In this document: positions 1 through 64,000 of the stretch, piece by piece | Numbering within the stretch: position 1 is the stretch's first letter | Layout of the letters: the number at the start of each line of letters is the position of its first letter | DNA from: Candidatus Adlerbacteria bacterium | GTDB taxonomy: Bacteria; Patescibacteriota; Minisyncoccia; Phycocordibacterales; SBAW01 | NCBI GenBank assembly: GCA_037135035.1 | Contig: JBAXLB010000003.1 | Location: forward strand, 3,548-67,547 | Direction of reading: 5' to 3' | DNA length: 64,000 nucleotides | The notes under the pieces: generated by a model | Databases searched by the model: none | The model's input: the letters and a program-made list of their open reading frames with translations, nothing else | What the model was told of the DNA's origin: nothing | Made by a program: the position numbers and the translations under genes

Positions 1-129
1 TTGTGTTTGTTGCAGCATCAATTCTGACACTAAAACCTTGTACGGGTCTTTAGTCTTCCGCCAAGGCAAGTCATGTCTTCCGTGGGTTTTATAAAACTTT
101 TTTAATTCTTTTAGCACGCGCCCATAATA

Positions 130-160
130 ACAAAAAACCTCCCGAGTGGGAGGTTTTTTG
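130..160. terminator. bidirectional rho-independent terminator (hairpin cctcccgagtgggagg flanked by A/T runs)
   Basis: GC stem-loop at ~137-152 with a T-run; immediately downstream of the minus-strand RRM gene. Confidence 0.6.
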
Positions 161-177
161 TCTAAAGCAAAGTTAGA

Positions 178-432
178 TTACTCTGCTTTTGGGCGAGCGT
201 CAGAAACGGTGAGCATGCGGCCTCCGAAGTCTTTGCCATTCCACATAGCAATAGCTCCGTCAGCACCTGCATCGTCTGCCATTTCTACGAAGCCAAAGCC
301 GCGTGAGCGACCAGTCTCGCGGTCGGTGACGATAGAAGCCGAAGCAACTTCGCCAGCCTGCGCGAACGCGTCCCGGAGCTCATCCCCCGTTGTGCGATAT
401 GGAAGGCCACCGATGAACAATTTGCGTGCCAT
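178..432 (-). CDS. RNA-binding protein, RRM domain
   Basis: 84 aa; RNP-2 KLFIGGL and RNP-1 RGFGFVEM motifs. Confidence 0.85.
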   Translation of the reverse strand: MARKLFIGGLPYRTTGDELRDAFAQAGEVASASIVTDRETGRSRGFGFVEMADDAGADGAIAMWNGKDFGGRMLTVSDARPKAE

Positions 433-583
433 AGTGTACGATTACAAAACTAATTAACAAAGTGTCTCGTAAGACGACCCTCCTAACTTTTCCGCAAACG
501 CCGGGACCAGTGGAGAACTTACTCGAACGACCCTAGTAAAACATGCTGCCGTGTAAAACGCAATTGGACTAGTCCCCTACCTG

Positions 584-1264
584 CTAACGCGCGGTGAGCC
601 GTGCGTAGACAACAAAACGTTTGTCGTAGGAATGTGCCGCGGCATCCCACGCGCCGTCACAGGTAATAAGCACAAGTTGTGTTGGGCCATTTGGTGAAAA
701 TATTGATGTTGCGGGCGCTTGTTCGGCCGGGTACTGGTCGGTTTCTGTGACAACATACACAAGTGTTTTGCCTGCAGCGTCTGCAACAGTTACATAGTCG
801 CCAACTTTTACATCGGAGAGATGTTCGAACACACCAGACTTGGTGAGTGCATTGTTTACGTGGCCAGCAAAAACAGCGTTGCCCGGCATCCCCGGCTGTG
901 CACCAAGCTCGTACCATCCGACATTTCCAAACGCTGCCGGAGTTGCCATAGAGCCATCGGTTTTTCTGCCAACGTGTTCAACAACAGCATCAACACCAAT
1001 GCTTGGGATTTTTATACGAGCCGGCGTAAGTGGCGTTGTGGTTGCAACACCTGCAGGCAAAAGTAAAAGTGACGCAGCTGGCGCAAAGGCAGTCTGTACT
1101 GCACTGCCCTCAAGTGTAGTGCCAGCCACACGCGAAAGTATGTTAGCAGCACCAACAAGCACAACCACTACTCCCACAAGTGAGAACAACAGTCGGGTAT
1201 AGGTATGTGGAGATACCGGCACTACGCTTGTGCTAGCCGATAATAGCAAGTGCTTTTCTGACAT
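584..1264 (-). CDS. sortase family transpeptidase
   Basis: N-terminal TM anchor; LVLITCDG (TLxTC catalytic Cys motif); conserved His upstream; downstream of an LPNTG protein. Confidence 0.8.
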   Translation of the reverse strand: MSEKHLLLSASTSVVPVSPHTYTRLLFSLVGVVVVLVGAANILSRVAGTTLEGSAVQTAFAPAASLLLLPAGVATTTPLTPARIKIPSIGVDAVVEHVGRKTDGSMATPAAFGNVGWYELGAQPGMPGNAVFAGHVNNALTKSGVFEHLSDVKVGDYVTVADAAGKTLVYVVTETDQYPAEQAPATSIFSPNGPTQLVLITCDGAWDAAAHSYDKRFVVYARLTAR

Positions 1265-2159
1265 ACGGGAAGAAGAATACTCCTGCGCTCATGAGCAAGA
1301 CTGCAATAAGTGCAAAGACTGTTCCGTTTTGTGGGCCAAAGCCAGTGTTTGGCAGATATGCAGGGACATAGTTTTGTACGACAGACGCAGCACCGCTGTA
1401 CGTTGTTGCCGAACCATTTGAACTACCACTGTAGGTTATTGCACCTCCGGTTGAGTTAATGGCAACGGTGCAAGTTGCGTTTTGTACACCGTTTGAAACG
1501 TTGACCGTTTGTGTGCCCGTAGTCTGGAACACGGTTGTGAGCTGCGCGCCAACATTCAAGAAGGTGCGGTCTGTAGTGGACCAATTATACCCGCCAGGTG
1601 TGCCACCTGTTGCGGTAAAAGTTGCAGCCTGGCCTGCGCCAATGCTCTGGTAGTTTGGTGTGCAGGAAAGGTGTGTCGGCACGTACGAGCCGCCTGCGTA
1701 GGCCACAATTGGTGCTGGACACCCCGCTGTCCCATACCAAATACCTGTGCATGGATTGCTCAGTTGTGGTGTTGTTGAAAGAGTAACGGTGCAGGTTTTT
1801 ATCGCACCACCAAGCGGTGTAAAACCCGAACAGTCAGGAGAGTAGGTAAAATAATAGTTTGAGTCTGTTATAGACACATTGTAACTACCCGGCACAAACG
1901 TTACATACCGAGTGTCGTTTGCAAAGTTTGACTGGTAGTACAACTGTGACGAACCGTTGTTTGTAGCGCCGTACATGGTCGGTACGGTTGCAGTAACGGT
2001 AACAATTGGGGAGACAATTGGGGTTGAAACACCTGCAGCAAGTCTGGTTGTTATTACAACTTCAGAATATGGTGCGGTGTCGGCCGAAGACACAAAAGGC
2101 ACCGCATATGATGCGAGTGCGAGTACTACAGCGACGAGAGCGGCACGGGGAAATGTCAT
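1233..2159 (-). CDS. LPXTG-anchored surface protein (sortase substrate)
   Basis: signal peptide; C-terminal LPNTG + hydrophobic stretch + RK tail; Thr/Gly/Ser-rich. Confidence 0.75.
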   Translation of the reverse strand: MTFPRAALVAVVLALASYAVPFVSSADTAPYSEVVITTRLAAGVSTPIVSPIVTVTATVPTMYGATNNGSSQLYYQSNFANDTRYVTFVPGSYNVSITDSNYYFTYSPDCSGFTPLGGAIKTCTVTLSTTPQLSNPCTGIWYGTAGCPAPIVAYAGGSYVPTHLSCTPNYQSIGAGQAATFTATGGTPGGYNWSTTDRTFLNVGAQLTTVFQTTGTQTVNVSNGVQNATCTVAINSTGGAITYSGSSNGSATTYSGAASVVQNYVPAYLPNTGFGPQNGTVFALIAVLLMSAGVFFFPYVRKALAIIG

Positions 2160-2270
2160 ATAGAATAAGGCTTAATTAACAATACGGCTTCAAATAAAAT
2201 AGCGCCCACGCCCAATCTGGACCTATCTTACCACTAATTTAAAAAAATGCAAGTCCTCTCTGCGGGCGCA

Positions 2271-2990
2271 CTAGCCTGCAACAGTAATTGCTACGTAGAG
2301 CACAAGAGCGCCTACAAGCGTCATAAACGTTGTCCAAAAGGTTGGGTGCACGTGATGACTTTCGGGTATAAGGTCAGACGCACCAATATAGAGAAAAAAC
2401 CCAGCAAACATCGCGAGCAACAACCCGAGTATACTTTGCGAAACAGTAAAAAAGAGTGTCGCCGTAATACCAACAACAGGCGCAAGCGCATCGACAACTA
2501 ACCAACGCATTGCCTGCGAGCGTTTGCCGCCGTGCCGCACCACAACATTGACGGTGTTAATACCGTCAGAAAAATCGTGTGCCAACACTGCCGCAGCAAC
2601 AATAAACCCAACCGTGGGAGACACCTGGAACGCCAGCCCTATACCAACGCCGTCCAAAAAACTGTGTACCGAAAGCGCGCCCGCACGCACGTGGCCGCGC
2701 GCATGCGTATGCTCGTCGCCATCTTCGTGGCTGCCACTGTGCAACAACAAAAGCCGGTCGAGCAGCAAATATAGTAAAAACCCAAGCGCAATAAACGACA
2801 CAACAGTCGAAGGTGTATGCGCCTTCCCGCCCAACTCGAGCGCTTCAGGTATAAGGTCGAAAAAGGCAACTGCAATAACAGCACCTGCACTAAAACCTAA
2901 AATCAAATGCAACCGGTCGCGCAGCCTAAACGCAACAACACCTCCCACCAGTGTTGAGCAAAATGCTGCAAGACCAATAAGAAGTGCCAT
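2271..2990 (-). CDS. zupT: ZIP family zinc transporter (ZupT-like)
   Basis: 239 aa, multi-TM, His-rich loop HSGSHEDGDEHTHARGH, HSFLDGVGIG motif. Confidence 0.75.
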   Translation of the reverse strand: MALLIGLAAFCSTLVGGVVAFRLRDRLHLILGFSAGAVIAVAFFDLIPEALELGGKAHTPSTVVSFIALGFLLYLLLDRLLLLHSGSHEDGDEHTHARGHVRAGALSVHSFLDGVGIGLAFQVSPTVGFIVAAAVLAHDFSDGINTVNVVVRHGGKRSQAMRWLVVDALAPVVGITATLFFTVSQSILGLLLAMFAGFFLYIGASDLIPESHHVHPTFWTTFMTLVGALVLYVAITVAG

Positions 2991-3009
2991 CGTGTGCAGG
3001 GTTGAACTG

Positions 3010-3801
3010 TTAGTGACTTACTGTCGTGTTTGTAGTTGCGCTTGCTGCAACCTTGAGACCTTTGATTATGCTGTCGATGTCTTTACGTGCCGCCTGGAAG
3101 TCCTTTTCTGCTGCGGCGAGGTTAGCGCGTGCTTTTGCTAGAGTAGCAGTATTTGACGCCATTTTTGTTTTGTCACCACCGTCTGGTGTAAGAGCTGCAC
3201 TTGTCGAAACAGATGCTTGTGCTTGAGTGCTTGCGTCAGAGATCTTTGCGCCAAGGTCATTGAGCGAAGCTGTCAGTGCAGTGACATCAGCCCCACCTTT
3301 ACCCGCAGCTTGGATACGTGCAGCAAGTTTGTTGCCGAGCGTTGTCATCATTTCAGCAATAAGCACACCGCGGTCGGCAGCGGCGGCAATGCGCACCTGT
3401 GGGAGTATCAGCGCGTAGACACGATACGACTGGGTTATTGACGTAACATCCGCTTTCAACACACCTGCGTCCGTGTCAGCTTGGATTTTTGATTTAAGAG
3501 CAGCGAAGCCTGTTATCTGTGTTTGAATATTTGTTGCCAAGTTTTGCTTAAACGCGTCGGTCACCTTTTGCATGGTTTGGATGCGTGCATTTACGTCGGT
3601 GAGCGCAGCAATGCGGCGGTCAAGCTCTTTGTCGCCACGCGCCTTAGCAGCTGCCATGGCACTTGCGCTCATAGTTACCGTTGCAACTGGTGTCGTAATA
3701 TTCGCGCTTGTGGTTACTGCTGTTGCAGCAGAGGCAAGGACAGGTGCAAGGGCAACGCTAAACCCAAGCAGTGAAAGAGCTACGAGAATATTTTTTTTCA
3801 T
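3010..3801 (-). CDS. secreted Ala-rich coiled-coil protein (paralog family with 7817-8374)
   Basis: signal peptide MKKNILVALSLLGFSVALAPVLASA; C-terminal region alignable to ORF 7817-8374. Confidence 0.5.
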   Translation of the reverse strand: MKKNILVALSLLGFSVALAPVLASAATAVTTSANITTPVATVTMSASAMAAAKARGDKELDRRIAALTDVNARIQTMQKVTDAFKQNLATNIQTQITGFAALKSKIQADTDAGVLKADVTSITQSYRVYALILPQVRIAAAADRGVLIAEMMTTLGNKLAARIQAAGKGGADVTALTASLNDLGAKISDASTQAQASVSTSAALTPDGGDKTKMASNTATLAKARANLAAAEKDFQAARKDIDSIIKGLKVAASATTNTTVSH

Positions 3802-3837
3802 AGAATTATATATGCGAAGTATTAGTGATAATAGAAA

Positions 3838-4122
3838 TTATTGACCTACTGACTTGTCACCAAGTCCCGAGTCAACAGCCGCAGAGTCGGCCGAATAGCC
3901 TTGCATCTGGCTGTCTATTGCTGCGCTGTCCTGTACAAGAGCTGCATCAGAGGCATCGTTTGATGCGCTCATGCCGTTTGTTGGAGCAGCGGGAGCTTTA
4001 GTGCCTTGCGTGTTTGTTTGCATACCGGGTTTAACCGACGTGAGCCACCCACTTCTCCAGACGAGGAGCCCAAGAACTACAATAACAACAACTGCAATAA
4101 CCCATTTAAATACTTTCGACAT
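3838..4122 (-). CDS. small N-terminally anchored membrane protein (paralog of N-terminus of 7817-8374)
   Basis: MSKVFKWVIAVVVIVVLGLL TM; DAALVQDSAAIDSQMQGY resembles DAAALDAQIQVY in the paralog. Confidence 0.45.
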   Translation of the reverse strand: MSKVFKWVIAVVVIVVLGLLVWRSGWLTSVKPGMQTNTQGTKAPAAPTNGMSASNDASDAALVQDSAAIDSQMQGYSADSAAVDSGLGDKSVGQ

Positions 4123-4169
4123 ATTTTATATAATTATTTCGTAAACACTTCTATATCAGAAAGTATACC

Positions 4170-4547
4170 TTACTTTTTTTCCTCTAAGTCAAGACACACC
4201 GAGTTGATACAGTAGCGTTTACCTGTACCGGTCGGGCCATCGTCAAACACGTGCCCCAGGTGCGAACCACAGTTAGCGCACACCACCTCCTGCCGGTGCA
4301 TGCCGTGCGATGTGTCGTCTATAATTTTTGTGGAACCAGGCAAGGCGTCTGCAAACGACGGCCACCCGGTGCCTGAGTCAAATTTAGTATCCGACGCAAA
4401 CAACACGTTCCCGCAGGCCACACAGGTGTACATGCCATCGCGTTTTTCATGCACAAATTTTCCTGAAAACGGCGCCTCGGTCCCCTTTTCCCGTAACACG
4501 CGATACTGCTCGTCGGTTAGTTTTTCCTTAAAATTTTCATCGCTCAT
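4170..4547 (-). CDS. msrB: peptide methionine sulfoxide reductase MsrB
   Basis: 125 aa; CxxC...CxxC zinc motif, GWPSF, RYCINS active-site region. Confidence 0.9.
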
Positions 4548-5250
4548 TTTTAAAGTATATCATTTGGGTACTGCTGCCGAGCCATGTGGCCGAACTGCTC
4601 CCACTGACAGGAAACTGAGCCCCTAGATATTTTGGTACCCGCATCGACCACAGGTCGAGGACCGCTTTAATAGATGCCGGGATTTCGCGCACTGTGTACC
4701 ACAAATATTTTTCTCCTTGCGACGCATCAATGCCAGTCGCATCCAACCCCAGCGAACGCGCGATAAATACAGCGCGGCGCAGATGGAACGCTTGGGACAC
4801 TACAACAACCGAGGTAACGTCAAACACTTCGCGTGCCCGGTACATACTGCTGTAGGTATCAAACCCTGCGTAATCTAGAAATATATCTTCTTCGGGCACT
4901 CCTTGTATAAGTAAATATTTTCCAACTGGGTAGACCTCGTCGTACGAAAGAGTACTGTTGTCTCCTGTTACTAAAATTTTTTCTACTGTTTTTGCTTTGT
5001 ACAGCTGGACCGCCTTGTCGGCACGCTCTGCCATCACCGCCGAAAGCTTCCCACTTGATGAAACAGAGGCGCCCAGCACCAGAGCAACTTCTGCATGTGG
5101 CGGTGTTTCTGTTGCGGAATATATAAACGGTGCGGTAGCAATGTCTGCATAGGCAATTATCCCAGCACACACTACAAAGACCGCAAACAAAACAAGAAAC
5201 ATTCGCGTTGCCCACACCTTCATATAGATAGTATAGCTTTTTGGCAGCAC
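4537..5250 (-). CDS. SanA/YdcF family protein (DUF218)
   Basis: N-terminal TM, DUF218-like core (LVLGASV...ILVTGD); true start probably the internal MKVW (about 5223). Confidence 0.6.
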
Positions 5251-5287
5251 AAAAGCCGCTCCAGCTTTACAGCATGAGCGGCTTTTG
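5251..5287. terminator. rho-independent terminator downstream of cspA
   Basis: aaaagccgct...gcggctttt hairpin. Confidence 0.55.
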
Positions 5288-5308
5288 TCGAGGTTTCCCT
5301 CGCCTACA

Positions 5309-5506
5309 TTAGGCGCGAGATACGTTTACAGCACTTGGGCCTTTTTCACCCTGAGCGACTTCAAAGCTGACCATATCGCCAACTTTAAGTTCGTCAAAAG
5401 TTACTCCCTGCAACTCTTTGGAGTGAAAAAAGAGATCCTTCGCCTCGCCTTCGCGAGAGATGAATCCGAATCCACGGTCCGTAAGCGTTTTGATTGTTCC
5501 TGTCAT
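5309..5506 (-). CDS. cspA: cold-shock protein (CspA family)
   Basis: 65 aa; GTIKTLTDRGFGFI and FFHSKEL motifs. Confidence 0.9.
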   Translation of the reverse strand: MTGTIKTLTDRGFGFISREGEAKDLFFHSKELQGVTFDELKVGDMVSFEVAQGEKGPSAVNVSRA

Positions 5507-5610
5507 ATTGTTTTGTTTTTCTTGTTAGAAACCCGACCTCGTTTCTTAGTCTTCTAGACAATGGCTATCCTATCATATAAGGGCTTTATTGTCAAACTCC
5601 GCTACCCACC

Positions 5611-6276
5611 CTACCACTCAGGCAGGGGCACCACTTCGGTAACCTCCATCTGCGGGGCAGGTATCACGCACAGCACTTTGCCCGCAATTTTAAAGTCTTC
5701 TTTCAAGATAATGGGCTTAAATTTTGGGTCTTTTGACTCGGGCCAGAGTATTGTCATGCCGTCGCGTTTTTCAAGCCGCTTAACCGTGACCATGTCGTTT
5801 ACAATAGCGGCCACACGGTCGCCAGTTTCTGCGTGGTCGGTAAACCGGATAAGCACGTAGTCGCCGGTGTTAATTCCAGCGTCGTTCATACTGTCACCAA
5901 TAGCGCGCACCGCAACGATGTCGCCGTCCTCCTCTTCAACAATACGTTTGTCGACTTCTAAAAATTCGTCCACTTCCTGCTGGGCAAACACCGAAAGGTC
6001 ATCGCAGCCAACGTTTGCTATAACGGGGATGCTCACTGTCCCCCACGCCCCGTCGACGTTGCGCAGTTCGATATTACGTGCGGCGTTTTTGCGGCGAACG
6101 ATATAACCTTTGCGCTCTAAAATGTCCAAGTATTGCGTGACCGTGCGGAGCGAACTAAACCCCAAACTTTCACGAAGCTGTTCGAGCGTTGGGGACATAT
6201 TTTCTGTCCGGAGATATTCCCGCACCACATTAAGCACCCGCTGCTGCTTGAACGTTAAAAGGTTTTGGATATACAT
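5611..6276 (-). CDS. lexA: LexA repressor (S24 peptidase)
   Basis: N-terminal wHTH, AVRAIGDSM (Ser-Lys dyad region), C-terminal S24 fold; ATG at 6276 preferred over GTG at 6282. Confidence 0.85.
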   Translation of the reverse strand: MYIQNLLTFKQQRVLNVVREYLRTENMSPTLEQLRESLGFSSLRTVTQYLDILERKGYIVRRKNAARNIELRNVDGAWGTVSIPVIANVGCDDLSVFAQQEVDEFLEVDKRIVEEEDGDIVAVRAIGDSMNDAGINTGDYVLIRFTDHAETGDRVAAIVNDMVTVKRLEKRDGMTILWPESKDPKFKPIILKEDFKIAGKVLCVIPAPQMEVTEVVPLPEW

Positions 6277-6297
6277 ATACACTAGTATATCAACTTT

Positions 6298-6316
6298 TTG
6301 TGTAATTAATACACAA
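6298..6316. promoter_or_regulatory. candidate LexA operator / dyad symmetric site TTGTGTA-N5-TACACAA
   Basis: 7-bp inverted repeat about 22 bp upstream of the lexA start codon. Confidence 0.45.
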
Positions 6317-6341
6317 GATACACTAATGCATGTGGATAAGT

Positions 6342-6644
6342 TTAGTGCGTGTGGTCGTGGTGAGGGTGAACGTGTGAGTGCGAATTGCCCTTGGTAAAGA
6401 GCTGGTCAAACTTGAGCTTTGCCACAAAAAACAAGTAGAAGATCTCCAAAATCCCAGCAGTGTTAACAACAAAGATAGCCATAAACCACCACGGCTGGCC
6501 ATTGCGGCTTGCGTGCCACAACCCCAAACCTTTCCACACAAGCGACCATACAGCAGCTACTGCCACTAACCCAAACAGCGGAGACGACCAAAACGGCAAG
6601 TTGATAAAAAAGCTCTGATCCATCCCATAGTGATGTGTATACAT
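6342..6644 (-). CDS. small membrane protein (DUF5652-like) with His-rich C-terminus
   Basis: 100 aa, 2-3 TM, C-terminal HSHVHPHHDHTH. Confidence 0.5.
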   Translation of the reverse strand: MYTHHYGMDQSFFINLPFWSSPLFGLVAVAAVWSLVWKGLGLWHASRNGQPWWFMAIFVVNTAGILEIFYLFFVAKLKFDQLFTKGNSHSHVHPHHDHTH

Positions 6645-6708
6645 ACCTACTAGTATACAACATTGCTGTAGTGTAAGCAGGACAAGTGCAGTCCGTCATC
6701 ACTAGTCT

Positions 6709-7755
6709 ATGACTCTAAGCGTAAACTTAAAGCGCACTGTGGTTGCAGTTATGCTTATGGCAGGGCTTTTGTTGCCTACCTATGCCGCACTTGCACAGAC
6801 TCCTAACCTTATATACGCGCCTGCTCCAACGACATGCCCCGTGTTTTACAACAACATATACCTAGGGTTGCAAAATACCGACGTCACTAACTTGCAGGCG
6901 TTTCTTTCTACTCAAGGGTACTTCCCCTATTCGCCTATTGGTATTTTTGGGCCGCTTACGTTCCGCGCAGTACAAAACTTCCAAGCAGCGCACGGCCTCC
7001 CACGGACAGGGTATGTAGGTGTTATGACCCGCGGCGTATTTGGACAGATAGGTTGCACAACTACTACCTACCCACCGTACCCATACCCGCAACCACAGCC
7101 ACAACCCGTGCCTCCTGTACAACAAGTGTCCATACAAACAATGTCGCCCCAGAGCGGACCCGTTGGAACAGTTGTTACCTTGTACGGGTCAGGATTGTAC
7201 GGAACAAACACCGTGTACTTTGGCGGCAAAGCGCTTGACGCTGTGTATTCAAACAACGGAACGACACTGACATTTACTGTTCCGCAATATATATCACCTA
7301 ACTGCCCGCCGGGTGCATATTGCGCAATGTCCTCCGGAGTCTCGGCTTTTTGGGTTCGGCCAACAACGCCCGGCACCTACCAGGTGTACGCACAAAACCA
7401 AAACGGCACAAGCAACACTGTAAACTTCTATGTCACTGACCAGAGCGCGCAAAACCAAACGCCTGTAATTAGCGGTATTGATGCTCCCCCACAGTTGAGT
7501 GTCGGCCAAACAGGCACATGGACAGTCCGCGCAACATTGCAAAATTATGTAAACGGCGCCAACCTCCACTACCAGAGCGTGTGGGGTGACGAAACAACCT
7601 ACGCCTATGCCGCAGTTGCAAGTGGGCAACCAATACAAACATCGGCAACATTTACCCACATGTATGTTACAGCTGGCACCTACCACCCAACATTTACTGT
7701 TTCAAACGACACGGGCCAGCAGGCAACTATAAGCGCCACAGTAGTAGTGCACTAA
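6709..7755 (+). CDS. secreted protein with peptidoglycan-binding domain and Ig-like repeats
   Basis: signal peptide; PG_binding_1-like segment (LQAFLSTQGYFPYSPIGIFGPLTFRAVQNFQAAHGLPRTGYVG); Pro-rich linker; beta-rich C-terminus. Confidence 0.65.
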   Translation: MTLSVNLKRTVVAVMLMAGLLLPTYAALAQTPNLIYAPAPTTCPVFYNNIYLGLQNTDVTNLQAFLSTQGYFPYSPIGIFGPLTFRAVQNFQAAHGLPRTGYVGVMTRGVFGQIGCTTTTYPPYPYPQPQPQPVPPVQQVSIQTMSPQSGPVGTVVTLYGSGLYGTNTVYFGGKALDAVYSNNGTTLTFTVPQYISPNCPPGAYCAMSSGVSAFWVRPTTPGTYQVYAQNQNGTSNTVNFYVTDQSAQNQTPVISGIDAPPQLSVGQTGTWTVRATLQNYVNGANLHYQSVWGDETTYAYAAVASGQPIQTSATFTHMYVTAGTYHPTFTVSNDTGQQATISATVVVH

Positions 7756-7770
7756 AAAATTACCTAAACA

Positions 7771-7800
7771 AAAACCCCGCCACTGGCGGGGTTTTTGTTT
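7771..7800 (+). terminator. rho-independent terminator
   Basis: ccccgccactggcgggg hairpin + T-run. Confidence 0.7.
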
Positions 7801-7816
7801 AGAACGAGAAACCTAT

Positions 7817-8374
7817 TTAGCGTTGTGCAAGACCGGCCAACAGTTTCTGAATATCACTGCGAACAGTAACAACATACGCCTGTGCTGCATTCAACTGTGT
7901 TTTTGACTGTGCGAGTGCTGTTCCGGTAGGAGTTTTTGCAACATTCTTTGCTGCTGCAGCTGCCTGTGAACTTGCGTTCGAGGCGTTACGTGTCATGTCA
8001 GCGAAGAGTACCTGCAACGAAGCCTGTGCTGCACCTGCACCCGTTATACGAGCCTGGATTTTAACACCCAACTTTGTGGCAAGCGCGAGAATGTCTTGTG
8101 TTTGGGTTGCTGCTGCGGTAACAGTCCCTACGGTTAATGTTTGGTCGAGACCTTTTACATTAGCTGTATACACTTGGATCTGCGCGTCGAGAGCTGCTGC
8201 ATCTGCCGCCATCATCGCGTCTGTGTTGCTGTTTACTACTGGGGCGGTTGCTACTGCTGCGGGCTGACCTTCTGCTGGGACCATGTCAGTATCAGTTTTA
8301 CCCTTCCAGATAACGTATGCGGCCACGAGCACAATAACTATTACTACAGCTGCCACCCATTTTGTTTTGGACAT
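7817..8374 (-). CDS. N-terminally anchored Ala-rich membrane protein (paralog family)
   Basis: MSKTKWVAAVVIVIVLVAAY TM; homologous to 3838-4122 (N-terminus) and 3010-3801 (C-terminus). Confidence 0.5.
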   Translation of the reverse strand: MSKTKWVAAVVIVIVLVAAYVIWKGKTDTDMVPAEGQPAAVATAPVVNSNTDAMMAADAAALDAQIQVYTANVKGLDQTLTVGTVTAAATQTQDILALATKLGVKIQARITGAGAAQASLQVLFADMTRNASNASSQAAAAAKNVAKTPTGTALAQSKTQLNAAQAYVVTVRSDIQKLLAGLAQR

Positions 8375-8542
8375 CGAAAAAATAGTAAATTAATAAATGC
8401 CATATGAAAAAGGCATGAAGCTAACTATAGCATCGGGGGTTTTTGTTTACACAACGAAAGCCTGTGGACACAAAAACTTGGCGATTTTTAAGCCCTTTTG
8501 TAAATGATAGTGTAAGATTAAACAAACTAACGTTGTCTGCTA

Positions 8543-10149
8543 TGCAAAAAACTCTACATCTGCTTGCTATTGCAGGAATTATTTCCTCATTCCTCCCATA
8601 TTCTGTAGCAGGAAAAACAGCTGTGCCGCCCTTGGTAGTAAGTGCTCCTATTCCCCCGACAGCATCATTCGACGGCAGAGTTACATCACTACGTGCAGAC
8701 CCGACACTCGCAGGCAGTGTCGCACAGCTGCAGACTCCGCTGACCCTTTCGATAACATCTCTTGCGACACATAAACCTGTATTTTCAAACCCGGTCTCTG
8801 TTGTACAAAACCGTTGGAGCGCGCACATATTCCCCCCGCTTTCGACCGGGACGTATGCCCTTTCGTTACTATCTGGCTCCACAACTCTTGCAACGAGCAC
8901 ACTTACTATTGGCCTCCGGTCACTACCTACAGTGGAACCTGTCGACTCACTGCCGCCGTACGATGTTGCAGACGGACGTTTGATGCGTTTTGTCGTGCGT
9001 GCAGGGAGCGGCGGGCCGGTAGGAATTAGCCAGATCTCTTTTGCGACACATACAACGGGGGCCTCGGTCGGCGACATTGGACTCTACGTCTTTGCAGACT
9101 CTGCTTACAGTAGAGACATATCTACAACCACAGCAACAATCACGCCGCTTAATTCGTCTCTCGTAAATCCAACGAGCGACACGTTTGCTATTGTCCCCGA
9201 CACTTTTATAGAAATTCCAGCGGGCATGAGTTACTACTTCGAACTCGACGGGACAGTTACTCCGACAGACACAACATACTCTGTCGATACCGTGTTGCTT
9301 GGCGACACCTTTAAACCGCTCGCAAACGCAACCGAACAAGCATCAACCAGTAACTTTGTTTGGTCTCCCAACACGTACGGTACGTCTGCAACAACGAGCG
9401 AAGACTGGCTCAATGCAAAAATTTTGTCTATGCCCACAAGTGGTTTTACCGAAGGCCGTTCAAATTTTCCTATTCCTGTTGTGCCAACATGTTCAGTAAC
9501 AACCGACATACCTGTGGCAACATCCGGAAAACCAGTAACCGTCAGTTGGACAAGCACCAATGCGGACTATTCTCTATGGAGCGACGGCACGCGCGACCTT
9601 ACGCAAGGAAGCAGAACGTTTACAAACCTTGCAGCATCACGCACCTATGTGTTGACGTTTTACAACCAGTACGGCAATGCACCTTGTTCAATAAACTTAG
9701 AAGTACCAATTGTAAAAGTTGCTGCCGTTGTTGCGACATCAACTCCAACCACAACGCTCGACTCGTTGCTTGCGACTCCGCCTACAGGGACCTTGCCACT
9801 TGCAGTCACCTTTACTGCGTCGGTAAACAACGCAAAGTCATGTGCGGCACTTACCTACAGCTTGGGGTATGGTGACGGCTCGGGGACAAGCACTGTCTCT
9901 GTCGGGAAAAATGTCTGCAAAGCACAGAGTGCTGTTTTTGCGCACACGTACACAATAGCAGGGACGTATGTTGCAGGACTCTACCAAAAAGCCGGCACCA
10001 GCAGTGCGCAACTAATTCAAAAACAAACAATCGTCGTTAAAGCAAAAACTGCGTCAGTGTTTGACGCAGCGGCGAACATTGCAGGTGTTGCGAGTGCATT
10101 GACCAGCGCTTTGGTTCACACACTCGAGGCACTCTGGCAGAGGTTTTAA
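8543..10149 (+). CDS. large secreted beta-rich protein (hypothetical)
   Basis: signal peptide MQKTLHLLAIAGIISSFLPYSVAG at the internal Met; Thr/Ser-rich; the upstream part of the ORF is probably not translated. Confidence 0.5.
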
Positions 10150-10478
10150 ATCCTCCCGACTGTTCCGAAAATAAACCCTACGAGTTCGATAACGAGCCAG
10201 CCAAGTATCGCGTAACCTATCATTGCAAAAATAGCGACCACGTCGAGCACCGAGTTGCTGCCAAGCGCGATGCCCGAAAACGATCCTACAAACGGGCCGA
10301 TAAACGCACCGCTCACGCTGTACACCCATGCAACAAATTGCGCCGAAGGGTTTGCGCCAAAAAGTTCGAGCACTAAGCGCACAAAAAGAAACACTTCAAT
10401 AATGCCAACAACGCCATTGATAATCCGTGCAACAAAATTTCCGCGATAGTAATAGCCGGTTGATGTAATTTCACTCAT
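10146..10478 (-). CDS. YggT-like small membrane protein
   Basis: 110 aa, hydrophobic repeats typical of the YggT/Ycf19 family. Confidence 0.45.
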   Translation of the reverse strand: MSEITSTGYYYRGNFVARIINGVVGIIEVFLFVRLVLELFGANPSAQFVAWVYSVSGAFIGPFVGSFSGIALGSNSVLDVVAIFAMIGYAILGWLVIELVGFIFGTVGRI

Positions 10479-10574
10479 ACCAACAACTGTAGCTTTTGTT
10501 GGATGTAGAAATGATGAAGAATTGTGAGATTAGAAAAAAGAAAATGCCCCGGGGTTACCGAGGCATTGAAAGAC

Positions 10575-10874
10575 CTAGCTGATCGTGGAAGCGTTGACCA
10601 GATCAGGGCTGCAACGAAAGGCGGGCTCCTTGCCGTGGAACTTCTCCAGAGGCTTCAGCTTCAGGTCGCCGTCCTCGTAGACGCCCTGCAGTGTGGCGTG
10701 GACGCGAGCGTCGTTGACGACGACGTCTCCCACCGCTACGTGCTGCCTATTGGTCTTCGGGCCGACGACGACCGACTCGACACCCGACTTCACCTTGGTC
10801 GACGGTGCGACCATCGGCGACTTTGCCGGCTTCCTAAAGTCGACCGGAAATGGCCGATTATGCTGACGTGTCAT
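10575..10874 (-). CDS. hypothetical protein, GC3-rich (foreign-looking) gene
   Basis: 99-aa ORF from MTRQHNRPFP; codons dominated by GTC/GAC/CCG/AAG/TCG, about 63% GC versus about 50% around it. Confidence 0.45.
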   Translation of the reverse strand: MTRQHNRPFPVDFRKPAKSPMVAPSTKVKSGVESVVVGPKTNRQHVAVGDVVVNDARVHATLQGVYEDGDLKLKPLEKFHGKEPAFRCSPDLVNASTIS

Positions 10875-10975
10875 CAAAAAACACCTTTCGTGTATGTTAG
10901 AACGCAACGTCAAATATTGTACATAGTAATGGAAATAAGGCAAGAGGTACAAAATGTATCTGCGATGAGAGTAAT

Positions 10976-11326
10976 TTATCTAACTCTCTCCAACCTCCTC
11001 AAATTTTTTCGCAGGGCAACATGGTCCGGCAAGACTTTTGCGACCTGCGCCCAAAAGGCTGGGGAGTGGTTAAATTCGGCCAGGTGGCAGAGTTCGTGCA
11101 CGATTATATAGTCGACAATTTCTGTGGGGAGGAAGACAAGTTTGTAGTTAAAGTTTAGGTTCCCCCGCTCGGAGCAACTTCCCCAGCGCGACTTGTGGTT
11201 TTTGATAAATACTTTTTTGAGCGGAAATTTGTAGAACGTGTTGAAGTGGTTTAGCCGCGCGTGCACCAGTGCACGCGCGGCTTCCCTATGTTTTAAATAT
11301 TCTCTTCTACTCCGGCGCCACAGCAT
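10976..11326 (-). CDS. YgjP-like metal-dependent hydrolase (DUF45/M48-like, HExxH)
   Basis: 116 aa; IVHELCHL (HExxH) motif. Confidence 0.65.
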   Translation of the reverse strand: MLWRRSRREYLKHREAARALVHARLNHFNTFYKFPLKKVFIKNHKSRWGSCSERGNLNFNYKLVFLPTEIVDYIIVHELCHLAEFNHSPAFWAQVAKVLPDHVALRKNLRRLERVR

Positions 11327-11340
11327 CTACGCAGTATACA

Positions 11341-11372
11341 GAAAAAGCTCCACACTAGGCGGAGCTTTTTTG
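11341..11372. terminator. rho-independent terminator
   Basis: agctcc...ggagct hairpin + T-run, downstream of ORF 11389-12102. Confidence 0.55.
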
Positions 11373-11388
11373 TTGTATGTTTTTTTAT

Positions 11389-12102
11389 TTACCGACCAAG
11401 GACAAGTGTCCGGCGAATTGCGTCAAACTGCGCAAGGAGTGCGGTTTGGTCAAAGGCAACAACGGTGTTTGGTGGGTAGTTACCAAGTTGTGTTGAGTGT
11501 ACAAAGTACCGTACCGCAGTACATGGCGACGTGCCCGGCAATGCAAAGATAGTTTCGTGGTAGAGGTTACCTGCACCCGCATCGCTACTTTCAGCAACCG
11601 AGTAGGTCGTGCCGTGGTCAACCATTGTTTTTATTGTGTCGTTTGTGTGGAAAAACAAGTCGGCGGTACAGCCTCGGGTAGTGGTCAAAGTTTCGACCGA
11701 AACACCAGTGTCCTGCGCCAAGTTAGTACCTTTTGTCGACGTTGTAGAAATATCAAACTTTACACCGGGTATAGTCAGCCCCGGACCAAGCGCACTGTAC
11801 GCGTAAGGAGTTTCAAGACGATACTCTTTTGGATAGCGAATAGAAAAACCAAACTTGGTTGATGTGTAGGTACTCCAGTTTTCTTGATTTGGAGTAGTTT
11901 GGTTTGTTGAGCCCGTCTGTGTATTTGTACTACCAGTTGTTTGCTGTGTTGTTGTCGCCATGGAGCCAAGCAACCCCGTAAGCGGTGCGCTGTTACGGAA
12001 CATCCACAAGACTAAACACAGTGCAATAAGCACAACGACAATAACAACAGTGGTAACTACGGTGCGGCCGCGGAGTGACGGGGTATTTTGTTGTGGGTTC
12101 AT
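11389..12102 (-). CDS. membrane-anchored hypothetical protein (Thr/Gln-rich linker)
   Basis: N-terminal TM VVTTVVIVVVLIALCLVLW; no recognisable catalytic motif. Confidence 0.45.
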   Translation of the reverse strand: MNPQQNTPSLRGRTVVTTVVIVVVLIALCLVLWMFRNSAPLTGLLGSMATTTQQTTGSTNTQTGSTNQTTPNQENWSTYTSTKFGFSIRYPKEYRLETPYAYSALGPGLTIPGVKFDISTTSTKGTNLAQDTGVSVETLTTTRGCTADLFFHTNDTIKTMVDHGTTYSVAESSDAGAGNLYHETIFALPGTSPCTAVRYFVHSTQLGNYPPNTVVAFDQTALLAQFDAIRRTLVLGR

Positions 12103-12158
12103 ATCACAATGATATGGCTTGCTTCATGAAGATACAAGGAAGCCCCTATGTAGGGAGG

Positions 12159-12437
12159 CTAGCGCTTAAAAGCAGAAAGGCAGCGCAAGCACTTGTCTTG
12201 GCCGGCACGAGTCTTTAAATATTTATTGCTGCATTCGCAAATTAAAATAGTTGTTTTGTTTGGTTTTTCTATCCAGTGGCCGTCTTGTTGAAAGGTCTTG
12301 CTGGGCCCACGCATCTGCGCGTTGTTGCGCACACCTGTTGAAGGCACGGGAATTTGCGCCGGTATGTTTTGCGGTGCAACGTGTTCTACATTTTTCTTTT
12401 TTAGTTTGGTTGTTTTTTCCATAGTAGTTGAACGCAC
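12159..12437 (-). CDS. small hypothetical protein with C-terminal Cys cluster (zinc-ribbon-like)
   Basis: ICECSNKYLKTRAGQDKCLRC; overlapping alternative ORF 12223-12441 makes the call uncertain. Confidence 0.25.
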   Translation of the reverse strand: MRSTTMEKTTKLKKKNVEHVAPQNIPAQIPVPSTGVRNNAQMRGPSKTFQQDGHWIEKPNKTTILICECSNKYLKTRAGQDKCLRCLSAFKR

Positions 12438-12455
12438 ACAAACCGCCTCGGGGCT

Positions 12456-13793
12456 TTAGGCTTCGATAAAGGTCAGTGCCTTACCCTTCTTGCCGGCACG
12501 GCCGGTACGGCCAATGCGGTGGATGTAGTCTTCGTGGCTCGACGGTAGGTCATAGTTGATCACGTGTGAGACGCCAGAAATGTCCAAACCGCGGGCAGCA
12601 ACGTCTGTCGCCACCAAAATTTTTACATGGTCGCGCTTAAAGAGGTCGAGCGCTTTTTGGCGTTTGTTTTGTGTTTTGTTGCCGTGGATAGACTCCGACT
12701 TAAAGCCCTTGGCGAGCAATGTTTTGGAAAGTTTTTCCACGCCGTGTTTTGTGCGGCCAAAGATTAGCACTTTGTTAAATTCCGGCTGGATAAGCAAGTC
12801 ATGCAACACAGTAAGTTTGTCTGTACCGCGGGGTACGCGGACAATGTCCTGCTCGATCGATGCAGCAGACTCGCGAGTCTTAACCGAGATGCGCACCGGT
12901 TCGCGGAGGAATTCGCCAATGAGGCGTTCAATTTCAGTCGAAAGAGTTGCAGAGAAAAACAGTGTGTGGCGGGGCGAAGGCAGCAACGAAAGTATCGTGC
13001 GCATGTCGTTGATAAAGCCCATGTCCAACATGCGGTCAGCTTCGTCCAACACTGCGGTGTTAAATGCGGAAAGCACCAAGGTTTTGCGTTCGAGCAAGTC
13101 CTTCAAACGGCCTGGAGTACCAATGACAAAGTTTGGTTTGCGGCGGAGTTCCGACATTTGTGGGCCGATACCGGCACCACCTACGCAGATTGCAGAAAAG
13201 ATTCCAAGCCCCGGGGTAAAGCCGCGGAGCTCGTCGCCGATTTGTACCGCAAGTTCGCGGGTTGGGACCATAATCAGTACGCGCTCATTTTTGTTGAGCA
13301 GCACTTTGTTTATGAGTGGAATGAGAAATGCGGCAGTTTTGCCGGTACCTGTGTTTGCGATACCAACAACGTCCGAACCACGGAGCACATGTGGGATAGC
13401 GCGGTCCTGGATCGGTGTCGGGAGGACATACCCTTTCTTAACAATGTTAGCTTTCAGTTTTTCTTCGATCAAAAAGTCAGCAAACTTATGTTCGGGTGTA
13501 AAGTGTTCAACTTGTTCGGTGATAACCGCCTTGTTAATGAAACGGGACGGGTCAAATGACGACATACCGAACTTTTTACCACCGCCACGCGACCCACCGC
13601 GACTTCCGCCGCTGTAGCCACCTGCCGCACCAAATGGGCGACGTGATGCACCTCCAAAGCTCTTACGAGGCCCGGACGAGTTTGCATACGGACGGCTACC
13701 CCCAGCAGAGGTACCGTGAGTAGATGTTATGTTATAAGGCTTTCGAGCGGGTTTGCCTCCCGATGTGAAAGGCCGTTTAAATTTATCTGGCAT
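12456..13793 (-). CDS. DEAD-box ATP-dependent RNA helicase
   Basis: Q-motif, GTGKTAAF (Walker A), PTRELA, DEAD, SAT, HRIGRTGRAG motifs; N-terminal Gly/Arg-rich low-complexity region. Confidence 0.9.
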   Translation of the reverse strand: MPDKFKRPFTSGGKPARKPYNITSTHGTSAGGSRPYANSSGPRKSFGGASRRPFGAAGGYSGGSRGGSRGGGKKFGMSSFDPSRFINKAVITEQVEHFTPEHKFADFLIEEKLKANIVKKGYVLPTPIQDRAIPHVLRGSDVVGIANTGTGKTAAFLIPLINKVLLNKNERVLIMVPTRELAVQIGDELRGFTPGLGIFSAICVGGAGIGPQMSELRRKPNFVIGTPGRLKDLLERKTLVLSAFNTAVLDEADRMLDMGFINDMRTILSLLPSPRHTLFFSATLSTEIERLIGEFLREPVRISVKTRESAASIEQDIVRVPRGTDKLTVLHDLLIQPEFNKVLIFGRTKHGVEKLSKTLLAKGFKSESIHGNKTQNKRQKALDLFKRDHVKILVATDVAARGLDISGVSHVINYDLPSSHEDYIHRIGRTGRAGKKGKALTFIEA

Positions 13794-13834
13794 TAGCCGC
13801 TAATAGTAATATATTACAACCTATTTGTCAACTA

Positions 13835-14965
13835 CTACTGATACTGAATAAAGCTTGGGGCCGGTGTGAGCTTCAAAACTTCTTCCTGTGTCATCAAACG
13901 AGTGCTTGGCGGCTTGATGTCATTTTTATAGAAGAGTTTAAAACCCGTAAACTGCACTGGTTGGAGATTTTCAAAATTGGTATACGTACCAACTTTTTTA
14001 GCAGGACCTCCCCACCCGTCCATGTCCATCACAATTTGTACTTCAGGGAGCGGGGTAATATTTTTATAATTTGTCACCATGCCTTGCGTGTAGCGGTGTA
14101 CAAACAATACTTTTGGCGGCAAGTTATTGTCGCGCACTAACTTTGCCAAATAGTTTGCAACCCAGTTTATGTCTGTCGCGTCGACGGTACCCACAACCGT
14201 GCCCGGCTTGGCGCCTGTCTTCATTGAAAACTCGGGGTCAATAGCCAGGTGCACGTTTGGCATTTTTAGATAGTTCTCAAGCAGCGGGACTTCTATCTGG
14301 TTAGTACTTAAACCCACCTGCACTTCAAGTATCACAATACCGTGCACTTGTTCGGCCAACTCGAGTGCATGGTCGACTTGGCTGTCGGGCATACGCAAAC
14401 GGTACTTGCCGTCTTTGCCGGCGCTCCCCTGTGCTGTTACGGCAATATAGTCGATAGCAGGGACAACTGGTGTTGCAGGGTCGGCCGCACGCCATTGTGC
14501 TAGCGTGTCGTTTAGTTTTGAAATCATAACGTCGGCAGGATATTCGCCAAGCACGCCCATACCTTTAGAGTAAAAGTTACCGTAGTACGCAACAATGCGG
14601 TTAAACGGCAGCAACGCGCCATAGTTTGGGTATGTTGTTTTTACCGGCCATGGTTGTTTTTTAACAGTTGTGGTACCCGTGGTGGTGCCGGTCAAAAAAT
14701 ATTCGTACCACGATGTTGATGTTGCAACGTGCGCGAGCGAAAGTAACTTAAGGTCGTATGCATGCGTGTCGAGTACTGGCGGTGGAACCACCTTCACGCT
14801 TACCGGAGTAGTTGATGCGTGCGCATCGTCCAAGCCTCCATAATGCACTGCAAACAAACTGCTGTAGCCAACCAAATACACCAACGCCAAACTAGCGACA
14901 CACCCAAGAGCTGCCATAGCAACATACACGACAGCTTTTTTTATATTTTTTTGTTTTTTTGCCAT
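13835..14965 (-). CDS. membrane-anchored hypothetical protein (possible glycoside-hydrolase-like TIM-barrel)
   Basis: start taken at MAKKQKNIKK; single N-terminal TM; no firm motif. Confidence 0.35.
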   Translation of the reverse strand: MAKKQKNIKKAVVYVAMAALGCVASLALVYLVGYSSLFAVHYGGLDDAHASTTPVSVKVVPPPVLDTHAYDLKLLSLAHVATSTSWYEYFLTGTTTGTTTVKKQPWPVKTTYPNYGALLPFNRIVAYYGNFYSKGMGVLGEYPADVMISKLNDTLAQWRAADPATPVVPAIDYIAVTAQGSAGKDGKYRLRMPDSQVDHALELAEQVHGIVILEVQVGLSTNQIEVPLLENYLKMPNVHLAIDPEFSMKTGAKPGTVVGTVDATDINWVANYLAKLVRDNNLPPKVLFVHRYTQGMVTNYKNITPLPEVQIVMDMDGWGGPAKKVGTYTNFENLQPVQFTGFKLFYKNDIKPPSTRLMTQEEVLKLTPAPSFIQYQ

Positions 14966-15234
14966 ACTGCCTTCTTTCCCACTATAGCAGACTTCACTAA
15001 CATGAGTTTTTGCGCGCGCGACATCTTTTTTACTTCTGCTTCCCGTTTTGAAGCCACACTGCGGTTTGCACATTCTTCGGTATATACTATTTTCTTGGCT
15101 TTTCGTGCGCGCGTATAGTGGCTACCAATCCCCTGCTGGTGTTCAGCAAAACGCCGCGCAACATCGGTCGCGATACCTGTGTACAGAGAGCCGTCTTTGC
15201 ACTCTAAAATGTAGACGAAATACATGTGCACCAA
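14941..15234 (-). CDS. GIY-YIG nuclease family protein (small, stand-alone)
   Basis: YFVYILECKDGSLYTGIATDVARRFAEHQ = GIY-(10)-YIG, with downstream R and E. Confidence 0.75.
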   Translation of the reverse strand: MVHMYFVYILECKDGSLYTGIATDVARRFAEHQQGIGSHYTRARKAKKIVYTEECANRSVASKREAEVKKMSRAQKLMLVKSAIVGKKAVWQKNKKI

Positions 15235-15576
15235 ATTACTCTTTCCAGATTTTTATAACGCACATGGGAGCCGGGCAAATATAGAGAGTTTTCGACTTCC
15301 TATCATAAAACCATCCGACCCAAAAGTCGTACCAGAGAAAACTAAAACTGATTTTCATAATTTCATTCTACCCGAGAATTAAATATCCCCCGCAGTATGC
15401 GGGGGGGGGTGTCGAACTCACAAGGTTTCAACGTTGGTGGCCTTTTACAGCTGCTATAACAGGCACCTGCTTCTAAGATGCCCGCCCATCGTGTTGCCCC
15501 ACAAGTTCGGCGTCTTGGTTATAGCAAAAGAGGAGAGGATTGAAAAGAAGGCTGTTTCGGTGTATTTTGGAACTGT

Positions 15577-15624
15577 ATTGCCAGCCTCGCCCGTAGGACG
15601 GTCTACGGCCGAGGGATCGTCTAA
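15577..15624 (+). repeat. direct repeat A: tRNA-Gln 5'-end copy with 31-nt hairpin insertion
   Basis: attgccag[cctcgcccgtaggacggtctacggccgaggg]atcgtctaa; near-identical copy at 15860-15908. Confidence 0.8.
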
Positions 15625-15629
15625 ATCAT

Positions 15630-15908
15630 ATGCATTACGTATATGTTTTGAAAAGTAAGAAGGACGGCAATCTGTATATAGGTTGTACTGGTGATATTAC
15701 AAAACGAATAGAGCAGCATAAGAACGGAAAGGTGCGAGCGACAAAAAGTAGGTTGCCGGTTGAGTTGATCTATAAGGAAGAATATAGTGATAAGTATGAA
15801 GCGTTTTATCAGGAACGTTTCTACAAAACTCCAAAAGGCAAAAGAGAGTTGAAGGAAAAATTGCCAGCCTCGCCCGTAGGACGGAGCTACGGCCGAGGGA
15901 TCGTCTAA
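15630..15908 (+). CDS. GIY-YIG nuclease family protein (second copy; 3' end runs into repeat B)
   Basis: MHYVYVLKSKKDGNLYIGCTGDITKRIEQHK motif; a degenerate copy of this gene's 3' end lies at about 15520-15576. Confidence 0.7.
   Translation: MHYVYVLKSKKDGNLYIGCTGDITKRIEQHKNGKVRATKSRLPVELIYKEEYSDKYEAFYQERFYKTPKGKRELKEKLPASPVGRSYGRGIV
15860..15908 (+). repeat. direct repeat B (see repeat A)
   Basis: 49 nt, 1-2 differences from repeat A. Confidence 0.8.
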
Positions 15909-15944
15909 TGTAATAATTGGACAATAAGTTCACGAAGTGAACAT

Positions 15945-16016
15945 TGCCAGATCGTCTAATGGTAGGACAACGGACTCTGAATCCGTTTATCTTGGTTCGA
16001 GTCCAAGTCTGGCAGC
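15945..16016 (+). tRNA. tRNA-Gln (anticodon CTG)
   Basis: U1-A72 acceptor TGCCAGA/TCTGGCA, 3-bp D stem, anticodon arm ACGGA-CTCTGAA-TCCGT, T-loop TTCGAGT. Confidence 0.85.
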
Positions 16017-16092
16017 AAATTTTTAGAGCTTATAAATCAATGGGATTTTAGAAAAGAGGACTTAGACATCAGAACTAGTATAAAATAAACCT

Positions 16093-16587
16093 ATGGGAAT
16101 AATATCGCACGACAGCGAAACGCCCGCGCAGGGCAAACAAGTAATATCCGCATGTGCATTTATCCACCACAATTTTGACGGCGTAGAAAAAGTGTTTATG
16201 CCCAAACGCGCAGATACAAAAAAGTTTTTGCCGAGCGTGTTTGAAATCCCCGGTGGCCACATAGACTTCGGCGAAGACGTTGTTGAAGGATTAAAGCGCG
16301 AAGTAATGGAAGAACATGGCATGCATATTTCTGTCGGTGACCCGTTTGCCGTATTTACCTACATAAACCCTATAAAAGGCTCCCACTCTATTGAAGCGGT
16401 TTACTTTGCTACCTTTACCGACCCACTGGAAAATATTTGCATCAACCCCGAAGACCACTCCGAATATAAATGGGTCGCAGAGAGTGAACTAGCTTCTGTA
16501 TCTTCCGCTCCAATTACAGATGCAGAATTTGCAAACGTTAAAAAAGGTTTTGAACTTTTACGCGGTGAAGCACATAACTTTGGTTAA
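16093..16587 (+). CDS. NUDIX hydrolase
   Basis: Nudix box GGHIDFGEDVVEGLKREVMEEHGM. Confidence 0.85.
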   Translation: MGIISHDSETPAQGKQVISACAFIHHNFDGVEKVFMPKRADTKKFLPSVFEIPGGHIDFGEDVVEGLKREVMEEHGMHISVGDPFAVFTYINPIKGSHSIEAVYFATFTDPLENICINPEDHSEYKWVAESELASVSSAPITDAEFANVKKGFELLRGEAHNFG

Positions 16588-16598
16588 ATTAAAACAAG

Positions 16599-17273
16599 CT
16601 AGCTTCCGTAACGCTTAAGAAAATTCTCTCGGCTTATTGAAGCAAACGCTTTCTTTTCTTTTTCGTCTACTTCGCTAACCTCAAAACCCATTTTCTTCAT
16701 GATGTAGGGATGTTCGTAAATGATCCAAGACTGCCCAGTTACTCTTTCAACCCCTGCGAACAACGGGTCATTTTTAATTTTCGCGGCTAGCATATGCAAG
16801 CCTTCTTCAAACAACTGCAACATCTCCATCGGTTTTTTGGTAAACATCATTGGGATATGAATCCCAATATCTTTTTCCTCAATATGGTACGACAACGCTT
16901 CGTTAACGGAGGCCCAATCGCTTTGTTCAACTAAATTTTCACGCAATTTAGTCTCCAAATCTTCAGGAGATATTTTATCAACGAGAAATACATTTATCTG
17001 TTTGGTTATCTCTTTAGGAAGAGCTTCAACACTGCTGTAAGGAAAAGTTTTTAATCTCTCTATCAAAGCTTCAAATTCTTGGGCGCGTTCAGGAAAAAGA
17101 GCCTGTCCGCGCTGTCTAAAACGCTCTGTTATATATGTTGCCGTTGAAGCTATATCCTCTCTATTTGGAGCTTCCAATACCATACGCATAACAGACTCTT
17201 CGATACGTTTCGACATTGCTTCTACCATACCAACTTCTTTCTGGTCAGGTCGGGCAACTCCTTCGATTTTCAT
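16599..17273 (-). CDS. hypothetical protein (AT-rich gene)
   Basis: 224-aa ORF, about 42% GC, charged/helical, no recognisable motif. Confidence 0.4.
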   Translation of the reverse strand: MKIEGVARPDQKEVGMVEAMSKRIEESVMRMVLEAPNREDIASTATYITERFRQRGQALFPERAQEFEALIERLKTFPYSSVEALPKEITKQINVFLVDKISPEDLETKLRENLVEQSDWASVNEALSYHIEEKDIGIHIPMMFTKKPMEMLQLFEEGLHMLAAKIKNDPLFAGVERVTGQSWIIYEHPYIMKKMGFEVSEVDEKEKKAFASISRENFLKRYGS

Positions 17274-17316
17274 ACTCTAAGTTTAGCACCGAACTATATA
17301 CCTAAAATGAGATTCA

Positions 17317-18402
17317 TCACTTCCCTACCGGAGGAGTAGTTGTTGCGACAGCCGGGCGGCTAGCGTAGTACGCATCCATTTGTTGATACGTAACTTTTGA
17401 AATGTCTTGTAAGTTCTGTTGTAATTTTGCAAAGTCTTTGCCGTGTGTCATCACACACAACAGGTATGGGTGGTTTGGATAGTACACAACTCCGCAGTCG
17501 TGCAACTCACTTGCTGCGGGCGTAGTAGCAGTTGCCGGGATACTTCGCACGCCAAACTTATGTGCAACTGCAAGTGACGCAGGGACCCCCGACACAATCC
17601 CGTCCTTATACTGCGCCTGTGTAAGAAGTGAAAGTGCTCGTTCAGAGTCGTCACGTGTTAGATACGTTGCACCAAACAACACACGGAAGATGGTGGCATA
17701 TGCGCTTACCGTCATAAACTGTAGCTTGTCTTCGCTTTGTGTTGCGGGCGAGGGAATGTTTAAGTCTGTAAAAATATCATTAAACGCAGCGAGTGTTTTT
17801 GCATCGAAGTTATTTACAAGTGTATTGAACGCATCGTTGTCGGAATAGACTATCATCTGTCGGATAATATCTCGGACACTGTATGTCTGGCCGGAGGTCA
17901 AATGTGGTATGACTTCGCCGGGGTTGTCGTCGGTTGGGTTTTCTGAACCTTGATACACAAGCTGCTTGTTTAGCACGCCAGGGTAGTCCTCATTTTCTTT
18001 ATAGTATGAGGTCATAATAAATACCTTGAGCAAACTCGCCGGAGCATACGTACTGTCGGGGTTTATGACAAACCACTTCCCACTCTTGAGCAAGCGTACA
18101 TACACAGAAATTGCCCTTGCATTTTTTGCACGTATATCGTCAGCGATAGTATTAGCAATTGCCTGTTTTATGGGATTTAATTCTGGAAATGCATCCTCCG
18201 GGCCGATGTCGCACGCAAGTATAGGGTCAATAAGAGAATAGCCGCTGTTGTCGTCGCGGACAATTGCGCCTCGATACACACCTGCCGGTACGGCAAAAGC
18301 GTGTATATACCAACCAAGAACAACACCGGCCAGCAACGCCCCCAAAACAACCAGGGCATGTGTTCGGCGCAATTTCATATACGTTCTACTTTTTACCTGC
18401 AA
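17317..18402 (-). CDS. class A beta-lactamase-like serine hydrolase (membrane-anchored)
   Basis: SxxK (ASLLKV), SDN (YSDNDA) and KTG-like (HKFG) motifs; N-terminal TM. Confidence 0.6.
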   Translation of the reverse strand: MQVKSRTYMKLRRTHALVVLGALLAGVVLGWYIHAFAVPAGVYRGAIVRDDNSGYSLIDPILACDIGPEDAFPELNPIKQAIANTIADDIRAKNARAISVYVRLLKSGKWFVINPDSTYAPASLLKVFIMTSYYKENEDYPGVLNKQLVYQGSENPTDDNPGEVIPHLTSGQTYSVRDIIRQMIVYSDNDAFNTLVNNFDAKTLAAFNDIFTDLNIPSPATQSEDKLQFMTVSAYATIFRVLFGATYLTRDDSERALSLLTQAQYKDGIVSGVPASLAVAHKFGVRSIPATATTPAASELHDCGVVYYPNHPYLLCVMTHGKDFAKLQQNLQDISKVTYQQMDAYYASRPAVATTTPPVGK

Positions 18403-26323: not shown

Positions 26324-26917
26324 CTACCTCGACTCTTGGTCGATGGCAGAGCAGATGATATCACGAAGCTTCTTGTTATTAAAGTAGAGGGTTAGGACAC
26401 CATACTTTGTTTTTCTTCTATAATTTCCAACTCCACGATGAGGAGTAATAATAGGTGCGTAAAATTGCTCTCTTTTTGCCTTTAAACTCTTGATCCAGAA
26501 TGTTAGTGCTTCTTCCCCGTTCATATCTCCAAATATCTGAAGTCCGAACTTTAACCTACGTATATCAATACTATAAAGTACCTCCAAAAATTGAATAAAT
26601 TTTCGTATAAGAAATGGGTCGCTATTGCCAAGTCGAACAGAATTTTTACTTCTTTTTGTCCCTTCTCCCCAATACAACCCGATACCAAGGCCATAGAGAA
26701 TGGCTGTAGAAATTGTTTTTGGTTTTTGAAATAAAAATGGATCGCCTTTTGGATTTCTTTTTTTATATATTGCGTCGCTAATACTCCGCTTTGGAATTTC
26801 ATACTTTGAAAGCCAGTAATCGATTTTTGTAGCGGAGCACTTTTCACGTTTCGCAATTTGAGCCGAAGAAAGTCCTTGTTTGCTGTATAAATCCACAAGC
26901 AGTTGTTTGGGAATCAT
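26324..26917 (-). CDS. LAGLIDADG-type homing endonuclease-like protein (single motif, AT-rich gene)
   Basis: ILYGLGIGLYWGEGTK (LAGLIDADG-like with acidic residue), N-terminal HTH-like segment; stop codon 1 nt from the tRNA 5' end. Confidence 0.55.
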   Translation of the reverse strand: MIPKQLLVDLYSKQGLSSAQIAKREKCSATKIDYWLSKYEIPKRSISDAIYKKRNPKGDPFLFQKPKTISTAILYGLGIGLYWGEGTKRSKNSVRLGNSDPFLIRKFIQFLEVLYSIDIRRLKFGLQIFGDMNGEEALTFWIKSLKAKREQFYAPIITPHRGVGNYRRKTKYGVLTLYFNNKKLRDIICSAIDQESR

Positions 26918-26974
26918 ATTTAAACTATAGCATAGGTCTACTTACTGCTAATAAATCACTCTTAAGCTTTCATT

Positions 26975-28267
26975 CTAAGTACTCGTAGGATGTTTTTGCC
27001 AATATGCCAAGCGCCAGGCAAACCGGAGCGGCGGAAAAAGAGAACCAAGGAATTTGAATGCGCCGTGTTCGTCTATCCACAATGCGTAGGCAACATAGTC
27101 GGGGTCGGCGCTTAACAATTTTTCTTCTGCAAGTGCACGGAGGGCATATATCCCGCACACGCACGCAAACAAAAAAGTAAGCCGCAGACTGTCGAAGACC
27201 GTCACGCCCGAAACAAACGGCAGCCATATCAGAAACCACACAGCACATTTAGTTGCATACACTGGGTGTTTACAAAATCGGTACGCACCGGTGGTAATAA
27301 TTCCGCGGTTGCTTATGTTGGACGAGCGTAGTCCAAACTGCGCTTCGGCCCACAAATGTATAAGTGCAAACAGGATAATAGCCCCGCCTACCGTTTCAAG
27401 CACTGCGGGCAGATGTTGCAGATGCTGCACCCATGGCTGGAACCACGCAGGACTTGCAGCCGCGGGGTTGTAGTTAAACCAATTTTTAAACACGACAACT
27501 TCAAACGGTGCGTAGCACGCGAGTGTGACGACCCACGCAAACCAGGTTGAACTGACTGCCTTTGTTTCGGTACCAATAAGCCGCGCGCCAAACAAGTAGC
27601 CGGGGGTTACCGCAGCAATAATGAGGGCGTATATCATAACCAGCACGTAGTACTCGGCCGCAGGCCACGACCCTTGCAACAGCGAAAGTTCGTGTCCGCG
27701 AAATACTCCCATAGCGCGCACCAGTTCGCAAAAATTTATCGGCAGGAAAAACCCGCGCAGCAACCACATGAGTAGGTTGTCACGCACAAGGTGCCAGTTG
27801 ACCTCTCGCGTACGGCCCAGCACAAAAAGCCCGAGCTGATAGCCGCCCTGCACTGACGGTCCCAGTAAATTGTCTGCAGCAAGAATAAATATCGCGCTCA
27901 ACAATGGCGCCGCGATAAGAATAAGTGGGAGTATGTCAAAAAAAGGCGCGTAGTATGCGTCCCGATATATTGCCAACGTCCCCCACAAAGCGCAGGTAAG
28001 GGCGAGGCCTGCAAGCGTGCCGAGCCACGTTGTCGCAGAGTGCGAAAATATTTTTGATAGCGGTTGCCTCCGTGCCACCACTGGCAACCGTACCCATTCG
28101 AACAGCGTCATGGCACTGGCGACAGCCACAACAATGGCTGCCGCAAGTACCAGGTTAGAAATGGCCGCACGCGAAAAAGCCCAGTATGCAACCAAGGTGG
28201 TTGCGCACAAAATAAACGGGTCAACCCATTTTGAAACAGAATACGGTAAACGTGCGAGAGGGCTCAT
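26975..28267 (-). CDS. polytopic membrane protein with C-terminal isoprenylcysteine carboxyl methyltransferase (ICMT/PEMT)-like domain
   Basis: about 10 TM; RGIITTGAYRFCKHPVYATKCAVWFL resembles the ICMT family motif. Confidence 0.55.
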   Translation of the reverse strand: MSPLARLPYSVSKWVDPFILCATTLVAYWAFSRAAISNLVLAAAIVVAVASAMTLFEWVRLPVVARRQPLSKIFSHSATTWLGTLAGLALTCALWGTLAIYRDAYYAPFFDILPLILIAAPLLSAIFILAADNLLGPSVQGGYQLGLFVLGRTREVNWHLVRDNLLMWLLRGFFLPINFCELVRAMGVFRGHELSLLQGSWPAAEYYVLVMIYALIIAAVTPGYLFGARLIGTETKAVSSTWFAWVVTLACYAPFEVVVFKNWFNYNPAAASPAWFQPWVQHLQHLPAVLETVGGAIILFALIHLWAEAQFGLRSSNISNRGIITTGAYRFCKHPVYATKCAVWFLIWLPFVSGVTVFDSLRLTFLFACVCGIYALRALAEEKLLSADPDYVAYALWIDEHGAFKFLGSLFPPLRFAWRLAYWQKHPTST

Positions 28268-28300
28268 GTGTACCTACCATTGTACACACCAAATATGATG

Positions 28301-28375
28301 CGCGGCCAACCGGACTCGAACCGGCAACCTCTTCCGTGACAGGGAAGCGCTCTAACCAAATTGAGCTATGGCCGC
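28301..28375 (-). tRNA. tRNA-Asp (anticodon GTC)
   Basis: GCGGCCA acceptor, anticodon arm CTTCC-CTGTCAC-GGAAG, T-loop TTCGAGT. Confidence 0.85.
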
Positions 28376-28439
28376 AAATGAGGAACATCGCCTACAGTAG
28401 CGCACTTGGCGGTTATTTTCAAATTACTAGTGGACTGGC

Positions 28440-28568
28440 TTTCGGTCAAATTCTGCCGTCGCAGAATTCGCCTGCAGCCCCGGCTCGCGGTTTTGCAAGT
28501 GCAAAACATCGCTGTGCCGTGCAAGTCCTTACGCGCCATGCATTGGCATGGCGCTCCCTCACACTTTG
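28440..28568 (-). ncRNA. conserved structured RNA-like element, copy A (three hairpins), between tRNA-Met and tRNA-Asp
   Basis: core 28484-28512 is identical to copy B (55957-55985); the hairpin-2 stem differs from copy B but stays paired (gaattctgc-gacggc-agaattt versus aatgtgcgc-gacggc-gcatatt). Confidence 0.5.
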
Positions 28569-28642
28569 TGTCGATGGAAGGACTTGCACCTTCGACCTTG
28601 GCTTTATGAGTGCCATGCTCTAACTACCTGAGCTACACCGAC
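28569..28642 (-). tRNA. tRNA-Met (anticodon CAT; elongator or Ile2-type not resolved)
   Basis: GTCGGTG acceptor, loop CTCATAA, unusual T-loop TGCAAGT. Confidence 0.7.
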
Positions 28643-28712
28643 GTACAGACACGCTAGCATTTTATCTCCTTTGCTTCAACCACATATCCGGGGCCGGGTT
28701 TGGCTTGAGATC

Positions 28713-28742
28713 AGAAAACCCGGCCTTATGCCGGGTTTTCTA
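28713..28742 (-). terminator. terminator hairpin downstream of tRNA-fMet
   Basis: aaaacccggccttatgccgggtttt. Confidence 0.6.
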
Positions 28743-28747
28743 TATTT

Positions 28748-28821
28748 TGGTTGCGGGGCCGGGATTTGCACCCGGGTCCCAAGGTTATGAGCCTTGTGAG
28801 GTACTACTCCTCCACCCCGCT
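28748..28821 (-). tRNA. initiator tRNA-fMet (CAT), CCA encoded
   Basis: 1:72 mismatch, anticodon stem with G-C pairs, loop CTCATAA, 3' end GGCCCCGCAACCA as in bacterial initiator tRNA. Confidence 0.85.
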
Positions 28822-28875
28822 ATATGTAGTATTTTGCACTGCTACAGAGCCACGCGCCCGTATAAAAGCAGTCTA

Positions 28876-29451
28876 TCAAATATAGTCGAACTCTTCAAAC
28901 ACCCTTCTATATTGGTCTATTGTTGCACGCGCGTCACGTTCCGTAAGCGGAAAAGCTTCGCCCAAGTGCGCCAGTGCGTTGCGCATGCGGTGCGCCTCCC
29001 ATGCAATGTCCACGGTGGTAAATTGCAGCGGATTTGCCATTTTTAATTGGTCTCCTAATGTGGCGCCGCTGTAGCCTTTTTCGTTAAGCAACACCGACAG
29101 CATAATGTCGGCTTCCATAATGGCGCGGCGCCAGTCACTTTCGTTCGTAGAAGCGGCGAGCATCGACACTGCTTCCCAGCGTGGGTTTTTTGCTTCGTGC
29201 ACCACTTCATGCTCGTGCTCTGCATGGTCGTGTACTTCCATCGCATGGAACCCATGATGCTCCAACTCATGCAAACGAATGTTTACAAACACGAGAGTCA
29301 CAAGCATCACAAGTGCCAGACTTAAACCCACCACCGCAATAATACTAGCCGTACTTATCAGCTGGCTGTAGAGACTGTGTACGTCGACATGCGTGCCATG
29401 CACGAGTTCGTAGATGCGCGTAAATATAGCTGCAAAGTCGATAGTGAACAT
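28876..29451 (-). CDS. hypothetical membrane protein with His/Glu-rich segment
   Basis: 191 aa; central TM; HELEHHGFHAMEVHDHAEHEHEVVHE. Confidence 0.4.
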   Translation of the reverse strand: MFTIDFAAIFTRIYELVHGTHVDVHSLYSQLISTASIIAVVGLSLALVMLVTLVFVNIRLHELEHHGFHAMEVHDHAEHEHEVVHEAKNPRWEAVSMLAASTNESDWRRAIMEADIMLSVLLNEKGYSGATLGDQLKMANPLQFTTVDIAWEAHRMRNALAHLGEAFPLTERDARATIDQYRRVFEEFDYI

Positions 29452-29474
29452 AGATTACCTTCCTATTGTACGCC

Positions 29475-30899
29475 CTATTTTTCTTCGCCTGCTACATTCT
29501 TCCCCACCCGAAACAAAGTTTCTTCATCTCCGTGCGCTGCAGTAAATTGTATGCCGACGGGAAGGCCATCGACTGTGCCCATGGGCACAGAAATTGCTGG
29601 GTTGCCGGTTAAGTTTGCAGTTACTGTAAAAATGTCGGCCAAATAGGCGGAAAGCGGGTCTGATTTTTCGCCTATTTTCCACGCTGGTGTCGGCATTGTT
29701 GGCGTTGCAATAACATCTACGTCTTTAAAGGCCTCTTCAAATTCTTTTCGTAGTTGCTCGCGTGCAGCCACAGCCTTTCCGTAATATGCGTCGTAGTACC
29801 CAGCTGAAAGCACATATGTTCCTAAAATAATTCTACGCCTGGTTTCTGCACCGAACCCTTCCCCTCTGCTTTTTGCATAGTCGTCAAAAAGCGACTCACC
29901 TTGGAGCGAAAGACCGTAGCGGACGCCGTCGAAACGAGAAAGATTGGACGACACTTCAGCAAAGTTAGTGATGTAGTACGCCGCAAGTGCGGGCTGCATT
30001 GAAGGGATAGAAATATCAACAAGTTCATATCCCTGTTTTTCCAACTGTGCAAGGGAATCTTTAAAAACTTTTTCTACCTCTGCAGAGACACCTGCAGTAA
30101 CCGCGCTTGCAAAAACTCCTATCCTTTTTATTTCTTTATTTCTTTTTAGATATAGATCTTCATCAATAGAAGTTGCATCGAGAATATCTTTGCCGCGAAT
30201 CGTATTAAAAATAAGTTCCGCATCTTCGACTGTTTTGGTTATTGGGCCTGCCTGGTCAAACGACGACACAGCAGCAATCAACCCCGAGCGTGACACTGCA
30301 CCATACGTTGGCTTGAGCCCGACCACGCCGCAAAAACTTGCTGGGTTACGCACCGAACCGCCTGTGTCGGTACCAAGCGCACCCAATGCCATATGCGCCG
30401 CCACTGCTGCGGCTGAGCCCCCTGATGTGCCACCTGCTACACGCGTAGGGTCATGCGGGTTTTTAGTTGGCCCAAATGCCGAATTTTCTGTCGAGCCACC
30501 GAGTGCAAATTCGTCCATGTTGGTGCGGCCTAAAAACACGGCACCCGCACTTTTCAGTTTTTGTATAACTGTCGCGTCGTACGTTGCAACATAATTTTCG
30601 AGCATCTTACTTGCAGCAGAAACTTTTTTGCCTGTAATTAAAATATTGTCTTTAATAGCAAGCGGAATACCGAGCAACGGATGAGACTCCCCCGCGCGTC
30701 GACGCGCATCAGCCGCTTCTGCTTGAGCAATAACATCATCAAACACTTCCAAGTACGCATTAAGTCGGTCCACAACTCCCGCAGGTTTGTCTCGTTCAAT
30801 TTCTGCCAGACATGCACGCGCTAAATCAACCGCAGTAATTTCTCCTGCATGCAGTTTTTTACTAGCCTCTGTTATTGAAAGTTCGTTTAATTTAGTCAT
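29475..30899 (-). CDS. gatA: Glu-tRNA(Gln)/Asp-tRNA(Asn) amidotransferase subunit A
   Basis: amidase signature GGSSGGSAAAVAA, catalytic Ser-cisSer-Lys; start taken at MTKLNELS, which overlaps the gatC stop. Confidence 0.9.
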   Translation of the reverse strand: MTKLNELSITEASKKLHAGEITAVDLARACLAEIERDKPAGVVDRLNAYLEVFDDVIAQAEAADARRRAGESHPLLGIPLAIKDNILITGKKVSAASKMLENYVATYDATVIQKLKSAGAVFLGRTNMDEFALGGSTENSAFGPTKNPHDPTRVAGGTSGGSAAAVAAHMALGALGTDTGGSVRNPASFCGVVGLKPTYGAVSRSGLIAAVSSFDQAGPITKTVEDAELIFNTIRGKDILDATSIDEDLYLKRNKEIKRIGVFASAVTAGVSAEVEKVFKDSLAQLEKQGYELVDISIPSMQPALAAYYITNFAEVSSNLSRFDGVRYGLSLQGESLFDDYAKSRGEGFGAETRRRIILGTYVLSAGYYDAYYGKAVAAREQLRKEFEEAFKDVDVIATPTMPTPAWKIGEKSDPLSAYLADIFTVTANLTGNPAISVPMGTVDGLPVGIQFTAAHGDEETLFRVGKNVAGEEK

Positions 30900-31194
30900 T
30901 TTTATGTAAAATTTTGCGTACCACTGCGTAGTCGCCTTCACGCTTAGGCAATGCTTCCAGCACCGCATCACGCGAGGCAAGCAGCAGATTTTCTTTTGCA
31001 TAGGGAATATCCTCCCGCATCACGTTGTGGTTGAGGCCCGCTTCCTTTTTGCCGCTTTCGCCTTCAAACGCGTTAATGTGCCCGACATAGTCGAGAATAC
31101 TTGAAATGTCCTTTTGCAAGGCGACTGTCTCCTCCTCCCCCAACTTGAGCCTCGAGAGCTCCGCGAGCTTTTCTATCTCTTCTTTTGAAATCAC
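30892..31194 (-). CDS. gatC: amidotransferase subunit C
   Basis: 100 aa; typical GatC N-terminus (EIEKLAELSRLKL). Confidence 0.8.
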   Translation of the reverse strand: MISKEEIEKLAELSRLKLGEEETVALQKDISSILDYVGHINAFEGESGKKEAGLNHNVMREDIPYAKENLLLASRDAVLEALPKREGDYAVVRKILHKND

Positions 31195-31269
31195 TCCCCA
31201 ATACTACACTGCCCTCCCAAAAGAAAAAACCCCGCACCTTGAGCGGTGAGGAGTTGAAGAAACGGGAAC

Positions 31270-31749
31270 CTACAGAGGAAGCCCTGCTAACCAGCTTCCT
31301 TCGGGGAAGGTATCCGACGCATTGCGCTGCAAGTTGACCCACCGGCCACCGCCCTCGACGCTGTAGAAGCCCAGGGTTGCATAGGCCTCAACATTCAGTG
31401 GATGCTGCTCCCTTGGCATACCTCCTGCCAGCTTCCAATGTGTGGCATGGGGATGAATGTCGGCAAAGTCTGGGTTGGCTGCGTTGAACGCACAAAGCGA
31501 ATACGGATCAACCGCTTTGAGACGGCGCCCTTTGTACAGCGCAGCCGCCTCATCGTCACGGACCCATTCACCTGTGACTGGAAAGAAGTAAATATTCACC
31601 AAGCTGCCTTCGCCTCGTGGCATAGAAGAAAGCAGGTCTGTGTTAACGTATTGCTCGCGGCACGTTGCGATGAGTATTTCTTCTGGTGTGGGTAGGCGAT
31701 TTACCTTGACTCTGGCGATGATCATATCGCCTTTACGCTTGAGTTCCAT
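31270..31749 (-). CDS. hypothetical protein (GC-elevated)
   Basis: 159-aa ORF, about 55-58% GC; no motif recognised. Confidence 0.4.
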   Translation of the reverse strand: MELKRKGDMIIARVKVNRLPTPEEILIATCREQYVNTDLLSSMPRGEGSLVNIYFFPVTGEWVRDDEAAALYKGRRLKAVDPYSLCAFNAANPDFADIHPHATHWKLAGGMPREQHPLNVEAYATLGFYSVEGGGRWVNLQRNASDTFPEGSWLAGLPL

Positions 31750-31810
31750 GGCAGTATCTCCTCGTGCAAAAAATGTGGAACTAACCTAATTGATTTTTAC
31801 TACTTTTCCG

Positions 31811-33826
<2,016 letters not shown>

Positions 33827-33840
33827 CTACACGGTTTCCT

Positions 33841-34377
33841 TTAATAGCTCACTTTCAACTCGCGTTCCAGCTGATTTTGCGCGTTTTTGGCACAGGTGTT
33901 GTACCCGTGCGAACGTATCGTGGTCGACACGATACCCAAATTGTTGACCACCTTCCCTACCTCTACGCGTGCGCAGTACGAGTATGACGGGAAGGTTAAT
34001 GTAAATGTAGTAGTCGCGGCAGTGTCGGTAGATCCAACATTCCAGGTACCCCACCCGCCAGGTTCTGGGCCAAACGGAGTCGGCGGAGTCCCTTTTGCAG
34101 CAATATCGTATGCACCACATACAACCCCTGAGGTTGGGTACGTCGAAGCGCTCGAAGTAGCAAACGCACTCCCAGCTCCAATAAATTTTGAGTCCCAGTA
34201 GAGCGCACATTCGGCACCGCTGTCGGCAGCGTAAATTGCGTACTGCGACTGTATCACCGTGGTTGCAAGGTCAAGCTGGCGCACGGTTATGTCGTAAATA
34301 GCAAGACCAATAGCGAGCGCCAAAGACGCAACCAGCGTTGCAAAAAATATAGTAAAGCCTTTGGAATTTTTTTTCAT
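33841..34377 (-). CDS. pilin-like secreted protein (non-canonical N-terminus KGFTIFF)
   Basis: lies in the pilin cluster; N-terminal hydrophobic helix but Phe at position +5 instead of Glu. Confidence 0.4.
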   Translation of the reverse strand: MKKNSKGFTIFFATLVASLALAIGLAIYDITVRQLDLATTVIQSQYAIYAADSGAECALYWDSKFIGAGSAFATSSASTYPTSGVVCGAYDIAAKGTPPTPFGPEPGGWGTWNVGSTDTAATTTFTLTFPSYSYCARVEVGKVVNNLGIVSTTIRSHGYNTCAKNAQNQLERELKVSY

Positions 34378-34383
34378 ATATAG

Positions 34384-34977
34384 TTACTGCCAGTTAAGCA
34401 AGTTTTCGCGCAGTACAACAGAACGCACAACTCCGCCAACGTCCTTCCACTGCACGAGGACGGTCAGTTCTGCTTCGCTGGTGTTGCCACCCTGTGAAGG
34501 CGTTTGAATACTTATGGTGCGCGAAAAAATAGTTTGCGTATTTCCAGCCGTGACATATGTGTAGTATTGATTGCCCTGGTCAAAGTAGAGTGGCATAGAC
34601 GCACACCCCGTAGTAACCAAGCCGCAGTTTGAAACGAGGTCTTGCAACGAGTCGACCACGCACGCATTGCCATTTGTACAGTTTGGCTGCGCGCCGCTGT
34701 TGCTTGTCGTGTGGCCATTGTTCCCACCGTCGAGCCCTGCCAGCCAGTCGCTGTTGTTTGAAAGCCTGTTTGTATCGCGGATAAACCGGACATACTCCAC
34801 AGCGTCTTGCGCTAAAAATGTTGCGGCCACTTGGTCTTTTGCGATGAGTGCCAAACTTAAACCTTTTGCAGCAATAGTAAGTGGCCCCGCAATTGCCGTT
34901 GTCAAAATAAGGATAGCGAGCAGAGTTTCAACAAGTGTAAACCCCGCCTGCCGGCGGGCAGGCCCTCGTGCACGCAT
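34384..34977 (-). CDS. type IV pilin-like protein (prepilin N-terminal methylation motif)
   Basis: GFTLVETLLAILIL. Confidence 0.7.
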   Translation of the reverse strand: MRARGPARRQAGFTLVETLLAILILTTAIAGPLTIAAKGLSLALIAKDQVAATFLAQDAVEYVRFIRDTNRLSNNSDWLAGLDGGNNGHTTSNSGAQPNCTNGNACVVDSLQDLVSNCGLVTTGCASMPLYFDQGNQYYTYVTAGNTQTIFSRTISIQTPSQGGNTSEAELTVLVQWKDVGGVVRSVVLRENLLNWQ

Positions 34978-34987
34978 ATGTGTTTTT

Positions 34988-35569
34988 TTACCTGTCATAA
35001 AAGCGTTGTGTTACGGACGTTTGAAAGTTAAATACTGATTTTTGCACACCCTTAACCACGACATAGCCAGAAATAAGCATGACAACGCGGGGCTGTATAT
35101 TGTCTGTGTTAAATGCACCGAGGCCAAAAAATTTAAGGGATTTCACAAAAATCTCTGGCGAGGTAATGCTTGCATACGACGCTCCTCCGTCCGTTGAGCG
35201 CAAAATACACCCGACATTGTTTGGGCAGCCAATAGTGCCAAACTGGTAGACCGTTTCGTTGCCAGTTGCTGCCAAAAACGCAAACTGTGTGGAACCGGCG
35301 CTGGTGCAGTCGAGCGTTGCCGTAAGTGTGCCTGCGCCGCAATGGTAATTTATGCCGGTGCGAATAGCGCGCGACATGCTGTCTATCGCCGAGTCAAAGT
35401 TGTTAGTTGCCGATGACAACAATTCTGCTCTGCGGTTCGCTTCCGAAAGCGAAAGGAGTGCACCAAGCGCAACAACCATCACCGTGCTAAATATAGCAAC
35501 CGACACGAGCATTTCTATAAGTGTAAAACCCCTCGGTCGTAGTCCTATGGGTGAGACTCGGTTGTTCAT
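34988..35569 (-). CDS. type IV pilin-like protein
   Basis: RGFTLIEMLVSVAIF. Confidence 0.75.
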   Translation of the reverse strand: MNNRVSPIGLRPRGFTLIEMLVSVAIFSTVMVVALGALLSLSEANRRAELLSSATNNFDSAIDSMSRAIRTGINYHCGAGTLTATLDCTSAGSTQFAFLAATGNETVYQFGTIGCPNNVGCILRSTDGGASYASITSPEIFVKSLKFFGLGAFNTDNIQPRVVMLISGYVVVKGVQKSVFNFQTSVTQRFYDR

Positions 35570-36225
35570 GGCAGTGTTCCTGGCGCTTGGACGCTTATTT
35601 GCCCGGGGGATGTTATCACAACGCTACGCGTAGTGCCGTCACCCGAGCGCACTTGAATATACCCACTGATATAGGACTCACCGTTAATGTCGGTTGTAAA
35701 AACCGCATCGGGGTTTGGACGTTTAAACAAAATGTTGAGCGACGTAATGGTGCGCATGCCCGAGGAGTCGTCTGCACCGGTGCAGCGGTTCGAGCCGCCC
35801 GAGAGTTTTGTACAGACTTCGCTTATGACGTAGCCGGTGTTTAGTGAAAATACTTTAACTGTTTCCTCTGTGGAGTCGTACACACCGTTGTTATTAAAGT
35901 CGGCAAACAAGACATAGGAAGAAGGTGTTGCAGCAGAAAAATAGAGTCCGTATGCAGATGCATAACTCACGGCGCCCGAATTATTACTGCCGAGCACGCT
36001 GGTACCGTACACCTGGGTTTGCCGCACCGAGAGTGCCACGCTGTACGCGAGGCTACGCAAAATAGTTGAGCTGTCGAACCGCGACTGCCGCAACAACAGC
36101 ACCATCGTAATGATGACAATAATTGCCGATACTACGAGCAATTCGATAAGTGTAAAACCGCGGCTCCTACCCAGCGCGAACTTGCTCTTACCAGAGGAGA
36201 AAATATGTTGAAAAAAGATCGACAT
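35566..36225 (-). CDS. type IV pilin-like protein
   Basis: [18 protein letters not shown]. Confidence 0.7.
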   Translation of the reverse strand: MSIFFQHIFSSGKSKFALGRSRGFTLIELLVVSAIIVIITMVLLLRQSRFDSSTILRSLAYSVALSVRQTQVYGTSVLGSNNSGAVSYASAYGLYFSAATPSSYVLFADFNNNGVYDSTEETVKVFSLNTGYVISEVCTKLSGGSNRCTGADDSSGMRTITSLNILFKRPNPDAVFTTDINGESYISGYIQVRSGDGTTRSVVITSPGQISVQAPGTLP

Positions 36226-36973
36226 GAAAGAAGTACACGAGCAGGGCCCCAAGCGCTAAGAACGGCGCAAAGGGAAGCTCACTTTGTATTGTAAACCCAC
36301 GCGAGCGGTATTTCCATGGAAGTTGTGCGACCAAAACAAGCCCGACACCAACGAAGGCGCCTGTCCAAACCGAAAGTGCGAGTGCACTCAGAGCTGGCAC
36401 GAGCCCGAGGAACCACCCGAGTGAAAGTTGGAAGACCCCGTCGCCCCACCCCATCCACCGACCACGAGAAAAAAATGACAATGCTAAAAGTGGCAGCGCC
36501 AAAAGTGGCCCCGAGAGAAGTGCGGCAAAAGATGGCATACCTGACAAAAAAAGAGACACGAGGGACAACCCTATAAGCAACAGCGAACAACTCCACGGAA
36601 TAACCGTATGACGTATGTCGTATATAACGATAAACAAAATAACCATCCACACAAAAAACCAAAATGCATACATAAGTGGTGTCTGCACCGTGCTAAAGAC
36701 CCCAAACGAAAGCATGGCAGCAGCAAGTTCAACCAGCGGATATTGCATTGAAATACGTGTACCACAATAGCGACACTTCCCGCCGAGAAAAAAATACGAA
36801 AGGAGTGGGATGAGGTCGAGTGCGCGGAGCACATGTCCACATCGCATACAACTTGAGCGTCCGTGTGCAATGCTTTTACCTGTGTTAAAGCGGAACGAAA
36901 GCGCATTTAAAAAACTACCGGCGATGAGCCCGAGACCTATACTCCAAAGCCCAAGGGCAGAAAGTTCGTACAT
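36188..36973 (-). CDS. pilD: prepilin peptidase (A24 family)
   Basis: N-terminal CxxC...CxxC zinc motif, polytopic, A24 peptidase architecture. Confidence 0.85.
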   Translation of the reverse strand: MYELSALGLWSIGLGLIAGSFLNALSFRFNTGKSIAHGRSSCMRCGHVLRALDLIPLLSYFFLGGKCRYCGTRISMQYPLVELAAAMLSFGVFSTVQTPLMYAFWFFVWMVILFIVIYDIRHTVIPWSCSLLLIGLSLVSLFLSGMPSFAALLSGPLLALPLLALSFFSRGRWMGWGDGVFQLSLGWFLGLVPALSALALSVWTGAFVGVGLVLVAQLPWKYRSRGFTIQSELPFAPFLALGALLVYFFHVDLFSTYFLLW

Positions 36974-37536
36974 TAGTTGGTGACGTCGTAACAGTTGTCG
37001 GCGCCACCAAAACCTGCCGTAGCACCCACACAGTCTGTTGCTACACCGTTAAAGTTGGCGTTGCTCGTTGCACATTTTTGAAACCCTGCCGGCGCCGCGG
37101 CCAGGTCTGCATCTTGCGTTATGGCATTGTTTGCTTCAAGCGCAGCACCAAGATGGTACTTGCTTGCAGGGACCGCGTAACAGTCGGCAGTGCCCCCCGT
37201 AACATTGAGCGCCGCATATGCATAACAACTCGCTTCCGAACCTATGTTGCAGACAACAGTGCCGTTTGGGTCATAGGGAATGTTCGGTAAATAATTTGGT
37301 ATAAGGGAACCCAGTACGGTCGGATATTTTAAATTGTCGTTGTAATATTCCTCGAGCGAAAGTTGGAGGTTTTTAATATCGGATATGCGTTTTGCGTCGC
37401 GGGTCTTTTTCCTTGCGCTCGCCAAGTTAACCATGACAATAGATGCCAAAATACCAATGATGGCAATGACGACGAGGAGCTCTATGAGAGTAAAACCCTC
37501 GGTTATAGCCCTATGGGTGAGACCTCTTTTTTTCAT
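36973..37536 (-). CDS. type IV pilin (major-pilin-like)
   Basis: [22 protein letters not shown]. Confidence 0.8.
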   Translation of the reverse strand: MKKRGLTHRAITEGFTLIELLVVIAIIGILASIVMVNLASARKKTRDAKRISDIKNLQLSLEEYYNDNLKYPTVLGSLIPNYLPNIPYDPNGTVVCNIGSEASCYAYAALNVTGGTADCYAVPASKYHLGAALEANNAITQDADLAAAPAGFQKCATSNANFNGVATDCVGATAGFGGADNCYDVTN

Positions 37537-38081
37537 TAGTTACAACCGGTCGTTACGGTACCACCACTGTTGCTGTTTATCATTACTTTTCCAGCAGGTA
37601 TCGCGCCCGACCCAACTTCCAAATATGAACAGATTTCGTAATTTTGAGTTGTCGGGTTTCCGGAAGAGCCGTCTTGTTTAGCAATGAGGTAGTTACAAGC
37701 TGCGGTTGGGCTACTGGTGCATGGAGCACCTGACGATGTAACTGCAGGGTCAATGTAACTTGCAAAGCTTATAGGAGCAGGCCCTGTGCAGGCACTTGCC
37801 TTGTTGGTAGTTGAATTTGGTGTTGCCGAACTACCACCACCGGTGCAGCCAGTCAAAGGTAATGCTGGGTCGGTGTCGGCGACTGCAATTGCCTTACCCA
37901 TTTCTTGGAGTGATGCTACACGGGCTGCATCGCGCGCCTTCGTACGAGCACCCGTCAAAGACACGAGCACAATTGCGGCCAGAATGCCGATGATAGCGAT
38001 AACAACGAGGAGTTCGATAAGGGTAAAGCCTCGGGTGGACGTTTTTTTGAAAAATGTGTGCATAGGTACAGTATAGCGCAC
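37536..38081 (-). CDS. type IV pilin
   Basis: [22 protein letters not shown]. Confidence 0.8.
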
Positions 38082-38125
38082 AGAGCTTCTATGCCTTTGT
38101 GCGGTGGGGATAAGCCTATATAGGC

Positions 38126-39346
38126 CTAAATATTTGCCGTGCTGTTGTAAATTGGGAGCAATACCGCAGCAAGAAGGAAGCCGACACCGAGCGCCAGTGC
38201 AACAATAAGGGCAGGCTCTATGAGTGAAACGAGGGTGTCGACCGCGGCGTTTACTTCGCGGTTATAAAACTTGGCCATGCGCTGCAAAATATTCCCCAAC
38301 TCCCCCGTTTCTTCACCTATTTTGAGCATTTGCACCATAATAGACGGGATTTCCTGGGGGTAATGGCTAAATGTTTCTGAAATCGAACGGCCAGCTTTTA
38401 CGCCTTCGAGAGCTTCGAGGATTATCCCTTCGTATATTTGGTTTTCGATAACGCTCGACGTTACTTCAAGCGAACGGACGGCGCTAATACCTGACGTAAG
38501 CATCACGTGCATGTTGTCTGCAAACCGCGACAAGTAGAGCTTGCGGTACAACTCGCCAACATACGGAATAGAGAGTTTGAGCCGGCTCATAGCAAGTTTA
38601 CCTGTGGGCGTTTGTGCATATCGGTAGAGAAAGTACCCACCAACAATAAGTGCGATGAGGATAAAAATACCGTAGTCGGTTAAGAACGCGCTGAAGCTAA
38701 GTATTATTTGTGTAAAGAGTGGCAACTGCTGGCCGTCCCCTTCCAAAATCGAGCCGATTTTTGGGATAACAACGGTAAGCATGAGTGTCATCACCGCAAC
38801 AAAGGTGACCATAATAAACGCCGGGTATATAAGCGCGTTGCGTGCCTTGCCGGTTAATTCGTACGAGCGGTCTATATAGTCTGCCAAAAACAAAAAGGTC
38901 TGGTCGAGTTTGCCTGACTCTTCGCCCGCACGAACCATGTTGACGTAAAAGTCCGAAAAAACTTTTGGATGTTTTGCGAGTGCTTTGGAAATTGAGTCAC
39001 CGCTCTGGAGGTCGTCCCCTACGTCGGTAAGTGCTTTGCGCAAAAATGGTTTTTCGGCCTGCTCTGCAAGCAAGCGAAATACTCGCAGGGCTGATACTTG
39101 CGCTTCAAACAGCGTTGCAAGTTGGCGCGACAACAGCACCACGTCGCGGTTAGATACTCCTCCAAAAAAAGATGTGTTGTTTAAAAGCGCGCGTACGTTG
39201 TTGTCCTGGTTAATAGGAGAAATGGACGTAAGCGTGAGCCCGCGACGCTGCAGAGCTTCCACCGCAGCGTCTTGGGTAGGAGCATTGGCTGTGCCGCTCT
39301 GCGGCTTGCCTGTTTGGTCGAGACCTTCGTACTTAAATTCTGACAT
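38126..39346 (-). CDS. pilC: type IV pilus platform protein PilC (GspF family)
   Basis: 406 aa, two T2SS_F repeats, 3 TM. Confidence 0.85.
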
Positions 39347-39352
39347 ACAATA

Positions 39353-40414
39353 TTACAACAAACGCTCCAGGGTTTTTGGGCTCCACGAACGAGCGTAGGC
39401 ACTCTCTATTGTTATCTCCCCCATGCGGACCATTTCGGCTAACGAACGGTTCATGTCTATCATGCCTTCGTCGGAACCAGTTTCTATGACGGTCTGTATT
39501 TCGTGTGTACGTTTTTCGCGTATTAAATTTGCGACAGCACCAGTATTTATAAGTAGCTCGCATGCAGGGACAAGGCCACCTGAAACGCGCGGGATAAGCC
39601 GCTGAGAGAAAATACCTGCAAGAGAGGCCGCAAGCTGCGTGCGGATTTGGTCTTGCTGGCCCCCGGGAAAAGAGTCGATAATGCGGTCAATAGTTTGTGC
39701 CGCGTTGTTTGTGTGCAATGTCGAAAACACCAAATGTCCTGTTTCTGCAGCCGTTACCGCTGCGGCCATAGTTTCTGGCGTGCGCATTTCGCCTATCATA
39801 AGCACGTTTGCATCTTGGCGAAATACCGAACGCAGACCCGACTCGAAGTCCGCCGTGTCTATATGGACTTCGCGCTGGTCAATGAGCGATTTTTTATTTT
39901 CGAACAAATATTCTATCGGGTCTTCAATCGTGACAATGTGTTCGGTGCGCTCAGAATTTATTTTGTCTATGAGTGCCGCAAGCGTGGTTGTCTTTCCCTG
40001 CCCTACCGGACCCACCACCAAAAAGAACCCTTGCTGGCGCGCAGCGAACGTTTCTATAGACGGCGGCAAGTTCAACTCGGCGAGTGTCTTGATAACTTTA
40101 GGAATTAAGCGGAGTGCCACACCCACATGTCCACGTTCGAAGTAGCCGTTCCCACGAAAGCGCGCCTTGTCTTCGTATGAGTAGGAAAAGTCGATTTCCT
40201 GTGTTTCTAAAAAGCGTTTTTTATGCTCGGGGCTCAACATTTCTGCAAGGAGGCCCATGACGTCGTCGTTTGAAAGTACCGGCTCGGACAAAAGCGGCGT
40301 GAGTGTATGCGACACACGGATAACTGGCTGTATTCCTGCACCCAAGTGCAAGTCCGACGCGCCTTGCGCGATAAGAAGCGCAATAAGTTCAGCTAGTTTC
40401 TTTTTGTAGTCCAT
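39353..40414 (-). CDS. pilT: twitching motility ATPase PilT
   Basis: 353 aa; Walker A GPVGQGKTT, Asp box, His box; typical PilT size. Confidence 0.85.
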   Translation of the reverse strand: MDYKKKLAELIALLIAQGASDLHLGAGIQPVIRVSHTLTPLLSEPVLSNDDVMGLLAEMLSPEHKKRFLETQEIDFSYSYEDKARFRGNGYFERGHVGVALRLIPKVIKTLAELNLPPSIETFAARQQGFFLVVGPVGQGKTTTLAALIDKINSERTEHIVTIEDPIEYLFENKKSLIDQREVHIDTADFESGLRSVFRQDANVLMIGEMRTPETMAAAVTAAETGHLVFSTLHTNNAAQTIDRIIDSFPGGQQDQIRTQLAASLAGIFSQRLIPRVSGGLVPACELLINTGAVANLIREKRTHEIQTVIETGSDEGMIDMNRSLAEMVRMGEITIESAYARSWSPKTLERLL

Positions 40415-40423
40415 ACAATGTTC

Positions 40424-42268
40424 TTAAATTTGTACTTCTTTTCCTGGTACGTCGTCACCTCCATCTGCAGCAAGTGCTTCGGGAGCTGGAGGCGGCATAG
40501 GCGCTGTTTCTATATCGTCTTCCAGTTCATACTGACCTCCGAGTGTGTTTACTTCTTCGAACGGGATAATACCTTTTGCACTTTTAATAATAGCATCTTC
40601 TTTCATGGTCAACATACCGTGTCTGCGCACGGTTGCGAACATTTCCTCTTCGGGCTTGTGTTCGAGAATCGCTTTTTCAAGTTCTGGGTTCATGTCGAAC
40701 ACCTCAACGACCGCAATACGCCCCTGTGTGCCCGACGGACACTCGGGCGTCACTTGCAAACGATGCACGGTGTCGAGTGGTGGCAAGTTTTTTCTAAATT
40801 CTTCGGGCAGGTCCTCAAATTCTTTTGTAAACATTTCCTGCATGCTTTCCTCTGCAACAACCTGCTTACCGCCGCCTTTGCACAACGTACGGACAAGGCG
40901 TTGCGCCATACCTAAAATAAGCACGGGCGGTATAAGGTAGGGCTCTACACCCATGTCCAAAAGACGCGGAATGATACCAATGGAGTTGTTGGTGTGTATA
41001 GTCGAAAGCACCAAGTGGCCCGTAAGTGCTGCTTGCACCGCTAAGTTTGCTGTTTCTGCATCGCGGATTTCGCCGACCATAATAATGTTTGGGTCTTGGC
41101 GCAAGGTTGTGCGCAAACCAGTTGCAAACGTGTAGCCAATTTCTGGGCGGATTTGACTTTGCGACACACCGGCAATGGTATATTCGACCGGGTCTTCAAG
41201 CGAAAGGACATTCTGCCCTTCGCGGTCAATTTCGTTTAACAGTGCATACAATGTGGTCGACTTACCCGAGCCTGTTGGGCCCGACACCAACACCAACCCA
41301 TACGGTTTTTTTATTGCCGCGCGTATAAGCGCAATGTCGCGCGTAGACATCCCTAAACTCTCAAGACGCAAGTCCTGCGCGGCCGAACCCAAAATACGCA
41401 TCACGACCTTTTCGCCGTAGTAGGTTGGAAATGTCGAAACACGAAAGTCTATTTTGTCAGTACCAACCCGCGCAGAAAAGCGGCCGTCCTGAGGTTTGCG
41501 CTTTTCGTCCAGGCGCATGTTAGACAGCACTTTGATACGTGCCACGACCGAGCTGTGCACTTTGGAAGGTAGTGTTAGGTTGGTGATAAGCACGCCGTCG
41601 ATACGAAACCGCACACGTGTTTGTTCGGCCATAGGTTCGATATGGATGTCAGACGCGCGCTGCTCTGAGGCATGTTGCAGCACCGTTGCAACAATTTTTG
41701 TCACAGGTGCGCCTTCGCTCACCGCCTCTGCTGTGTCTGTCACCTCTTCGTCTTCGATAGAAATATTGCGCTTTGTTTCTTCGGCGTGAATGTCTGTGGT
41801 ACTTTCAGTTTCGAGATCGTTCAAAGCTTTTCCCACTTCACCGGAGAGTCCTTTATATTCGAGAAGGAGTTTTGCAAAGTCGGCCTCACTTATGAGAAAT
41901 ACTTTGTATGGCATCCCCACTTTTGCCGAAATAAATGTCAGTGCATCGCGCGCCTCGAGATTGTCGGGGTCGGTTACACCAACAAGCAGCGCGCCGTCTT
42001 CCACTCCAAGCGGGACAAAATGGTAGTGTCTCGCAGATTCTTCGGGGATGTAGCTAAGTGTGCTAAACGGCACAGGTTCGGACCCCAGCTCACGTACAGG
42101 GGTGCCGTAGTATGCACCCTTGGCTTTAAGAATTTCTTCGGCCGGAACGCCAGCAGCCATAAACACCTCCTCTGCGTTTGCGCCGGGCTTGCCGAGCTCT
42201 AGCCGGAGCGCAGGCACGAGCGTGGCGTCTATAGCCCCAGTTTGTAAAAGAAGCGCGAGTAGGTCCAT
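40424..42268 (-). CDS. pilB: type IV pilus assembly ATPase PilB (GspE family)
   Basis: N-terminal GSPII_E_N domains, Walker A GPTGSGKST, tetracysteine motif; start placed at MDLLALLLQ. Confidence 0.85.
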   Translation of the reverse strand: MDLLALLLQTGAIDATLVPALRLELGKPGANAEEVFMAAGVPAEEILKAKGAYYGTPVRELGSEPVPFSTLSYIPEESARHYHFVPLGVEDGALLVGVTDPDNLEARDALTFISAKVGMPYKVFLISEADFAKLLLEYKGLSGEVGKALNDLETESTTDIHAEETKRNISIEDEEVTDTAEAVSEGAPVTKIVATVLQHASEQRASDIHIEPMAEQTRVRFRIDGVLITNLTLPSKVHSSVVARIKVLSNMRLDEKRKPQDGRFSARVGTDKIDFRVSTFPTYYGEKVVMRILGSAAQDLRLESLGMSTRDIALIRAAIKKPYGLVLVSGPTGSGKSTTLYALLNEIDREGQNVLSLEDPVEYTIAGVSQSQIRPEIGYTFATGLRTTLRQDPNIIMVGEIRDAETANLAVQAALTGHLVLSTIHTNNSIGIIPRLLDMGVEPYLIPPVLILGMAQRLVRTLCKGGGKQVVAEESMQEMFTKEFEDLPEEFRKNLPPLDTVHRLQVTPECPSGTQGRIAVVEVFDMNPELEKAILEHKPEEEMFATVRRHGMLTMKEDAIIKSAKGIIPFEEVNTLGGQYELEDDIETAPMPPPAPEALAADGGDDVPGKEVQI

Positions 42269-42284
42269 AGCAAATAACAGCGCA

Positions 42285-42671
42285 CTAGTGCGTCGTAGTA
42301 GGAGTTTTTGTTGGGGTTTTTGTTTTCGTGCTTGCAGGGGTTGAAGCCGCGGGTACCGGAGGTGCTGGTGGTGGAGCAGTGAGCGACAAAAATGGGTTAC
42401 GGCGCCCGACAGGCTGAGGCGGGATAATGACGCCATAGTCGGTCAACGAAACAAATGCAGGGTTTGAAAAGATACTGCCGTCGAGGCGAAGCGTATGCAA
42501 ATTTGAAAGTGTTACGAGTAAGTCTCTCGAGACTGACGGCTCACTCGGGTCAGCTGACGACGACAATGTCGGCGTATTCGTGTTACCCGAAAAAAACAAC
42601 ATCCCGAGTAACAAAAGAACAGCGAGTATGACTCCTCCGGTTACCATTTTATTTTTTTTAAGAAAATCCAT
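42285..42671 (-). CDS. pilus-associated membrane protein (PilP-like?), Pro/Thr-rich C-terminus
   Basis: N-terminal TM; lies between pilO-like and pilB. Confidence 0.4.
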   Translation of the reverse strand: MDFLKKNKMVTGGVILAVLLLLGMLFFSGNTNTPTLSSSADPSEPSVSRDLLVTLSNLHTLRLDGSIFSNPAFVSLTDYGVIIPPQPVGRRNPFLSLTAPPPAPPVPAASTPASTKTKTPTKTPTTTH

Positions 42672-42679
42672 AGAAGATA

Positions 42680-43231
42680 TTAATGAAGCCAGTACGTCCG
42701 TATGTCGACAGAGTACACATTAAGGTCGCCCGGCCCGGTGTTAAACGATATCTTGTCTATATCTACAATACGCAAGCTGTGTTCGAGGTCTTGCAAAAAT
42801 ACTAGGAAGTCGTCGTATTTTGCCGCAACCGAAAACCCAACCTGTACCGAACCTACCGCCGCTCCCGAGGAACCTACTGCCAAAGCGCTCCTTTTTTGGT
42901 CGCTGTCGGAGACACTGCCAAGCTCTACGGTTGAAAGTGCTAACCCGTGTCTGGCAGCAATATTGTTGATGTCTATTATTAAGCGGATGTTGTCGACGTT
43001 GTCGGGGAGCACGTGACTTAGCTTTATCACATTGTCGTTCGAAAATGATGCGCGAGTTGCAAGTAGCCTGTCACGCAAACTATGTAGCTCTGCCGACTTA
43101 GTGAGAGCGTCGTCGTACGATGCATTTTGAACTGAAAGATTTTTTATCGTTTGATACGCAGGGTTGGTATACAGCACAAACAACCCAAGTGCTGCCGCAA
43201 ACAAAAATACTGGAAGGATAATTCGTTTCAT
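42680..43231 (-). CDS. PilO-like pilus assembly protein
   Basis: N-terminal TM + coiled-coil + periplasmic domain; gene order matches pilM-N-O. Confidence 0.55.
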   Translation of the reverse strand: MKRIILPVFLFAAALGLFVLYTNPAYQTIKNLSVQNASYDDALTKSAELHSLRDRLLATRASFSNDNVIKLSHVLPDNVDNIRLIIDINNIAARHGLALSTVELGSVSDSDQKRSALAVGSSGAAVGSVQVGFSVAAKYDDFLVFLQDLEHSLRIVDIDKISFNTGPGDLNVYSVDIRTYWLH

Positions 43232-43234
43232 ATA

Positions 43235-43882
43235 CTAGGGTACAAAATTTGGCGTAGTTCCTGATGCGGGGGCGCTCTGCTGCGGCAGAGTCTGTGCTAC
43301 ACCTAAATTTTTGGTGTAGTTAATAAGCGACGGGTCGACTGTGGCAGTAACATTAAACGTCACTTTGCCCACGAGCCCCACCTTAATGTCCGAAAACACA
43401 ACATTTTTAAGAACTTTGCTTGCACTAAATTGGTCGCTTTGGAGCGCGACGGTTGCAAATGAGTCGGCCTGCCCCGCAAGCACAACCGTTGCCGAATTGC
43501 CGCCCTGTAAGTTGTACGTAAGGCTTACAAATTGAACTGCCTGGAGAGTTTGGCTGCCGAGGAAATTAAAAATAGCAGACGGAGCAACGTGGTTTTGCAG
43601 AAGTAATTGTGCGTTGTTGATGCGAGAGTCCATGCGTATCAGGTCTTGTATGGTCGAGATGTCGAACGCGCCCTCGGCCTTTGCGAGAGAGTCGGACTTT
43701 GACGCGAGTGACGACGCGAGCAAGGTCTGGTAGCCAAACACACCTCCGGCAGCAACCAACGAAACAATAAATATGAACAGAGCAATAAAAAAGAAGAGGC
43801 CAAACCCCCCACCTTCGCGGTACGGCTTTCCACTGTCGAGTGGTTTTTTTGGTATGAACGATGCGGAAATTTGAGAATCCAT
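43235..43882 (-). CDS. PilN-like pilus assembly protein
   Basis: cytoplasmic N-terminus, TM, periplasmic domain; follows pilM. Confidence 0.55.
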   Translation of the reverse strand: MDSQISASFIPKKPLDSGKPYREGGGFGLFFFIALFIFIVSLVAAGGVFGYQTLLASSLASKSDSLAKAEGAFDISTIQDLIRMDSRINNAQLLLQNHVAPSAIFNFLGSQTLQAVQFVSLTYNLQGGNSATVVLAGQADSFATVALQSDQFSASKVLKNVVFSDIKVGLVGKVTFNVTATVDPSLINYTKNLGVAQTLPQQSAPASGTTPNFVP

Positions 43883-43957
43883 TCTTTGTAAGTATACCGT
43901 GCAAATAAAAACAAGAAGAACTCTATCAACACATGCGCCAGCCGACCGGTTGGTGTG

Positions 43958-45055
43958 TTATCCAATTTCCTGCAAGCGCCGCAGCGCCAACCCCACCGCA
44001 ACCGAAAACTCCGGTCCAGCTTCTCGCAGAATTTCTTCCAAAAAGGCTGGTGCCTGCGTTTTGCTAAACGGGTCGGCAAGACGGATTTCTGTCTGTATCG
44101 ACTTTTGCGCAAATTCTTTCATACCTTTCAACGTTGCACCGCCGCCGGTTAACACAAGTGCGCCGAGTGACTGGTTTTTAGCCGCCTCATACGCTGCAAT
44201 AGTCCGCGAGAGTTCGGACAGCACTATGCCTAGGGAAAGTTCTAGCGATTGTTTTAAGTTTGCAACGCCTGCGGTCGCTATGTCTCCTGTCAGACCAAAC
44301 TTACGCTTGCGCTGTTCGGCTTCTGCTACGGTGATACCAAGCGCTCTGCCCGCCGCCAAGGTTAAGTCTTGGCTGCCGTGGCTGATAATATGGCTTTCGT
44401 GTATTACGCCGCGCTCGACAACATAAAATTTAGTTGTTGCTGCACCCATGTCGACCACTGCAACTGGTGCAATGCCGTGGTCGAGCGCGGCACGTGCGGC
44501 ACTAAAGACTTCTATCTCAAAAAAACCTAACTCCAAGTTTGCGGTGCCCGCAATGGAGCGAAACTTTGTAATTGTATCGTTGTGTATAGCCACCAGCAGT
44601 ACTTCAATTTTGCCGGTAGGGCTGGCGTTTTTTTCGCCTTCGCCACCGCTTATAACAAACCAGTCGAGCAGTACTTCGTTAATCGGGACAGGAATATATT
44701 TACGCGCCTCAAGTGGCATGACCGTTGCGAGCTGTTTTTCAACCGATGCAGGCAGGGTAACTATCGACACCAGGCTCGACGAGTACGGGATAGAAATTGC
44801 AGCGTCGGCGGTGGTGACATTTGCTTCTCGTATCACATCTTTAAGAGCTTCGGCGATTTTTTCGGCCGGCAAGGCCGTCGCACGACCAACTTCAATGTCT
44901 GCATACGGCCCGAGCGCAATAGCACCGTATGTTTCAAGTACCACACGACCCTTTTCGCGCCGCAGCTGTACTATTTTTATCGACGACGTGCCGATGTCAA
45001 CGCCAAGCACACTTTTTACTTCCTTAGAGAAGAGTGATGAAAAGGAAAATGCCAT
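43958..45055 (-). CDS. pilM: type IV pilus assembly ATPase-like protein PilM (actin fold)
   Basis: 365 aa; LGVDIGTSSIKIVQL N-terminus, actin/FtsA-like fold motifs. Confidence 0.8.
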   Translation of the reverse strand: MAFSFSSLFSKEVKSVLGVDIGTSSIKIVQLRREKGRVVLETYGAIALGPYADIEVGRATALPAEKIAEALKDVIREANVTTADAAISIPYSSSLVSIVTLPASVEKQLATVMPLEARKYIPVPINEVLLDWFVISGGEGEKNASPTGKIEVLLVAIHNDTITKFRSIAGTANLELGFFEIEVFSAARAALDHGIAPVAVVDMGAATTKFYVVERGVIHESHIISHGSQDLTLAAGRALGITVAEAEQRKRKFGLTGDIATAGVANLKQSLELSLGIVLSELSRTIAAYEAAKNQSLGALVLTGGGATLKGMKEFAQKSIQTEIRLADPFSKTQAPAFLEEILREAGPEFSVAVGLALRRLQEIG

Positions 45056-45096
45056 AATGAGGTGAGATGAACACTTGCTAGTATATCATTAGTAGC

Positions 45097-45717
45097 ATGT
45101 CTCTCTACTCTTTTTTCTCTATACTTATCGACATTGTAGCGCCTCCACGCAGAACAGAAAATATTGTCCGCGCATTAACCTTGCCGCAGTTGCAACTACT
45201 CGTATTGCGCGGCGACCGAGCAGGCAGCCTTCCCTATCACGACAAACGTGTGACAGCACTTGTGTGGGAATTAAAATATTATGCACATCCGCGTGCTGCA
45301 GTACTTGCCGGCGCAATACTTTCTGAAGTGCTCATTGGAATAGCTTCAGAAGAATTAGGAAAGCCTGTACTTGTACCCATACCGATACATGCAGCCAGAA
45401 GGCGCCAGCGCGGACACAACCAAACAGAGGTGTTGTGCAGAGCTGCGCTCGTACATGCGAGTAGTTTTTTTGACTACGTACCGTATGCACTTACGCGAAC
45501 CCGTGCCACTCCTCCACAACAAGGCCTACATAAACATCTACGACTTACAAACATAGAAGGTTCGATGCAGGTACAAGACCCAAAAAAAATTGCGGGCCGT
45601 GTATGCGTAGTTGTAGACGACGTTTCAACAACGGGTGCCACCTTTGCTGAAGCAACGCGGGCATTAAAAAAAGCAGGTGCCGCACGGGTTGAATGTGTCG
45701 CCTTAGCGTATTCCTAA
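45097..45717 (+). CDS. comFC: ComF family protein (phosphoribosyltransferase domain)
   Basis: C-terminal PRTase motif VVVDDVSTTGATFAEA. Confidence 0.7.
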   Translation: MSLYSFFSILIDIVAPPRRTENIVRALTLPQLQLLVLRGDRAGSLPYHDKRVTALVWELKYYAHPRAAVLAGAILSEVLIGIASEELGKPVLVPIPIHAARRRQRGHNQTEVLCRAALVHASSFFDYVPYALTRTRATPPQQGLHKHLRLTNIEGSMQVQDPKKIAGRVCVVVDDVSTTGATFAEATRALKKAGAARVECVALAYS

Positions 45718-45724
45718 CGGGATG

Positions 45725-48700
45725 CTATTTTAGCCCTTTCTTTTGTTGTGTGCGGAAAAATAATACAGGAACGAGCACGAGTGTAAGGCAGATAGCAAAC
45801 CCAAGTCCAAACATAACTGAAAATGCGAGCGGCCCCCACGTAGGGTTGGACTCTGCAAGCGGGATCATACCAACAATGGTTGTAACGGTGGTGAGGAAAA
45901 TAGGACGTAGGCGCGTTGCAGAAGACTCTACGACCGAGTCAATAAGTGCCATGTTCGGCTCGGCGTGGAGCTGGTGGATCATCGAGTCCATCAAAATAAT
46001 CGCGTGGTTAATAATCACGCCACCAAGTGCAATGATGCCAAGCAGTGACGTAAACGACACCGGCTGCCCGGTAAGTGCCAAACCGTCGAGCACACCAATA
46101 AGCGAGAGCGGCACAATAAGCAGCAACTGGAAGGTGTAGCGAATAGAGTTAAAGCACAAAATAAGAATCATGAACATCAGCACGAGCCCTGCGATAAGTG
46201 CGACAAACATTTCTATAAACGAACGCGTGATGTCTTCTGTCTCCCCACCGTATGCGACGGCAACGCCTGTAGGCAGACGCAACTCCACTACACGTTTTTG
46301 AAATTCTGTGACCACTGCAGTTGCGGTTGTTTTGTCGTCAGGGTAGGCAGAAATTGTTTCGACACGAGTTTTTTCTATATGCGCAATGTTTGCATTGCTT
46401 GGACCCAGCGTGTCGTCGAGGACCGTACCAAGCAGCACCGGCCCTGCAGTACCCTGTATGGTGAGGTTTTTTATCGTATCAATTGTCGTACGGGATGTGT
46501 CAGACGGGTCGGTGTAGTTGGCATTTAAGTTGAGCTTAACCACGACGTCGATGTCTTTAGATGGCTGTGTGATGCTGGTTGCCTTGGTGCCTTGTATAGC
46601 AGCGCGTAATGTTTGCGCGACAACTTGCGTGCTCAAACCTAGCGCTGTGGCTTTACCCCTGTTAACAGTCAAGTCAAACTCGGTACCATTGTTTTGTGTT
46701 GTTGCCGTAACGTTGGTGACGTGCGGAATAGTAGCGAGCAGTTGCTTCCCTGCTTCTGCCGCTTTGACCAAGTCGTTAAGATTGTCACCTTTAAACTGAA
46801 TTTGGATAGGTGCCCCCGCGGACGGACCGTTGTTTGCTTGCAGTACTTGAACCGACGCGTCTGTTACAACCGCAAGGCGCTGCCCCAATTCGTTTGCAAT
46901 TTCGGTACTGGTTTTTTTATGACCAAGCGGCAAGTTGACCGTAATATTTGCTTGGTTGCTGCCCGCAGAGCCCCCGCCCCCTGCCACACCAGAGCTTTGT
47001 CCTACTGTCGTTTGTAGTGATGAAATGTCCGGGTCCGCATAGAGCAACTCTTCGATTTCGCGGACCGTAAGGTCAGTTGTGGACAATGTTGTGCCTTGGG
47101 GTTTTTGGATGTTGATATACACAAAGTCTTGGTCGTCTTGTGGAAAGAATGTTGTCTGCACCAGGCCCGTAAACGGCAGCGCGAGCGAGAGGGTAAACAA
47201 TATACCGAGCGTCCACAAAAAACGGCGTTGCAAACGCGCACTCGCCAGGATTTTGTGTAGATTATTTTTGTACCAATGCGTTGCCTTGTCGGTATACATT
47301 TCCTGCCACTCTTCAAACCGGCTCTGTCCTGACTGCTTGGTAAACAACACTGCAATAAGTGGGACAATGCCGAGCGCCACAAAAATCGACGCCATAAGCA
47401 CAAAGATAAGTGTGTATGGAATACCCGCAATAAATTTACCTATGATGCCGGAAATAAAAAAGAGTGGAGCGAACACTGCGACCGTTGCCATAGTTCCCGC
47501 AATAAGCGGCCACGCATAGTCGTGTAGCGCCGCACGTGCAGCATCCATGGGGTTGCCGTGCACCTTCATGCGGGCGTGAATAGCTTCTGTCACCACAATG
47601 CCGGAGTCCACCAAAATACCTACCGCCAAAATAAGCGCAAAGAGGCTTATGAAGTTAAGTGTATTGCCGGTGAAGTACAGCCCAATAAACGCAATGAGAA
47701 ACGACAGCGGTATGGCGAGCGCAGCTACAATTGACTCGCGCCATCCGATGGTCAGAAGCAGCACAATAATAACGAGCCCGACTGTTTCCAATCCTGTTTT
47801 GGTTAAGTCACCCAACTGTTTACGCACCTGGACACCTTGGTCGGTCGACGGTGAGATAAATACATCGAGCCCTTTAAGTGTTGTACTCTGGAGGCTTGCT
47901 ACTTTTGCTTTGACTGCATCGGCAACTCCCTGCACACTTGCACCTGCTTGTTTGGAAATAAGCAGCGTCATTGCCTGGTTACTAGGCTTGCCGCCAAGGG
48001 AGAGGCGCGAATATGTTGTTGCAGGCGCAAGCGCGTCTGAGACTACTGCAATATCGCGCACATATATAGGAATATTATTTTTTGACCCTACAGCAATGTC
48101 TTGTATTTCCTTTGGGTCGGTAATGCCGCCTTTAAAGTTAACGTTGTAGTTAACACCATCCATAGAAATACTTCCGGCAGGTGCCGCAACATTTGCTGCA
48201 CGAATAGCCGCAATAATGTCTATAAGCCGCAGGCCGTACTGCTGAAGTTGCTCCTTACTGACAACAACTGTTACTTGCCGGTCGGGTACGCCGGCAATAG
48301 AAATGTCAGACACTCCCGTAACACTTTTTATCTCGTCAGAAATGGTCGTGCCGAGTGCAGAAAATTCTGTAAGTGGTAAGTCGCCCGAAATAGAAACAAC
48401 GAGCACCGGCTGGTTGCTGATATCAACTTTACTTACCTGCGGTGTAGTAGCATCTGTAGGAAGTTCCGGAACTGCTTTTGCGACAACATCACGCAGCTCC
48501 TGTATCGACTGAGTAACGTCGGCGCTTGCATCAAATTCGACTGTTACAACAGACACGCCGTCGCTCGAATTAGACGTAACTTTGTGTACGTTGCTCAAGC
48601 CCGAAATTTTGTTTTCGAGTTTGTCGGTAACAAGCGTCTCCATGTCGGCAGCCGACGCACCTGGCAGTGCAACCGACACAATGCCGTCGGGTATAACAAT

Positions 48701-48820
48701 AGATGGCGAATTTTCCTTTGGAATTTGGAGTAGCGAGTAGAACCCTGCAATAACCAACGTACCAATAAGTACGTAGCTAAACTGTTTCCGTTCAAGAAAA
48801 AAGTTCCAAAGCCAAAGCAT
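45725..48820 (-). CDS. RND efflux transporter permease (AcrB/HAE family)
   Basis: 1031 aa, 12 TM, two large periplasmic loops. Confidence 0.85.
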   Translation of the reverse strand: MLWLWNFFLERKQFSYVLIGTLVIAGFYSLLQIPKENSPSIVIPDGIVSVALPGASAADMETLVTDKLENKISGLSNVHKVTSNSSDGVSVVTVEFDASADVTQSIQELRDVVAKAVPELPTDATTPQVSKVDISNQPVLVVSISGDLPLTEFSALGTTISDEIKSVTGVSDISIAGVPDRQVTVVVSKEQLQQYGLRLIDIIAAIRAANVAAPAGSISMDGVNYNVNFKGGITDPKEIQDIAVGSKNNIPIYVRDIAVVSDALAPATTYSRLSLGGKPSNQAMTLLISKQAGASVQGVADAVKAKVASLQSTTLKGLDVFISPSTDQGVQVRKQLGDLTKTGLETVGLVIIVLLLTIGWRESIVAALAIPLSFLIAFIGLYFTGNTLNFISLFALILAVGILVDSGIVVTEAIHARMKVHGNPMDAARAALHDYAWPLIAGTMATVAVFAPLFFISGIIGKFIAGIPYTLIFVLMASIFVALGIVPLIAVLFTKQSGQSRFEEWQEMYTDKATHWYKNNLHKILASARLQRRFLWTLGILFTLSLALPFTGLVQTTFFPQDDQDFVYINIQKPQGTTLSTTDLTVREIEELLYADPDISSLQTTVGQSSGVAGGGGSAGSNQANITVNLPLGHKKTSTEIANELGQRLAVVTDASVQVLQANNGPSAGAPIQIQFKGDNLNDLVKAAEAGKQLLATIPHVTNVTATTQNNGTEFDLTVNRGKATALGLSTQVVAQTLRAAIQGTKATSITQPSKDIDVVVKLNLNANYTDPSDTSRTTIDTIKNLTIQGTAGPVLLGTVLDDTLGPSNANIAHIEKTRVETISAYPDDKTTATAVVTEFQKRVVELRLPTGVAVAYGGETEDITRSFIEMFVALIAGLVLMFMILILCFNSIRYTFQLLLIVPLSLIGVLDGLALTGQPVSFTSLLGIIALGGVIINHAIILMDSMIHQLHAEPNMALIDSVVESSATRLRPIFLTTVTTIVGMIPLAESNPTWGPLAFSVMFGLGFAICLTLVLVPVLFFRTQQKKGLK

Positions 48821-48823
48821 ACG

Positions 48824-50452
48824 TTAGTGTGTGTCGACAACCACTGTTTGGCCATTTGAAAGGCCGCGAGCGTCTGTGACGATTACCGATTCCCCAGTAA
48901 GACCTGTTAATACTGTTACTTGGCTACCGAGTATGGTCCCAAGCGTAATAGGAATTTGCTGCAACGTAGAGGAGCTGACCGTAAATGCTATCGGGCCTTC
49001 GGGAGTAATTTTTGCCGCAATAATAGGAATAAGAATATCTGTTGATGCATTTTTTACTTTTGGTTTTTGTGCAGCAGTAGCGCGGGCAATAGAAACAGTG
49101 GTTGTTTCGCCGTCGGTCAGTGCACTTTGACTCCCGACAATACCCACCGTGACCAAAATCTTGCCTGTTGTTGGGTCGAGTGCTGGCGCAATAGAGACAA
49201 TTACTCCTTGTGTCCCTTCACCTATAATCGCAGCGCCTCCGACTGCAAGCGTTTTTGCGTCGTTTGGAGTCACATACGCTTTTACTTCAAGCGCGCTAGG
49301 GTTCGACACTTGTGCAACTTGAGTCGCCATGGACACAAACCCGCCCCGCGTGAGGGGGAGGCTCACAATAGTGCCTGAAATTGGCGAGCGGATAATTGTT
49401 TTTTCAAGTGTTGCACGCGCTGCATTTAATGCGCCCTGTGCTTGTGTCACATTTGCTTCTGCAATGCTGATACTGTTTGACGTTCCCGTCCCTGCAGTAT
49501 TTGTTGCCGCCGCCGCACTTGCAACTGCGTTGTCGTACGAGACCTTGGCTCCCGCAAGCGCAGCGACAGCGCTCGTGACAGATGTGCGCGCAACACCAAC
49601 CGATGCCTGAAACGCCGCAATTTGCGACGCAGAGACAGTCTGGCTTGGTATAGACTTGTTGACCGCATCAACCAAGTTGTTAAGGAAGGTCGAAATGAGA
49701 CGTGCGTGTGCATTCATGGCAGCAATGTCTGCGTCGGTGTCGGTGCGAGATGTTTTATTTGCGAGAGTGCTTGCATTTGCAAGTGTCAGGTCAAGCTGCC
49801 CGCGTTCGTTTTGCAAGGTAATAAGCAGCTGGCTGTCAGAGACGGTCAATATAAGTTTTGGGTTTGTATGTGGGTCAACAAACAACAGGTCTGCCTTGGT
49901 GTGCACTGCATCGTCGAGCACACTGTAGAGACCTTGCAGTGACGTGTCGGCAGCGTTTTGTGCATTAATTACATTTTGTTTTGCCTGCGCAGCACTGATG
50001 CCCGAGTTTGTCGCATTGGTGCCACTTGTGTTTGCAAATATTGCTTGCGCTGCGTCGTAGGCACCCTGCGCTTGGAGCACCGCCGCACGCTGGCTGCTGT
50101 TTTCGAGCTGGGCAATAATCGTGCCGGCGGATACGTAGTCACCTAGTTCGCGGTTAAGTACCACAACTTCGCCCGAGCTTTGTGCAAGAATAACTGCTTC
50201 GTTAAGCGAGGTAACGGTACCAGTAACCGGCAATGGCCCCGCTGTTTGGGATGAAAGGCTCGCAACCGAGGCAATGCGCACGTGAGAAACTTGGGGCGGC
50301 AGTGCGTCTGCAGCGCCCGAGCGGGTAAGCATGTGTACGCCAAGCACTAGCACAACAACAATAGCCGCTCCCCCACCCAGGGAATACTTCAGAGGAAGGT
50401 GGCGTACGTATGAGATAACCTTTTTTACTATAGACATATATAGAATATACAC
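48824..50452 (-). CDS. efflux periplasmic adaptor (HlyD/membrane-fusion family) with long coiled-coil
   Basis: N-terminal TM, Ala-rich coiled-coil, beta-barrel C-terminus; forms an operon with the RND pump. Confidence 0.65.
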   Translation of the reverse strand: MYILYMSIVKKVISYVRHLPLKYSLGGGAAIVVVLVLGVHMLTRSGAADALPPQVSHVRIASVASLSSQTAGPLPVTGTVTSLNEAVILAQSSGEVVVLNRELGDYVSAGTIIAQLENSSQRAAVLQAQGAYDAAQAIFANTSGTNATNSGISAAQAKQNVINAQNAADTSLQGLYSVLDDAVHTKADLLFVDPHTNPKLILTVSDSQLLITLQNERGQLDLTLANASTLANKTSRTDTDADIAAMNAHARLISTFLNNLVDAVNKSIPSQTVSASQIAAFQASVGVARTSVTSAVAALAGAKVSYDNAVASAAAATNTAGTGTSNSISIAEANVTQAQGALNAARATLEKTIIRSPISGTIVSLPLTRGGFVSMATQVAQVSNPSALEVKAYVTPNDAKTLAVGGAAIIGEGTQGVIVSIAPALDPTTGKILVTVGIVGSQSALTDGETTTVSIARATAAQKPKVKNASTDILIPIIAAKITPEGPIAFTVSSSTLQQIPITLGTILGSQVTVLTGLTGESVIVTDARGLSNGQTVVVDTH

Positions 50453-50595
50453 TATTTGAGGTGAAATTGGAGGGATTGAGGATGTGAGGGAGGGATTCGG
50501 TCACAAGTATTTTTCTGCTGAAAAATCTCGCGACCCCGCCTCCCCACCCAAGGTGGGTCCGGCTTTCGAATCCCAACCACTATTCCGACATAAAC

Positions 50596-50626
50596 AAAAA
50601 ACAGGTGCCGAAGCACCCATTTTTTG
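50596..50626. terminator. terminator hairpin downstream of tRNA-Ser
   Basis: aaaaaacaggtgccgaagcacccatttttt. Confidence 0.55.
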
Positions 50627-50631
50627 TTTTG

Positions 50632-50717
50632 CGGAGAGGGAGGGATTCGAACCCTCGAGAGGTTTACCCTCTACCTCCTTAGCAAGGAGGCACAATCGAC
50701 CACTCTGACACCTCTCC
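50632..50717 (-). tRNA. tRNA-Ser (anticodon GCT), long variable arm
   Basis: GGAGAGG acceptor, anticodon arm CCTCC-TTGCTAA-GGAGG, T-loop TTCGAAT. Confidence 0.85.
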
Positions 50718-50826
50718 TTTATATATGCAGTGCCGAACAGAAATACCTTAGCATTTTTGGAGCAAAAACGGAAACAGGAATAAAAAAGAAAAACTGCCCC
50801 ATTGCTGGAGCAGTGCCGTATATTGG

Positions 50827-52176
50827 TTACGTAACGAATGCCGCATAGATAGCGCGGACCGCCGTCTCATAGTCGCCCACGTTGACACCGATGATGATGT
50901 TCAATTCGTTGGAGTCTTGGTCTATCATCCGCACACTAACGCCTACGGACGCCAGAGCCTGCAAAGGAAGCAGAGCGACTCCGGGAGTGTGCGACATACC
51001 TCTGCCGACTATGCAAATAAGTGCCATGTCAGTGTGGAGAAGAACTTCGACAGGCGCACAGTCCCATTCGATGTCCGATATCACTGCCGAAAGCTTGCCG
51101 TTAAGCTGCTCCTTTGAGGCAATGATGTTTAACGTACGAATACCACCCGGCATGTGTTCTATGTTGACATCATGGCGAACGAACGCGCCAGACACACGAT
51201 GGATGAAACCGACTTCGGAGTTCATCGAGGGTTTTTTGACTCCGATGACCGCAAACGGTTGGCGACCCGCAATACCAACGATGGAACCTGGCACTCTCTC
51301 GGGAGCCAAATGGTCGGGGACAATATGCGTCCCTTCGTCATCAGGCTGGTTTGTGTTGAGCAGCCGAATGGGAATATCCACCTCTTCCACCGGAAAGGTT
51401 GTTTCCGGATGCAAGACGTTTGCGCCCCCGTATGCCATTTCACCAGCCTCTGCATAGGTGAGGAAGCGAATGGGTTTGGCATGCGGAACGATACGCGGGT
51501 CGGTCATCAACATACCCGACACATCGCTCCACAATTGACACTCCGCAGCTCCGACAACCCTCGCGACTACGGTACCCGAAAGGTCTGACCCGCCCCGGGT
51601 AAATGTTTTAACGGTACCGTTAGGCATTACTCCGTAAAACCCTGGGATGACGCAGCCGTCCTTGTAGTTCAACAAAAGTTCACGACTTTGCAGCGTTGCA
51701 TTCATGTCGAGCATTCCGTCTTTGTTCAGCTTGACGACATCTTTTGCGTCTACGAATGGAACATGTCGCGCTTTTGCAAGAATGCGGCCGTTCCAGTATT
51801 CGCCCAATGCCACAATTGAGTCCATGTCGTGGAAGGTATCGGACGCGGTATGCAGGATGTCGAACTCGCCTTCCTCGAACACCTCGAGTCCAAGCCCTTG
51901 CGCGATACCGAGGAACCGGTCCCGAATCATCCCGACAATGACTGTCTTCGGAGTGTTTTTTGCCCGGTCGTACTTGCCGTAGAGTGCGAGCAGCAGGTCG
52001 GTGACTTTATGGTCGCCTTCCATGCCTTTGCGCTTGCCGGGTGCCGACGCCACGATGTACATGCGTCGTGGATCGACTTCCAAAATACGCAACACTTTCT
52101 CGAATTGGCCTACGTCAGCAAGGGAACTCCCGCCGAACTTTTTTACTATGATGTCGCTCACGGCTTTCTCCTCCAA
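50827..52176 (-). CDS. lysC: aspartate kinase
   Basis: KFGGSSLAD N-terminus, amino-acid kinase fold, C-terminal ACT domains. Confidence 0.85.
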   Translation of the reverse strand: MEEKAVSDIIVKKFGGSSLADVGQFEKVLRILEVDPRRMYIVASAPGKRKGMEGDHKVTDLLLALYGKYDRAKNTPKTVIVGMIRDRFLGIAQGLGLEVFEEGEFDILHTASDTFHDMDSIVALGEYWNGRILAKARHVPFVDAKDVVKLNKDGMLDMNATLQSRELLLNYKDGCVIPGFYGVMPNGTVKTFTRGGSDLSGTVVARVVGAAECQLWSDVSGMLMTDPRIVPHAKPIRFLTYAEAGEMAYGGANVLHPETTFPVEEVDIPIRLLNTNQPDDEGTHIVPDHLAPERVPGSIVGIAGRQPFAVIGVKKPSMNSEVGFIHRVSGAFVRHDVNIEHMPGGIRTLNIIASKEQLNGKLSAVISDIEWDCAPVEVLLHTDMALICIVGRGMSHTPGVALLPLQALASVGVSVRMIDQDSNELNIIIGVNVGDYETAVRAIYAAFVT

Positions 52177-52260
52177 AAAGAGCGTTGAACTAGTTTGAAA
52201 CTACCAAACTCCCCACATTGTGCAAGAAAAAGAAAAACCGCTCTTTCGAGCGGATAATCT

Positions 52261-53421
52261 TTACTTTATTGCCTTTGCAACTGCTTGTACGACACCTTTG
52301 TCGAACGGTCCCGGGACGATTTTGTCGGCCGTTGGTTTTTTAACCAAGGCAGCCAAGTTTTTGGCAGCTTTCAACTTCATGTCGTCGGTTATTTTTGTCA
52401 CGCGATTGTCGAGTGCGCCGCGGAATACGCCTGGGAACACAAGTGAATTATTTATCTGGTTTGGGTAGTCGCTGCGGCCGGTACCAATTACTGCCGCCCC
52501 TCCCTTCTTTGCATCTTCGGGCATAATTTCGGGCGTCGGGTTTGCCATTGCAAATACAATCGCTTTTTTTGCCATCAACTGCACATCTTTTACAGTCATT
52601 AAACCGGGACCCGACACACCAAGCACAACGTCGGCATCTTTGAGAGCGTCTTGTAGTGTGCCGTTTATATTCCGCGGGTTTGTCATTGCAGCAAGTTCTT
52701 TTTTGTGGCCAGAAAGGTCAGAGCGGTCTTTGGAAAGTGTTCCTTTGCGGTCGAGCATAATAACGTCTGTAACGCCTGCCTTCAAAAGCAATTTGGTAAC
52801 TGCAGTACCTGCAGCGCCCGCCCCTGCAACAACGACGCGGAGAGAATTAAATTTTTTGCCAACAACTTTTGATGCATTTATAAGCGCAGCAAGTACAGCA
52901 ATTGCGGTGCCGTGCTGGTCGTCGTGCATCACGGGGATGTCGAGCGCAGCTTTTACGCGGTCTTCAATTTCAAAACAATTTGGCGCGGCAAAATCTTCCA
53001 AGTTAATGCCGCCGAATGCGGGTGCAATATTAATTATTGTTTTTACAATTTCGTCGACATTTTGTGTGTCCAAGACAATCGGAAATGCATCGACATTTGC
53101 AAAGGCTTTAAACAACGCGGCCTTTCCTTCCATCACGGGCAGTGCACCCAAGGCACCGATGTTGCCAAGCCCTAACACTGCCGAGCCGTCAGAGATAACC
53201 GCGATCATCTTTCCTTTAATAGTATAGTCGCGGGCAAGTTTTGGGTTTTTTGCAACAAGCATAGAAACCGCCGCAACCCCTGGTGTGTATACAAGCGACA
53301 TGTCGGCCCGGCTTTTAATAGCTACAGCTGGAGCAATGCGAATTTTCCCGCCCAGTTTTTTGTGTAATGCAATGGCACGTGCTGCAGTGTCGTTTTTCTT
53401 CATATCTCGCGAGTATATCAC
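52261..53421 (-). CDS. NAD(P)-dependent malic enzyme
   Basis: 386 aa; malic enzyme N-terminal and NAD-binding domains (GAGAAG). Confidence 0.85.
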   Translation of the reverse strand: MIYSRDMKKNDTAARAIALHKKLGGKIRIAPAVAIKSRADMSLVYTPGVAAVSMLVAKNPKLARDYTIKGKMIAVISDGSAVLGLGNIGALGALPVMEGKAALFKAFANVDAFPIVLDTQNVDEIVKTIINIAPAFGGINLEDFAAPNCFEIEDRVKAALDIPVMHDDQHGTAIAVLAALINASKVVGKKFNSLRVVVAGAGAAGTAVTKLLLKAGVTDVIMLDRKGTLSKDRSDLSGHKKELAAMTNPRNINGTLQDALKDADVVLGVSGPGLMTVKDVQLMAKKAIVFAMANPTPEIMPEDAKKGGAAVIGTGRSDYPNQINNSLVFPGVFRGALDNRVTKITDDMKLKAAKNLAALVKKPTADKIVPGPFDKGVVQAVAKAIK

Positions 53422-53441
53422 AGGGCTTATATACTAGATGT

Positions 53442-55784
53442 ATGGATCTACGCGAACCCATTTCCGAGCACTTCCGGCTAACAAACATTCAAAAAACTGC
53501 CCTGGGGAAACTAGGTATAAAAACACTACGCGACCTGCTGTACCATTTCCCCTTTCGTTACGAACAGGCCGGGAGCGAAACAAGTACGGGCGAGCTGCAA
53601 GTAGGCCAGGAAGTTACGGTTGTAGGAGTTTTGGAAAAACTCACAACAAAAAAGTCGTGGAAAAGTAGAGTCCCGATGTCAGACGGATATCTGCGCGACC
53701 AAGGCGGCCGCGTAAAATTGATGTGGTTTAACCAGCCCTATATTGCAAAAATGTATGCCGATGGCACGCGCGTAAAAGCAACGGGTAAAGTCACGGGCTC
53801 GCCCGGCAAACTGTATTTAGCAAACCCCCAGCTTGAGAAAATTTCCGCGACGGAAGAGACACTGTTCGTTTCGCAGAAACCAAGCTCGCCTCAACGCGGA
53901 AAATCTCCTGCTGAAGATTTTCCTATGTCCGGCGCCGTCGCACCTACCAACGTTTCGGACGAACTTGTTTCTACTTCACTCGATGCCGCCACGACGCAGG
54001 CGAAGTCGGTTGCGGAGCCGAAGATCGACGCAGAGACTTCGCCGCAGTCGTCTTTCACTAACCTCTTTGCCCAGTACCCAGAAAGCCGCGGGGTGACATC
54101 ACTATGGTTCCGCCACGCGATACAAAAAATACTTGCCACAGGAATTGTCGAACAAGTAGAAGACCCACTACCGCCAGACATGCTCAAACGCTACAACTTA
54201 CCGACGCTAGGCAGTGCTCTTGTGTGGATGCACATACCGGAAAAATTAAAAGATGCCGACGCGGCACGCAAACGTTTTGCATTTGAGGAAGTGTTTATGA
54301 TCCAGCTCGAGCGCGGTATTGAACGTAAAAAACAATCACACGAAAAAAGTTTTGCGGTCGACGCACCAAAAAAAGCTGTTGATGACTTTATCGGTACCTT
54401 CCCCTTTACCGCAACAGGTGCACAGCACAAAGCAATTGAAGCAATTTTACACGACATGCGCAGCGGCCACCCTATGTCGCGCCTGCTTGAAGGCGACGTA
54501 GGTTCGGGCAAAACGGCAGTTGCGGCAACGGCCGCCTACGCCGCGGTTCGTACGCGGCCCGAAAACCAGAAGTTCGGCACGCTGCAGGTTGCCTACATGG
54601 CCCCGACCGAAATTTTAGCAAAGCAGCATTTTGAGTCGTTTATAAAATATTTTGAAACGTTCCCTATTAACATCGGGCTTATTACCGGCTCGGGTTGTTT
54701 TAAATTCCCGTCAAAAATTGGGCGCGGTAAGTCGACCGCGATTTCCCGCACGCAACTACTTAAATGGGTAGCTGCGGGCGAGATCCCTGTTGTTATTGGC
54801 ACACATGCACTTATTCAAAAGTCGGTACAGTTTAAACACCTGGCACTTGTCGTGATAGACGAACAACATCGCTTTGGTACCGCCCAAAGACAAAAGCTTG
54901 CGACTAAAGAAAAGCGGCCCTCGGCCGTAGCCGGACGGGCGAGGCTCCCCCACCTGTTGTCGATGACAGCCACCCCAATCCCGCGTACCTTGGCACTTAC
55001 TATATATGGAGACCTGGATTTGACACTGCTGGACGAAATGCCCGCGGGACGTAAAAAAATTATTACAGAAATTGTAAAACCCGCCGGGCGTGCGCAAGCA
55101 TACGCAAAAATCCACGAACAGCTAGCCGAAGGGCGGCAGGCATATGTTATCTGCCCCCGCATTGACGAGCCGGACCCTGACAAAGCATTTGCATTGATGG
55201 CAAAGTCTGTCACTGCAGAGGCGAAACGTTTAAAGAAAGACGTCTTTCAAAATTATGAAATTGCTATTTTGCACAGCAAAATGACGCCGAAGGAAAAAGA
55301 CGAAACGATGCAAAAGTTTGCGGCGCACGAGATAGATATTTTGGTTGCAACGTCAGTTGTTGAAGTGGGCGTCAACGTCCCCAACGCCACGATGATTTTT
55401 ATCGAAGGCGCCGAGCGCTTTGGCTTGGCACAGCTCCACCAGTTGCGCGGGCGCGTTGTGCGCAGCAACTACCAAGCCTATTGTTTTGTCTGCCCTGAAA
55501 GCCGTGGCGAACATACGCTTGCGCGGCTCAAGGCATTGGCCACTGCAAAAAATGGTTTTGAACTTGCCGAACAAGACTTGTTGCAGCGGGGGCCCGGTGA
55601 ACTTTCAGGCCGCAAACAGTGGGGCATCTCTGACATCGGCATGGAAGCACTAAAGAATTTAAAACTTGTGGAAGCCGCCCGCACCGAGGCACTAGCGGTT
55701 GTAGAGAAAGATGAACATCTACAAAAATACCCTCTGTTGCAGCATGCACTTTTTGCACGGGCGCAGACCCTACACTTTGAGTAG
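53442..55784 (+). CDS. recG: ATP-dependent DNA helicase RecG
   Basis: wedge/OB domain, helicase motifs GDVGSGKT and DEQHRFG, C-terminal helicase domain; start placed at MDLREPIS. Confidence 0.9.
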   Translation: MDLREPISEHFRLTNIQKTALGKLGIKTLRDLLYHFPFRYEQAGSETSTGELQVGQEVTVVGVLEKLTTKKSWKSRVPMSDGYLRDQGGRVKLMWFNQPYIAKMYADGTRVKATGKVTGSPGKLYLANPQLEKISATEETLFVSQKPSSPQRGKSPAEDFPMSGAVAPTNVSDELVSTSLDAATTQAKSVAEPKIDAETSPQSSFTNLFAQYPESRGVTSLWFRHAIQKILATGIVEQVEDPLPPDMLKRYNLPTLGSALVWMHIPEKLKDADAARKRFAFEEVFMIQLERGIERKKQSHEKSFAVDAPKKAVDDFIGTFPFTATGAQHKAIEAILHDMRSGHPMSRLLEGDVGSGKTAVAATAAYAAVRTRPENQKFGTLQVAYMAPTEILAKQHFESFIKYFETFPINIGLITGSGCFKFPSKIGRGKSTAISRTQLLKWVAAGEIPVVIGTHALIQKSVQFKHLALVVIDEQHRFGTAQRQKLATKEKRPSAVAGRARLPHLLSMTATPIPRTLALTIYGDLDLTLLDEMPAGRKKIITEIVKPAGRAQAYAKIHEQLAEGRQAYVICPRIDEPDPDKAFALMAKSVTAEAKRLKKDVFQNYEIAILHSKMTPKEKDETMQKFAAHEIDILVATSVVEVGVNVPNATMIFIEGAERFGLAQLHQLRGRVVRSNYQAYCFVCPESRGEHTLARLKALATAKNGFELAEQDLLQRGPGELSGRKQWGISDIGMEALKNLKLVEAARTEALAVVEKDEHLQKYPLLQHALFARAQTLHFE

Positions 55785-55827
55785 CAAACAAGGTATATTT
55801 GGCAGCGAGTGAAGGATAGAAACGCAT

Positions 55828-55901
55828 GTGCCTGTAGCTCAGTTGGTTAGAGCTCCGAGCTTATACCTCGGCGGTCCCTGGTTCGAGTCCAGGCAGGCAC
55901 A
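55828..55901 (+). tRNA. tRNA-Ile (anticodon TAT, UAU)
   Basis: GTGCCTG acceptor, anticodon arm CCGAG-CTTATAC-CTCGG, T-loop TTCGAGT. Confidence 0.8.
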
Positions 55902-55947
55902 CAAAAGTTACAAAGACCTGCCCTGCGGCAGGTTTTGTACTTTTGTG
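55902..55947 (+). terminator. long hairpin (terminator-like) immediately after tRNA-Ile
   Basis: caaaagttacaaagacctgcc-ctgc-ggcaggttttgtacttttg. Confidence 0.5.
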
Positions 55948-55949
55948 TG

Positions 55950-56030
55950 AGCCGGAGCGATGTTTTGCACTTGCAAAACCGCGAGGCAGGGTCGTGCGGC
56001 AATGTGCGCGACGGCGCATATTGAACGCCT
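55950..56030 (+). ncRNA. conserved structured RNA-like element, copy B
   Basis: core gcgatgttttgcacttgcaaaaccgcgag is identical to copy A (reverse strand, 28484-28512); second hairpin differs from copy A but pairing is kept. Confidence 0.5.
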
Positions 56031-56111
56031 GACCACAAAAGACATCTCATAAAAATAATTCCGTGCTATTGTGCGGAGCGGATAACAACGGCACATAGAA
56101 GGAGAACCGCC

Positions 56112-57074
56112 GTGATTGCTCTTCCAAAGTTTAATAACACCTTCAAGGGTGTTTGCTTCCCCTACCCCGCGTGGGTGGCGGGCGGAATCTTCAAGACGAG
56201 CAAGCAGATGATCTGGGCGCTCAAGCACCATATCATCGGCGAATGGGGCTCGATCGAAACCGAAGCCTCAAACGGTAACGGTGGGCGTGACTATTTTGCC
56301 CACTATGTCGAAGTCGGTGGTGTTCGGGTGCTTATGTACACGCAGAACTCGCGCGGCATCCCCAACCCGGGCATGACTTACATCGAGGAACGTTTCGCGA
56401 TGGTCTATCACGAGTACGAAGACGCGAACTTTCCTCTCATCCTCAATGTCTCGGGCAAGAACGTGGCCGACACGCTCGAGCTGATGTGGCGGGCAGCACA
56501 ATGCGGCTTCAAGGTCGTAGTGGTAAGCGGTGCGTGCCCCAATAAGGGCAACCAGCCCATTCTCTGCTACGACCAGGAAGCGGTCAGTGAACTGTTCGAG
56601 CGTGCCGAAAAAGAAATCGGGCCTTCGAATGTCATTTTCCTCTGGAAGGTATCGACCGGTATGCCGCGGCCGATTCTTGCCCACAATCGTATGTGTGTTG
56701 GGCGTTCGAAAGTCTTCGACGGCATCGTAACGGGAAACGCTGTTCCGAACACCTTCGACTATCTTCCCGACGGCACGACAACCATCATGACGGACAAGCA
56801 CGGCTTGATCCGTGGCGCTATGGCCGGACCCGCGATCCTACCGATGGCGCTCGACCACACACAGTTTTGTTCTTGTGGCATACCTTCAAAGAAGATCGTT
56901 GTTGGATGCGGCGGCATCTCGGGTGGTGAATCCGGGATGAAGCACATGCGGGCGGGGGCGAGCTTCGTCCAAACCCACAGCGCTTTTCGCGAGTCGGGCG
57001 AAGACCCTGACTTCATGCGCGAGCTCAACCGGAAGTTGTTCAAGCGTCTCGAACAGGTTCCTGCCGCAGCTTGA
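56112..57074 (+). CDS. dihydroorotate dehydrogenase-family flavoprotein (GC3-rich, foreign-looking)
   Basis: DHOD-like motifs LNVSGKN, VSGACPNKGN, LWKVSTGM, VGCGGISGGESG; GTG start; strong GC3 bias unlike neighbours. Confidence 0.6.
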   Translation: MIALPKFNNTFKGVCFPYPAWVAGGIFKTSKQMIWALKHHIIGEWGSIETEASNGNGGRDYFAHYVEVGGVRVLMYTQNSRGIPNPGMTYIEERFAMVYHEYEDANFPLILNVSGKNVADTLELMWRAAQCGFKVVVVSGACPNKGNQPILCYDQEAVSELFERAEKEIGPSNVIFLWKVSTGMPRPILAHNRMCVGRSKVFDGIVTGNAVPNTFDYLPDGTTTIMTDKHGLIRGAMAGPAILPMALDHTQFCSCGIPSKKIVVGCGGISGGESGMKHMRAGASFVQTHSAFRESGEDPDFMRELNRKLFKRLEQVPAAA

Positions 57075-57126
57075 AACGCAAACGCCGCCCCTTGTGTGGG
57101 ACGGCGTTTTCTTTTTTTATACTCAG

Positions 57127-59064
57127 CTAAAAATTAACCTTAACAGGTTCGATGGTTATTTCTTGTTTCTTTTTTGGGGAAATGCCGTGCGCGACCAAAA
57201 TGCCTTCAAACTCTTCGCGCTCAAGTGTTTCGACTTCTACAAGACGGGCAGCAATAGCGTTGAGCACTTTCCTATGTTCGGTAATGATGTTTAGAGCTTT
57301 TGCGTACGCTTCGTCCATAATGCGCTTTACTTCCGCATCGATATCACCGGAAACTTTTTCAGAATATTCTTTACCGGACACTCCCGAGCCAAACAATGCA
57401 CGGCCGTCGCTTGCCTCAAGCGCAATGGTACCTATTTTCTCTGACATGCCGTAACGCGTGACCATATCGCGGGCAAGTGCGCTCGACACCTGGAGGTCGT
57501 TCGACGGCCCAGTTGTGACGTCGCCAAAGACTTCTTTTTCAGCAATGTAACCACCGAGTGACATTGCGATGTCATCGAGGAATTCTTTTTTGCTCTGCAT
57601 GCGTTTGTCTTCAAACGGAAGCTTCAATGTGTAGCCCGCGGCACGACCGCGCGAGATGATGGAGATTTTATGCACCGGGTCAGCATGAGGCAGGAGGCTT
57701 GCAACAAGCGCATGCCCTGCTTCGTGGTAGGCGGTAATTTCTTTTTCCTTGGCGTTCATCACATGCGACTTGCGCTCGGGGCCCAGCATTACTTTTTCGA
57801 TAGAACGGATAAGGTCAAACTGCGCAACTGTTTTGCGTGCTTCGCGTGCAGCCAAAATTGCGCCTTCGTTCATAAGGTTTGCCAAGTCGGCACCCGAAAA
57901 CCCAGGAGTGCGTTCTGCAATGACCGAAAGATTCACATCTTCGGCAAGAGGTTTTTTGCGGGCATGGATATGCAAAATTTCGTTGCGGTCTTGGCGGTCA
58001 GGCAGCTCTATAACCACACGGCGGTCAAAACGGCCCGGGCGCACGAGAGCAGGGTCCAAAACATCGGGGCGGTTGGTTGCGGCCATCACGATAACTTTTT
58101 CGTTTGGTTCGAAGCCGTCCATCTCAACCAAAATTTGGTTCAATGTCTGTTCACGTTCGTCGTTGCCACCGCCCACACCTGTGCCGCGGACACGACCAAC
58201 TGCGTCAATTTCGTCGACAAAGATAATCGCCGGCGCCGAATGCTTTGCCATATGGAAGAGGTCGCGCACACGTGACGCACCCACACCAACAAACATTTCA
58301 ACAAATTCTGAACCTGAAATTGAATAAAACGGCACGCCCGCCTCCCCCGCAACTGCGCGGGCAAGCAGTGTCTTGCCGGTGCCGGCAGAGCCCATCAACA
58401 AAATACCTTTGGGGATACGCGCACCGATGTCCAAGAATTTTTTGGGATTTTTGAGAAAGTCGACAATTTCAAGCAGTTCTATCTTTGCTTCTTTAGCACC
58501 GGCAACATCTTTAAAGGTAACTTTTTGCGACTTGTCGTTCGGGTCGATAACACGGTGCTTGGACTGCCCAAACGAAAAGGCCTGCATCCCCGCACCTTTA
58601 ACCTGACGTGAGAGATACCAGACAAAAAATGCAATCAGCAAGAGTGGTGCCAAAAAAGGCGCAAGAGTTGTGAGCCAAAAACTCCATCCACTTTCGCGTT
58701 TGATATTGATAGAAATTTTGTCGAGCGACGCGGCTGGCACACCGTAGTTAAAGAGTGTTTGTGACAGAGCAGTGTTAGTTTCCTTTTTGGAAATTTTTTC
58801 TGTCTCGTCCGCGTAGGTAATAGTGAGGTTGTCGCCGTCAACGGTAATTGCGGTTACGGTGCCATTTTGTACATCGCCGGCAAGTTCGGAAATCGCGATG
58901 TCTGCAGGGGCGTCTGTTTTGTCTGTTGCAAAGTAGGTGTAGGCGCTCGCAAGTAAAAAGAGTAGTAGCAGGCTTGTCGCTGCATTGACCCAGAACGAGT
59001 CACTCCGCGGCATCTTGGGGACTTTTAACCCGCCTTTTTTGTTTTTATTCTTTTGTTCAGGCAT
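57127..59064 (-). CDS. ftsH: ATP-dependent zinc metalloprotease FtsH
   Basis: 2 TM, AAA+ ([13 protein letters not shown]), HEAGH zinc motif. Confidence 0.95.
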
Positions 59065-59087
59065 GAATACTACATTGTACCATTTCG

Positions 59088-59564
59088 ATGTTTTTTGGCA
59101 AAAAATGGTATATTCATTTTGTGAACTTACTGGAACACAAAAAGGCGCGGATGAACTACGACCTGCTTGAAGAATTTGAGGCAGGGTTAGAATTGCTGGG
59201 CCACGAAGTTAAAAGTATCCGCGCAAAACACGGCAAGCTTGAAGGTGCCCATATAGTAGTGCGGGCGGGCGAAGCGTACATTGTCGGCATGAGTGTGCCG
59301 CCCTTCCAGGTAGCAAACACCCCTGCAGACTACGACCCCGAACGCAGCCGCAAACTGCTGTTAACCAAAAAAGAGCTAGGAATATTGGCCGAATTTGAGA
59401 GCCAGAAAGGCTTGACATTGGTGCCACTTTCGGTGTATAATAAAGGGTCTAAGTTGAAGGTAAAAATTGCGGTCGCACGCGGCCGTAAGAAGTACGACAA
59501 ACGCGCCGTCTTAAAAGAAAGAGACACCGCCCGCGACATCCGAAGAACTTTGAAAAACGCCTAG
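59088..59564 (+). CDS. smpB: SsrA-binding protein SmpB
   Basis: EAGLELLGHEVKSIRAKHGKLEGAHIV core, basic C-terminal tail. Confidence 0.85.
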   Translation: MFFGKKWYIHFVNLLEHKKARMNYDLLEEFEAGLELLGHEVKSIRAKHGKLEGAHIVVRAGEAYIVGMSVPPFQVANTPADYDPERSRKLLLTKKELGILAEFESQKGLTLVPLSVYNKGSKLKVKIAVARGRKKYDKRAVLKERDTARDIRRTLKNA

Positions 59565-59603
59565 GCTACCCCGAAGAGCGCGTGGAGAAATCGTGCGCTG
59601 CTC

Positions 59604-59980
59604 GGGAGTGAAAGGCCTAGACAATACACATACGTATCTGCATGCAAAGGAGAAGTCCAGACCTTCTTAAAAATCTGGAAAACCTAACTGCAAAAACAGT
59701 TGCTTCGCCGTATTTTTCGGCGAACGATTTCGCCTTCGCTTACGCCAAGGCCTAATCGCATTCACTCTTCCCTACTCTGCGGGTTGAGACCGGGTGTTAT
59801 ATAGCAGAGTTATTACTTCAGGAACCATTCTGGCCTGAAGATGAAACTAAAGAGTTGCAGGGTGTCATGATTTCGTCCGCTTCGCCCATGCCACGCTAAA
59901 GAAACAAAAAGCGAACTAGCTTTTGTAGAATTGCTTATACGACTGTATTGCACGAGGGTTCGAATCCCTCCACTTCCACC
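59604..59980 (+). ncRNA. ssrA: tmRNA (SsrA), 377 nt
   Basis: acceptor GGGAGTG/CACTTCC with a G3-U70 pair, T-arm GAGGGTTCGAATCCCTC, putative tag ORF ...GCGAACGATTTCGCCTTCGCTTACGCCAAGGCCTAA (ANDFAFAYAKA*); directly downstream of smpB. Confidence 0.85.
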
Positions 59981-59992
59981 TGTAAAAACATT

Positions 59993-60020
59993 AGCGCCCG
60001 CATTGGGCGTTTTTTGTTTT
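59993..60020. terminator. rho-independent terminator after ssrA
   Basis: cgcccgcattgggcg + T-run. Confidence 0.65.
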
Positions 60021-60379
60021 TATTTCTCTTCTTCTTTTATCTCAACCACATGCACATGGTAGTGCTGCGGAATGGATTTCGTTGAGTGTGTTGCCTCCAT
60101 AATGTACCGATAGTGGGAGTTAATGTACGACTTTTTTATTTCCTCAAACTCCGTCTTTTCTTCTTCGTTAAGTTCGGCAGTATGGCGGATAGGTATTAAC
60201 ATGTCGCACGGTTCAAACACTTTGTCGTATGGGAAACGGTTAGGCACAAGCTTCCAGTGCGTAAAAGTCATCGTGACATCCTCTTCACACAGTCTGCACA
60301 CCTCCTGCATCACACCGCTGTCTTTCATTGCTTGGTATGCAGCTTCAGTTTCTGGCTTGCGCAGTGTTCGTACTTTCAT
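60020..60379 (-). CDS. HIT (histidine triad) family protein
   Basis: QHYHVHVV histidine-triad motif near the C-terminus. Confidence 0.55.
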   Translation of the reverse strand: MKVRTLRKPETEAAYQAMKDSGVMQEVCRLCEEDVTMTFTHWKLVPNRFPYDKVFEPCDMLIPIRHTAELNEEEKTEFEEIKKSYINSHYRYIMEATHSTKSIPQHYHVHVVEIKEEEK

Positions 60380-60521
60380 GGCAATTACAATACCACGTAT
60401 ATAAAAAATTGTATGAGTTTTTGATGAAGTTTTTTTGTGCGCGCTGGTAATGAAGCTATCACGTCCACGTCATCTTACGTGTGCGTAGAAAATATTATCA
60501 ATTAGTATTAATGAAAAAATT

Positions 60522-61184
60522 ATGAAGAATAGCAAATTTATTTCTGCAGCCGTTCTTGGCGCATCTCTCCTTGCGTTCGCGGCCCCTGCACTCGCCGCAA
60601 CCATTTCCACACAGATGGACATTGGCACAACCGGTTCGGACGTGACAACGCTCCAGCAAACATTTGCAGGTGATGCGTCGCTCTACCCAGAAGGTCTTGT
60701 AACAGGGTACTTCGGCTCACTTAGTTCAGCTGCAGTAAAACGTTTCCAGGCAAACAACGGCATCGTCTCGAGCGGTTCGGCAGCAACAACCGGATATGGC
60801 CGCGTCGGTCCTGCAACAATAGCTAAATTCAACGCAGTGTACGGTTCAGGCACCGGCACAGGACTTGATGACATGGCCCCGGTTCTTTCCACGGTAACTG
60901 TGGCACCTACAACAGGGGGCACATCATTGTTGTGGAACAGCAATGAACCGGTAACAAGCACTGTGTATTACAGCACCTCTCCACTTACCTTGCATGAAGT
61001 AAACGCAGGGGCACCTGGCGTCACTGGTACAAACGTATTGAGCATGAGCACCGCATTAAACAGCTCTGGTTCGGTACAGCTTAGCGGCCTCTCAGCGCAC
61101 ACTACGTACAACTATGTAGTAGTAGCGACCGACGCTGCAGGCAACGTAAGCATCACCTGGCCCACTACCTTTACAACAAACTAA
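60522..61184 (+). CDS. secreted protein with peptidoglycan-binding domain and FN3/Ig-like domain
   Basis: signal peptide; PG_binding_1-like segment (DVTTLQQTFAGD...GYFGSLSSAAVKRFQANNG). Confidence 0.6.
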   Translation: MKNSKFISAAVLGASLLAFAAPALAATISTQMDIGTTGSDVTTLQQTFAGDASLYPEGLVTGYFGSLSSAAVKRFQANNGIVSSGSAATTGYGRVGPATIAKFNAVYGSGTGTGLDDMAPVLSTVTVAPTTGGTSLLWNSNEPVTSTVYYSTSPLTLHEVNAGAPGVTGTNVLSMSTALNSSGSVQLSGLSAHTTYNYVVVATDAAGNVSITWPTTFTTN

Positions 61185-61212
61185 TAGTTAGTAGTAGAGG
61201 AATAGAAAAACA

Positions 61213-61242
61213 AAAACCGCCGAGACTAGTCTCGGCGGTTTT
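61213..61242. terminator. bidirectional terminator
   Basis: aaaaccgccgagactagtctcggcggtttt. Confidence 0.65.
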
Positions 61243-62074
61243 TGTTTTGTGCGCGTACATCTATATGCAAGCCGTGTAAAATATTTGCCTGTACTTCAAG
61301 CGAGGCATGCATTCGGCCTGCAAAACTTTCTTCATCACTCTCTTCTTCATTGCCCTCAGAGTCAGTTGGGGTGGTGGTTGTTGCTACGGGGGGCATAGCT
61401 ACAAGAGATGCTTTTTTTGCTATTACTGCATTCATAGCCATCGTGTGCACTGTTGTTGGAGCTTCTTCCTCAACAGCCGGCGCAGCCTGGGGTGCTACAG
61501 CAATAACTGCTGTGGTTGTGGCCTGCAACACAGAGGCGCGGTTTTTCCCTTTTGTTTTTAGCGAATATGCGGCTACGTCAGAGTCTTTTGCAAGCGCAAG
61601 CGCCTCTGTCGCATGTCGTGTGTAATTGTCAGAAATCTCTTGCGCGACTTGTGGTGTTAATTCCCCCCGTTCCGCTAATGTTTGGGCTTCTTGCACACGC
61701 ACCGTAGCGATGTCAGCATTTACTTGTGCTTTTGCCGCAGGAGACTGTGCAAGCGCAACTTTAATAGGTTCTAGAACATTTGTTTTTACCGAGTAGAGCG
61801 TACCGCCAGGCAACGAGCCCTCTGCAGCATACGCACTACTTGTAGACACAATAAGCAACAGTGCGAGTGCGGAAAGTGCGAGAGAGCGCGGTAAAAATAT
61901 CCACGCATAGGGGCTTGGTATACGCACAGGCGCTGCAAAATCACCCGCAGGCTTAACAACAGGTGGCAAGACAGACATCGCCTCTTCTAGGCGCAGGCGC
62001 ATAGCACTTTTTTCTGCATCACTCAGGCGGATGCCAGCAGTTTCATTTTGTAAGTGGTTGTGTAATTTATTCAT
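61226..62074 (-). CDS. anti-sigma-factor-like membrane protein (DUF5667-like)
   Basis: 4-bp overlap with the upstream ECF sigma gene, single TM, Ala-rich extracytoplasmic domain. Confidence 0.5.
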   Translation of the reverse strand: MNKLHNHLQNETAGIRLSDAEKSAMRLRLEEAMSVLPPVVKPAGDFAAPVRIPSPYAWIFLPRSLALSALALLLIVSTSSAYAAEGSLPGGTLYSVKTNVLEPIKVALAQSPAAKAQVNADIATVRVQEAQTLAERGELTPQVAQEISDNYTRHATEALALAKDSDVAAYSLKTKGKNRASVLQATTTAVIAVAPQAAPAVEEEAPTTVHTMAMNAVIAKKASLVAMPPVATTTTPTDSEGNEEESDEESFAGRMHASLEVQANILHGLHIDVRAQNKNRRD

Positions 62075-62607
62075 GTGGGGTTTGCCTCGAGCAGTTCGCG
62101 CAACTTCTTTATCCCGCGGTGGATACGTACTGATATTGTATTTTCGCTCTCCTGCATCGATTCTGCAATCTCTTTTGGCGATAAGCCATCTATGTAGCGC
62201 ATCACGAGCACGGTGCGGTGCTGTTCACCAAGCTGTTTGAGCGCGCGGACTGCCGCAGCGCTTTCAAACCGGACCATAGCCTCTTCCATGATGTCGGTTT
62301 CGTCACGGAGCAGCTGACCTTCAACCGCTTGTTCGGTCGTCTCGTTTTCAAGCATAGCGTCTAAGGACTGGACTTTGCGCTTCCTATATTCGTCTATGAC
62401 GAGATTGTTCAAAATACGATATAGGAACGAACGATACTGCCGTATTTCTTCGCCGCCTTTTGACATATAGTTCCATGTCTTGAGAAAGGTTTCCTGGGTC
62501 AATTCGAGAGCGCGCTCACGGTCGGACAGGCGCATAACCGCATGCCGAAAGAGCTCGTCCGAATGCTTTTCGAATATCTCTGCAAATTGTTGTTTACTGT
62601 CTTCCAT
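62071..62607 (-). CDS. RNA polymerase sigma factor, ECF (sigma-70 region 2/4) family
   Basis: 178 aa; region 2 (FLKTWNYM) and region 4 HTH (LSPKEIAESMQESENTISVRIHRGIKKLR). Confidence 0.85.
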   Translation of the reverse strand: MEDSKQQFAEIFEKHSDELFRHAVMRLSDRERALELTQETFLKTWNYMSKGGEEIRQYRSFLYRILNNLVIDEYRKRKVQSLDAMLENETTEQAVEGQLLRDETDIMEEAMVRFESAAAVRALKQLGEQHRTVLVMRYIDGLSPKEIAESMQESENTISVRIHRGIKKLRELLEANPT

Positions 62608-62684
62608 ATATATAGACGCACCGGCGGCCGACCTCTTTCAATGTTTCATTGTAAACCCCATCGCTTTCTGAAGCGAATAGCCTT

Positions 62685-63242
62685 TTGCACTGCATTTTGC
62701 TATACTGTCCCTCAACAACTACTACTTTGGATACACGCATCAACCACCACATACGAGCAGCGGAAGTACGCGTTATAGGCCCCGAAGGCGAGAACTTTGG
62801 TGTATTAGCCCTTTCTGAAGCCATACGACGTGCCGAAGAGGTCGGTTTGGACCTTATAGAGATCTCAGCTGGGGCCGTCCCACCTGTTGCAAAAATCATG
62901 GAATATGGTAAATTCCAATACGAACAGGAGAAGAAACGCCGGGAAATGAAGGCGAAGTCGCACACCACAGAGACGAAGAGCGTCCAGGTGAAAATAGGGA
63001 CCGGCGAAAATGACCTGCAATTAAAGGCTAGAAGGGCCGCAGAGTGGCTAAAAGAAGGCCACCGGGTCAAAGTAGACCTCTTTTTGTGGGGCCGCTACAA
63101 GTATATGGAGTTCGCATTTTTGAAGGAACGGCTCGAGCGATTTTTAAAAATCATCCCCGAGGAGTACAAGATAAGCGACCCTATAACCAAAAGCCCTAAA
63201 GGCCTGACAACAGTAATCGAGAGAGCCGGCAAGAAAGCATAG
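62685..63242 (+). CDS. infC: translation initiation factor IF-3
   Basis: IRAAEVRVIGPEGENFGV N-domain, C-domain KVKVDLFLWGRYKYME; true start probably a non-ATG codon downstream of 62685. Confidence 0.85.
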   Translation: MHCILLYCPSTTTTLDTRINHHIRAAEVRVIGPEGENFGVLALSEAIRRAEEVGLDLIEISAGAVPPVAKIMEYGKFQYEQEKKRREMKAKSHTTETKSVQVKIGTGENDLQLKARRAAEWLKEGHRVKVDLFLWGRYKYMEFAFLKERLERFLKIIPEEYKISDPITKSPKGLTTVIERAGKKA

Positions 63243-63257
63243 ATTAGAGAAATTTCC

Positions 63258-63458
63258 ATGAAAACAAACAAAGCATTTACTAAGCGCATTAAAATTACCA
63301 AAAACGGTAAGCTTATTGCGCGCAAACCGGGCCAAAACCACTTTAATGCAAAGGAGGGCCGTTCGACCCAGATGGACGGCAACCGCTCACAGCAGTTGAC
63401 CGTAAGCCCAAAGGTATCGCAGATGTATGTCGGTACTGCGTCTAAGAATAAGAATTAA
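63258..63458 (+). CDS. rpmI: 50S ribosomal protein L35
   Basis: 66 aa, basic; MKTNKAFTKRIKITKNGK. Confidence 0.8.
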   Translation: MKTNKAFTKRIKITKNGKLIARKPGQNHFNAKEGRSTQMDGNRSQQLTVSPKVSQMYVGTASKNKN

Positions 63459-63468
63459 TTAAACCACT

Positions 63469-63819
63469 ATGTCACGCGTAAAAGGAGGAGTAAATTCATT
63501 GAAGCGCCGCAAGAATATGCTTGCGATGACCAAAGGCTACCGCTTTGGCCGCTCAACCAAAAAGAAACAGGCTCGCGAAGCCATTTTCCACGCAGGTAAG
63601 TATGCGTTTGCCCACCGCCGTGACAAAAAGAACGACTACCGCAAACTCTGGAACGTGCGCATCAACGCAGGGCTGGACCAGATTGACGAAAAGTTTTCAT
63701 ACAGCAAATTTATCGGCGCACTCAAGAAGGCGGAGATTGCGATAAACCGCAAAATGCTTTCATTGCTTGCAGAACAGTCTCCCGAAACGTTCGCAAAGAT
63801 AGTCGCCAAAGTAAAATAA
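63469..63819 (+). CDS. rplT: 50S ribosomal protein L20
   Basis: 116 aa; RVKGGVNSLKRRKNML...GYRFGRS. Confidence 0.9.
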   Translation: MSRVKGGVNSLKRRKNMLAMTKGYRFGRSTKKKQAREAIFHAGKYAFAHRRDKKNDYRKLWNVRINAGLDQIDEKFSYSKFIGALKKAEIAINRKMLSLLAEQSPETFAKIVAKVK

Positions 63820-63835
63820 TAAAATCTCTACATAA

Positions 63836-63863
63836 AAACCCCTCCAGTTTGGAGGGGTTTTTA
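63836..63863 (+). terminator. rho-independent terminator after rplT
   Basis: aaaacccctccagtttggaggggttttt. Confidence 0.7.
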
Positions 63864-64000
63864 TGTTCTAACGTTTTACTTACTTTATTCTAATGCCACC
63901 GTTGATGATAAACCCTTCTGATGGCTTTTGTGGTGCAGGTGCCTGTAGAGCTTTTGGTACGTTATTTTGTTTTATCCAGTCAAAGCTCCAAAAAGCAGCC

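Follow-up and report, generated by a model that had tools for sequence, protein, structure and literature searches.

The window, i.e. the whole stretch of 64,000 nucleotides analysed here, contains two small GIY-YIG genes next to a tRNA-Gln gene and two copies of a short composite repeat related to the 5′ end of this tRNA. These features and two diverged copies of the palindromic part of the repeat, found elsewhere in the window, are located as follows.

14941–15234, minus strand: type-B GIY-YIG gene (Pfam PF01541, E=1.1e-17), likely start at the ATG at 15225
15577–15624, plus strand: fragment F1, copy of tRNA-Gln nt -2 to 15 (ATTGCCAG / ATCGTCTAA), split after nt 6 by a palindrome
15585–15615, plus strand: palindromic element copy 1, 31 nt, arms CCTCGCCCGTAG and CTACGGCCGAGG plus one G
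15630–15908, plus strand: type-A GIY-YIG gene for a predicted nuclease of 92 aa (Pfam E=1.6e-14)
15860–15927, plus strand: fragment F2, copy of tRNA-Gln nt -2 to ~28, with a palindrome inserted after nt 6
15868–15899, plus strand: palindromic element copy 2, 32 nt, same as copy 1 except for the loop
15928–15942, no strand assigned: short inverted repeat GTTCACGAAGTGAAC in the spacer of 36 nt separating F2 from the tRNA
15945–16016, plus strand: intact tRNA-Gln(CTG) (Rfam, 64.9 bits)
35530–35557, plus strand: diverged dispersed palindrome copy, contributing to the leader peptide encoded by a prepilin-like ORF (34988–35569, minus strand)
54918–54945, plus strand: diverged dispersed palindrome copy, adding 27 nt in frame to the DEAD domain of a RecG-like ORF (53367–55784)

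The order of the elements is fragment with hairpin, nuclease gene, fragment with hairpin, 36 nt and tRNA, and the repeat unit measures 283 nt. Each repeat consists of ATTGCCAG, the 31/32-nt palindrome and ATCGTCTAA. F1 (48 nt) and the first 49 nt of F2 (15860–15908) differ exclusively in the hairpin loop (T vs AG), in line with the near-identical 48/49-nt repeats reported for these positions in a preliminary description of the locus. Its assignment of the repeats to the first 15 nt of tRNA-Gln, interrupted by a hairpin, is likewise borne out, as the uninterrupted ATTGCCAGATCGTCTAA is found once in the window, at the tRNA start (15943–15959; shuffle expectation 0). The repeats were, however, thought to mimic the tRNA; the relation to its 5′ end stands, but they are real copies, extending in copy 2 to about nt 28, into which a separate palindrome appears to have been inserted. 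In F2 the D-loop is additionally altered by a small indel (TAATG[taataatt]GGACAA), and the inverted repeat GTTCACGAAGTGAAC scored as terminator-like on the minus strand. A degenerate copy of the 3′ end of the type-A gene, suspected at 15520–15576, did not emerge from the background (local alignment score 19 compared to 16 +/- 2 for shuffled sequences, 46 of 500 of which reached 19). The locus is base-for-base the same in independent assemblies of this population from four other samples, except for one G-run indel in one assembly, and an assembly artefact or a collapsed repeat is therefore ruled out. Within 14500–16700 the tRNA is the sole Rfam match, with no intron family at E<=1, which likewise rules out a known RNA family or intron.

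Both GIY-YIG ORFs, which the preliminary description had recognised from their translations, score well above the PF01541 cut-off of 22.6 (54.4 and 64.5 bits). Residues 1–78 of the type-A protein form the conserved domain, and residues 79–92 (LPASPVGRSYGRGIV) are encoded by F2 and the hairpin. The type-A homologues (n = 101) mostly comprise 78–85 aa, and the catalytic residues Y5, Y16, R26, H30 and E62 are invariant among 19–29 aligned homologues. An AF2 model of the type-A protein (pLDDT 83) displays the GIY-YIG α/β fold; its residues 81–92 fall below 50, and the 14 extra, hairpin-encoded residues appear disordered. The best Foldseek matches are UPF0213, Slx1 and the catalytic domain of I-TevI (including 1zg2, 7cq2, 7cq3 and 4xm5), the structure-specific nucleases Slx1 and UPF0213 being nearer than I-TevI, and 1zg2 is also the best match on the basis of sequence (E=2.6e-9). 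Slx1 and UPF0213 (BH0048, EF2693), the best partners in both sequence and fold, have the catalytic residues in common with the type-A protein; Slx1 acts together with Slx4 on branched DNA in eukaryotes, whereas UPF0213 is without established function or tRNA linkage. The type-A family is restricted to the catalytic domain and lacks the separate DNA-binding domain expected of a homing endonuclease. Judged from sequence and modelled structure, it comprises Patescibacterial GIY-YIG proteins that resemble Slx1 and UPF0213 and are predicted to be nucleases. The ORF is maintained by purifying selection (dN/dS 0.05–0.12), with synonymous sites near saturation.

The association of a small GIY-YIG cassette with the 5′ region of tRNA-Gln, as previously suggested for this single locus, turned out to be real and general. 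In 41 of 63 loci in other genomes the type-A ORF ends inside, or at most 12 nt before, a tRNA-Gln or tRNA-Glu gene on the same strand, and in 25 of those 41 the ORF and the tRNA overlap by 14–15, 21 or 43 nt. The 14–15-nt overlap with tRNA-Gln, present in 18 loci, makes the TAA of the D-loop the stop codon of the nuclease gene; the first 15 nt of the tRNA supply in these relatives the last five nuclease codons plus the stop, and the homologue tails HCQIV-stop, HCGIV-stop and HWEIV-stop translate CAT TGC CAG ATC GTC TAA. In 44 of the 63 loci a palindrome lies not more than 130 nt upstream of the ATG and within a duplicated tRNA 5′ end, this upstream copy encompassing the first 12–28 nt of the tRNA and being split by the same palindrome with a 12-bp stem. 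The type of fragment follows the local tRNA, i.e. Gln-type fragments are found at Gln, Glu-type at Glu and Ser-type at Ser loci. Over nt 1–12 the fragment matches its resident tRNA exactly at 26 of 50 loci; most of the others deviate by 1–3 nt, and a few larger differences stem from tandem hairpins. The mean difference between randomly paired tRNAs is 3.0 nt. Rare variants such as GTCATC and ATCTGC are common to a fragment and its own tRNA. No clear difference in divergence from the tRNA was found between nt 1–12 and nt 13–25 of the fragment; the idea that only its first part is refreshed upon each insertion, which predicts such an asymmetry, was discarded.

In 68 of 70 loci the cassette is not followed by a displaced 3′ half of the tRNA, and the usual cassette therefore duplicates the 5′ part only; the exceptions L020 and L004 harbour whole old tRNA copies downstream. 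Synteny is conserved in two main contexts, dnaX-cassette-tRNA-Gln(TTG) (18 loci) and ftsX-cassette-tRNA-Gln(CTG) (16 loci), and the nuclease tree interleaves CTG, TTG and Glu loci. The palindrome orientations quoted below do not rest on the forward/reverse labels of this tree, which are unreliable because only a single base in each arm separates the two patterns. A description of the cassette was not found in literature searches for GIY-YIG with tRNA-Gln, Patescibacteria, YhbQ, CPR palindromic elements and Parcubacteria tRNA insertions; it is widespread in the ultra-small Patescibacteria and apparently undescribed.

The palindrome itself has a distribution of its own. Its exact 17-nt arm occurs in the 64 kb solely in the two window repeats (shuffle expectation 0.05), copy 1 carrying a C.C mismatch at stem position 6 and being inverted with respect to the majority form. 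As isolated 48-nt pieces the hairpin cores fold no better than shuffled sequences (z about -1.4 to -2.4), and the significance of the hairpin derives from its conservation, not from its folding energy. A search for further copies, as recommended in the preliminary description, detected the element in unrelated places, among them, in diverged form, the recG-like and the prepilin-like gene of the window. Its length varies between 26 and 54 nt across loci. Of the 47 copies with a length divisible by three, 38 are located in ORFs of at least 150 aa, compared to 0 of the 24 other copies (p=7e-12), and the element thus resembles the RPEs in forming dispersed palindromes inserted in frame within protein-coding genes. 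The objection that the repeat might be a generic dispersed sequence unrelated to tRNA-Gln is consequently half justified, namely for the hairpin core, because the palindrome also resides in unrelated places; it does not apply to the composite as a whole. The dispersed copies have a C on both sides at 68 of 69 sites and show little other specificity. An intrinsic preference of the hairpin for the D-arm sequence was rejected, as dispersed copies need only a C; this requirement leaves the regular occurrence of the hairpin in the tRNA fragment unaccounted for. No match (0) to the palindrome was obtained in a viral contig collection, and a phage origin was dismissed on these grounds. From its sequence distribution the hairpin is a separate, dispersed element, apparently mobile, that became inserted into the copy of the tRNA 5′ end.

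The presence/absence comparison proposed earlier revealed both states of the site in related genomes. In one lineage with FtsX proteins 71–77% identical between genomes, L197/L198, L200 and L201 show ftsX, 20–30 nt and tRNA-Gln without a cassette, and the same ftsX-tRNA-Gln site is occupied in L195 and L029, a presence/absence polymorphism of the kind expected for homing endonucleases. Only the FtsX route provided empty sites; the orthologues found via the downstream NUDIX gene (~75% identity) are not syntenic. Decay and rearrangement are also documented. The ORF has suffered internal deletions in L110 (compared to L121), L112, L127, L134 and L181; the unit is present twice in L071 and once in L134; and L082/L120 share the architecture of the window. 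Of the two processes envisaged in the preliminary description, repeated insertion or duplication, the tandem duplication of the 283-nt unit is upheld by L082/L120 and by L071 vs L134, and the doubling at this site is more readily attributed to unequal recombination involving the duplicated tRNA 5′ segments than to successive insertions. In L002, L136, L090 and L032 the acceptor stem of the fragment is unlike that of the functional tRNA, and L004, L020, L027 and L170 combine old tRNA copies with adjacent new ones. Together with the intermixed tree, the mismatched acceptor stems and the adjacent old and new tRNA copies count in favour of horizontal or ectopic movement, which may have spread the cassette. 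Conversely, the saturation of synonymous sites extends to the most closely related cassettes and gene order is preserved, so that a large share of the distribution could reflect old, vertical inheritance instead of active homing.

On balance, we consider it probable that a selfish, homing-endonuclease-like cassette resides at the 5′ edge of Patescibacterial tRNA genes, and in our reading the window holds a locally duplicated copy, its 283-nt unit being tandemly duplicated. The interpretation builds on the observed architecture and its recurrence, on empty versus occupied sites, on purifying selection, on the products of decay and duplication and on the independent dispersal of the hairpin. The cassette is associated mainly with tRNA-Gln, but also with tRNA-Glu and tRNA-Ser, as hosts and is composed of a displaced 12–28-nt copy of the tRNA 5′ end, always broken by the 26–54-nt palindromic element, a gene for a catalytic-domain-only GIY-YIG nuclease of 78–85 aa, and the intact tRNA, the first 15 nt of which often specify the five C-terminal residues of the nuclease, with the D-loop TAA as its stop codon. 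Upon entry into a tRNA gene the cassette might have recreated the 5′ part of the tRNA, which would thereby stay functional. The entire unit is probably read as a single transcript from the tRNA's own promoter, the nuclease gene presumably being co-transcribed with the tRNA. A break introduced by the nuclease in the 5′ region of the tRNA gene or in the hairpin might then start copying into empty sites. Recombination between the repeated tRNA 5′ segments would keep the fragment identical to the resident tRNA and would also yield tandem duplications and internal deletions. Counting against homing, the protein is devoid of the DNA-binding domain from which known GIY-YIG homing endonucleases derive their site specificity, and its nearest structural relatives in the model comparison are structure-specific nucleases (Slx1, UPF0213), not I-TevI. 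Moreover, the occupied allele keeps an intact tRNA, and a nuclease recognising the tRNA sequence alone would therefore cut its own locus too.

The roles might also be reversed, with the hairpin as the primary mobile element, the GIY-YIG protein as a helper nuclease, comparable to one RAYT gene serving dispersed REPs, and the tRNA-linked copy as a protected “master” locus. Hairpins in tRNA fragments and in genes would then mark nuclease nicks next to a C. The hairpin stem is almost invariant across lineages in which the synonymous sites of the ORF are saturated, and the hairpin entered the tRNA fragment independently several times, namely forward at nt 12/13, reversed at nt 4–7 (Gln) and reversed at nt 9/10 (Ser), with even the related genomes of L116 and L170 differing in its position and orientation. 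The C on both sides of 68 of 69 otherwise little specific dispersed sites, a nuclease fold nearest to structure-specific Slx1 and the location of ~40% of the hairpin copies (sampled without reference to the nuclease) in tRNA fragments adjoining the nuclease fit as well. Nevertheless, we regard this possibility as rather doubtful: GIY-YIG enzymes cut by hydrolysis, without a covalent intermediate with the DNA, which makes strand transfer by them alone impossible, 0 of ~70 dispersed hairpins have an adjoining nuclease gene, and excision footprints were not seen. A more specific proposal, which we rate as unlikely, combines the Slx1-like nuclease and the palindrome into a two-part mobile system, in which the tRNA-fused nuclease would nick beside a C and the nick would be patched with a 27–54-nt hairpin copy. 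This would explain the hairpin in every one of the displaced tRNA fragments, in the polarity of the nicked strand, as well as the in-frame hairpins scattered through recG, pilin and other genes. If true, it would amount to transposition without a transposase, with the nuclease kept safe and expressed via its fusion to an essential tRNA gene.

Alternatively, the type-A gene might be a domesticated host gene for a repair or RNA/DNA-processing enzyme co-transcribed with tRNA-Gln, the fragments and hairpins being neutral by-products of a recombination-prone spot. The strong purifying selection on the ORF, the dnaX and ftsX synteny kept across many lineages and the wide occurrence of the UPF0213 family in bacteria would agree with such a role. 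It appears quite unlikely to us in view of close relatives missing the gene at the same site, of the frequent ORFs with internal deletions or premature stops, and of the movement of the gene among Gln(CTG), Gln(TTG), Glu and Ser tRNA genes, accompanied at each by a fragment of the corresponding type; besides, a neutral 12–28-nt fragment would diverge from the tRNA while synonymous sites saturate. The direct repeats of tRNA sequence flanking the ORF also recall attL/attR, and Patescibacterial tRNAs carry group I introns (bioRxiv 10.1101/2025.07.03.662931), so that an integrase-type element with a tRNA attachment site or the remnant of a group I intron with its homing endonuclease come to mind. 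Both are highly improbable, being already contradicted by the data: the GIY-YIG ORF is the only gene between the repeats, without any integrase or other recombinase, the duplicated part is the 5′ and not the 3′ end of the tRNA, 14500–16700 is free of intron and ribozyme matches, the tRNA runs without interruption, and GIY-YIG, Gln and hairpins all go unmentioned in the preprint on tRNA introns (bioRxiv 10.1101/2025.07.03.662931).

With the selfish cassette as the preferred reading, several known systems offer partial parallels. RPEs are, like the present hairpin, short dispersed palindromes located in frame within protein-coding genes, but they measure ~100–150 bp and have no known linked enzyme, whereas the palindrome described here has 27–54 nt and is linked to a GIY-YIG gene. 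The REP/RAYT systems share the tight linkage of one protein gene to palindrome copies; RAYTs are, however, HUH/Y1 transposases flanked by inverted REPs, and the cassette has only a GIY-YIG gene with a single palindrome upstream, in the tRNA fragment. In fungal mitochondria, free-standing GIY-YIG genes insert in a host gene and bring a replacement of the displaced gene end, an example being the atp6 element of Allomyces in the vicinity of mobile double-hairpin elements. The nuclease genes of these systems and of the cassette alike occupy the inside or the edge of an essential gene that is kept intact by a duplication, leave the displaced fragment in place and have mobile hairpins at the same spot. 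The fungal elements duplicate the 3′ end of a protein gene in organelles, whereas the cassette duplicates the 5′ end of a bacterial tRNA and its ORF reads into the tRNA. SegB, a free-standing GIY-YIG homing endonuclease encoded in the tRNA gene cluster of T-even phages, is reported to cut inside tRNA genes and to drive tandem amplification of the segB plus tRNA unit with the aid of microhomology shared by the 3′ end of segB and the 5′ end of the tRNA, its association with tRNAs being statistically strong across phages (PMC13096335). SegB resembles the window cassette in the position of the GIY-YIG gene directly beside a tRNA and in the tandem units, but is larger, has a DNA-binding part and is phage-encoded, in contrast to the chromosomal 78–92-aa family of Patescibacteria; a hairpin, a displaced tRNA 5′ fragment or a stop codon within the tRNA, as found in the cassette, are not mentioned in the consulted parts of that report (PMC13096335).

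Free-standing GIY-YIG genes beside phage tRNAs reshape tRNA loci, and the cassette represents a chromosomal counterpart in a bacterial group that is among the largest and least understood. Unusual are the nuclease gene that takes its stop codon from a tRNA, the duplicated tRNA 5′ end held identical to the working copy and the conserved mobile hairpin that invariably accompanies the cassette and also invades protein-coding genes in frame. The cassette thus offers a system for asking how a 78-aa catalytic domain without a DNA-binding domain is targeted and how short palindromes spread. The annotation of Patescibacterial genomes is affected at two levels, tRNAs by hairpin-split tRNA fragments and genes by hairpin-encoded protein inserts of 9–18 residues.

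The two GIY-YIG genes of the window are not tandem cassettes, contrary to what the preliminary description had supposed. The type-A and type-B proteins are 26% identical and encoded on opposite strands; at its stop codon the type-B gene runs into the start region of the next ORF on the minus strand. Relatives of type-B are found 24–330 nt downstream of tRNA-Gln in L002, L082/L120, L027, L170, L159, L148 and L181. By sequence comparison type-B belongs to a GIY-YIG subfamily different from that of type-A, and its members are usually placed downstream of tRNA-Gln.

The locus around the tRNA-Gln gene is most likely a selfish cassette residing at the tRNA 5′ region, in which a displaced copy of the tRNA 5′ end (the fragment, 12-28 nt), split by a palindromic hairpin, precedes a small GIY-YIG nuclease gene and an intact tRNA. 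Our reading of 14700-16300 bore out the preliminary description of the sequence almost to the base and comprises the following features:

14941-15234, minus strand: GIY-YIG ORF, catalytic-domain match with E=1.1e-17
15577-15624: first direct repeat
15630-15908, plus strand: GIY-YIG ORF, catalytic-domain match with E=1.6e-14, product of 92 aa
15860-15908: second direct repeat
15945-16016: intact tRNA-Gln(CTG), detected by ARAGORN and Rfam

The direct repeats differ solely in the hairpin loop and consist of ATTGCCAG, a palindrome of 31/32 nt and ATCGTCTAA; the unbroken ATTGCCAGATCGTCTAA occurs only once in the 64 kb, namely as the tRNA start. The tRNA-like part of the first repeat ends at nt 15, 5 bases upstream of the ATG, and that of the second extends to about nt 28 (TAATG[taataatt]GGACAA). 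An assembly artefact, previously considered, is excluded because the locus is identical in the assemblies of four other samples. Two earlier assignments had to be abandoned: the GIY-YIG genes, regarded as tandem copies, are 26% identical and oppositely oriented, and the supposed degenerate 3′ end at 15520-15576 is at chance level, its score being reached by 46 of 500 shuffles.

Patescibacteria account for almost all of the 101 homologues found for the 92-aa protein, and most of these have a length of 78-85 aa. Many of them terminate with HCQIV, HCGIV, HWEIV or NWEIV, the translation of CAT TGC CAG ATC GTC TAA, which corresponds to the triplet preceding tRNA-Gln plus the first 15 nt of tRNA-Gln; a few extend further into the tRNA. 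ARAGORN was run on each of 63 genome loci fetched by family alignment (L-numbers denote fetched loci throughout). In 41 loci the ORF stops within a tRNA-Glu or a tRNA-Gln (CTG or TTG) encoded on the same strand, or at most 12 nt upstream of it, and 25 of these loci show an overlap; in four further loci the tRNA is 58-217 nt away or lost to the contig end. The D-loop TAA serves as stop codon in 18 Gln loci with a 14-15-nt overlap, and the tRNA-Glu forms overlap by 21 nt. Purifying selection on the ORF is strong (dN/dS 0.05-0.12, synonymous sites near saturation) and the catalytic residues are invariant.

The gene at 14941-15234 represents another GIY-YIG subfamily, the second at this site, whose members are repeatedly found downstream of the same tRNA-Gln at a distance of 24-330 nt; the tRNA is therefore often placed between two GIY-YIG genes:

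L002, 3455-3688
L082, 7776-8021
L027, 3872-4105
L170, 199-2
L159, 1548-1784
L181, 1853-1617

The window differs, as its second-subfamily gene is located upstream of tRNA-Gln and inverted. The 3′ end of this gene runs (14941-15073) into the beginning of the minus-strand ORF that follows (412 aa, without Pfam match); the second nuclease gene is thus also jammed against a neighbour. A sister nuclease clade (L039, L046, L047, L050, L051, L052 and L062) is accompanied by neither tRNA nor hairpin. Its ORF, positioned around 3000 in most loci, lies between inverted repeats of 15 bp (ACCCGCCAAAAyTTT and AAAATTTAGGCGGGT), the right one of which contains the stop codon, and judged from this layout the unit of ca. 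300 bp looks transposon-like.

The same 12-bp-stem palindrome (CCTCGGCCGTAG, a loop of 1-40 nt, CTACGGGCGAGG) is present 20-70 nt upstream of the ATG in 44 of the 63 loci and always inside a copy of the 5′ end of their own tRNA, as in L005 with cattgccagatcgtc[hairpin]ctaatggtaggacaac...ATG. In the majority form a forward hairpin separates tRNA nt 12 from nt 13; a minority, including the window, L132, L014, L019, L033, L091, L159, L180 and L195, carries a reversed hairpin within acceptor-strand nt 4-7. Hairpin orientation is fixed per position, and independent insertions recur in the fragment. The fragment is Glu-type in tRNA-Glu loci, and the same build recurs with tRNA-Ser, as GGAGGCGTG[hairpin]GGCTGAG...ORF...tRNA-Ser, in a nuclease clade that is more remotely related (about 45% identity). 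The cassettes of this clade, at tRNA-Ser(GCT/CGA), have the hairpin splitting the fragment at nt 9/10:

L142, 700-1200, minus strand
L179, 150-700, minus strand

In 26 of 50 loci, nt 1-12 of the fragment are identical to those of the resident tRNA. The others are mostly 1-3 nt off, a few larger values being due to tandem hairpins; the average for random pairs of these tRNAs is 3.0 nt. A fragment and its own tRNA have rare variants in common.

The hairpin is, at the same time, a separate, dispersed element. A hairpin-only scan of metagenome contigs yielded at least 120 loci, with 130 copies among the matches listed; viral contigs searched for the hairpin contained none. Among these matches, about 40% of the copies sit in tRNA-Gln/Glu fragments, mostly followed by the nuclease gene after 11-30 nt and the tRNA after ca. 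255 nt, and the rest at unrelated places. At the latter, again among the matches listed, C flanks both sides in 68 of 69 unique sites with full flanks, with otherwise little specificity, and the insert length is divisible by three (27, 39 or 54 nt) in 47 of 71 unique sites; 38 of these 47 copies are located within ORFs of at least 150 aa, compared with 0 of the 24 others (p=7e-12). The alternative of a generic REP/MITE, raised in the preliminary description, consequently holds for the hairpin core, but not for the composite repeat or the nuclease/tRNA link. That two orthologous long ORFs (L150 9794-9831 and L182 2725-2762, flanks 81% identical) have the hairpin at one and the same site indicates that in-frame copies can persist through substantial divergence. 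Two diverged palindrome copies are found in the window:

54918-54945: RecG-like gene, 27 nt inserted in frame within the DEAD domain
35530-35557: prepilin-like gene, coding for a section of the leader peptide (MNNRVSPIGLRPRG followed by FTLIEMLV)

The upstream neighbour is conserved: 18 loci have dnaX ahead of tRNA-Gln(TTG), and 16 have ftsX ahead of tRNA-Gln(CTG). Within one lineage (FtsX orthologues of 71-77% identity), empty sites (L197/L198, L200, L201) consist of ftsX, 20-30 nt and the tRNA; the occupied sites L195 and L029 have different hairpin positions. In a third site type (L202 2415-2700, L203 2216-2420) a segment bearing a new, complete tRNA-Gln with another acceptor stem interrupts the D-loop of the resident tRNA-Gln, leaving the 5′ part of the resident gene upstream of the new one and the 3′ part downstream. 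The new tRNA is bordered on both sides by direct repeats of ca. 25 nt that contain a different palindrome (GGCCCGCTTTAGCGGGG). Despite the purifying selection on the ORF, decayed cassettes are common: internal deletions retain the ATG and last codons (L110 versus L121, L112, L127, L134, L181), L071 holds a tandem array of two 98-nt units versus one in L134, and L082/L120 are built exactly like the locus in the window, the second ORF having been deleted. Movement and replacement of tRNA copies are indicated by the intermixing of CTG, TTG and Glu loci in the nuclease tree, by fragments whose acceptor stem differs from that of the working tRNA (L002, L136, L090, L032), and by whole old tRNA-Gln copies that have one to three palindromes inserted in their D-arm and T-arm and lie beside a functional replacement:

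L170, 1-620, minus strand
L020, 3250-3520
L027, 3240-3480
L004, 3330-3450

This arrangement suggests serial tRNA replacement at the site.

We propose that the cassette entered the 5′ region of the tRNA gene, recreating that region in the process, and is presumably co-transcribed with the tRNA. Its repeated tRNA 5′ segments would recombine with each other and so reshape it; the doubled fragment of the window would be a product of unequal recombination, the tRNA-proximal ORF copy having been lost afterwards. The closest experimental precedent is phage SegB, which adjoins tRNA genes, cuts inside them and drives tandem amplification of the segB+tRNA unit by means of microhomology that the segB 3′ end shares with the tRNA 5′ end (PMC13096335). 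In the AF2 model of the 92-aa protein, residues 1-80 are confident and the hairpin-encoded tail is disordered; the closest solved structures are, in order, UPF0213 BH0048, Slx1 and the I-TevI catalytic domain. The nuclease has no DNA-binding domain, which is what chiefly speaks against classing it as a classical homing endonuclease; a structure-specific activity on the hairpin would be compatible with this lack. The hairpin may prevent the displaced fragment from being cut or recombined or, alternatively, may be both substrate and passenger of the nuclease. A literature search found no description of the cassette or of the hairpin; a preprint on Patescibacterial tRNA insertions deals with group I introns in the anticodon loop and mentions none of the cassette's features (bioRxiv 10.1101/2025.07.03.662931).

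Between both GIY-YIG genes of the window, the gene-free minus-strand stretch 15380-15530 folds well (-54 kcal/mol, z=-2.8), and its end is marked by a strong terminator-like hairpin (15405-15387). Rfam gave no match and no fetched locus contains anything similar; the stretch may be a small RNA. The window also carries a tRNA-Ile at 55828-55902 with the anticodon TAT, which is uncommon among bacteria.

Follow-up and report, generated by a model that had tools for sequence, protein, structure and literature searches.

Structured RNA modules that follow tRNA and tmRNA genes in Patescibacteria, flanked by copies of the upstream gene's 3' end

Introduction

The tRNA genes of a Candidatus Adlerbacteria contig raise a question about what lies behind them. 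Within the 64,000-nucleotide stretch of DNA analyzed here (the window), two look-alike segments, copies A and B, follow tRNA genes on the same strand. The original prediction, made from the sequence alone, took them for a functional RNA rather than a chance repeat. What are these segments, how widely do they occur, and what ties them to the genes upstream?

We find that the element is a member of a previously unannotated family of structured-RNA modules in Patescibacteria, present in Adlerbacteria, Kaiserbacteria, Nomurabacteria, and other Paceibacteria-type lineages. The family has apparently not been described before. A full-text literature search, with most subscription journals outside its scope, found the element nowhere, and a paper on tRNA introns in Patescibacteria mentions neither trailers nor duplications. 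At gathering score, Rfam 15 recognizes only tRNAs and tmRNA in the whole window. Lowering the threshold to E <= 10 for copies A and B returned nothing that overlaps their two conserved hairpins (H2 and H3) and only a weak STnc370 match on the hairpin that precedes them (H1).

Results

Three copies and a remnant in the window

Both predicted segments are real, copy A on the minus strand and copy B on the plus strand (Table 1). ARAGORN and Rfam confirm that copy A lies between tRNA-Met and tRNA-Asp and that copy B follows tRNA-Ile. They share an identical 29-nt core, GCGATGTTTTGCACTTGCAAAACCGCGAG, and with up to 3 mismatches allowed these two are its only occurrences in the window, against 0 expected from 100 shuffles. 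The two copies fold better than shuffled sequences (z = -5.3 and -7.4), and the tRNA-sense strand of each folds better than its complement.

The core belongs to H2, and its stem was first described as 8 bp long, which would leave a 2-nt loop; it has 7 bp and an ACUU tetraloop. H2 of copy A runs from stem a through a 3x2 internal loop, stem b, and an AU bulge to the 7-bp stem and its ACUU loop, and the internal loop reads ACA/GA in place of the GGA/GA of the family consensus. The next hairpin (H3, originally hairpin 2) carries a GACG loop on stems that, as claimed, differ between copies A and B yet remain complementary. Both copies also have a hairpin at the position of H1, but these are not the same feature: H1 of copy B has an A-tract and a U-tract and resembles a terminator, whereas H1' of copy A is an internal hairpin. 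A G+C-rich hairpin followed by a U-tract, as in intrinsic terminators, is found in copy B H1 and in the hairpin before copy C, and no U-tract follows copy A H1' or H2 and H3. The motif CACAAA, initially counted as part of the element, consists of the last tRNA bases and the start of the tRNA trailer.

A covariance-model search had been proposed as the check, and our model R1, described below, found many homologs in Patescibacteria and changed the count of two copies to three. Run without filters, R1 gives copy A 91 bits (28436-28519), copy B 87 bits (55950-56035), and a new copy C 36.3 bits with E = 1.4e-6 (50498-50564, minus strand). A fourth site on the minus strand holds only CAAGCCAAACCCGGCCCCGG, which corresponds to the last H3 bases followed by a decayed repeat of the tRNA 3' end. 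It matches an intact element behind the same tRNA type (L073) at 18 of 19 positions by eye, an alignment that MAFFT did not make, and from this resemblance we read it as the probable remnant of a lost copy.

Copies A and B are not terminal inverted repeats of a single mobile element, since the 27 kb between them is filled by housekeeping genes, among them those for a gatA-like amidase, ligA, recG, malic enzyme, and aspartate kinase. The best relatives of the window's proteins come from Kaiserbacteria and Paceibacterota, indicating that the host is a CPR bacterium. The original prediction did not include copy C or the forward and reverse-complement copies that each locus carries of the 3' end of its upstream gene. 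It also lacked the positions behind tmRNA, rpsI, and a promoter-like box, the tandem arrays, and the patchy, repeat-like behavior; these further features are presented below.

TABLE 1 Coordinates of the three copies, the putative remnant, and neighboring features in the window
Feature	Position	Strand	Basis
tRNA-Asp	28300-28375	-	ARAGORN, Rfam
tRNA-Met	28568-28642	-	ARAGORN, Rfam
Copy A, type II, whole (tRNA-Met trailer to decayed 3' closing strand)	28432-28567	-	Sequence, R1, fold
Copy A H1' hairpin, GCGCCATGC-CAAT-GCATGGCGC, without U-tract	28533-28554	-	Fold; not flagged by terminator scan
Copy A X' ("anti") segment, AAGGACTTGCAC	28519-28530	-	Complementary to tRNA-Met T-loop and T-stem, 28578-28589
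Copy A H2, holding the 29-nt core	28482-28518	-	Sequence, fold, covariation
Copy A H3, long hairpin with GACG loop and GCA/GAA internal loop in lower stem	28437-28479	-	Fold, R1
Putative remnant CAAGCCAAACCCGGCCCCGG, behind tRNA-Met(CAT) (28748-28821) and past its terminator (28713-28741)	28688-28707	-	
Copy C, type II, miniature, behind tRNA-Ser(GCU) and a terminator-like hairpin	50486-50574	-	R1, sequence, fold
Copy C direct repeat, CGAATCCCTCCCTC, 14 nt, copying tRNA-Ser 50636-50649	50486-50499	-	
Copy C H3, lower stem typical	50499-50535	-	
Copy C H2, short, GGA/GA loop kept	50538-50563	-	
Copy C X', GGGATTCG	50567-50574	-	
Terminator-like hairpin with A-tract and U-tract, between tRNA-Ser and copy C	50592-50630	-	Sequence; terminator scan flagged the opposite strand
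tRNA-Ile(UAU)	55828-55902	+	ARAGORN, Rfam
Copy B, type I, whole (tRNA-Ile(UAU) trailer to right-hand CACAAAAG repeat)	55902-56041	+	Sequence, R1
Copy B extended H1 (X, terminator-like hairpin, U-tract and X')	55900-55949	+	Terminator scan, folds
Copy B left X, CACAAAAG, overlapping the tRNA end	55900-55907	+	
Copy B terminator-like hairpin in H1	55915-55933	+	Terminator-like site called at 55913-55936
Copy B X', CTTTTGTGTG (with U-tract)	55940-55949	+	
Copy B H2, containing the 29-nt core	55951-55987	+	Sequence, fold
Copy B H3, GACG loop	55990-56034	+	Fold, R1
Copy B right-hand X (CACAAAAG), predicted to pair with X' after the tRNA is cut off	56034-56041	+	

The family is widespread in Patescibacteria

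Syntenic relatives (45 to 57% protein identity), identified by the gene order malic enzyme-recG-tRNA-Ile-DHOdh-ftsH-smpB-tmRNA, have the tRNA-Ile gene without the element behind it. We thus sought homologs with a DNA pattern, GATGTTTTGCNNNNGCAAAACCGC. The pattern scan yielded 82 loci in genomes, taken as one genome per species, and at least 119 loci in metagenomes, mostly from groundwater and sediment samples; sites such as Hainich and Rifle contributed many of the hits. Overall, the collection scans place the core at more than 200 loci, nearly all of them in Patescibacteria. Model R1 was built from 61 distinct copies; it confirms the element in Adlerbacteria, Kaiserbacteria, Nomurabacteria, "Paceibacterota," MAGs labeled Saccharibacteria, and Magasanikiibacteriota and rejects the few pattern hits in Chlamydiae, Acidobacteriaceae, Gammaproteobacteria, and Cytophagales. 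Several copies can share a genome, with at least 8 pattern-bearing loci on one 754-kb contig and 7 in Adlerbacteria RYN_387. Viral contigs gave 0 hits to the core pattern and nine to a junction pattern, all nine rejected by R1, and so contain no copy by these two scans.

A covarying two-hairpin fold on the tRNA-sense strand

The conserved unit is a module of about 85 nt that comprises H2 and H3 with a G-rich linker of 2 to 3 nt between them. Its consensus is AGGCGSAGCGAUGUUUUGCACUKGCAAAACCGCGAGCCGGGGUCGCGAGCGA-N-UUU-N-GCGACGGC-N-AAA-N-UCGACUUGUGACCA. In H2, a 3-bp base leads through a 3x2 internal loop (GGA, GCA, or ACA on one side and GA on the other) to a 3-bp stem, which an AU bulge separates from a 7-bp stem capped by a tetraloop. 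H3 (19 to 20 bp) starts with a lower stem of 9 bp, two of them G.U, followed by a bulged A and a variable stem of 10 bp under the GACG loop. Some copies carry an insertion of about 75 nt between H2 and H3 and others an unrelated H2 upper stem, variants that show a modular RNA.

Base pairing is retained across the family while the sequence changes. In the alignment of 61 sequences, 96.8% of cells are paired, compared with 81.7% in shuffles and 31 to 44% in slid controls, and 268 cells carry two-sided compensatory changes, compared with 66 in shuffles. A set of 122 model-aligned copies includes copies without the search pattern and so tests the H2 upper stem as well; in this set, whose alignment is fitted to R1 and hence biased towards the structure, 96% of cells are paired (75% in shuffles, 32 to 42% in slid controls) and 31 of 32 pairs, the H2 upper stem included, show two-sided compensatory changes. 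The claim that the segments form a conserved, structured RNA-like element and not a chance repeat is thereby borne out. One G.U pair is nearly invariant, with all 54 paired cells of the 61-sequence alignment being G.U and the other 7 of 61 unpaired, and the larger set counts GU 100 times and GC 7 times. A second pair interchanges GU, GC, and AU. The conserved G.U pair assigns the structure to the tRNA-sense strand, and together with the interchange at the second pair it fits RNA most simply.

A structure in single-stranded DNA of the same strand would yield similar covariation. The core contains a near-perfect palindrome, GTTTTGCA..TGCAAAAC, on which a protein operator might sit, or the fold might be a single-stranded-DNA recombination site like attC or an IS200/IS605 end. 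Such sites also covary and conserve extrahelical bases, and lagging-strand synthesis usually takes the sense strand of tRNA genes as its template. We nevertheless consider a DNA-level site highly improbable: the G.U conservation and the GU/GC/AU interchange are typical of RNA, the palindromic stem covaries in divergent copies so that its sequence is not what is conserved, copies in inter-tRNA spacers must be transcribed, and we saw neither a fixed short target nor a linked HUH transposase or integron integrase. An IS200/IS605-derived palindrome-associated element was likewise rejected: the hairpin stems of the family differ freely in sequence, its copies have flanking repeats, and they share no fixed target.

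A small protein encoded from the ATG within GCGATG (MFCTCKTA...) has next to no probability. Its ATG follows a GGAG and the frame stays open for 57 codons in copy A, but the GGAG lies just 2 nt before the ATG, copy C has no ATG, the module measures 84, 85, or 86 nt and so changes frame from copy to copy, and substitutions are paired in stems and not codon-wise. Known RNA classes fit no better. Group II intron domains V/VI, K-turn, box C/D and H/ACA guides, SRP RNA, 5S rRNA, and RNase P disagree in bulge side, loop sizes, or boxes, as compared by eye with their consensus features, and Rfam lends them no support. A group I intron is also not part of the element; the one at L081 lies inside the upstream tRNA instead.

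The upstream gene is the consistent partner

In about 80% of cases, the element directly follows the 3' end of a tRNA or tmRNA gene on the same strand; other copies follow rpsI or a -10-like box. A same-strand tRNA occurs within 400 nt upstream of 96 of 125 core hits, and at least 23 anticodons are represented. The core typically begins 52 to 58 nt after the tRNA in type I copies (like copy B) and 66 to 96 nt after it in type II copies (like copies A and C). The tmRNA gene also precedes further copies, the rpsI stop codon precedes four, and in four more a conserved TGGTACAAT or GGTATACT box stands 5 to 7 nt before the unit; this box looks like an extended -10 promoter element. Downstream genes vary and include tRNAs, a DHO-dehydrogenase-like gene, and others, while the consistent partner is the upstream tRNA, tmRNA, or rpsI. 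A riboswitch or 5' leader was rejected for want of a consistent downstream gene set.

At 15 loci, representing about 8 distinct arrangements, the next tRNA starts within about 31 nt after H3 or the repeat. This leaves no room for a promoter and implies that the element is part of a polycistronic tRNA precursor. Its placement in trailers and spacers on the tRNA strand is that of a small RNA derived from a tRNA precursor. At L076, a tRNA-Lys is followed by four modules in tandem that differ from one another by compensatory changes and have kept their pairing, indicating that each module has been under selection.

The flanks copy the 3' end of the upstream gene

Directly 5' of H2 in each copy lies X', which is the reverse complement of X, the terminal nucleotides of the gene upstream; 3' of H3, a second X repeats that gene end directly for up to 23 nt. 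Both X' and X are locus-specific and 5 to 23 nt long, and the RNA module occupies the 130 to 190 nt between the repeats. In type II copies, the repeat is exact and extends from T-loop C56 to 2 to 3 nt beyond the gene end, reaching 19 to 23 nt at several Asp, Leu, Asn, and Met loci and including the encoded CCA at L066. The direct repeat is 13 to 14 nt long for tmRNA and in type I copies covers only the last few tRNA bases plus CAA (CACAAAAG in copy B). Repeats of 10 nt or more (10 to 23) occur in 22 of 137 distinct copies, compared with a maximum of 9 nt in about 2,500 trials with non-cognate tRNAs. Copy A has a decayed direct repeat, and the GGACT of its X' also pairs with AGTCC at 28432-28436.

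Pairing energies support the match between flank and gene. Between X' and the last 20 nt of the tRNA, they are -15.7 kcal/mol for cognate and -8.9 kcal/mol for non-cognate combinations in type II copies (p = 6e-15) and -9.2 versus -8.0 kcal/mol in type I copies (p = 8e-4). Between X' and the flank after H3, the corresponding values are -9.1 and -6.9 kcal/mol (p = 1e-9). The rpsI-linked copies build X and X' from the last rpsI codons, indicating that the flanks track whatever sits upstream. To our knowledge, an X/X'/X layout that tracks the 3' end of the upstream gene has no precedent. The needs of RNA folding do not account for exact repeats that reach 2 to 3 nt beyond the tRNA end.

Copies turn over and share a sharply bounded block of identity

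Copies behind different tRNAs of the same genome are 96 to 98% identical, only across H2-H3. In CAZMIU, identity starts at the H2 base and ends about 3 nt after H3, compared with about 60% identity in H1 and the flanks. Such a sharp block reflects either cassette copying of the module or gene conversion between dispersed copies. H3 is missing at L023 and L045, and L055 is internally deleted; L023, checked as a candidate autonomous protein-coding version, simply lacks H3 and has no gene inserted. Contigs frequently break inside the core. Together, the absence from syntenic relatives, the H3-less and deleted copies, the remnant, and the contig breaks show turnover.

Turnover of this kind invites the reading that the module is a selfish, non-autonomous insertional element without host function. 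Its H2-H3 fold, as RNA or single-stranded DNA, would be recognized by copying machinery acting in trans, and it would land at the 3' ends of highly expressed genes and duplicate target bases. We consider this the main and a serious rival to the account given below, if a somewhat unlikely one. The best evidence for it is the target-end direct repeats, with their extent from C56 to beyond the gene end, and the sharp cassette boundaries, but gene conversion between old copies explains the identity block equally well, and the locus-specific X' is not something that target-site duplication can create. The presence of one module behind at least 23 tRNA species, tmRNA, and rpsI would also follow, as would its patchiness among syntenic relatives, the truncated copies and remnant, and the tandem arrays and many contigs broken within the core. 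However, none of the examined copies has a linked gene for a transposase, integrase, or reverse transcriptase, conserved terminal inverted repeats are missing from the family, the two pattern scans detected no copy in viral contigs, and the four diverged modules of L076 with their pairing kept point to long-term selection on each copy.

Removal of the tRNA end is predicted to refold the RNA

The X/X'/X layout permits two mutually exclusive folds. With the 3' part of the tRNA attached, X' pairs with the upstream copy in the predicted minimum-energy fold; copy B with its tRNA end reaches -77.6 kcal/mol, compared with -65.6 kcal/mol when downstream pairing is forced. When the sequences begin after the discriminator base, as an RNase Z cut would leave them, all three window copies are instead predicted to form a closed three-way junction in which the X'/X stem, H2, and H3 meet, and the cut trailer of copy A is predicted to fold into H1' plus this junction.

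These folds suggest a way in which the module might work. It would ride on highly expressed genes, mainly those of tRNA and tmRNA, and be transcribed with them as a 3' trailer or inter-tRNA spacer, as we infer from gene layout. While the tRNA is still attached, X' could pair upstream. RNase Z would presumably cut at the tRNA 3' end and RNase P at the following tRNA, after which X' could pair with the downstream X and close the junction that presents the conserved loops. The freed module would then probably persist as a stable small RNA that acts in trans by binding a conserved partner, most likely a protein. We give about even chances to this account of a co-transcribed structured RNA module that tRNA end-processing frees, X'/X closes, and a conserved, probably protein, partner binds. 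The tandem diverged modules of L076 and the promoter- and rpsI-linked copies favor a role of the module's own over a purely tRNA-specific role in cis.

Some observations count against this account. In type I copies, a terminator-like hairpin precedes the module and should reduce its transcription. The patchiness, truncated copies, and remnant fit a dispensable or selfish repeat as well as a host function, and the exact repeats that overrun the tRNA end and the possible single-stranded-DNA origin of the covariation, both noted above, also speak against it.

The same alternative pairing of X' could act in cis, as a 3'-end element that controls maturation, stability, or read-through of the upstream tRNA, tmRNA, or mRNA, or the element could offer nucleases an entry point and so shield downstream genes from read-through. 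We judge a cis-acting element unlikely. Complementarity of X' to the cognate 3' end, two predicted exclusive folds, a position directly behind terminator-like hairpins, and a strand that is always that of the upstream gene are all consistent with it, yet only some tRNAs have the module, close relatives lack it at the same locus, and promoter-box copies and internal tandem modules have no upstream gene end on which to act. Moreover, the copies are not enriched for a second terminator behind the module (28 of 167 copies versus 19 of 167 random segments).

Discussion

The nearest functional precedents for the module appear to be RNAs cut from tRNA precursors. In Escherichia coli, 3'ETS-leuZ is a small RNA cut from a tRNA precursor. 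Plants have dicistronic tRNA-snoRNA genes that are processed by RNase Z (Kruszka et al. 2003, as cited in PMC12045711). Like the module, both place a non-tRNA RNA directly 3' of a tRNA or between same-strand tRNAs, with presumed expression from the tRNA promoter and release by end-processing. They are single loci with a known role, as a base-pairing sponge or a methylation guide, whereas the element is multicopy, has its own fold of about 85 nt and X/X' flanks, and follows many tRNAs, tmRNA, and rpsI, and its processing is predicted.

Mobile and repetitive elements offer a second set of comparisons. Williams (2002) reportedly described a T-loop class of attachment sites through which integrative elements insert into tRNA and tmRNA genes. 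Sites of that class resemble the X repeats in that they directly repeat the 3' part of the gene from the T-loop start to the 3' end or slightly beyond and also use tmRNA. Our copies share this direct repeat of the target's 3' part and differ in that the interval between repeats has no integrase or cargo. In addition, the same module is found at 23 or more tRNA species, and the repeat matches the particular tRNA in each case, which a fixed attP cannot explain.

Bacterial intergenic repeats such as REP/BIME and MITEs are multicopy, non-coding, and hairpin-forming. The element shares their preference for the 3' ends of transcription units, their patchiness, and their association with assembly breaks and differs in its strong covariation, conserved G.U, strict orientation and position, and lack of family-wide terminal inverted repeats. 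A MITE was rejected because such inverted repeats and a fixed-length target-site duplication are missing and identity between copies of one genome stops at the edges of H2-H3. Bacterial class C group II introns sit right after intrinsic-terminator hairpins, as do some copies, but the element has no domain V or VI or reverse transcriptase ORF and spans only about 85 to 135 nt.

tRNA-like structures at RNA 3' ends are known from mascRNA, the tRNA-like domain of tmRNA, and plant viruses. The 5' and 3' ends of type II copies form a 7-bp acceptor-like stem whose 3' strand, discriminator base, and first trailer bases are those of the neighboring tRNA (e.g., L011, L046, and L073). Unlike such structures, the element has no T-arm, D-arm, or elbow, its T-loop bases are buried in a helix, and the acceptor-like stems of the window copies are weak or absent. 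LOOT RNA (RF03000), also an orphan structured RNA, occurs about 100 nt downstream of an element and tmRNA on metagenome contig L051; its consensus sequence and fold are unrelated to the element, and it is absent from the window at gathering score.

We rate the element as a tRNA-precursor-embedded non-coding RNA or a structured intergenic repeat, with a real chance of something more unusual. As a tentative and rather doubtful proposal, it could represent a new class of element that hitchhikes on tRNA and tmRNA genes and reaches the 3' ends of highly expressed genes by templated spread, which writes the last 5 to 23 nt of the host gene beside the module in both orientations (X' and X) and thereby creates a conformational switch dependent on tRNA processing. 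If so, the switch would license the module's own release and propagation or let it act on the host tRNA, where it might serve as an antisense guide encoded in cis or as a quality-control device at the T-loop and acceptor end.

In practical terms, the repeat breaks metagenome assemblies beside tRNA genes and is usable as a lineage marker. The family also raises the questions of how complementary and direct sequence is copied from a tRNA end and whether tRNA end-processing triggers an RNA refolding switch. CPR bacteria (Patescibacteria) have tiny genomes with little non-coding DNA, and yet some of them keep about ten copies of a fold of about 85 nt behind their tRNA genes, sometimes four in a row. 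As a well-supported RNA family that Rfam 15 does not contain, these modules enlarge the very small set of known non-coding RNAs in the CPR.

tRNA and tmRNA genes and the element

The tRNA-Ile gene located 5' of copy B, one of the window's copies of the tRNA/tmRNA-trailing element, has a UAU anticodon encoded in the genome. Most bacteria decode AUA with a modified CAU tRNA instead of a UAU tRNA. Among the loci from other genomes and metagenome contigs used for comparison (L-numbers), the tRNA-Ile(UAU) gene is conserved in the relatives L001, L003, L004, L007, and L008, where it adjoins recG and the DHO-dehydrogenase-like (DHOdh-like) gene. About 9 kb separate the latter from a diversity-generating-retroelement-like pair in L003, a Kaiserbacteria relative. 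Several tRNA genes in the window (Ile, Met1, Ser, and Gln) lack an encoded CCA and read N73-CAA at this position; tRNA-Asp has N73 followed by CAT, and CCA is encoded by tRNA-Met2 and tRNA-Thr. At L081, the element lies 3' of a tRNA-Met that was missed by ARAGORN and carries a group I intron in its anticodon region.

The window tmRNA is followed by a terminator with an A-tract and a U-tract, and the element is not present there. In other genomes (L051, L072, L124, L131, and L174), the element is found 3' of tmRNA, and at L051 the order is tmRNA, element, and LOOT RNA, the last two about 100 nt apart.

Features in the window and at related loci
Feature	Locus	Position	Strand
tRNA-Ile(UAU)	Window	55828-55902	+
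Imperfect inverted repeat GTGCTATTGTGCGGAGCGGATAACAACGGCAC	Window	56062-56093	+
tmRNA, tag ASPYFSANDFAFAYAKA	Window	59604-59980	+
RVT_1 reverse transcriptase fragments and bAvd (diversity-generating-retroelement-like pair)	L003	1-1152	
LOOT RNA (RF03000, 71 bits)	L051	5511-5629	-
Four tandem H2-H3 modules behind a single tRNA-Lys	L076	2509-2875	-
Group I intron (RF00028, 53.9 bits)	L081	4841-5039	+

Element variants and flanking sequences

The tandem modules of L076, each comprising the hairpins H2 and H3, are connected via AC..GTGCG linkers, and a truncated fifth module begins after the fourth. A subfamily (L029, L031, L081, L123, L154, L177, and L197) shares a conserved insertion of ~75 nt between H2 and H3, with the pattern GAUGAAAAG..CUUUUCAUCCGGUGCC..GGCAGGCGCUAGGU, which may represent an extra domain. 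At L049, L100, L095, and L035, a conserved GC-rich region ~20 to 420 nt upstream of the element ends with a TGGTACAAT-type -10 box immediately 5' of it; searching this region against Rfam returned no matches at E <= 0.01. Downstream of copy B, the imperfect inverted repeat precedes the DHOdh-like gene (start, 56112). Its center resembles the lac operator, and the repeat could function as an operator.

Follow-up and report, generated by a model that had tools for sequence, protein, structure and literature searches.

The insert directly behind tRNA-Ile(UAU), called copy B here, is best explained as a member of a family of insertion cassettes without open reading frames (ORFs) that are specific for tRNA 3' ends and that probably move as folded single strands. 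We hold this explanation with as much doubt as assurance. The literature that was searched contains no earlier description of the cassette and Rfam has no family for it, and within those limits we regard it as previously undescribed. Its most unusual feature is a short segment, a', that is matched to the local tRNA in nearly every copy. Coordinates refer to the window, which is the whole 64-kb stretch of DNA that was analyzed.

The tRNA-Ile(UAU) gene lies at 55828-55901 on the forward strand (ARAGORN, Rfam tRNA at 70.5 bits, and the fold). Copy B starts with the base directly 3' of the tRNA discriminator base and runs on the same strand from 55902 to about 56044, with a covariance-model match of 90 bits at 55950-56043. 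The left edge is fixed by a relative with an empty site (locus L100), where the tRNA end ...GGCACA is followed by TTTTTTT; the right edge is approximate only, with the folded part reaching 56034 and the tail about 56044. From 55902 there are 3 hairpins in succession, H0, P2, and P3. H0 (55898-55949, forward strand, from a terminator scan and minimum-free-energy folds) is long and terminator-like, consisting of an A-tract, a GC stem, a CUGC loop (55923-55926), and a U-tract. The foot of its stem is inside the tRNA at nucleotides 70-73, and the final 4 bases of tRNA-Ile, CACA (55898-55901), are predicted by folding to pair with the cassette. The a' segment of copy B is UGUG at 55946-55949 (forward strand), antisense to tRNA nucleotides 70-73, and it lies 2 nt 5' of the P2 foot.

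P2 (55951-55987, forward strand) holds a 30-nt core and is laid out as GCC, GGA, GCG, an AU bulge, and GUUUUGC leading to an ACUU loop, returning by GCAAAAC, CGC, GA, and GGC. P3 (55990-56034, forward strand, from the covariation alignment) is an irregular hairpin of about 19 bp with a bulged A, which is AA in this copy, and a GACG loop at 56010-56013. The A-rich tail CCACAAAAGACA, read from the sequence at 56033-56044 (forward strand), repeats the tRNA end plus the start of the trailer, in that CACAAAAG is found both at 55900-55907 and at 56035-56042. The criterion for an intrinsic terminator, a GC-rich hairpin plus a U-run, is met only by H0 (55913-55936 plus GTACTTTTGT); P2 and P3 have no U-run, and hence a terminator accounts for only part of the cassette.

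Two other copies are found in the window. Copy A (28428-28567, reverse strand, covariance-model match of 94 bits) is between tRNA-Met (28569-28642) and tRNA-Asp (28301-28375), and has in order a hairpin with a CAAU loop, an a' of sequence AAGGACUUGCAC (28519-28530), P2, and P3. Its a' is antisense to the T-loop and T-stem of tRNA-Met at 12 of 12 positions. The exact 30-mer AGCGATGTTTTGCACTTGCAAAACCGCGAG is common to copy B and copy A (28484-28513, reverse strand), giving 2 matches in the window versus 0.00 expected from 100 shuffles. Folding z scores against shuffled sequence are −5.8 for copy B and −4.2 for copy A, in both the fold is better on the tRNA-sense strand than on its complement, and the differences between them are compensatory in P3, around the conserved GACG loop, and in the P2 base. 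Because the shuffles give no such repeat, the folding beats shuffled sequence, and the differences are compensatory, the repeat is real and not a matter of chance. Copy C, which is diverged, adjoins the 3' side of tRNA-Ser(GCU) (50632-50717) at 50486-50630 on the reverse strand, with a covariance-model match of 37 bits (E = 7e-7) at 50490-50564. It consists of a terminator hairpin, an a' of sequence GGGAUUCGAA (50565-50574) that matches the T-loop antisense at 10 of 10 positions, P2 and P3 with short tips and the same P2-P3 junction as the other copies, and a 14-nt direct repeat of the tRNA 3' part (50486-50499).

Outside the window, a scan of 185,579 species genomes with the P2 tip ATGTTTTGCNNNNGCAAAACCGC returned 98 stretches. 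The full element is present in about 80 of them, all from Patescibacteria, with hosts given as Adlerbacteria, Paceibacterota, Nomurabacteria, Kaiserbacteria, Magasanikbacteria, and metagenome-assembled genomes (MAGs) labelled Saccharibacteria. A covariance model built from an alignment of 67 cores finds 105 cassette copies in 80 stretches, including the diverged copy C. Genomes contain several copies each, with at least 8 on one 754-kb contig. The P2-P3 module is strongly supported by covariation, with 97.1% of cells paired versus 74.8% in shuffles and about 40% in slid controls, and with double-sided changes in 28 of 29 pairs, subject to the caveat that the alignment had been fitted to the covariance model. 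In P3 every one of the 13 inner and 4 basal pairs changes on both sides; in P2 the GCC/GGC pairs exchange with GGC/GCC between copies, and the tip covaries in diverged copies. The family alignment has 118 G.U or U.G pairs against 17 A.C or C.A mismatches, an excess that identifies the folding strand as the tRNA-sense strand. What is conserved is the stem lengths, the bulged A of P3, the G(A/U)CG loop, and the GGGG linker, while the stem sequences vary freely. As an observation in its own right, the strict stem lengths, the bulged A, the GACG loop, and the 30-nt core are equally compatible with an RNA function in the host.

Chlamydiae MAG loci contain the same P2 hairpin within larger cassettes that have a similar tRNA-linked shell and 17-nt repeats, and at one of these loci (L036) 2 units are in tandem. 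Rfam 15 at the gathering threshold matches only tRNA and tmRNA in the window; copies A and B searched at E ≤ 10 give no relevant match and no known ribozyme family, and no family matches the type D variants or the Chlamydiae versions. Candidates that were tried and rejected are RNase P RNA for the type D variants, and likenesses to kink-turns, hammerheads, group II domain V, HDV-like folds, and CRISPR repeats, which were dropped after checking the alignments by eye.

A same-strand tRNA lies within 400 nt upstream in 86 of the 105 family members, and the remaining copies are mostly at locus edges or behind tRNA-like 3' ends missed by ARAGORN. In 60 of the 86 the gap from the tRNA to the start of the model is 43-49 nt, most commonly 47. 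The cassette always has the orientation of the detected upstream tRNA; more than 13 tRNA identities are followed by it, and within element-carrying loci it is behind 85 of 174 tRNAs. The feature that comes next downstream shares the cassette strand in 64 cases and lies on the other strand in 35, a proportion at the background level (335/580), and so the cassette belongs to the tRNA rather than to the next gene. No link was found to tRNAs lacking an encoded CCA (14/85 versus 17/88), and the idea that the element is itself a tRNA-like RNA with an encoded CCA was rejected, since the covariation places the ACC of ...GACCA in the P3 stem. An earlier note on this DNA had described copy B, at 55902-56030, as a structured, tRNA-associated element sharing its features with copy A. 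That holds, with the upstream tRNAs and the covariation now supporting it, except that the end is slightly further out than was thought; copy C and the reach of H0 into the tRNA had been missed.

Each copy carries, just 5' of P2, a short antisense of the 3' part of its own tRNA, and the arrangement comes in 2 main varieties. In type B, a common form and the one to which copy B belongs, the cassette is directly 3' of the discriminator base, H0 starts inside the tRNA, and the 3' arm of H0 ends in an a' of about 4 nt complementary to tRNA nucleotides 70-73 (4 nt is the commonest length, in 33 of 60 type B copies). The a' covaries with the tRNA end, giving the combinations GUCA/UGAC, CCCA/UGGG, UCCA/UGGA, GGCA/UGCC, and, in copy B, CACA/UGUG; further tRNA flanks, among them AGCA, CGGA, and CGCA, each have an a' of their own. 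Cognate antisense runs average 8.75 nt versus 5.39 for non-cognate pairs. At least 3 of the last 5 tRNA nucleotides are paired into the hairpin in 96% of type B copies versus 42% of tRNAs without the element, and the mean dG of the trailing hairpin is −31 kcal/mol versus −13. Orthologous tRNA-Arg(UCU) loci exhibit compensatory changes in the lower H0 stem. A P1 closing stem between a' and the tail was considered as a universal feature and rejected as indistinguishable from non-cognate pairs.

Copies A and C are of type A, in which a' measures 10-12 nt and is antisense to the T-loop plus the 3' strand of the T-stem. The tRNA segment from the T-loop to the 3' end is duplicated, sometimes along with a segment like the 5' side of the acceptor. 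Direct repeats of the tRNA 3' part after the module measure 19 nt in L049, 18/19 in L089, 16 nt in L058, and 17 nt in L081, and together with L014 (18 and 12 nt) and copy C these loci satisfy the criterion used for integrative elements, direct repeats of a tRNA 3' segment. Some type A loci have the original trailer and terminator distal to the direct repeat. The repeat is weak in most type B copies, in which the pairing of a' with the tRNA is nonetheless nearly universal.

Comparison of orthologous sites in related genomes shows that the cassette is an insertion. At a site formed by tRNA-Val(UAC) and an rluA-like gene, 2 loci are empty (L043 and L064), with the ATG 0-3 nt past the tRNA, and 2 are filled (L008 and L059) by cassettes of 170-190 nt. 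The 2 cassettes have different H0 hairpins and belong to different P2-P3 subfamilies, and both have an a' matched to ...CGCAC, so the match was seemingly made at insertion or else was required for it. Only 12 nt separate the cassette from the ATG in L059, so there it must be transcribed through. No fixed target-site duplication is seen at either filled site. The tRNA-Ile(UAU) site is filled in the window and in a relative of 85% identity (L063), with differing P2a/P3 subfamilies. The same site is empty in the metagenome relative L100, where the tRNA is followed by TTTTTTTGAAACACTCG, a shared TTCCGTGCTAT motif, and a pyrB-like gene, with H0, a', and P2-P3 all absent. Locus L003 has H0 and a' without P2-P3, and L005 is filled.

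It is likewise shown that cassettes are nested or in tandem at some tRNAs and that near-identical P2-P3 modules occur behind different tRNAs in different genomes. Locus L014 is nested, with tRNA-Glu followed by a short-type cassette, an 18-nt repeat, a type B cassette, a 12-nt repeat, and the old terminator. Tandem units of different subfamilies, each after a local a' plus AG, are found in L084, L020, L044, and L029. Copy B is about 94% identical to copies in L008, where it is behind tRNA-Val, and in L075, and the P3 of copy C is 93% identical to that of a copy behind tRNA-Glu (L014:5360). P3 identity is 0.50 within assemblies versus 0.54 between them, and in this comparison there is no sign of concerted evolution within genomes or of a recent burst. 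The arrangement tRNA-Arg(UCU), cassette, tRNA-Val(UAC) is kept across several genomes. A side observation that speaks against mobility is that conserved synteny and old, diverged copies within genomes fit long vertical inheritance under selection.

The cassette measures about 100-200 nt, typically about 140, and meets 2 criteria for miniature inverted-repeat elements (MITEs), in having no ORF inside any copy and in occurring as multiple dispersed copies. The further MITE criterion of constant terminal inverted repeats with a fixed duplication is not met, the repeats being 0-19 nt long. The ends are an A-rich tract and ...GUGACCACAA, and the sole inverted repeat, that between a' and the tRNA end, derives from the target and differs from copy to copy. 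The lack of a fixed-length target duplication and of constant terminal repeats is a second observation that tells against mobility. A Pfam scan of 60 ORFs, covering only the 64 kb of this genome in the window, finds no recombinase or integrase, no reverse transcriptase, and no Y1 transposase; there is one OrfB_IS605-type protein (22366-23619), beside Cas1 and a CRISPR array. The neighborhoods of the Chlamydiae copies likewise yielded no transposase, integrase, or reverse transcriptase. Carriage by phages was considered and rejected, with no cassette match in viral contigs.

Whether the cassette is mobile on evolutionary time scales, with the folded, strand-specific P2-P3 as its conserved functional part, is a question on which we are evenly divided. 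The proposal is that it is, now or recently, a non-autonomous mobile element that would travel as a folded single strand, most likely of DNA and less likely of RNA. In the folded form, a' would pair with the tRNA 3' end and thereby specify or mimic the target, and P2 with P3 would be the structural handle for an enzyme acting in trans, none having been identified. The cassette would be nearly neutral to the host, having a terminator-like hairpin of its own and being cut off by tRNA 3' processing. The match of a' may be made at insertion, e.g., by snap-back copying of the tRNA end from the H0 foot, or may alternatively be needed for insertion as a guide or target mimic. The order of tRNA end, hairpin, antisense, module, and repeat is formally just what a circle of core, R, anticore, and module would yield on integrating at the core, and in such a circle both of the alternative a' pairings would be one helix. 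No transposition mechanism is known to us that explains how a' is matched to each new tRNA.

Among known systems, the ends of IS200/IS605 elements and the ORF-less derivatives that Y1 HUH transposases mobilize (PATEs and REP/REPINs) are, like the cassette, small, strand-specific, and hairpin-based, with neither terminal inverted repeats nor a target duplication of fixed length. For IS608 it has been reported (Barabas et al. 2008; Guynet et al. 2009) that the 4 nt bordering the left end pair with a 4-nt guide, which is found where a subterminal hairpin has its 5' foot. The cassette meets this layout, with a 4-nt a' located 2 nt before the P2 foot and complementary to the 4 left-flanking tRNA bases. 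We take this as a resemblance of layout only. The guide and target tetranucleotide of IS200/IS605 are constant across copies, whereas those of the cassette vary from tRNA to tRNA, and the cassette differs further in having a 44-nt hairpin between flank and guide and in being exclusive to tRNA 3' ends. The GTAG/CGTC tags of REP sequences (PMC3733652) are absent from the feet of the cassette hairpins.

Integrase-type elements target tRNA genes, with attL/attR repeats and with sublocations at the T-loop and the 3' end (Williams 2002). The cassette resembles them in its 14-19-nt direct repeats extending from the T-loop to the 3' end, in the stacking of successive insertions, and in the way a functional tRNA is rebuilt beside it with the displaced copy and old terminator distal. 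Unlike them, it is only 100-200 nt long, has no integrase or ORF, serves many tRNA identities, and contains an extra, inverted copy of the target (a') along with a conserved folded module. Integron attC sites and the attP(+) hairpin of CTX phage share with it conservation of structure over sequence, strand-specific folding, and extrahelical bases, as well as a stem of 2 inverted segments that imitates a double-stranded target, and tandem arrays. They differ in that the cassette target is a tRNA gene with no dif-like site, and the alignments contain no match to the attC consensus RYYYAAC ... GTTRRRY at the foot of P1, P2, or P3. Moreover, the loop part, P2-P3, is the most conserved piece of the cassette, while in attC it is the most variable piece.

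The Correia, ERIC, BOX, RUP, and BIME repeats (reviewed in PMC2229807) are also multi-copy, ORF-less, and able to fold as RNA, and they are likewise found at gene ends, where they are co-transcribed and may supply terminators or processing sites. In contrast to the cassette, they have constant terminal inverted repeats and a fixed duplication or dinucleotide, they have no specificity for tRNA ends, and none has a locally matched antisense of its flank. P1 of group I introns is similar in that an internal segment pairs with the upstream "exon" end, here the tRNA, and with the start of the element, so that the hairpin contains the junction, and Patescibacteria are rich in tRNA introns (PMC13011429). 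Unlike such an intron, the cassette is outside the tRNA and has no U.G pair at the junction, and the group I criterion of a P3-P9 core of at least about 200 nt is not met by an 85-nt core of 2 hairpins with no Intron_gpI match in Rfam. Finally, 3'ETS-leuZ of E. coli, the MALAT1 mascRNA, and herpesvirus TMERs are structured RNAs directly 3' of a tRNA that can be released by tRNA-processing enzymes, and the acceptor-like stem of type A copies recalls small RNAs from tRNA precursors. Those are single loci with defined regulatory targets, however, as against the multi-copy insertions and site polymorphism of the cassette.

The main rival explanation is a structured RNA in tRNA 3' trailers that functions for the host, and we incline against it. 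Under this explanation, read-through transcripts would fold into H0, P2, and P3, and H0, extending into tRNA nucleotides 70-73, would be a stalk at which processing enzymes (RNase III, for instance, as with rRNA precursors) part the tRNA from downstream sequence; P2-P3 would be a stable small RNA or a protective 5' structure binding a conserved protein. In its favor are the very strong covariation, the conserved unpaired bases, and the G.U bias on the transcribed strand; the invariable tRNA-sense orientation and the L059 copy that must be transcribed; the retention of a':tRNA pairing while the downstream repeat decays; and the compensatory changes in the lower H0 at tRNA-Arg(UCU) orthologs, as well as the conserved synteny of some copies. 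Against it, the module is downstream of a canonical terminator hairpin with a U-tract, only 85 of the 174 tRNAs have a cassette, and the same tRNA is with or without one depending on the genome. There is no relation to an encoded CCA or to downstream genes, the nested and tandem copies and the tRNA-end repeats are superfluous for an RNA function, and the cloverleaf would be disturbed if a' paired with the tRNA as predicted. The trailer-RNA and mobile-cassette readings are not mutually exclusive, since removal during tRNA processing can be the very reason why a mobile cassette is tolerated.

An unlikely alternative is a new small ribozyme. P2-P3, and the larger type D and Chlamydiae forms, would be the catalytic core and a' an internal guide for cleavage or reversible ligation at the tRNA/cassette junction, which would allow self-removal from the precursor and mobility at the RNA level. 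Points for it are the H0 topology, which is that of P1 in a group I intron, with the exon end and element start paired to an internal guide; the conservation of junction nucleotides while the hairpin tips vary, as in copy C; the failure to find a protein partner; and the placement of the element exactly at the mature tRNA 3' end. Against these, the junction is fully paired on either side, which is not the case at known cleavage sites; the core, at only about 85 nt, comprises 2 plain hairpins joined by a linker of 2-4 nt; none of the known ribozyme families is matched at E ≤ 10; and the a' of type A faces the T-loop, far from the junction.

Still less credible, indeed very improbable, is that the copies are scars of integrase-type islands or prophages in tRNA genes, with P2-P3 as an arm beside attP and the interior deleted. 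Direct repeats of the tRNA 3' end from the T-loop are the classical integrase signature and support this. However, the gap from tRNA to module is at most 199 nt in the 86 of 105 members with a detected tRNA, leaving no cargo or integrase gene between them. The cassettes also follow more than 13 tRNA identities and form tandem units of about 100 nt, and the structural covariation indicates that the fold is still under selection.

A cis-regulatory leader or riboswitch of the downstream pyrimidine gene, suggested by the cassette being about 70 nt upstream on the same strand, can be virtually ruled out, given that copy A is between 2 tRNAs, copy C precedes an efflux-pump gene, the downstream strand is at background across the family (64 same, 35 opposite) with unrelated downstream genes, and the closest relative, L063, keeps the cassette with only a remnant of the gene. 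The earlier note had placed copy B between tRNA-Ile(UAU) and a GC3-rich, foreign-looking, dihydroorotate dehydrogenase (DHOD)-like gene at 56112. The location is correct, the gene (56112-57074) does match Pfam DHO_dh, and its GC3 of 0.69 is the window maximum, against about 0.5 in the window. Foreignness holds only in part, in that the GC3 is high but the closest named homologs are from Kaiserbacteria and Paceibacterota. The gene is beyond the cassette tail and hence does not appear to be its cargo. In L100, the relative with the empty site, the pyrB-like gene takes its place, and the region is likely a variable pyrimidine-gene locus. That note had neither the presence and absence of the insertion at orthologous sites nor the absence of a functional tie to the DHOD-like gene.

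A bolder version of the mobile-cassette reading, possible but no more than that, is a mobile element free of protein genes, with its own base-pairing guide to tRNA 3' ends, spread from Patescibacteria to Chlamydiota. It might be a folded single-stranded DNA that relies on snap-back pairing with the tRNA end to specify its target and to re-template it at each insertion, or it might be a small ribozyme that, guided internally by a', cuts or ligates the tRNA/cassette junction.

For annotation, the cassettes and the tRNA-like shells of type A can mislead the calling of tRNAs, terminators, and operons. The genomes concerned are streamlined members of the candidate phyla radiation, among the smallest known, and yet at the loci sampled a cassette follows about half of the tRNA genes. 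If the cassette is a host RNA, it would represent an unrecognized step in the processing of tRNA transcripts, in a phylum whose RNA biology is almost unexplored. If it is mobile, it would be a gene-less element specific for tRNA ends with a target-matched guide in every copy, a combination that, to our knowledge, no described bacterial repeat family has, and its retargeting logic could be programmable.

The DHOD-like gene that lies behind copy B of the element (56112-57074) is present only as a remnant in L063, the 85%-identical relative (5890-6290), and in L100, the relative in which the site is empty of the cassette, a pyrB-like gene occupies its place (180-600). The motif TTCCGTGCTAT is found upstream in all three.

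Elsewhere in the window, 5 CRISPR-like repeats with the unit GTAGCGTACCCCCTTGTTCCTGAAGAGGGACTTGGGAAC and a period of 71-73 nt (21020-21336) are adjoined by a Cas1-like ORF (21541-22281, minus strand) and a 417-aa ORF (22366-23619, minus strand), for which the sole Pfam match is the HTH of OrfB_IS605 (TnpB/Cas12-like). Together these resemble a type V-like CRISPR-Cas locus of very compact form. The gene for tRNA-Thr(GGU) (26064-26322, minus strand) is interrupted in the anticodon loop, 3' of U36, by an insert of 185 nt (26102-26286) whose last base is G; the interrupted gene is called neither by ARAGORN nor by Rfam, and the insert has no group I intron match at E ≤ 1. For comparison, tRNA introns are known from Patescibacteria (PMC13011429). 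Immediately 5' of tRNA-Gln (15945), two exact copies of the 25-nt direct repeat ATTGCCAGCCTCGCCCGTAGGACGG (15577-15601 and 15860-15884) flank a GIY-YIG ORF of 92 aa (15630-15908, plus strand), and the start of the repeat resembles the 5' end of the tRNA-Gln.

Copy C (50486-50630, minus strand), which follows tRNA-Ser(GCU), brings the copies of the element in the window to three and is a diverged one. The tips of its 2 conserved hairpins, P2 and P3, are short, but the junction is unchanged from that of the other copies. The T-loop antisense is 10 nt, and the tRNA 3' part is directly repeated over 14 nt.

Among loci from other genomes, 4 (L058, L081, L029, and L011) carry a variant, type D, in which a branched domain of approximately 130 nt, GGGGAUGAAAGGCAAACUGC...GGUGCCGAAGGCAAGCGCCGAUGCCGC..., stands in place of P3, and to which Rfam gave no match. 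In L058 and L081, type D has the usual ACUUGUGRYCA end followed by a tRNA repeat of 16-17 nt. Separately, another hairpin sequence, roughly 55 nt in length (..CTAATYTTCTTAG..GAAAATGGAAGTACTC..), interrupts element copies at varying internal positions in L070 (~6700-6760), L092, and L093 (~1420-1475, minus strand), and could represent a second small insertion family.

The P2 hairpin is also found in Chlamydiae MAGs, there as GCG-AU-GUUUUGC-GAAA-GCAAAAC-CGC, at L036 (~6300-6910, minus strand), L096 (~5000-5470, minus strand), L019, and L050, within larger cassettes of about 250 nt 3' of tRNAs. The layout is similar, with a hairpin taking in the tRNA end and a T-loop antisense; L036 has tRNA 3' end repeats of 17 nt and a tandem pair of units. 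In the Clostridia MAG CAMNVW01, TTT-ATGTTTTGCNNNNGCAAAACCGC-ACTNCCGTGCG is common to 6 loci of one genome (L032, L041, L055, L062, L085, and L097), at which no tRNA link was noted. This is a different repeat, having the same hairpin tip by coincidence.

Unrelated-looking two-hairpin modules, e.g., GGGGUCGGGGAAAC...GUUUCCCCGUGG, occupy the same tRNA-end shell behind tRNA-Ser tga (L051), tRNA-Arg ccg (L053), tRNA-Thr cgt (L038), and tRNA-Leu gag (L078). The order is that of tRNA-end hairpin, T-loop antisense, and tRNA 3' repeat, the repeat being seen for L053 and L078. Since modules that look unrelated are housed in one shell, the shell serves several module families.
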